This document shows, piece after piece, positions 1-27,347 of a DNA stretch of 27,347 nt. Numbering within the stretch: position 1 is the first letter of the stretch; each line of letters begins with the position of its first letter. The DNA comes from Candidatus Thorarchaeota archaeon (lineage in GTDB: Archaea > Asgardarchaeota > Thorarchaeia > Thorarchaeales > Thorarchaeaceae). The position numbers and the translations under genes are program-made. The notes beneath the pieces were generated by a model. The model ran no database searches and was not told the DNA's origin. It saw only the letters and a list, made by a program, of their open reading frames with translations. The stretch spans positions 2,129,770 through 2,157,116 of the forward strand of contig CP070761.1 of the NCBI GenBank assembly GCA_020348985.1, read 5' to 3'.

Positions 1-100
1 GGATAGGCCTAAATGAGCACAATCAATCCTTTGATTCAAGCGTCGTACGATACTGTTTTTACCTGCCGATAGTAAAGTTTGGTCATCGAGGAGATGTTGA

Positions 101-1243
101 GTGAAGATTCTAGTTCTCGGTTCAGGCCTGATGGGTCGTGGCGCAGCATACGACCTTGTCAACAATGACAGTGTAGAACAAGTTCTCGTGGCTGACATCG
201 ATGAGAAGTGCGCTGAAAACCTCGCCAATGAGATGGGTCCGAAGGCGGAAGCGCGCACACTCGACGCAGGGGACAAGAAGCAACTTAAGGCAGTCTTCTC
301 CGAAGTTGATTCAGTGGTAAGTGCTATCAGTTACAAGCTTAATGTGCTGCATACAGAAGTAGCCATTGAAACTGGAACACACATGTGCGATTTGGGTGGA
401 AACCCAAGGATTGTTGGAAAGCAGCTCGATATGCACGATAAAGCCAATGAGGCGGGTGTCACTGTAATACCCGACTGCGGTCTTGCTCCCGGTATGGTTA
501 GTGTCTTCGTAAGAGCTGGGATTGATTATCTGACTAAGACAGAGAATGTGATGATTAGAGTTGGTGGACTCCAACAGGAGCCAAGACCTCCCTTGAATTA
601 CGCGTTAATCTTCTCAGTTGAGGGTCTCATTAACGAGTATGTAGGGCAATGCATGGCACTTCGCGATGGCAAGATAGTCTACGAGGAACCTCTCGTTGGA
701 TTTGAGCAGGTCGAGTTTCCAGAACCTCTTGGAACGCTTGAAGCATTCAACACAAGCGGGGGGACATCCACACTTCCTTTGACCTACGAGGGGATCGTTG
801 ACAATCTCGACTACAAGACACTTCGATATCCTGGACATGGCCACAAGATGTGGTGTCTTATGAGACTGGGCCTCATGGAGGAAGAAGAGCAGGACTTCAA
901 TGGAGTGAAAGTAGCCCCTCGGACGGTGCTGGAGCGGCTTATGGAAAGGAATCTTCCACCATCAGGCAAGGATGTCACGGTTGTTCGAACCACAATCGAA
1001 GGTTGGAAAGGGACTGAGGCACGAAGGATTGAGTATGAAGTCATTGACTACTTCGATGACGAAACAGGTCTCACATCGATGATGCGAACTACTTCATTTA
1101 CTGCAACTGTCGCCGCAGTCATGATGGCAGACGGAACAATAAGCGAAAGGGGAGTACTGCCGCCGGAGAGGTCTATACCACCTGAGGAGTTCATTGAAGC
1201 TCTCCGAGCTCGCGGCATAGATATTAAGCACAGAGTCTACTGA
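101..1243 (+). CDS. Saccharopine dehydrogenase family oxidoreductase, lysine 6-dehydrogenase-like
   Basis: Rossmann motif LGSGLMG; family motifs DLGG, PDCGLAPG, FSVEGLINEY, LEAFNTSGGTSTL, YKTLRYPGH. GTG start with GAGGAG upstream. Confidence 0.88.
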   Translation: MKILVLGSGLMGRGAAYDLVNNDSVEQVLVADIDEKCAENLANEMGPKAEARTLDAGDKKQLKAVFSEVDSVVSAISYKLNVLHTEVAIETGTHMCDLGGNPRIVGKQLDMHDKANEAGVTVIPDCGLAPGMVSVFVRAGIDYLTKTENVMIRVGGLQQEPRPPLNYALIFSVEGLINEYVGQCMALRDGKIVYEEPLVGFEQVEFPEPLGTLEAFNTSGGTSTLPLTYEGIVDNLDYKTLRYPGHGHKMWCLMRLGLMEEEEQDFNGVKVAPRTVLERLMERNLPPSGKDVTVVRTTIEGWKGTEARRIEYEVIDYFDDETGLTSMMRTTSFTATVAAVMMADGTISERGVLPPERSIPPEEFIEALRARGIDIKHRVY

Positions 1244-1313
1244 GTCTGCTCCCCGTCAGGTGCTTCCAAGAATCATTAATCAGTCAGCGTTCTGAGTCCT
1301 ATGAACGATTCAA

Positions 1314-2537
1314 TTGTCCGTCTATAAGGAGATTTTCGAGAAGATTCAAGATGCGAGGAATCTTCTGAAAGAAATAGTTCACACGACGAGGCTCGACCAC
1401 TCTTCTACGTTTAGTAGACTGTCTGGCGGAGAAGTGTATCTGAAGCTGGAGAATCTTCAGAAAACTGGCTCTTTCAAGGTCCGAGGAGCCGCGTACGCCA
1501 TGTCCCAGCTCACTGAGGAGCAGAAGAAGGCAGGAGTCATCGCCGCGTCCGCAGGTAACCACGCTCAGGGGGTGGCATACGCAGCCTCCAGACTGGGCAT
1601 TAAGTCAACGATTGTGATGCCAATCTTCTCGCCAGTGGCAAAGATACAGGCCACACAGGGTTATGGTGCCAATGTTGCTCTTCACGGAGAAGTCTTTGAT
1701 GACGCTTTGGCCCACGCATTGAAACTCTCTGAAGAGAAAGGGATGACCTTTCTTCATCCATTTGACAATAATGACGTAATTGCGGGTCAGGGGACTATTG
1801 GTACAGAGATTTTCGAGGAGCTTCAGGATGTGGATGTAGTAGCTGTCCCAGTTGGTGGAGGAGGTCTCTCCGCAGGCATAGCGATTGCTCTTAAGAACTT
1901 GCGTCCAGAGGTCGAGATATATGGCGTTGAAGCGTCAAGTGCTGCTTCCATGCGTGAGTCCCTGAAGAAGGGCAAGGTAACGGATGTTACTGGGCTCGAT
2001 ACGATCTGTGATGGTATCGCTGTGAAGAGAGTGGGTAGACTTCCATTCAGGATTGCAAAAGATCTCTTCGACGGTTCTGTGACTGTAGAAGAACTTGAGG
2101 TTACGCGTACTCTATTCCTTCTTCTTGAAAGGGCAAAGATAGTAGTTGAGCCTGCAGGTTGCGTAGCATTGTCGGCATTTCAGCATGGGAAGATTGACAT
2201 CAAAGGGAAGAAGTCGGTTGCAGTTCTCTCTGGTGGTAATATCGACATGAGCTTCATGTCTAGAGTCATCGAGAAGGAGCTGTACAGACTTGGTCGTTCT
2301 GTCCGAGTAAGAGGAGTCATCATGGATCGGGTTGGTGTCCTGACCAAGGTGATTGAGCTGGTCGCCGAATCGCGAGTGAGTGTCATAGAGATTTCACAAG
2401 ATAGAAGCGATCCTGATATCGCACCGAATAAGGCCGAGCTGAGAATGACGCTTGAAGTACCGGACGAATCCGCCGTGGATCGGCTCTTAGCTCTGTTCAA
2501 GAGGAACGATTTCGAATTCAGACTCTTTGAGGACTAG
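1314..2537 (+). CDS. ilvA: Threonine ammonia-lyase (dehydratase), PLP-dependent, with a single C-terminal ACT domain
   Basis: KLENLQKTGSFKVRGA (PLP lysine), ASAGNHAQG, PVGGGGL, LSGGNID. The ACT-like tail begins at DRVGVLTKV. TTG start. Confidence 0.93.
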   Translation: MSVYKEIFEKIQDARNLLKEIVHTTRLDHSSTFSRLSGGEVYLKLENLQKTGSFKVRGAAYAMSQLTEEQKKAGVIAASAGNHAQGVAYAASRLGIKSTIVMPIFSPVAKIQATQGYGANVALHGEVFDDALAHALKLSEEKGMTFLHPFDNNDVIAGQGTIGTEIFEELQDVDVVAVPVGGGGLSAGIAIALKNLRPEVEIYGVEASSAASMRESLKKGKVTDVTGLDTICDGIAVKRVGRLPFRIAKDLFDGSVTVEELEVTRTLFLLLERAKIVVEPAGCVALSAFQHGKIDIKGKKSVAVLSGGNIDMSFMSRVIEKELYRLGRSVRVRGVIMDRVGVLTKVIELVAESRVSVIEISQDRSDPDIAPNKAELRMTLEVPDESAVDRLLALFKRNDFEFRLFED

Positions 2538-2581
2538 GGCAAGAGTCACCTTGACCTGTGCCCAATACTAGACACGTGTAA

Positions 2582-4912
2582 ATGCTAAAAGCGCAGCAGT
2601 TCTCAATCCTGTGTACTTCGCAAATTGCGAACGTTTCGGAGGGTGCCAAATTGACCTTCCCTAGGACGATGAAAGCTGCAATGGGTCAGACCGCATTGAT
2701 GACTTTCGCCATGCTAGGTCTCTTCATGGCAGGTATCGGGTCGTGGGGGTCTGCTACTGCCGGCACCGCAGCCAATGTCATGCTGGCATTCATTGCAGTA
2801 GCGACTGCAGCCATTGTCCTGCTAGTAGCAATTGAGGATCAGTCACCATACATCTTTGTCATTTTCGCAGCACTATCTGTCAGTGCAGGAATTCACATAA
2901 TCAGTTCTGTGACCTACGTTTACACTGCAACGCCTTTCCCTCCTCAAGACATAATCTCCAGGATTGCAGCTCAAACCATAGAGATAGGAATGTTTGGGAT
3001 GCTTCTATTCGTAGCTTTTCGATCACATGATGACGGTCACTCGCGGACCTCATCGTTTGCGCATATCGTTGGTTTGGTCGCATTGCTTCTCATTGTCTAC
3101 GCATTCTTCTTTCACTTTATTTTCCCCTTTCTCGACACTCAGGGGGTCCAGGCCTTAGGGGCTTCAACTGGCGTTTCGGGACTAGTCTTCTTTGTGTTGG
3201 CAGCAAGAGCAATAGTGAGAAGCGCGTCGGATTTCCGCCGGTTCGATGTAAGATGGCTTCTGGCAAGCTTCTCACTCTTTGCTATGTCTTGTGTGCCCCA
3301 AATTGTATCCCTTTTCGTTCCAGGAATCCTATGGTATCTCGGCATGCATTTTCAGGCAGGAGCATTAGCCCTTTTCATGATGGCGTTCGCCGTTCCTTAC
3401 CAACTCGAGGTCGGCATCACACCCAATCGCGCTACTGTGTTCGCTGTCGCCTACTGTATCCACGGGTATCTCCCATTTGTGGTCACAAGTCTTGCTGACA
3501 CATGGCTACCGGGATTTCGACAAGTGGACTTCGCGATATATATCGTCGCCAAAGCCGGCGAGGCATCTTTCTCAATCATGATGGCTTTCTTCATTTGGAG
3601 TTACAGTAGGAGAAACCCTGCTTGGTACCACTATCCATTGATTGTGCTCTTTATGTCTTGGGCGTTTACTGAGACTCTCCTCGTTGTGTTCTGGAGAGGC
3701 GCCGAAATGGCCACAATCGGTGAATCTCATGCGCCTTACATTATGATGAGCATAGTGCTGATCGTAGGTTTGGTAATGGCGATTAGATGGACATTGAATC
3801 CGCCTGACAAGCCGTTTTCACCTATTGGAAGATGGATTCTCCCACGAGTGGTGCTGGTAGTTCTACTCCTTCTTGTCGGCTTCGTTTTGGAGGGTCTTGT
3901 TCACATGGTGGACCCAACTACAGTGGATTCCCCCCTGGGTGGTGCACTTCTACTTGGAATTAATCTTCCTGCTATATTCCTCTTCATTATAATCTCGTTA
4001 CTCCTCATAAAAGAGATTGCCTCCGGCAGAATGTTGCCTCTCTTTATGGTTGGGATGTTAGCTTTGTGGATCATCCCGAATATCCTGAAGGGGTATTCCG
4101 ATTCTTGGACTGCAGGTTGGTGGGCTTCTGAGATTGTTCTTTTGGCCGCACTACTGGTTGGACCTGCTTTGCTTGTGGAACTCTACTTCGATACCATGAC
4201 CAGGGCCGAGCGTCTCCAAGAAAGCGCAACTTTGTATTCCGATCTGCTAATTCACGACATATCAAATATCCATCAAGCTGTAACAATTGCGCTAGAGCTA
4301 CTATCTGTTGAAGGCATAGAATCTAGAATGCAGGAGAAGGCACTACAAGACGCGAAGTCCGGACTCTCACGGGCAGATCAACTTGTTAGAAACGTCAGAA
4401 ACCTTGGAGCAATCGGGCGATCAGCCAGTGAGCCTTTGAGGTCATTCGATGTGGTTGTTGCCGCATATCAAGCTAATCATCAGATTGTAATGGAGATGGC
4501 ACCCCTAGAGATAGACTTCAAAGTAGATAGGAAGAAAGGCCAATGCTTTGTACAAGCTAATGAACTTCTAGTGGACTTGTTTGCTAATCTGTTTCGTAAC
4601 TCAGTGAAATACTCCAGATTTGACAGAGTGATTGAAGTAGCAATAGACTCTGTGCAGAGCGGTGACAAGGATTTGTGGGAAATCCGCGTTGCCGATCACG
4701 GCAAAGGTATTGCGCCGGAACGAAGGGAAAACCTCTTCCGTCGCTTCATGAGTGGAGCAGAAGGCACGGGCCTAGGACTCTCAGTCGTCTACGCGTTGAC
4801 AAAGCTCTTCGGCGGCGATATTCGAGTTGAGTCCAGGGTCCCTGACAACTATAGACTCGGAACGGTGTTTGTTATCCAACTGCCTGCTGCCAATGCGCCC
4901 AAGTCTTCCTAG
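2582..4912 (+). CDS. Polytopic membrane sensor histidine kinase (about 16 TM helices plus HisKA/HATPase_c)
   Basis: H-box LLIHDISN, N-box NLFRNSVKY, G1 DHGKGI, G2 GTGLGL. About 16 hydrophobic segments by eye. The real start may be downstream (TTG 2651 or ATG 2669). Confidence 0.9.
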   Translation: MLKAQQFSILCTSQIANVSEGAKLTFPRTMKAAMGQTALMTFAMLGLFMAGIGSWGSATAGTAANVMLAFIAVATAAIVLLVAIEDQSPYIFVIFAALSVSAGIHIISSVTYVYTATPFPPQDIISRIAAQTIEIGMFGMLLFVAFRSHDDGHSRTSSFAHIVGLVALLLIVYAFFFHFIFPFLDTQGVQALGASTGVSGLVFFVLAARAIVRSASDFRRFDVRWLLASFSLFAMSCVPQIVSLFVPGILWYLGMHFQAGALALFMMAFAVPYQLEVGITPNRATVFAVAYCIHGYLPFVVTSLADTWLPGFRQVDFAIYIVAKAGEASFSIMMAFFIWSYSRRNPAWYHYPLIVLFMSWAFTETLLVVFWRGAEMATIGESHAPYIMMSIVLIVGLVMAIRWTLNPPDKPFSPIGRWILPRVVLVVLLLLVGFVLEGLVHMVDPTTVDSPLGGALLLGINLPAIFLFIIISLLLIKEIASGRMLPLFMVGMLALWIIPNILKGYSDSWTAGWWASEIVLLAALLVGPALLVELYFDTMTRAERLQESATLYSDLLIHDISNIHQAVTIALELLSVEGIESRMQEKALQDAKSGLSRADQLVRNVRNLGAIGRSASEPLRSFDVVVAAYQANHQIVMEMAPLEIDFKVDRKKGQCFVQANELLVDLFANLFRNSVKYSRFDRVIEVAIDSVQSGDKDLWEIRVADHGKGIAPERRENLFRRFMSGAEGTGLGLSVVYALTKLFGGDIRVESRVPDNYRLGTVFVIQLPAANAPKSS

Positions 4913-4916
4913 TCTT

Positions 4917-5906
4917 CTAGTATGAGATCTTCAGCTTGGCTGAAAGCTTGTCAAGCATATCCTTTACGACTGCAGGGAGATCGTAGTCAGGTTTCCAGCC
5001 CCATTCATCCCGCGCAACGCTGTCGTCTAGTGACATTGGCCATGAATCAGCAATCGCTTGTCTGAAGTCAGGCTTGTACGTTACCTCCAATTCAGGGATG
5101 TGCTTCTTGATTTCCTCAGCCAGTTCGGACGGGGTGAAGGAGAATGCAGTCACGTTGAATGTTCGATGCTTAAGTTTCTCCTCCGGTGCTTCTATCAGGT
5201 CTATGGTCGCCTTGGTGCAATCAGGCATGTACATCATGGGTAGGGCCGTATCTGGTCCCAGAAAGCACTCGTATTTCTTCTCTTTTAACGCCTCGTAGAA
5301 GATAGCCACGGCATAATCTGTGACTCCTCCACCAGGAAGTGCCTCGGAGCTAATCACACCTGGATATCGCAGCGAGCGGAAGTTGACGTTGTATCGGAGT
5401 TTGTAGTACTCTCCAAACAGCTCAACGAAGACTTTCGTTACACCGTAGATACTTGTCGGTCTTGTGACAACGTCATTAGGTGTATTCTCTCTTGGAGTGC
5501 TGGGTCCAAACGCGGCAATTGAGCTCGGTACTAATGCCTGATCAAGACCAAGAATTCTCACTGCCTCCATGACATTGTATGTGCCCTCAACATTAGTCCG
5601 ATAGGCAAGCTGCGGATTCTTTTCGGCAGTTGCTGAGAGCACAGACGCATTATGGATGACGATGTCAATGTCATAGTCGACAAGCATCGACTGCAGCTGG
5701 TTCTCATCAAGAATGTCAAGGCGATAGTACGGACCGTTCTTTGTGAGAATCTCTGGCGGCTTTTTCCGCCCGGTTGCAATTACGTTTTCTCCACCGTACT
5801 TGTCCCTCAGAACTCCAACTAGTTCCGTTCCAATCTGTCCGTAAGACCCCGTTACCAACAAGCGTTTCATCTTGAAGCCCTGGCGAGTGGCCAAAAACAC
5901 CTCCAT
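4917..5906 (-). CDS. SDR/epimerase-type L-threonine 3-dehydrogenase-like protein
   Basis: TGSYGQIG NAD motif, SSIAAFG, YGVTK (YxxxK), PGGGVTDYA, LPMMYMPD, RQAIADSWP. The start may be TTG 5894 or ATG 5870. Confidence 0.85.
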   Translation of the reverse strand: MEVFLATRQGFKMKRLLVTGSYGQIGTELVGVLRDKYGGENVIATGRKKPPEILTKNGPYYRLDILDENQLQSMLVDYDIDIVIHNASVLSATAEKNPQLAYRTNVEGTYNVMEAVRILGLDQALVPSSIAAFGPSTPRENTPNDVVTRPTSIYGVTKVFVELFGEYYKLRYNVNFRSLRYPGVISSEALPGGGVTDYAVAIFYEALKEKKYECFLGPDTALPMMYMPDCTKATIDLIEAPEEKLKHRTFNVTAFSFTPSELAEEIKKHIPELEVTYKPDFRQAIADSWPMSLDDSVARDEWGWKPDYDLPAVVKDMLDKLSAKLKISY

Positions 5907-6024
5907 AAAAGCATTGGCTTGTTCGAAAGCCAGCTAACTTCTGTTCCAGAATTAGAATGATATCTTTTGATGAGAACATACATCGTGTTGGTATGACATA
6001 GTAATCGTGGGCTGTGACGACTAG

Positions 6025-7605
6025 ATGAAGACAAGTGCGGCGCTTGCCGTTGTTCTCCTCCTAATCCTCACGCCAGCGTTCTCTCTCTCGTTACAGCCCT
6101 ACTTTCTAGCTTTCTCTGAGTCCGCTTCCTCCAATACTTCACAAGGATCTCCAACCCAAGCCAAGCCTATACCATACAAGACTACGTCAGAAGCGGTGTC
6201 TAGTCGATTGTTTGAACTCACTTGGATTTCACGGGACAGTCCTGGCCCCTCTGTAGTTGGCAATGATAGTGTGGCAACCGGTGACAGGGTTGCAATGTCA
6301 GCCATCTTCCCCGATATTCCCGGTGATCCTAATGCTACGATAGCATCCATAACTTGGAATTCCACTGTTGGCATCTACTTTGAAGCATTTGGAGAGCTCC
6401 TTGTATTCGTTCCCAATTCTTCAACTACTGAGATCTTGCTCGAGGAGTTCGCTTGGAACATGGTGGACGGAATCAGAAGAGGAGACAACGTGTCAGTCTT
6501 TCTCGACTTCACTAACGGTGACGCTGACGCGATGGCTTGGTGGTTTGACACAGACAACACGACATGGACTGCCGCAAGCAACCTGCTTGGGACCAAGATG
6601 ACCACTGACACCAGACCTGAACGAGGCTGGTTCATTGCAGACCGATCCGGCTCCCTGATGGTCGGAGTACGCAATCCTGATGCGATAGTCGGCAACTTCA
6701 CTCTCACTGTTGACACTCGCCGATATGATTCTGATGTTGTGCTGGGAAACGAAGTAATCTATGAGACATGGATCTGGTTCGATAACGTAACGCTTTCTAT
6801 GGACTTTGCTGGCAGAAGTATTGGAGGGGAGACGTACGAATTCAGTTTCTCCAATTTGTCAATCAACAACTTCTTTGCCCCAAGAGTGGAGAATGTAACC
6901 GTGACCGGTGAAACTGAGGTAGAATTCACCTGGGACATCTATGATCTCAATCAACATGACGAACACTATTCCCAACTTCTCATTTCAGGAGACAGTGGTG
7001 TGACTTTTCAACTCATGGCAGCAAATCTCACAGAACCGAGATTCGTTTGGGATTCTACTGGATTTATCAGGCAAATTTATGTGGGGAAGATTCGGGTATT
7101 TGATAACGATCCGGAGCTTAATCCGAACGTAGCTGAGAGTGGCTACAGACTGGGGCTGACTGACGAAGTCCCTGCTTTCTATTTCTATGGGGGTACGGTT
7201 GGACTTGGCAATTATCCGCCTGTGCCTCCAGGAATCGTCGCCCATGACGACGTCACATTTGAGGCAGGCACGTCAGGAAACGAAATCAGGTGGCATGTCC
7301 ATAGCGGTTATGATGCCTACTACTTTGTACGGATGAATGATACTCGCCATGATGGTGGTTCTTGGCCCGTCGGTTCGGGCTACATAGTCGTAGACCTAGA
7401 TCATCTGGAGCCTGGCATATACCGATTCCATCTGTGCATCAATGCAAGGTACCAAGAGTATACGGCTGAGGACACTGTATGGGTCACTGTTCTTCCTGGG
7501 AGAATCAATCAGATCCAACTCACTATGTTGGGTTTGGGGGCTGGTTTTCTCATTGGATTCATTGTCGTTGTTGTCCTTCACACTAGAGCAAGCAGGACAG
7601 GATAG
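6025..7605 (+). CDS. Secreted, C-terminally anchored beta-rich surface protein with terminal Ig-like domain (paralog 1)
   Basis: N-terminal signal-like hydrophobic stretch, at least 13 N-x-S/T sequons, and a C-terminal TM helix. Colinear similarity to 7694..9319. Confidence 0.8.
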   Translation: MKTSAALAVVLLLILTPAFSLSLQPYFLAFSESASSNTSQGSPTQAKPIPYKTTSEAVSSRLFELTWISRDSPGPSVVGNDSVATGDRVAMSAIFPDIPGDPNATIASITWNSTVGIYFEAFGELLVFVPNSSTTEILLEEFAWNMVDGIRRGDNVSVFLDFTNGDADAMAWWFDTDNTTWTAASNLLGTKMTTDTRPERGWFIADRSGSLMVGVRNPDAIVGNFTLTVDTRRYDSDVVLGNEVIYETWIWFDNVTLSMDFAGRSIGGETYEFSFSNLSINNFFAPRVENVTVTGETEVEFTWDIYDLNQHDEHYSQLLISGDSGVTFQLMAANLTEPRFVWDSTGFIRQIYVGKIRVFDNDPELNPNVAESGYRLGLTDEVPAFYFYGGTVGLGNYPPVPPGIVAHDDVTFEAGTSGNEIRWHVHSGYDAYYFVRMNDTRHDGGSWPVGSGYIVVDLDHLEPGIYRFHLCINARYQEYTAEDTVWVTVLPGRINQIQLTMLGLGAGFLIGFIVVVVLHTRASRTG

Positions 7606-7693
7606 GTCTCAGATAACCGAGCTAATGCCGCATTCGGTGAAATGCTTGCTAAAATATCTAGGTTATTAAGAATGAAACGACCACAAGCTCCAG

Positions 7694-9319
7694 GTGCACT
7701 TAGCGAAGAACTCCCTCGCCCATACCGCAAAAATCTTGGAGAAATTGAAGGTGCGGAAAATCGCAGCTACAATGGCAGTCTTTTTGCTTGTACTAACTTC
7801 TTCCATCCCAATGTCGACAGAGCGAAATAACACAGCTTCCTACAATTTGATGCGCTCTGAAGAGAAGCTGACTCTAAGCAGCGATGAACGACATATCGAT
7901 TTGACTTGGACGTCCAGAGACTGTCCCACCCCAACACCGTTGGAGGATGGGAGTGTATGCGAGGGTGACCACATCATCATTTCAGCCGCAATCCCAAACA
8001 TCACGGGAATTCCAGAGCTGGACATTGTCACTACAAGCATCCGTATTGAAAGCGGTCTAAACTTCTCCTTGACTCGTCCTCTTGTAGTGCCAGACTCTGA
8101 CTATTATGCTTTCAATGGAATACTGAATGTAAGCCAGTTTGACATTGTCTTCATTGAGAATGTGCGAAGCGGGATGTACCTTGATCTTCGGGCAAACTTC
8201 ACGAACAATGACAGTGACTTCATGGCATTCTGGGCAGACTCTGACCCTCGAACTTGGACGTATATGACCAATGTACTTGGTATTCAAATGGTAACTGGCC
8301 TTGCTAATCCAGAAACAGCGAGATTTCTGCCAGACCGCGAAGGCACTCTGGCCTTTCTCTGTTTTTCCTATGATCTACAACCTGGCAACTGGACATTGAG
8401 AGCAATTCAGCCCTCGGCAGAGATTAATGCAGAATCACAAGGAAACTCGGTAACTCTCGACACCCACGATATCGGATCGAATATTGAGACGTCAATAGAA
8501 GTACTGGCCTATTCTGAAAACGGCACTGAGTTCCAGTTCACACGTGCTGACGTGACTTTGACAAACTTCTTCCCGCCTGAAATCATGTCAATATCCATTG
8601 AAGGTGAGGATAGTCTCAAAGCAATGACATGGGAAGTAGCCGACATAAATGAGCTAGAGGATCATTACGCTGATGTTTCGATATCAGGAGATGGCGGCTC
8701 CACCTTCCAGCTATTGTCCAGTTACGTTCAGGGGAATAGATTCGAGTGGAATTCTGTTAGTTTCATCAACAGAACCTACATTGCGAGAGTTAGAGTCTAT
8801 GATGATGATCCGAGTATAACAGGACATGATCAGAATCTAAGATTCTTCCCTGGCCTGACTGACGAGATTATATCTGAGCCTTTTGTAGCTGGAGGTATTT
8901 TCTATTCCGGCAGTCCTATCAGGATGCCCGAAATCGACAGTCCAGAGGATGTCTCGTTCTATGAAGGATTTCCCACTCATTCAGTCGGATGGACACCAAA
9001 TGCAACAGGGATTTCATACTATGTGATACGACTGAACGACAGTGTGTATATGGACGGACATTGGGAGCCCGGAAATAACAAGATTGGCCTCCCATTGGAT
9101 GCGCTTGAACCTGGATTCTACAGATTCACAATATCAATCTCATACGTGGGAGTTAGTTTCACCGAAGATGACACCGTGAACGTCAATGTGCTCCCTGACC
9201 CGGGACTCATGGTGAAACATGGTCGGCAGCTGATCTTGCTCTTCGGGCTAGCCATCAGCATGGCTGGTGTAGCCATCCTTCTGAGAACAGAGATTGTAGT
9301 GAACAGTCAACGTGTCTAA
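7694..9319 (+). CDS. Secreted, C-terminally anchored beta-rich surface protein with terminal Ig-like domain (paralog 2)
   Basis: Shares LTWxSRDxP, FTNxDxDxMAxW, NFFxP, ISGDxGxTFQL, GLTDE and LDxLEPGxYRF with the upstream gene. C-terminal TM. The start is possibly TTG 7745 after GGAG. Confidence 0.8.
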   Translation: MHLAKNSLAHTAKILEKLKVRKIAATMAVFLLVLTSSIPMSTERNNTASYNLMRSEEKLTLSSDERHIDLTWTSRDCPTPTPLEDGSVCEGDHIIISAAIPNITGIPELDIVTTSIRIESGLNFSLTRPLVVPDSDYYAFNGILNVSQFDIVFIENVRSGMYLDLRANFTNNDSDFMAFWADSDPRTWTYMTNVLGIQMVTGLANPETARFLPDREGTLAFLCFSYDLQPGNWTLRAIQPSAEINAESQGNSVTLDTHDIGSNIETSIEVLAYSENGTEFQFTRADVTLTNFFPPEIMSISIEGEDSLKAMTWEVADINELEDHYADVSISGDGGSTFQLLSSYVQGNRFEWNSVSFINRTYIARVRVYDDDPSITGHDQNLRFFPGLTDEIISEPFVAGGIFYSGSPIRMPEIDSPEDVSFYEGFPTHSVGWTPNATGISYYVIRLNDSVYMDGHWEPGNNKIGLPLDALEPGFYRFTISISYVGVSFTEDDTVNVNVLPDPGLMVKHGRQLILLFGLAISMAGVAILLRTEIVVNSQRV

Positions 9320-9320
9320 T

Positions 9321-12059
9321 CTACTGAAGCTCTCCTCTCAGCTCTTTGATTGCTGCCTGCGCCAAAGCGAGCCTTGCAATCGGCAGCCGATAAGGTGAGC
9401 AGGATACATAGTCAAGTCCAATCTTATGGAAGAATTCCACGGACCGCGGGTCTCCTCCGTGTTCCCCACAGACCCCTAGCTTTAGGTCAGGTCTCGTCCT
9501 TTTCCCCCTCTCTATTGCAATCTCCATCAGCTGACCTATCCCTCGCTTGTCAATGCTCTGAAACGGATCGTTTCTAAGAAGATGTCCGTCAAGATAGAAT
9601 GGCAAGAAAGTGCCAATGTCGTCTCTGCTGAATCCGAACCCCATCTGAGTCAAGTCGTTTGTCCCGAACGAGAAGAACTCAGCACTCTGTGCCATGTCTC
9701 CCGCCCTCATGCACGCTCTAGGAATCTCAATCATTGTTCCGTAGGCAAAGTCAAAGTCGATACCGCTCTCTTCCCTGACTTTCTGGTATACTTTGTCAAC
9801 AACCATCTTCATCGACTTGAGCTCGGCGGCTCCTATTGTGACAGGAATCATGATTTCGAGTTTGACAACCTTGCCTTCCTTCATCAGCTCAGTAGCCGCC
9901 TCGAAGATAGCCCGAACTTGCATCTCATAGACTTCGGGGTCAGTTATTCCCAATCGAGCTCCCCTATGTCCCATCATAGGATTGCTCTCGTGCAAAGCAT
10001 CACCACGCCTTCTAACCTCATCCGAGGTAATCCCTAATGCATGAGCCAGTCTGTCCTGACCGATCCTGCTCTGAGGCACGAATTCGTGGAGCGGCGGATC
10101 AAGCAGTCTTATGGTAACAGGGAGTCCTACCATTACTTCAAGTGTAGACTTCACATCTTGTTTGACATGGGGTTCGAGTTCATCTAGAGCTGCTCTTCTT
10201 TCAGCTTTGGTGCCGCTGAGAATCATCTTTCTTAACAAGAACAGTGGCTCGTCTGAACCTTCGCCATAGAACATGTGTTCGGTTCGAAATAGCCCTATGC
10301 CCTCGGCTCCAAAGTCCAGCGAAGTCTTCGCGTCCTCAGGCGTGTCAGCATTCGCACGGACGCCCAATTTCCGGAACTGGTCAATCATTCCCATGAATTG
10401 CTGAAGTCGAGGTAATCTAGTGGAGTCGATCATTGGGAGTTCGCCTGGATATACGAGGCCTCGTGTACCATTCAAGGTAAGGACGTCTCCTTCTTTGTAG
10501 ACTTTTCCTTCGATACTCATCATACGTTGGAATGGATCAACCTCAAGCCCAGAAGCACCGACAATACAACACTTGCCCCATCCGCGAGTCACCAAGGCTG
10601 CATGACTAGTCATCCCTCCACGAGCTGTGAGGATTCCAATTGCCGCACGCATTCCTTGAATGTCCTCTGGACTTGTCTCTTCTCGAATCAAGATGACATC
10701 CTTTCCTTGATTCGTCCATTCAACCGCATCTTCTGAAGTGAAGACAATCTGACCGACAGCTCCACCTGGGCCCGCTGGGAGACCCCTGGCAATTGGACTT
10801 GCGTCCTTTTCTGCGTCAGGGTCAAGTATGGGATAGAGTAATTGTCCTAGCTGTTCAGGGTTGACTCTCATGACTGCCTCAGCTTCATCAATCTCTCCAT
10901 CATCCAGAAGATCCAATGCGATATTCAGGGCTGCCGTGGCGGTCCGCTTCCCGACCCTATGTTGTACAAGGAATAGCTTTCCCCGTTCAATTGTGAATTC
11001 GATGTCCAGCATGTCTTTCGTATTGTCTTCGAGAGTATTTCGAATCTCTTTCAGCTTATTGTATATCTCAGGCATCTTATCTTCAAGAGTTGGAAGATGC
11101 TCATTCTGATTGTTCTTGCTCTCTTCATTCATAGGGTTGGGAGTCCGGATTCCGGCAACAACGTCTTCTCCCTGTGCATTGAACAAGCATTCGCCATAGA
11201 ACTTGTTTTCCCCCGTCGCAGGGTCTCTCGTGAAGGCAACACCAGTTGCAGATGTCTCGCCCAGATTGCCAAAGACCATTGATTGGACCGTGCAAGCTGT
11301 GCCCCATTCATCTGGGATGCCCTCGATTCGACGATACGCTACAGCACGTGCACCTCCCCAGCTCTTGAACACCGCACCAATAGCACCCCAAAGCTGTTCG
11401 TATGGATCGTCTGGAAACTCTCTGCCCAAAGTAGCCTTAACCCTCTCCTTGAACTTGTGACACAACTCTTTCAAGTCAGCTACAGTCAAGTCTGTGTCAT
11501 TCAACCGACCGGTCTCTCTCTTCTTCTTGGCAAGAATCCATTCCATCTGTTGACGGATTCCTTGGCCCTCTTCTGGAACGATACCCTCCGATTTCTCAAG
11601 CACAACGTCTGCATACATCATTATCAGGCGCCTATACGAGTCGTATGCAAATCTTTCGTCACCCGTTGTCATGATCAGTCCTTGAATTGTCTCGGTCGTC
11701 AGACCTACGTTCAAGACTGTCTCCATCATTCCAGGCATTGATTGTCTTGCACCAGATCGACACGACACAAGTAGAGGATTCTTCACGTCACCGAACTTCT
11801 TGTCAAGAATCTCCTCTACCCACTCCAGTGAGGCCTTGACCTCTGCCATAACATCGACTGTGAGGCCACCTGTCTCAAAGTAATCATTGCAGACCTCAGT
11901 AGAAATCGTGAATCCTGGGGGGACAGGAAGTCCCATGAGAGTCGCATCGGCAAGAGAGGCGCCCTTACCTCCCAAGAGATTCTTCATCTCACCTGTGCCA
12001 TCTGCATGTCCGGCACCAAATCTGAAGACATGCCTTTTCTTTGATTCCTTATCACTCAA
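9321..12059 (-). CDS. ppdK: Pyruvate, phosphate dikinase
   Basis: LLGGKGA, PLLVSCRSGA, AQGEDVVAGIRTP, phospho-His motif GGMTSHAA, GIGLFRTEHMF, FSFGTNDLTQ, CGEHGG. I chose TTG 12059 as the start because GGTGA lies 7 nt upstream; the ORF is open to 12125. Confidence 0.97.
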   Translation of the reverse strand: MSDKESKKRHVFRFGAGHADGTGEMKNLLGGKGASLADATLMGLPVPPGFTISTEVCNDYFETGGLTVDVMAEVKASLEWVEEILDKKFGDVKNPLLVSCRSGARQSMPGMMETVLNVGLTTETIQGLIMTTGDERFAYDSYRRLIMMYADVVLEKSEGIVPEEGQGIRQQMEWILAKKKRETGRLNDTDLTVADLKELCHKFKERVKATLGREFPDDPYEQLWGAIGAVFKSWGGARAVAYRRIEGIPDEWGTACTVQSMVFGNLGETSATGVAFTRDPATGENKFYGECLFNAQGEDVVAGIRTPNPMNEESKNNQNEHLPTLEDKMPEIYNKLKEIRNTLEDNTKDMLDIEFTIERGKLFLVQHRVGKRTATAALNIALDLLDDGEIDEAEAVMRVNPEQLGQLLYPILDPDAEKDASPIARGLPAGPGGAVGQIVFTSEDAVEWTNQGKDVILIREETSPEDIQGMRAAIGILTARGGMTSHAALVTRGWGKCCIVGASGLEVDPFQRMMSIEGKVYKEGDVLTLNGTRGLVYPGELPMIDSTRLPRLQQFMGMIDQFRKLGVRANADTPEDAKTSLDFGAEGIGLFRTEHMFYGEGSDEPLFLLRKMILSGTKAERRAALDELEPHVKQDVKSTLEVMVGLPVTIRLLDPPLHEFVPQSRIGQDRLAHALGITSDEVRRRGDALHESNPMMGHRGARLGITDPEVYEMQVRAIFEAATELMKEGKVVKLEIMIPVTIGAAELKSMKMVVDKVYQKVREESGIDFDFAYGTMIEIPRACMRAGDMAQSAEFFSFGTNDLTQMGFGFSRDDIGTFLPFYLDGHLLRNDPFQSIDKRGIGQLMEIAIERGKRTRPDLKLGVCGEHGGDPRSVEFFHKIGLDYVSCSPYRLPIARLALAQAAIKELRGELQ

Positions 12060-12225
12060 AGCCCGTTCACCTGAAAAGCTGTATGAATCCCCTGGATTCG
12101 CGAACCTATCAAATAGGACCGTCAAACTAGGAGCGCTTGACCTTTGGATTCGATTAGAGGCAGCTTGCCTAAAACCTTATCTCTGTAGACATGGTCCGCG
12201 TGTCGTCTTCCGCGAGGCATGAAAT

Positions 12226-13695
12226 ATGATAGATCTCTCTAAGAATGAAGAGCAACTTGCTAGAGCAGCGAAAAGATGCAAGGAAAGAAACATTCTCATT
12301 CCGACTTTCTCTCAGTTGAAGAATCCCGAAACGGCACCAATTCGAATCAAAGAGGAGCTCAAGGGAATCGGTCTTTGGGACGTCGTTCCTCAGAACCTAT
12401 TTAGGATAACCTGGAAAAACGAGCCAACATCGACCGGGGGTCTCTTTCGGGATATTGCAAACTACATGGAGATCCCTCCTGAGTTGTCCGGGGTTGAAGC
12501 ACGGATCATTGCGTTGGTTGGGAAGTTCTTTCCCACAGGGGCTCATAAGGTTGGAGCTGCCTTTGGTTGTCTTGTGCCGCCCTTGGTCACCGGCCAATTT
12601 GATCCAACTAAACACAAAGCAGTCTGGCCGAGTACTGGGAATTACTGCAGAGGCGGTGCCTACGACTCCACCCTTCTTTCCTGTGAAAGCATTGCTATCT
12701 TGCCTGAAGAGATGTCTCAAGAAAGGTTTGACTGGCTAGCATCTGTAGCCGGAGAAGTCATCAAAACCCCGGGCAGCGAAAGTAATGTTAAGGAGATCTA
12801 TGACAAGTGCTGGGAATTGAAGCGAACACGAGATGACATATTCATTTTCAATCAGTTTGCAGAGTTCGGGAACTACCTCTATCACTATGAAGTCACAGGC
12901 CATGCCATGAGAGAAGTGCTAGAGAAGGAACTCGGCAACGATCGATTCAGTGGAGTATGTCTTACAACCGGATCCGCAGGCACCATCGCAAGCGGAGATT
13001 TCATGAAACAAGAGTTCCCGACTTCCAAAGTAGCCGCTGGTGAGGCCGTTCAGTGCCCGACCCTGTGGCTGAATGGATACGGAGCGCATCGCATCGAAGG
13101 CATTGGCGACAAGCACGTGCCTTGGATTCACAATGTGCGAAACACAGACATGATAATCGCCATAGATGATGCTGATTCAATGAATCTGATTAGACTGTTC
13201 AACGAACCTGCGGGGCATAAATACCTCACGAAGGATGTTGGAGTCTCCGAAGAGATTGTTGCGAAACTCGATCTGCTTGGGATTTCGAGTGTAGCGAATC
13301 TGCTTATGGCCATCAAGTATGCCAAGTACTTTGAACTCACAGGCAATGACGTTGTTTTGACAGTCTTCACTGATTCAATGGAGATGTACCAATCCCGGCT
13401 GAAAGAAGCTAATTCAGAACATGGCAAATACACACATGAGAATGCAATTCGAGACTATTGCCGCAGTCTCCAAGCCCAGAAGACCGATGCCATGATAGAA
13501 CTGGGGCACTATGACAGAAAACGAATCCATCATCTGAAGTACTTCACATGGATTGAACAGCAGATGTTCGAGTTGGACGAACTGAACAGACAATGGTATG
13601 ACTATGAGGAGTACTGGGACGGAATTCAGCAACTTACTCCGCAGATTGACGAACTCATTGTTGCCTTCAACGATGAGGCAGGATTCAAGCAATGA
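12226..13695 (+). CDS. Fold-type II PLP-dependent enzyme (cysteine synthase/tryptophan synthase beta superfamily), substrate unknown
   Basis: FPTGAHKVGA (PLP lysine), WPSTGNYCRGG, TGSAGT phosphate loop, HRIEGIG. Confidence 0.85.
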   Translation: MIDLSKNEEQLARAAKRCKERNILIPTFSQLKNPETAPIRIKEELKGIGLWDVVPQNLFRITWKNEPTSTGGLFRDIANYMEIPPELSGVEARIIALVGKFFPTGAHKVGAAFGCLVPPLVTGQFDPTKHKAVWPSTGNYCRGGAYDSTLLSCESIAILPEEMSQERFDWLASVAGEVIKTPGSESNVKEIYDKCWELKRTRDDIFIFNQFAEFGNYLYHYEVTGHAMREVLEKELGNDRFSGVCLTTGSAGTIASGDFMKQEFPTSKVAAGEAVQCPTLWLNGYGAHRIEGIGDKHVPWIHNVRNTDMIIAIDDADSMNLIRLFNEPAGHKYLTKDVGVSEEIVAKLDLLGISSVANLLMAIKYAKYFELTGNDVVLTVFTDSMEMYQSRLKEANSEHGKYTHENAIRDYCRSLQAQKTDAMIELGHYDRKRIHHLKYFTWIEQQMFELDELNRQWYDYEEYWDGIQQLTPQIDELIVAFNDEAGFKQ

Positions 13696-15274
13696 ACTGC
13701 CAGCGGCTCCAATTGATGTAGAAGACTGAGAGTGTGTCTCTCACGGTGATCACATTGTCAGTAAGAGTTACCGAGAAAACCTTCTCAACAGCAAGTCGAA
13801 GAATATGATAGTAGGTTGGATAGAAGAACTCATCAAAGAACGCAAAGTACTCACAACTTCGATTTCTCAGATACTGAATGCACTCAATCGTGGTTAGGTT
13901 AGCATAGGTAAACTCAGGACTGACAAGACCTGCCAGGTCAATGATGGCACGATCGGAAAAGAACCTTAATGCCCCTGAATCTGTTACTGCGATTATTGCA
14001 TCTTCTGGCGTGTTTTCTTTGATCCAGAGTGCCACCTCCACCTGCTGATCATTTATGTTCTTCACAGCGTTGCCAAAATAAGAGGTCTGGCGATTGTAGT
14101 CAGGGATTAGCGGCACAAAGACAAATGCAATTATGATCATCAGAGTGAAGGACTTCCTGAAGATTTCTTGATCAATCTTCATCTTGTTGAAAAGCAATTC
14201 AACAGTAAGAGCAACCGCAGGAATGGACGTAATGAGGAACAGGTCGAAGACTGGTACGAGCCATCGAGCGTTGTTCATCAGAGAAGTGTATGCTAATGAT
14301 ACTCTGTAGAGAATGGTCATTGAAAGAGCCAGAAGCCACAGGTGCGGCCTACCTTTCCTGATTAGGACAAGACCTAGAATCAGACCTATCAGAATGAATG
14401 GATATGTTACAAGCCACAGACTCCACCAGAAATCCCAAGCTTCTATCTCATATCCCTCCGGGGCGTGAACCTTTGCATAGAATGTATCGGGAAGCGGCCT
14501 TCCAGTTGTTGCCACGCAGTGCAATATCCAAGGAAGCGCGATAATCAACGCAATTGCGCCTGCTGCGATGAATGATAGTAGTCGCTTGGGCGACATTCTC
14601 CCACTCCATGCAAGAATTATCATTCTTGCAGGTACACACACAGCTCCAATCAGTATCCCCTCTGGACGTGATAAGTATGCGAGTCCGACTGCAATTCCAA
14701 GCAGTAGGTCGTACTTTGGCTGATCCCTGTCAAGAAAGACAACGGAAAGCATCAGAAAGAAGAAGAAGAGCGGCGTCTCCATCCCGGACATCATTAGCCA
14801 CGTGTTTCTGGGCATCATCACAAAGCCGATGATGCAAACATGGCCCCAAAGCGGAGACGATGTATAATCAGTAACGATTGCACCCACTAGATAGGACGAA
14901 GCAATGTAGAGCGTTGCCGATATAGCGTATGTCCCCCAGATGACGTATCTCGCATCATTGGTCAGAAGGAAAAGAGGAGATAGGACTATCGCCCAAAGTG
15001 GGCTAGTGCATCCAGTACTTGGATAGCCTGGCGAATATTCCCAGGGAGTGCCCTCTGCAATGGCTCGTGCGAACTGCAGATGAATCCAAGAATCGTCAAG
15101 GGGGAAACCTGGGTTCGTCCACTGTGTCATAGTAATGAGATAATGCAAACAGGAGATGAGTGTGGCAAGAAGTGCTGTAGACAGAAGCTGAATAGAGTGT
15201 CTTCTCTTCTTGACCATCGCTTCTGGGTCTCTCGTTATCTCCGTCAGAGTCTCAAGATGCGGATCATTAGTCAT
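13685..15274 (-). CDS. GT-C fold polytopic glycosyltransferase (ArnT/PMT/AftB-like) with a soluble C-terminal domain
   Basis: DD motif after TM1 (LDDSWIH), G.TSPLW, SGMETPL, SRPEG, PDTFYAK. About 11-13 TM segments. C-terminal WIKENTP...DSG...IDLAGL. Confidence 0.75.
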   Translation of the reverse strand: MTNDPHLETLTEITRDPEAMVKKRRHSIQLLSTALLATLISCLHYLITMTQWTNPGFPLDDSWIHLQFARAIAEGTPWEYSPGYPSTGCTSPLWAIVLSPLFLLTNDARYVIWGTYAISATLYIASSYLVGAIVTDYTSSPLWGHVCIIGFVMMPRNTWLMMSGMETPLFFFFLMLSVVFLDRDQPKYDLLLGIAVGLAYLSRPEGILIGAVCVPARMIILAWSGRMSPKRLLSFIAAGAIALIIALPWILHCVATTGRPLPDTFYAKVHAPEGYEIEAWDFWWSLWLVTYPFILIGLILGLVLIRKGRPHLWLLALSMTILYRVSLAYTSLMNNARWLVPVFDLFLITSIPAVALTVELLFNKMKIDQEIFRKSFTLMIIIAFVFVPLIPDYNRQTSYFGNAVKNINDQQVEVALWIKENTPEDAIIAVTDSGALRFFSDRAIIDLAGLVSPEFTYANLTTIECIQYLRNRSCEYFAFFDEFFYPTYYHILRLAVEKVFSVTLTDNVITVRDTLSVFYINWSRWQFIA

Positions 15275-15411
15275 TGTCAGAAGACTCCCCTCGACTTCTG
15301 AAGACTATTCCGAATTGTTATAGTCGTCGAGACGCTTCAATCTAATTATTTAACAGTGCCACGAATCTGGAGGGAACTCAAAGTTTCGCTGAGAGTCTTC
15401 TAAAAGGGATC

Positions 15412-15456
15412 AAAGAAGGAAAAGAGGAAGAAAAAGAAAGGGGAGGGGGGAAGAGG
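15412..15456 (-). terminator. Pyrimidine/oligo-T rich archaeal-type terminator of the EB_dh-like gene
   Basis: A 45-nt uninterrupted purine run on + (pure pyrimidine with T4-T5 runs on -), starting 5 nt after the stop codon. Confidence 0.6.
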
Positions 15457-15461
15457 TGATG

Positions 15462-16622
15462 CTAGCTTCCCCGCCTCAGATATATCACGACTATTAGTGC
15501 TACAATAAGAAGGGATCCGGCTATTGCAGCAATAAGTGTGAAGTCTAATGTACCAGGCGGTGGTGTGGTTGTGGTAGTATCGGTTGTTGTGGTGGTTGTT
15601 GTTTCGGTTGTTGTGGTGGTCGCAGGTGGTGTAGTCGTTGTTGTAGGCAGACCAGTCTCGGACGTGACAGTCAACGAGAATTCGGTTGGCGTGGCACCGC
15701 CTGCCCTATAGTGAGAGTCATCTCCTGAATTGTCATGGATCGCCAAAAAGAATGGAACTGCCACTCCGTTAGTGAAGGTGATGTCGTCAGCACTGTGCGT
15801 TGTATCGAGCGCACGCAAGAACTCAACTTGCCAAGAAGTGCCGTTGTGCATTGAACCCGTTAGGACGTCCCCTCTACTGCCTGTTGGCACATCTGTCTTG
15901 TATCCCGCGATGAAGTCAGAAAGCGGAGTCGCGTTTTCTCCATTAGACCAAGATATTTCCACACCATTGTTGTCCCAGAAGGGACGATCATCGTCACCAA
16001 AGGCTGCCACTACAGAGGAATTGCCCAACGCACTGGTGATTGCTGATGCGTTGTCTGCTTGCACGACAACAGAATTGTCCTTGTATCCTCCAGCAGTCTT
16101 GGCGTCGGATTGACGTCCAGAGCCATCCCAGTACTTATCGTCTGCCCAGCCTGCTGGATCAGTCCGTGAAGCTTTCCAGTGCCAGATGTCAAAGAGCATG
16201 CTGTCTGCTGTTCCTGGGTTGTGGCCACACACCATGTTTGCACTGCCGTTCGCAAATGCGAACTCGATTCTATCCTCATTTCCTCCCACATTCTCCCAGT
16301 CTGTTCCATTGAATGACCAGCCCTTGCGTGTGTTATTGGCATAGGGGTCATTCCATGTAGCATAAACGAAAATGTGGCTTCCGTTGTTTGCGGCCTTCAC
16401 GATCACATCGTAGCCCGAACCATCTATGTCTGTAATGACAATCTGGTCAGAAGTGGCCCAGAAGGACTCTGTGGCTTGACCATCAAGAACAATTGAATCG
16501 GTTGTGCTATAGGCCATCAATGTTGTACCGTCCAGATTTGCAGTAGCGAACTGACCTGCAAGCAAAAAGGAAATCGCAAACAGGCCAACAACGACAATTC
16601 CTGGTAGTTTCTTTGTGTTCAC
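15462..16622 (-). CDS. Membrane-anchored ethylbenzene dehydrogenase gamma-like (EB_dh/DOMON) putative heme-binding protein with Thr/Pro linker
   Basis: Signal peptide; LDG...W, ATWND, EDRIEFAF, DIWHWKASRT, GWADDKY, WQVEFLRALDT; poly-Thr linker; C-terminal TM plus RR. I chose GTG 16622 as the start (GGAGG upstream); the ORF is open to ATG 16655. Confidence 0.75.
   Translation of the reverse strand: MNTKKLPGIVVVGLFAISFLLAGQFATANLDGTTLMAYSTTDSIVLDGQATESFWATSDQIVITDIDGSGYDVIVKAANNGSHIFVYATWNDPYANNTRKGWSFNGTDWENVGGNEDRIEFAFANGSANMVCGHNPGTADSMLFDIWHWKASRTDPAGWADDKYWDGSGRQSDAKTAGGYKDNSVVVQADNASAITSALGNSSVVAAFGDDDRPFWDNNGVEISWSNGENATPLSDFIAGYKTDVPTGSRGDVLTGSMHNGTSWQVEFLRALDTTHSADDITFTNGVAVPFFLAIHDNSGDDSHYRAGGATPTEFSLTVTSETGLPTTTTTPPATTTTTETTTTTTTDTTTTTPPPGTLDFTLIAAIAGSLLIVALIVVIYLRRGS
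15558..15645 (-). repeat. Low-complexity ACN-codon tract encoding the Thr/Pro-rich linker
   Basis: Encodes PTTTTTPPATTTTTETTTTTTTDTTTTTPPP. Confidence 0.85.
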
Positions 16623-16765
16623 CGCAACCTTCCTCCATGTCTGGGGTATGTGCATGAGAATACTTCTGAGAGTGTTGGAGCATTTGCTATTAAGCGACTA
16701 TCAAAAGCGAGCTATAGTTCTATTGTGTCCATAGTGAAGGTCTGCAATGACGATTAGAATGAAGG

Positions 16766-17644
16766 TCAAGTTACCCCAGTTGCAGTGAAAACAGTAATGT
16801 GAACAATCGGTTTCACTTCGACCTTCTTGAACTCCTTCTCCAAAGCGGTCACTACGGATTCTTGGTCTAGCGCTTTCTTGCCTTCAGGCAATTTGTGCTC
16901 AAGTCGCTCTATGAACATTCCAATGTGAAGAGGATCTTCATACTCCTGCACGAGAGCTGTAGGAATCATCAGCGCTATTGTTCCATTATTCCTAAGAGCT
17001 CTTCTGGCCTCAGTGATGCAGTCAGCAAGCTTCTCCTCTCCAAGACCTCCGATCACTATTATTAGATCTATGTAGTTTTCCTTGAACGGAATGTCATCTG
17101 AAGATCCATTAAGGAACTTGCAGCCAGTTGGAATATCATCATCATCCGGAGCCATTTGAGCTATGAAATAGGTTTCACAATCGGGCAATGTAGTACAGAG
17201 GTTTGTCAGGAGCTCTTTCACAGGAGACGAAAGTCTGCGAGCTACACACGCGATTATGCTGACTGATTTGGAACTCTTGATGAGTTTCTTTGATATCTTG
17301 ACAAAAACGCTCGATTCAGGGGGAAGATTCGTGAGGTATTCGACGTAGAAGTCATGAACAATGCCTATTGCCTCAAGAAGGATACGCTTCCGCTCTTGCT
17401 CACCCTTGGCAGTCAATCTATACACGCGCTTCCTAGGTCCAGACATACTCTCTTCCCATCTATCCTCTAGCAGTCCTTCTGAGAGCATCTCTCCCAAGAC
17501 AGAGTACAGTCTGCTCATGCCTAGAGTATGCCCATGACTTCCAAGCTCTCTATGTGCTTCGTAGCCGTAAAACTCCCTTAGACCGAATGTCCTCAGGATG
17601 AATCTCTTGAGATCGTCTTTTCTCATCGGGCTCAGGGCTCCCAC
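16766..17644 (-). CDS. PadR-family wHTH regulator fused to a degenerate class I SAM-methyltransferase-like domain
   Basis: YGYE, LYSVL..M...GLL, GPRKRVYRLTAKG (PadR). C-terminal DDIPFKENYIDLII and EARRALRNNGTIAL resemble Methyltransf_11 motifs. The start is GTG 17644 or the nearby ATG. Confidence 0.82.
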   Translation of the reverse strand: MGALSPMRKDDLKRFILRTFGLREFYGYEAHRELGSHGHTLGMSRLYSVLGEMLSEGLLEDRWEESMSGPRKRVYRLTAKGEQERKRILLEAIGIVHDFYVEYLTNLPPESSVFVKISKKLIKSSKSVSIIACVARRLSSPVKELLTNLCTTLPDCETYFIAQMAPDDDDIPTGCKFLNGSSDDIPFKENYIDLIIVIGGLGEEKLADCITEARRALRNNGTIALMIPTALVQEYEDPLHIGMFIERLEHKLPEGKKALDQESVVTALEKEFKKVEVKPIVHITVFTATGVT

Positions 17645-17846
17645 CTACAAGACTGCTTCGAGCAAGAAAGAACTCAGTTCGTCTATAGATTGTCGCAAGA
17701 ACGATTAACTTTCGACAAAAGGGTTTTCATGTGTCGATTTTCTTGGATTCCGTTTTCCATCTCTGAAAGGGGAATCGCCAAAGCAGTCGACTCAATGCGT
17801 TGCTCTTTGTCAGCAGCATTGTGGAACTAGGCTCTACTCGTCGTAA

Positions 17847-17882
17847 TGTACAATTGTGGACATTAATGTACCAAAACGGACA
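17847..17882 (+). promoter_or_regulatory. Four phased TRP-box-like operators (TGTACA consensus)
   Basis: TGTACA 17847, TGGACA 17857, TGTACC 17867, CGGACA 17877. The period is exactly 10 bp with 4-nt spacers, upstream of trpB2. Confidence 0.65.
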
Positions 17883-17883
17883 A

Positions 17884-17892
17884 GTATATAAG
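17884..17892 (+). promoter_or_regulatory. TATA box of the trpB2 transcription unit
   Basis: GTATATAAG preceded by purine-rich AAAACGGACAAG (BRE position). Confidence 0.65.
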
Positions 17893-17937
17893 GGCCAAGC
17901 AAAACGCGACTACAACCCTATCAAGGGATGAGTCAAA

Positions 17938-17988
17938 ATGAGTGTGTGTCATTACCAATGGATATTGGGTCCTGCGGGGCCCGTTTAG
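17938..17988 (+). CDS. Putative Trp-containing leader peptide MSVCHYQWILGPAGPV
   Basis: ATG 17938, TGG 17959-17961, TAG 17986-17988. A weak SD-like GGGATGA lies upstream. The ORF is embedded in a hairpin-rich leader of trpB2. Confidence 0.4.
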   Translation: MSVCHYQWILGPAGPV

Positions 17989-18166
17989 TTGCTACTCCAT
18001 ATGACACACTCACGGCACTTTTCTTGGATCCTGTTCCCGTTAGTTGTCAAGATGTACAATCTGAAACTGAACGTGTGAGTAGAAGTATCTCAGATGGTGT
18101 CTCAAAGAAAGAATGCTGTAGACTCGATAGGGGACTTCTTATCAAACCGAATAGGAGTTTGAGCCA

Positions 18167-19510
18167 TTGATATCACGAACAACAAGAATACTACTTGACC
18201 TAGAAGATGTTCCAAAGCACTTTGTCAATGTACTTCCTCATCTGGAAGAGCCGCTGGCTCCCCCGCTCGACCCGTCTACCGGCGAACCTATTGGGCCCGA
18301 AGCGTTGACAGCAATCTTTCCAGTTGAGTGCGTAAAGCAAGAAGTAGCACAGGAACCTAGAATACCAATACCGGATGAAGTACGGGAAGCGTACATGCAA
18401 TTCGGGCGACCAACGCCTTTGCAGCGCGCAGTCAGACTTGAAGCTGCACTGAAGACGCCTGCACGCATATACTACAAGCGTGAGGATCTTTCACCTACTG
18501 GGAGTCACAAGCTGAACACTGCACTAGTCCAAACATTCTACGCACGTAATGAAGGCGTCAAGAGATATGCCACTGAGACCGGTGCTGGACAGTGGGGTAG
18601 CGCCGTGGCTTTGGCCTGTTCCTACTTTGGTCTACAGGCGATGATCTACATGGTCAGAATCAGCTATGAGCAGAAGGCGGCAAGAGCCGTCCTGATGCGA
18701 GCCTATGGTGCAGAAATAGTACCCAGCCCCTCTGATCGGACTGAGTTTGGTCGCAAGCTGAACAAGGAGCACCCCGGTCATCCAGGAAGTCTTGGTATCG
18801 CGATTAGTGAGGCATTGGAAGATGCCGTCAACACACCAGACACCAAGTACACTCTTGGGTCCGTCCTAAATCATGTGCTCCTACACCAGACCGTCATTGG
18901 ACAAGAGACCATGGCACAGCTTGCTCAAGTAGAGGAGACCCCGGACGCTGTTATCGGTTGTATAGGAGGGGGAAGCAACTTTGCAGGAATCGCCTACCCC
19001 TTCCTTGCTGACAAGAAGTTCAAAGATATTGAGCTTCTCGGTGTCGAACCAATCGCATGTCCATCTATGACGCGAGGTGAGTTTAGGTACGATTTCGGCG
19101 ACACTGCGGGCATGACACCAAAGATTAAGATGTACACACTTGGAAAGGATTTCACTCCACCCAAGATTCACGCTGGAGGATTGAGATACCACGGTGTTGC
19201 GCCCAGCATTAGTGCGCTAATTGCGTCGGGAAGAGTACGGCCCATTGCGTACGATCAAGTGAGCGTTCTCGAATCTGCACTCTTCTTCGCAAAACATGAA
19301 GGCATTATTCCAGCTCCTGAGACTGCACATGCTGTGAAAGCTGCGATTGACCTCGCCAGGAATGCAAAGGAGACCAGTGAGGAGAAAGTCATTGTATTCA
19401 ATCTCTCAGGTCATGGACATTTTGACATGGCAGCATACCAGGCTCTGATGGCGGGACAGCTAGAATCCGACGTGCCCATAGACCTTCCTACTCCAAGCGT
19501 TGCTGCTTGA
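18167..19510 (+). CDS. trpB2: TrpB-like PLP enzyme (tryptophan synthase beta, type 2)
   Basis: SPTGSHKLNTA, TETGAGQWGSA, HPGSLGIAISEA, GSVLNHV, GGGSNFAG, IHAGGLRYHG, PAPETAHA, FNLSGHG. TTG start with AGGAG at 18153-18157. Confidence 0.95.
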   Translation: MISRTTRILLDLEDVPKHFVNVLPHLEEPLAPPLDPSTGEPIGPEALTAIFPVECVKQEVAQEPRIPIPDEVREAYMQFGRPTPLQRAVRLEAALKTPARIYYKREDLSPTGSHKLNTALVQTFYARNEGVKRYATETGAGQWGSAVALACSYFGLQAMIYMVRISYEQKAARAVLMRAYGAEIVPSPSDRTEFGRKLNKEHPGHPGSLGIAISEALEDAVNTPDTKYTLGSVLNHVLLHQTVIGQETMAQLAQVEETPDAVIGCIGGGSNFAGIAYPFLADKKFKDIELLGVEPIACPSMTRGEFRYDFGDTAGMTPKIKMYTLGKDFTPPKIHAGGLRYHGVAPSISALIASGRVRPIAYDQVSVLESALFFAKHEGIIPAPETAHAVKAAIDLARNAKETSEEKVIVFNLSGHGHFDMAAYQALMAGQLESDVPIDLPTPSVAA

Positions 19511-19521
19511 TTTCTCTCTGT

Positions 19522-19560
19522 GGCCAAGGGGATAGCGCCTTTGGCCCTCCCTTTTTCTTC
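19522..19560 (+). terminator. Hairpin plus pyrimidine tract after trpB2
   Basis: GGCCAAGGG (19522-30) pairs with CCTTTGGCC (19538-46), followed by CTCCCTTTTTCTTC. Confidence 0.6.
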
Positions 19561-19600
19561 CGGTTTAGACTTCGTTGCGATAGATGACTCAAGGACAGAT

Positions 19601-19948
19601 TCAGAACCATTCAACGTATTCTGGCGAATTAAGGACTCTATAATCAGATGGAAGATGTATGTGATTCCCAGGACCAATATCTTCATCGCCTGACTCGTAC
19701 ACGAATCCGCAAGTACCAGAAACAATGTGTTCATTGATTCCCTTCATCCAGTAATTTGGGACGACAGAGGCGCCTCCGAGAGAATCATACCACTGTATCT
19801 GATACGTTGGCAAACCTGGATTTGCCAGGCTCATGATAGCACCAATTGCAGTGATTATGCCAAGCGTCAGTATTACCAGTATCCACGATATGGCACAATG
19901 TAATCTGATTCTGGCAGACTTCGCCTCTTGAGATTCGCCAAGTTCCAA
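19601..19948 (-). CDS. Small hypothetical single-TM protein
   Basis: A 115-aa ORF filling the gap between genes, with one hydrophobic helix (WILVILTLGIITAIGAIMSLA). No recognised family. Confidence 0.45.
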   Translation of the reverse strand: MELGESQEAKSARIRLHCAISWILVILTLGIITAIGAIMSLANPGLPTYQIQWYDSLGGASVVPNYWMKGINEHIVSGTCGFVYESGDEDIGPGNHIHLPSDYRVLNSPEYVEWF

Positions 19949-20076
19949 TCCTTGAAAGATAACGGCTATAGTCGCTACTTCTCAAAGTCACAGAATTGGA
20001 GACTCGCCATTTCCCAAACGATAGCTGATTTATATGTAGAGAATCACTGTAACCGTAGATTCTATTCATCAGGAGT

Positions 20077-20970
20077 GTGTACTTTCTGGAATTCGAAAGT
20101 GATGACGAACCTGTTGAGGTTGAAGACAGGCCAATTGAATCGGAGGAAGAAGAAATGCCGGCTCCTGCTGCACCACCCCCGCGAGCGAGGAGGCGCAGCA
20201 GTGTGGTGAAGAGAAGCCAGGCTACACTTGGTGGATTCATTCTTTGGGCGGCATTTGTGGTTGTATGGCTCTTCTTCTTCGCGGTTGGCTACGGCATCTT
20301 TGAGAACATAGCAGTCGCTCTTTCTTCATTCATCATTATTGCTGGCTTCATAGCTGTCATGTGGACTGGTGGTGCAATGGGACCATCGGGCATGGAGAAT
20401 CGAGCAAGGATCTCAATCCTTAGCACGGTCTTTCTGATTGCCTTCGTGATTCTATGGCTACCATTCTACGCCGAATCATTCAATGTCAACAAGAATGCTG
20501 CAGTGATGCTGACCTCACTCTTGGTTTTCATTGGAGTAAACGGGGCGGCTTGGATTGGGATTGCTCCAGAAGAGGCCCGGAAAGAAATGGGCAAGCGGCC
20601 ATTTGCTGGAGGAGTGGTCTTTGTCCTGTGGCTTATCTTCGCCGACTACTGGTTCTGGTTCCAAGCGGACATCTACTTATGGGAGTATAACATAGCAATT
20701 CTTCTACTTTCGGTAATTGTCCTAGGCGCGCTAGAAGTAGGCGTATTCTACTCGGTCACCAAGAGGACTGGAGGAGAGATTAAAGGCGTCGGACTTCTGT
20801 TCGGTTGGCTGATAGTTCTCTTCGTTTGGTTCTACTTCTTCGCTGTACCATTCAATGTCTATCAGAACTTCGCCATTGTCTTCGTGACCTTCATGATCTT
20901 CGCGGCAATCGCGGCGCTCTGGGGCGGAAGACAGTGGAGAGAGATTGAATCCCTTGATTGGGATGATTGA
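20077..20970 (+). CDS. Hypothetical 8-TM membrane protein made of four helical-hairpin repeats, with an acidic/Pro-rich N-terminal tail
   Basis: Four copies of W-x-x-F-x-A-x7-N-x-A. The start codon is uncertain. Confidence 0.8.
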   Translation: MYFLEFESDDEPVEVEDRPIESEEEEMPAPAAPPPRARRRSSVVKRSQATLGGFILWAAFVVVWLFFFAVGYGIFENIAVALSSFIIIAGFIAVMWTGGAMGPSGMENRARISILSTVFLIAFVILWLPFYAESFNVNKNAAVMLTSLLVFIGVNGAAWIGIAPEEARKEMGKRPFAGGVVFVLWLIFADYWFWFQADIYLWEYNIAILLLSVIVLGALEVGVFYSVTKRTGGEIKGVGLLFGWLIVLFVWFYFFAVPFNVYQNFAIVFVTFMIFAAIAALWGGRQWREIESLDWDD

Positions 20971-21048
20971 GCGGATTTGTATTAACCGCGCTAGCACGAT
21001 GTCCTACTGACTCGTGCGACTTCGTGCTGCGCTGCTTTTCTTTTTGAG

Positions 21049-22485
21049 TCAAGCTTCGCGAACGCGACGTGTTTCATAGTACTCGCAGGCCTTCGCCAGC
21101 GCACCGACAGCCTCAGATACATTCCTGAAGACCGGAAGTCCTGCTTCAACGAATTTCTTCCACGCCCTCATCCTTGCTTCTGGATACGCAACCTCTGGAA
21201 TGGCAATAAGGACTGGCTTCTTCTCCGAATCCATCACTTCTCGACCTGCTTTGGCCATTATCCCCCAAAGATACTCGACTTCTTCAGCTGCGTCCATGAT
21301 CGATGCAGCCTGGTGAATGTTGTGGACATCCGCTTGCAGAATCAGAGAATCGAATGCCGGGTCGCTGCCTGCAGTAGCGATTACGTCTGTCATGACGCTC
21401 TCTTGATAGTAATCAATAGCAAGGTCGATTGGGTTTCCTACTGCATTTCCAACGCTGTGCATGATTGATCGCAAATGGGTCACAGTCTCAGGAGATGAGT
21501 TTGGCACCTCCAGACCTGACTCGACGCATAGGTCTGTGTAGACAACACTGGTGCCGCCGCTTATCGCGATGATGCCCACACGCCTTGATTGAGGTGGAGG
21601 ACACTTCGAAAGAATGCCCAATGTGGCAACAAGCGCTTCCAAGGTGTCTACCATGACAACATTGGCCTGCTGAAATGCAGCATCCCAGACCTCGTTGCTT
21701 CCCGCTAGCGCTCCAGTATGTGACGATACAGCCCTCGAACCTTCTTGCGATCGTCCTCCCTTTACCACGACAACGGGCTTCTTCTCAGCAACTTCTCTCA
21801 TTGCTCTCAAGAGTTCTCGGCCATCCTTAGTCCCTTCGATGTATATGCCAACAGCTTCTGTCTCCTCATCTGTAGTGAAGTAATCCAGAAGCTCTGTAGG
21901 CGTTATGTCAATAGCATTTCCAAAACTGAAAACCTTGCTAAAACCAACTCCCGATTCGACACAGGCCGTGTAGACGGTGATTGCGACTCCTCCTGATTGT
22001 GAGATGAATCCCACATTTCCTATTAGTTGCTTGACCGCTGGCATGAAGGCCATTCCGATTTTCGGGTACATTAGACCCATGCAGTTTGGACCAAACACGC
22101 GTGTAGGCACACTGTGGACCAATTCGCCCAGTTCTGTCTCTCTTTCCTTTCCTTCGTTAGACCCGAGCTCGGAGAATCCGCTGGTAAACACGGTCGCTCC
22201 CTTGGCTCCCTTCTCTGCACACTGCCTCAAAACCTCGGGAACGAAGCGGTAGGGAACAGCAACAATAGCATAATCAAAATCCTCAGGAATCTCTGACGCA
22301 GACGTGTAAATCTGCCTTCCAAATGCCTCCCCCCCACTCTTCGAGACCAGCCAGATCTTCAAATCGTGAGGCCACTGAACCATTGAATGAGTCCAGTAGT
22401 AACCCATTCTAGGTGAGACTCCAATGATAGCGACGGACTTGATGTCCAGCATCTCTGAAATGGGCAGCCTAGCCGATGAATTCAT
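21049..22485 (-). CDS. CoA-binding protein, ADP-forming acyl-CoA synthetase alpha-subunit family
   Basis: VAIIGVS, FTSGFSE, GPNCMG, ISQSGG, SFGN, YIEG, phospho-His motif SHTGALAG, NPIDL. Confidence 0.88.
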   Translation of the reverse strand: MNSSARLPISEMLDIKSVAIIGVSPRMGYYWTHSMVQWPHDLKIWLVSKSGGEAFGRQIYTSASEIPEDFDYAIVAVPYRFVPEVLRQCAEKGAKGATVFTSGFSELGSNEGKERETELGELVHSVPTRVFGPNCMGLMYPKIGMAFMPAVKQLIGNVGFISQSGGVAITVYTACVESGVGFSKVFSFGNAIDITPTELLDYFTTDEETEAVGIYIEGTKDGRELLRAMREVAEKKPVVVVKGGRSQEGSRAVSSHTGALAGSNEVWDAAFQQANVVMVDTLEALVATLGILSKCPPPQSRRVGIIAISGGTSVVYTDLCVESGLEVPNSSPETVTHLRSIMHSVGNAVGNPIDLAIDYYQESVMTDVIATAGSDPAFDSLILQADVHNIHQAASIMDAAEEVEYLWGIMAKAGREVMDSEKKPVLIAIPEVAYPEARMRAWKKFVEAGLPVFRNVSEAVGALAKACEYYETRRVREA

Positions 22486-22598
22486 TGAGAGCTCTCCGAG
22501 AGTGGACGAGGGAGAAAGCAGCCTTGTTTTAAGAGTACCGTAGTTGACCCCTAGCTATGATGCTCCTTATTAGATGGTGAAAGGAGCAATCATGCAGG

Positions 22599-23741
22599 AT
22601 GGCAGAACCACGTACGCTCATAGGCGTCATTTCAAGATTCAGGCTATACCTAGTTCTGTCCCTCGTGATTTCATTCGTTATGGTGCCAGTTGCTGATGGA
22701 CTGGTTCTGCAGCGAGACAGAAATCGGAATATGGTCTATGGGGAGCTCTTCTGGCAAGAAGGATTCTATGTATACGATCTCAGCGACAGTGATCTCCAGA
22801 ATGACTATGGAGTACCATCCGACCATCTGTTGACGGGCGTGCTAAATGTAACTTATGAATATCCCATGTTTACACTCCTGTTCTATGCGTTCATGGCGTT
22901 GATCGAACCTGGTCAATACGGTAACCACTGGCTTGCCAACTGGGTGCTGGTCCTGCTCGCTCATGTGAATCTGATTCTGTTCCTCTATCTTGGACAGAAC
23001 CACTGGGACAAGAAATGGTTCAGACAATTGTTCTTCGTCTACTACGCATTCTCGATGGTCTTCTCAGTCGGCTTTGCCAAGACCGAGCCCATGGCCGATC
23101 TTCTATGGATGTCCTCTCTTATCCTCTTCCAGAACCGAAGATTCATTTCCGCGAACGCTCTCCTCGGATTCGCAGTCCAGACAAAGCTCTATCCAGCTCT
23201 GGCGTTCCCGTTTTTCATGGCAGCGTCACCTATTGGTGCATTGGCGTTTCTTGCAACTTTGGCAATTACATCGTTGCCCTTGGTGCTGACTGGTGTAGGC
23301 TATAGCACACTTCTTGCTCACCTTCAGAACAGTGCTGCATACTCAGAACTAGTGACTAATCCTTTCTTCATTGGGTTGTTTTTCTCGAATCCGGCCTCGA
23401 TAATTGCACCCGCTGTACTATTCATCTCACTGACCTACATGCTTCTTCAAACAAAGACAACCAGGGGTTTTCCAATACCTCTCCTACAGCTGAAATCCAA
23501 AGACTGGAGGCGAACACTGGTTTTTGCTTCGCCGCTCATTTTGGTGGCTTTCTCTTGGGTTCTGATTTGGTACTACTCATGGTTCCTTGTACCTTTCTAC
23601 TTGCTAAACAAGGAAGAAGATCGGTCGGACTTCCGATGGATGATAGCCGCTATCTGGATTGCTCACTTTTCCGGTATTCTCCTCAATCTAGAATACTTTG
23701 TCAATGGACCAATTGCGGAGTTCTTCGGGCACTTGAAGTGA
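22599..23741 (+). CDS. GT-C type membrane glycosyltransferase (GT87/DUF2029-like)
   Basis: YEYP motif in the first loop, acidic residue in KTEP, LGFAVQTKLYP motif, WYY near the C-terminus, about 9-10 TM segments. Confidence 0.62.
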   Translation: MAEPRTLIGVISRFRLYLVLSLVISFVMVPVADGLVLQRDRNRNMVYGELFWQEGFYVYDLSDSDLQNDYGVPSDHLLTGVLNVTYEYPMFTLLFYAFMALIEPGQYGNHWLANWVLVLLAHVNLILFLYLGQNHWDKKWFRQLFFVYYAFSMVFSVGFAKTEPMADLLWMSSLILFQNRRFISANALLGFAVQTKLYPALAFPFFMAASPIGALAFLATLAITSLPLVLTGVGYSTLLAHLQNSAAYSELVTNPFFIGLFFSNPASIIAPAVLFISLTYMLLQTKTTRGFPIPLLQLKSKDWRRTLVFASPLILVAFSWVLIWYYSWFLVPFYLLNKEEDRSDFRWMIAAIWIAHFSGILLNLEYFVNGPIAEFFGHLK

Positions 23742-23934
23742 CCAAACAAGTGGGACGTCATGCCGTAGCATAACCTTTTTCCGACGGAGTTGACTCTCTC
23801 CAGCAGAGGCGACCGGCGCGAGCGAAAGACCTTAATGACGAGAGAACTTCCCCAACTCCTTCATAGAGGATAGAGCGAGCCAGTTCACTATCGGCACTCT
23901 GCTCATGACATATTGGAACGGAGAAAGAAAAGTA

Positions 23935-25749
23935 ATGCGAGTATATCTGGATGCGAACTTCTGGATCAGTGGCTTTTCAGAGCGACCAAAAGATGTACAG
24001 CTCATCAAAGAAGCAGCAGACCAGATTGGCAAAGAACTCTGGGTAACCCGTCAGGTGTTTCACGAGCTGCGGTGGTACCTCCGACGCGAGGTCGAGGGCA
24101 TCATCCAGATCGATGAGACCCTTATGAAGGACATCAAGGCTTTCATGGAGAGTATCAAGAAACCCGAGAGTGCTCTGCCTCAAGCCAACGATATGTCATT
24201 GATTCTGGCAGCCATTCGTGCAAAACGGTCTAAGATTGTGACCAGCGATCTAAAGCTCCTAAATACCATTGAAGACCTACAGTTGGAGATTGAAGGCGTC
24301 GTAGGATCTGCCTTCGCTCTTGAGCTGATAGAATCTGTTGATGACGAGGAGCTCAAGAAGAAACTAGTCGCAGTCAGAGAAAGGATGTATTCTGAAGAGG
24401 TACGCTATAGCATTTCCAGAAGAGAATCCTATGACCCTGTGACAAGGATTCGAATAATTGAAGAACACGCAATGCAGGTACTTCGTTCTGTAAAGAGACC
24501 CGCTGAGACTCTTGACAAAAAGCTCGCTCGTGGACAACCACTGTTTGTCCTTGATTTCTTGGAAGACATCAAGGCTGGACTTCCGACAATGCTCGAAGAC
24601 TTCAAGGATGGCAAGTATGAAACTCTGGCGATGGAAATCGAGGCTGTTCAGAATGAGATTGAACGACTCCTAGTTGTATCAACGCTCACGGAAGACAGCG
24701 ACACCCACGAGAAGCTAGTCACTCATGCTTCCGACCTAGAGCTATTCCTCTACTACCTGGAGATGCTGTGCCATCTGTACCGTGGTACGAGAGAGGGTAT
24801 TGAAGATGCCATGGACCTGAGTGAGGAAGCCATAAGGTTACTGATGTTCTCAGGTGTCACAAACGACGAGCTCAAGGCGTCAGTCTTCTTCGTGAGATAC
24901 ATTCTGGCTCTTGTTCGTGAAGATTTTGAAGAGATTGATTATACCTACAGCTTGTATGATGGTATGCTGACCCGGTCGGGACTGGACTCCATGAAACAGA
25001 CTTCAGAGGGCCTCTATGTCACAATGCAGATTCTCAGGGAAGTCCTAGGAGGATTCTCTCTTTCCAAGGACAAGTTGCAGTACCCCGCAGTAACCATCTC
25101 GATGTTGAATGATGTTGCAAAGTATATGATCCTGTTTGATGACATCAATAATGCTTGGCAACTGGCAGTAACTGCATACAAGATAGGCGTTGCCTACGGC
25201 AGTGAACAAGGGGCGCTGTCTTCATTCCTGATGCTTTACAAAGTATCCTCTTCGTCGCAGGATCGCTTCAAAGACCGTTTGGAGAAGATAGCAGAGAATG
25301 CACTCAAGTTCTTTGTGAAGAATGATTGGGATACTACAGCTGTGACTCCGATTCTTCACGAGATACAGGGAAACATACCTCCTGTTGAAGACATCCCGGT
25401 GGACCAATCTCTGGAAGCTTCTGATCTGCCAGAGCCAATAACTGGGTGGATGGACGTTCTTACCCTCCAAAGCATCGAGGACAAGGATACTCTTGTCGTT
25501 AGGAATGACAAGCTTCAAGTCCGTGTGGGTATAGACGTAAGTGGGCACTCCGAGCTGAAGACTCTCAAGACAGGGCACAAGATTGCCTTAACTAGAGGGG
25601 AATTCACTCTTGAACACGCATCCCCGGATGTTGTCTCAAACTTCGCTGTCGCACTTCTCGTGAAACCCAGCGAAGGAGCAGAGATATCATACGAGGGCGA
25701 GTATGGGTTCTCGTGCCACCAAGTGGCAGAACCCGAAGCAGAAGTATAG
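23935..25749 (+). CDS. PIN-domain protein with a long alpha-helical middle region and a beta-rich C-terminal domain
   Basis: VYLDANF, VFHEL, NDMSLI, IVTSD match the PIN acidic tetrad pattern. I chose ATG 23935 as the start; the ORF is open to ATG 23905. Confidence 0.78.
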   Translation: MRVYLDANFWISGFSERPKDVQLIKEAADQIGKELWVTRQVFHELRWYLRREVEGIIQIDETLMKDIKAFMESIKKPESALPQANDMSLILAAIRAKRSKIVTSDLKLLNTIEDLQLEIEGVVGSAFALELIESVDDEELKKKLVAVRERMYSEEVRYSISRRESYDPVTRIRIIEEHAMQVLRSVKRPAETLDKKLARGQPLFVLDFLEDIKAGLPTMLEDFKDGKYETLAMEIEAVQNEIERLLVVSTLTEDSDTHEKLVTHASDLELFLYYLEMLCHLYRGTREGIEDAMDLSEEAIRLLMFSGVTNDELKASVFFVRYILALVREDFEEIDYTYSLYDGMLTRSGLDSMKQTSEGLYVTMQILREVLGGFSLSKDKLQYPAVTISMLNDVAKYMILFDDINNAWQLAVTAYKIGVAYGSEQGALSSFLMLYKVSSSSQDRFKDRLEKIAENALKFFVKNDWDTTAVTPILHEIQGNIPPVEDIPVDQSLEASDLPEPITGWMDVLTLQSIEDKDTLVVRNDKLQVRVGIDVSGHSELKTLKTGHKIALTRGEFTLEHASPDVVSNFAVALLVKPSEGAEISYEGEYGFSCHQVAEPEAEV

Positions 25750-25775
25750 AAGATACAAACTGGAAGTGAAGATAA

Positions 25776-26192
25776 GTGGATCCAACCATATGGGCGATTA
25801 TTGGCCTAAGCATTGGAGCTCTTGCATTCCTCAATTACCTCCTTAATCACGCTCCAGGGTCTGACCCTGAAGACTTCCAATTGGGTCCCGCGGAACTTGG
25901 TGTCTCCTGCGACTGCTTTCTAATTCCCATGGTTCTAGGCGGCATCGCAGTCCTAGGTCTTTCTATATCATCAGGAGCATTCGACTCGAGAGAAGAGCTC
26001 TACATTGTCGGGATAGTAGCGTTCTCAATAATCACATTGGCTGGCTATATAGGCAGAAGACGGAGGTATCGGGAGTGGCGCGAGTTACGTAGAATTTTCG
26101 AGCGAGCAGTACCGACCTCAACAATCCATCGTCCTGTGGACAATCCAGTTGACATACAATACGAGTTTGATGATGAGGAAGAGGACTACTAG
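25776..26192 (+). CDS. Small 3-TM hypothetical membrane protein with basic juxtamembrane stretch and acidic tail
   Basis: Three hydrophobic segments, RRRRYR, FDDEEEDY tail. It lies 26 nt after the PIN gene on the same strand. Confidence 0.7.
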   Translation: MDPTIWAIIGLSIGALAFLNYLLNHAPGSDPEDFQLGPAELGVSCDCFLIPMVLGGIAVLGLSISSGAFDSREELYIVGIVAFSIITLAGYIGRRRRYREWRELRRIFERAVPTSTIHRPVDNPVDIQYEFDDEEEDY

Positions 26193-26551
26193 TCAGGATG
26201 CTCCACCTTGTCGTCATCGATATTGGGGAACTTGATAGCAATCACTCTTACATCATGTTCCTCAGGTGCCTCGAACCAGTGAGGTTCACCGGGTTCGACG
26301 AGGACAACATCACCCTCTTCCAATTGCAGCACCTCGCTCCCAACACCCATGACAGTGGTGTCAATCGCAACGAAGACTTCCTCGAGGATTTCATGTGAGT
26401 GCGGGCTTGTTATCATGCCTCCAGGGATTTTGACGTGTATGAACATTCCATTCTCGGTGCTTTCTCTGAATGCCACTTCTGCTACGTATCTCACTCCATA
26501 TCCTAGTCTTCCTCTGAGCTCAACATCAGAAGCCTTGTAGTGTCTGACCAT
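26189..26551 (-). CDS. Cupin domain protein
   Basis: PHSHEILEEVF (H-x-H-x3-E) and GDVVLVEPGEPHWF cupin motifs. Confidence 0.88.
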   Translation of the reverse strand: MVRHYKASDVELRGRLGYGVRYVAEVAFRESTENGMFIHVKIPGGMITSPHSHEILEEVFVAIDTTVMGVGSEVLQLEEGDVVLVEPGEPHWFEAPEEHDVRVIAIKFPNIDDDKVEHPD

Positions 26552-26655
26552 TGTGAATCACTTCTTCGTTTGCGAAGACCCTCAATAAGATTGCCGAAAT
26601 CGATTCTGAGAGAGAACGGTACATGACCGATAATGTATAATCCGTATGCTGTAAC

Positions 26656-27347
26656 ATGGAATCTGTGATTCAATCCAGTCAAGAACAGAAAAAGCAGCGC
26701 TGCGTCAGGAAAGTGATTATTCTAGGACAGAACAGTGCGCTCTTGGCTGGATATCTGAGAAGGGCCTCTTCGGACTGTGTCTCTTTTCAACTCTATTCCA
26801 CACTGGGAGTGGGCATTGGGGTCTCAAGAGTAGATATCGAAGACAATCTTGAGATAGCCCTTCAGCTTTGGAGCTTGCCTAACGAACAACGCAGGTTCGA
26901 CTTCACTCAGGGATTTGCAAAGGGGCACAGCGGCGCAATAATCGTTGTTGAGGAGAATGAGCTCGAGCATGTACCGAGTTTGCTGACACATCTCAATGAG
27001 GCAACCGAAGACAAAGTGATGTTTGCTGTGGTTGGCTCTATCAGGGCAGCAGAGAGGCTTGCTCAGAATCTACAAGTCACTTACAAGAAGAACATCGAGG
27101 TCGTATCCATGCCCGATGTGCTCAGTTCTATGCCTTGCCTAGTGAAGGCGATGTACTCGAAGGACACTGAGAATCCGAAGCTCCCATTCATTGTAAGTAT
27201 CCCAGAGGAACAGTGCCACGAGTTTCATCCTCAACCAGGCTCATCAATGATGGATCCGCCCACACGAGATGAGATAAGAGAAATCAAGAGTCTTGTCAGA
27301 GATTGGAATGTTGAGGTAATTCAAGACACAGTCATTATCAACATGCA
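26656..27347 (+). CDS. Partial ORF (runs off the window): Rab/Ras-like small-GTPase fold with degenerate G motifs
   Basis: My translation gives 230 stop-free codons from ATG 26656: MESVIQSSQEQKKQRCVRKVIILGQNSALLAGYLRRASSDCVSFQLYSTLGVGIGVSRVDIEDNLEIALQLWSLPNEQRRFDFTQGFAKGHSGAIIVVEE... There is an in-frame TAA at 26638 upstream. Confidence 0.75.
   Translation, partial: MESVIQSSQEQKKQRCVRKVIILGQNSALLAGYLRRASSDCVSFQLYSTLGVGIGVSRVDIEDNLEIALQLWSLPNEQRRFDFTQGFAKGHSGAIIVVEENELEHVPSLLTHLNEATEDKVMFAVVGSIRAAERLAQNLQVTYKKNIEVVSMPDVLSSMPCLVKAMYSKDTENPKLPFIVSIPEEQCHEFHPQPGSSMMDPPTRDEIREIKSLVRDWNVEVIQDTVIINM

Follow-up and report, generated by a model that had tools for sequence, protein, structure and literature searches.

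Near its 3' end, the window (the whole stretch of DNA analysed here, 27,347 nucleotides) holds the beginning of a gene whose product follows the pattern of Rab GTPases but carries other residues where these bind the guanine nucleotide. We asked what such a protein is: a small GTPase that has lost its nucleotide and is kept all the same, a G domain with a changed pocket, a derivative of the Ras superfamily that merely looks like a Rab, or a broken gene. The answer that we consider fairly probable is a conserved and selected Rab-shaped pseudo-GTPase, which binds no guanine nucleotide, has a fixed switch face and is fused to a domain with five conserved cysteines. The window protein combines a G-domain fold, a loss of motifs that is common to the orthologues and purifying selection, as would be expected of a pseudo-GTPase. 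This reading follows from the replacement of all five nucleotide-binding motifs on a small-GTPase fold, in the first 165 residues of the protein.

A reading frame cut by the assembly

The frame starts with an ATG and is open, without a stop, for 230 codons up to the window end (Table 1). The window coincides with a complete contig of a MAG (G000:C1:2129770-2157116) and is flanked by two joints of 100 N (G000:C1 2129670-2129769 and 2157117-2157216). In the genome record, 132 contigs are joined by 131 spacers of exactly 100 N each, and the MAG is 86% complete. Because the contigs are joined with such spacers, the genes at the window ends have been truncated by the assembly, and the sequence beyond the Ns is unrelated. 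Since a joint follows directly after the window, the frame of the pseudo-GTPase gene has been cut by the assembly and not by a mutation. We were not able to find the missing 3' part of the gene, nor the SLOG neighbour that is expected downstream of it, in the 86% complete assembly of the same genome.

The original prediction stated that the frame is intact for at least 230 codons and runs past the G domain. This agrees with the ATG, with the absence of a stop and with the length of the orthologues (359-377 aa). The gene had also been described as unannotated, and absent from the list of open reading frames on account of its truncation. The truncation at the contig end is real, whereas the protein collection does contain a gene call at this place, P0001, with 211 aa and an internal GTG start. 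A start at this GTG would leave out the conserved Arg15 and strand beta1, which the model places at residues 14-23, and the ATG at 26656 is therefore the likelier start. The homologues are named 'hypothetical protein' by NCBI, of Candidatus Thorarchaeota or Promethearchaeota.

A similar observation was made on the orthologue with 71% identity (in L002, upstream of 8001). Its called start, MRSVRKV, lies 3' of an in-frame VIQSSQEQKK, which is identical to residues 4-13 of the window protein (window 26656-26712). Probably, the start of this gene was either mis-called or is not an ATG. In the window, an A/T-rich TATA-like stretch is seen at about 26630-26641, roughly 20 nt 5' of the ATG, which is a putative archaeal promoter as far as the letters themselves can tell; a sigma-70 promoter scan is inapplicable to an archaeon.

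Table 1. Positions of the pseudo-GTPase gene, its parts and its divergent neighbour in the window.
Feature	Position	Strand	Basis or remarks
Divergent cupin gene (Cupin_2, E 9e-9)	26189-26551	-	
Intergenic region between the cupin gene and the pseudo-GTPase gene (divergent)	26552..26655	.	sequence reading
Partial CDS, first 230 codons of an expected protein of ~360 aa	26656..27345	+	cut at contig end
Rab-like G-domain fold, residues 14-167	26695..27156	+	
Degenerate G1/P-loop, GQNSALLA for GxxxxGK[ST]	26725..26748	+	Rab3 alignment, family alignment
Switch I/G2 equivalent YSTLG, Thr49 kept	26794..26808	+	aligned to STVGI of Rab3
Degenerate G3, SLPN for DxxG	26872..26883	+	Rab3 alignment, family alignment
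FAKGH, residues 87-91, equivalent of Rab YYRGA, end of switch II	26914..26928	+	
Degenerate G4, GSIRA for [NT]KxD	27034..27048	+	Rab3 alignment; segment conservation 0.40
Linker, residues 168-203	27157..27264	+	invariant columns: LP (176-177), Cys187, Pro192
Start of the five-Cys domain: first helix and first strands	27265..27345	+	orthologue alignment, AF2 models

A Rab-like fold and its relatives

Taken alone, the 230-aa fragment stays below the curated gathering cut-offs of both Pfam Roc (PF08477; 22.5 bits, cut-off 27, profile positions 1-115 of 119) and Pfam Ras (PF00071; 12.7 bits, cut-off 21.6). A profile made from the fragment and ten homologues (A1) finds PDB chains with E values between 4.9e-10 and 3e-7, and the best 60 matches are all Rabs, with Rab3, Rab11, Ypt1/Rab1, Sec4, Rab2, Ypt7 and Rab35 among them. 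In the HMMER alignment with Rab3, every motif quoted in the original prediction is present and is paired as claimed, in the order and spacing of a Rab: KVIILG with KLLIIG (beta1), GQNSALLA with GNSSVGKT (G1), YSTLGVG with VSTVGID, where the Thr of switch I is retained, LQLWSLPNEQR with LQIWDTAGLERY (G3), FAKGHSGAII with YYRGAMGFIL, and VGSIRA with VGNKCD (G4). Equivalents of the RabF-type motifs are recognisable, as judged without a formal score: LGVGIGV, LQLW and FAKGH, and ERFxGIT in the relatives.

The AF2 model of the window protein (pLDDT 78, pTM 0.73) has the topology of a G domain, with a six-stranded sheet and five helices; the AF2 models, with pLDDT values of 74-78, were built from only 11 sequences. 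A Foldseek search with the window model gave nothing but Rabs in the top rows (E ~1e-8 to 1e-7, probability 1.0, TM by target 0.6-0.67). The predicted fold is that of a small GTPase, as had been anticipated, and Rabs are the best matches in the structure searches. The highest VIA rows belong to nucleotide-free Rabs bound to their GEFs, that is, Ypt7 (Mon1-Ccz1), Rab23 (Fuzzy-Inturned) and Rab8 (Rabin8). We treat this as a hint and not as a result, since their lead over ordinary Rabs is about 1 Z unit, with near ties. In the structure search of 48,000 chains, the G domains of Rho, Arf, FeoB and EF type trail within about 2 Z units.

The family profile also finds two-domain Asgard relatives (P0045-P0069) with E values of 1e-30 to 1e-18. 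The matches extend over both domains, as these proteins likewise have a Ras-like domain in front of the five-Cys domain. Unlike the window family, they pass the Pfam cut-off for Ras or Roc, and they lack the helical tail that is specific to the Thorarchaeota. Many of them retain L-K-[TS] and W-D in the Ras-like domain. For example, P0059 (MHA1301062.1), a Helarchaeota protein with the NCBI name 'Rab family GTPase', has the full P-loop GAVGTGKT. In a quick maximum-likelihood tree of the G domains, the Thorarchaeota pseudo-GTPase family is one clade (SH-aLRT 100) with a stem of 1.59; the canonical GTPases are found on one side (SH-aLRT 92), and the Helarchaeota-type group branches closest to that side. 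Such a topology would agree with a two-domain architecture that arose once and then lost its motifs step by step, in an order that is uncertain with such long branches.

The label 'Rab-like' is taken from best hits only. Potentially, the family could be a generic, fast-evolving derivative of the Ras superfamily (Roc, Ras or MglA-like) that is not related to Rabs in particular, and the Rab look would then only reflect that Asgard small GTPases resemble Rabs overall. The Pfam scores, with Roc above Ras and both under their cut-offs, would fit such an origin, and so would the small distance in Z units to Rho, Arf, FeoB and EF-type G domains and the long stem outside the canonical Asgard clade. 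We consider it unlikely, however, because none but Rabs appear among the best 60 PDB sequence matches, because equivalents of the Rab motifs are retained (LGVGIGV, LQLW, ERFxGIT, FxKGH) and because the nearest two-domain relative that bears a P-loop is the protein named as a Rab family GTPase by NCBI.

Loss of the nucleotide-binding motifs

In the P-loop of the window protein, Lys has become Leu, and Ser/Thr has become Ala. Aligned with canonical Asgard GTPases, the family has the G1 consensus G-x-[DN]-x-x-L-[QLM]-[AT]-G. In both AF2 models, alpha1 starts 3 residues past beta1, as compared with about 6 residues in a canonical P-loop; in these models, the shortened loop would fit a collapsed phosphate-binding loop. 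The consensus at G3 is [ST]-[LI]-P-x, preceded by a conserved LQLW (the RabF2-like beta3), and W72 and P75 are invariant, or almost so, in the family. Thr49 of switch I is invariant among the 11 closest members, and in the wider family we see Ser or non-hydroxyl residues at this position. Nothing recognisable as G4 or G5 (SAK) was found in the window protein or in the family alignment, and both regions are unconserved. The degenerate state of G1, G3 and G4, which had been read from the sequence, is thus confirmed by alignment, and G5 is gone as well.

We then asked whether this loss is common to the family. A profile search of 1.84 billion representatives gave 766 matches at E <= 1e-3, of which 38 lie below 1e-30; 29 of these 38 are full length (>340 aa), and the rest are shorter or fragmentary. 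Note that the database representatives of the family are clusters at 50% identity. The 36 database proteins with the best matches (P0002-P0037) contain neither GxxxxGK[ST] nor a G-domain DxxG[QEHTS] or NKxD. Orthologues with intact G motifs would have spoken against the original prediction, and none is found among them. The stray patterns that we do see in these proteins (one NKxD and three of the DxxG type) all lie outside the positions of G3 and G4. As a control, we used the 29 genes of the same genome that are positive for Pfam Ras: G1 and G4 are kept in all 21 that were checked, and G3 is kept in 20.

Conservation was calculated per segment for 33 full-length database members together with the window fragment. 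High values (0.5-0.72) are found for beta1, the remodelled P-loop, alpha1, switch I, beta2-beta3, the G3 position, FAKGH and beta4, and low values (0.25-0.43) for alpha3, alpha4, beta6, the G5 loop and alpha5, that is, for the guanine-binding half. FAKGH is among the best-conserved segments, with a mean of 0.72 and an invariant G90. In Rabs, the switch and interswitch face is the contact surface for effectors, GEFs and GAPs. Such a profile is the pattern to be expected if base recognition were dispensable and the switch/interswitch face were still in use, and the claim that the effector-facing surface is kept fits it, since switch I, the interswitch and switch II are on the high side and the base-binding half is on the low side. 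The residues that replace those of the P-loop, G24, L29 and G32, are strongly conserved themselves (0.85-0.97); they could pack the former nucleotide pocket or, which is less likely, form a new ligand site.

The last point bears on another explanation, according to which the protein is a non-canonical NTPase or a ligand-binding G domain, whose remodelled pocket binds a nucleotide such as ATP, or a different phosphorylated ligand, through residues that have shifted, and which still switches. The conservation of the replaced P-loop is what one would look for in this case; the Thr of switch I is kept in the 11 closest members, distant relatives retain L-K-[TS] or the full P-loop, and pseudoenzymes with migrated catalytic residues are known (PMC10211241). 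On the other hand, the Lys of G1, the Asp and Gly of G3, the NKxD of G4 and the SAK of G5 are lost jointly in every member, the base-binding half is the least conserved, and the P-loop is down to 3 residues in the models. All in all, we find this explanation quite unlikely. A pseudo-GTPase remains the preferred reading, and from its motifs the protein most likely binds no guanine nucleotide and does not switch. Since L-K-[TS] and W-D are still seen in the more distant two-domain relatives, and a complete GxxxxGKT in one from Helarchaeota, binding may have been lost gradually; we assume that the Thorarchaeota family is the end point of this loss.

Selection and distribution

Among the full-length homologues, P0002 (359 aa) is the closest, with 71% identity, and it is a syntenic orthologue. 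Over 227 aligned codons, dN/dS is 0.078 (NG86), 0.143 (LWL85) or 0.114 (YN00), with a dS that is saturated (1.3-2.4), and the identities at the three codon positions are 81%, 87% and 46%. With a dN/dS of 0.08-0.14 against its syntenic orthologue, the gene is not decaying.

Among the 76 genomes of the window's GTDB family in our sample of 301 genomes of the phylum, 45 have a match to the family profile, with one copy per genome; the few double matches are genes split across contigs. Two other families of the sample have distant matches only, and some genera of the window's own GTDB family yielded no copy although they are well assembled. Among the genomes sampled, the pseudo-GTPase family in the strict sense is found only in this Thorarchaeota family.

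A pseudogene in decay, or an error of assembly or gene calling, might be suspected from the truncated frame and from an assembly that is 86% complete with 131 contig joints, but this is refuted, with a practically negligible chance of being right, by the cut that falls exactly at a 100-N joint, the full-length syntenic orthologue, the low dN/dS and the intact single-copy genes in 45 of the 76 genomes. The fold, the family-wide loss of motifs and the dN/dS values support computationally the pseudo-GTPase that was originally predicted.

A C-terminal domain with five cysteines

What follows the G domain? In the full-length orthologues (359-377 aa), it is followed by a linker, a domain of about 105 aa, a variable stretch and two conserved terminal helices, which read LLEAxxRRLxxGRLS... 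in the Thorarchaeota family. In the window protein, residues 194-200 of the linker have a pLDDT <50, and the Cys cluster, the GW loop and the helical tail fall in the missing part of the assembly. We delimited the domain from an alignment of 30 diverse sequences (A4). It has a helix and four strands, then C-x2-C-x3-6-C-x5-11-C-I, G-W-[SA]-N, LLxL[AS]KIxA, LPxHVxxQ and a last C; three of its Cys are invariant and two are nearly invariant.

The identification of the downstream domain had been proposed as a check. We could delimit it as a five-Cys domain of about 105 aa, but not name it: neither Pfam nor NCBIfam has a match, and two profiles gave no sequence match in the PDB. A feature search of the ESM-Atlas with the C-terminal domain gave sub-threshold, unnamed bacterial clusters only, and in fold searches with the full-length model the rows are filled by matches of the G domain. 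The Cys cluster and the GW turn may resemble WhiB-like Fe-S domains. The five conserved Cys are probably a Zn or Fe-S site.

The five-Cys domain is found in 104 of the 301 sampled Asgard genomes, in one or two copies each. Mostly it is part of ORFs of about 350 aa, where, in the members checked, it stands behind a Ras-like domain, in most cases a degenerate one. It also occurs on its own (P0125, P0126, P0095), in front of a winged helix of ArsR/MarR type (P0104), or as the N-terminal part of proteins with a C-terminal TFIIB cyclin repeat (P0119, P0128). The fusions of the domain to winged-helix or TFIIB-cyclin modules suggest for the window protein a role in regulation or as an adaptor, rather than in catalysis.

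In P0119 and P0128, the five-Cys domain stands in the place of the usual Zn-ribbon and B-reader region; together with P0104, these proteins may form a class of transcription-factor paralogues peculiar to Asgard archaea. The helical tail of the family was seen in a further context. P0117 (1400 aa) has four matches to it (profile positions 335-368) and, elsewhere in the protein, sub-threshold matches to Topo-V helix-hairpin-helix motifs. The C-terminal tail of the family may be a repeatable helical motif.

Gene neighbourhood

In the Thorarchaeota, the order of genes is a large PIN-like protein (604-614 aa), a 138-aa protein, a cupin (on the minus strand), the pseudo-GTPase and a SLOG cluster-4 protein, after which come a metallophosphoesterase, DUF362, UbiA, PHP, an LPG-synthase-like protein and a class I aminoacyl-tRNA synthetase. 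Upstream, the block at window 23905-26551 is syntenic across Thorarchaeota. Its 614-aa protein has a weak N-terminal PIN domain (PIN_12, E 1e-4), and no family match was found for the 138-aa protein.

The SLOG cluster-4 gene (PF18306, 163 bits) lies directly downstream of the pseudo-GTPase gene in the same direction, a few tens of nt away. With tblastn, SLOG was detected in 17 orthologous loci (L002:9106-9609, with equivalents in L004-L006 and L008-L019), and in each of them it adjoins the pseudo-GTPase gene. Across orthologous loci, the SLOG proteins are 66-77% identical and the pseudo-GTPases 30-36%, which means that the pseudo-GTPase evolves much faster than its neighbour; single copy and synteny hold over a range of 30-70% identity of the pseudo-GTPase. 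A predicted complex of the pseudo-GTPase with the SLOG product scored below the mark and speaks neither for nor against it.

A search of the genome contigs for related loci returned 2 loci only. The distant two-domain relatives have gene neighbourhoods that differ from those of the Thorarchaeota. A link to the upstream PIN protein outside Thorarchaeota was considered and rejected, as the 595-aa neighbour of P0045 is unrelated.

Relation to known GTPases and pseudo-GTPases

We compared the family with the eukaryotic Rabs Rab3, Rab11, Ypt1/Rab1, Sec4/Rab8 and Ypt7/Rab7 (PDB 4rkf, 5ldd_C, 4lhx). In contrast to these, it lacks all five G motifs and has an extension of about 190 aa that bears the five-Cys domain. 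It also lacks the C-terminal Cys for prenylation: a terminal Cys motif is absent from the full-length orthologues (one of them ends in ...WLVRNEE), except P0003, which ends in ...DPCS.

The canonical Asgard Rab-like GTPases (Thor-Rab and others) share the phylum, the fold and the Rab-like signature motifs with the window family, whereas the latter is a separate clade on a long stem. Thor-Rab has normal motifs and binds GDP and GTP-gamma-S (PMC10933270), and 94 small-GTPase asCOGs have been catalogued (bioRxiv 10.1101/2020.10.19.343400). Rab-like GTPases as such are well described in Asgard archaea, with structures from Thorarchaeota (PMC10933270). The statement that the class is little described in archaea was made of the pseudo-GTPase form, and we were not able to find a specific description of an Asgard or archaeal pseudo-GTPase in the searchable literature.

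Eukaryotic pseudo-GTPases likewise have a selected G-domain fold with degenerate G motifs and are presumed to be constitutive interaction modules. The classification of Stiegler and Boggon is said to include CENP-M, the pG domains of p190RhoGAP and the Rnd and RhoH classes. In contrast, the window family is archaeal, occurs in single copy and is fused to a new Cys-rich domain, so that we speak of a likeness without demonstrated sequence kinship.

A possible mode of action and its meaning

If the pseudo-GTPase reading is correct, the protein would leave guanine nucleotide unbound and could not switch. Instead, it would offer a fixed face of switch I, interswitch and switch II for protein-protein contacts, and the conserved linker would join this module to the five-Cys domain of about 105 aa, with a putative Zn or Fe-S site, and then to the short helical tail.

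A wider scenario, which we put forward tentatively and hold to be improbable as it stands, is an undescribed Asgard family of two-domain signalling proteins, in which nucleotide binding was lost stepwise and the five-Cys domain, also used in transcription modules, senses redox state through Fe-S or Zn. The stepwise series would run from the full P-loop of the Helarchaeota member over the L-K-T of others to the Thorarchaeota, where nothing is left of it. If true, this would be a direct link of a small-GTPase module to the control of transcription that is older than eukaryotes.

Small GTPases are the flagship among the eukaryote-like proteins of Asgard archaea and have so far been treated as working switches. 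With a pseudo-GTPase at this locus, Asgard lineages would also have evolved a dead Rab-shaped module and kept it under strong selection, an evolutionary route for the G domain that has hitherto been documented mainly in eukaryotes. In addition, a new cysteine-rich domain has been defined. Roughly one in three of the sampled Asgard genomes encodes it, it belongs to no known structure or family, and its TFIIB and winged-helix fusions point to regulation.
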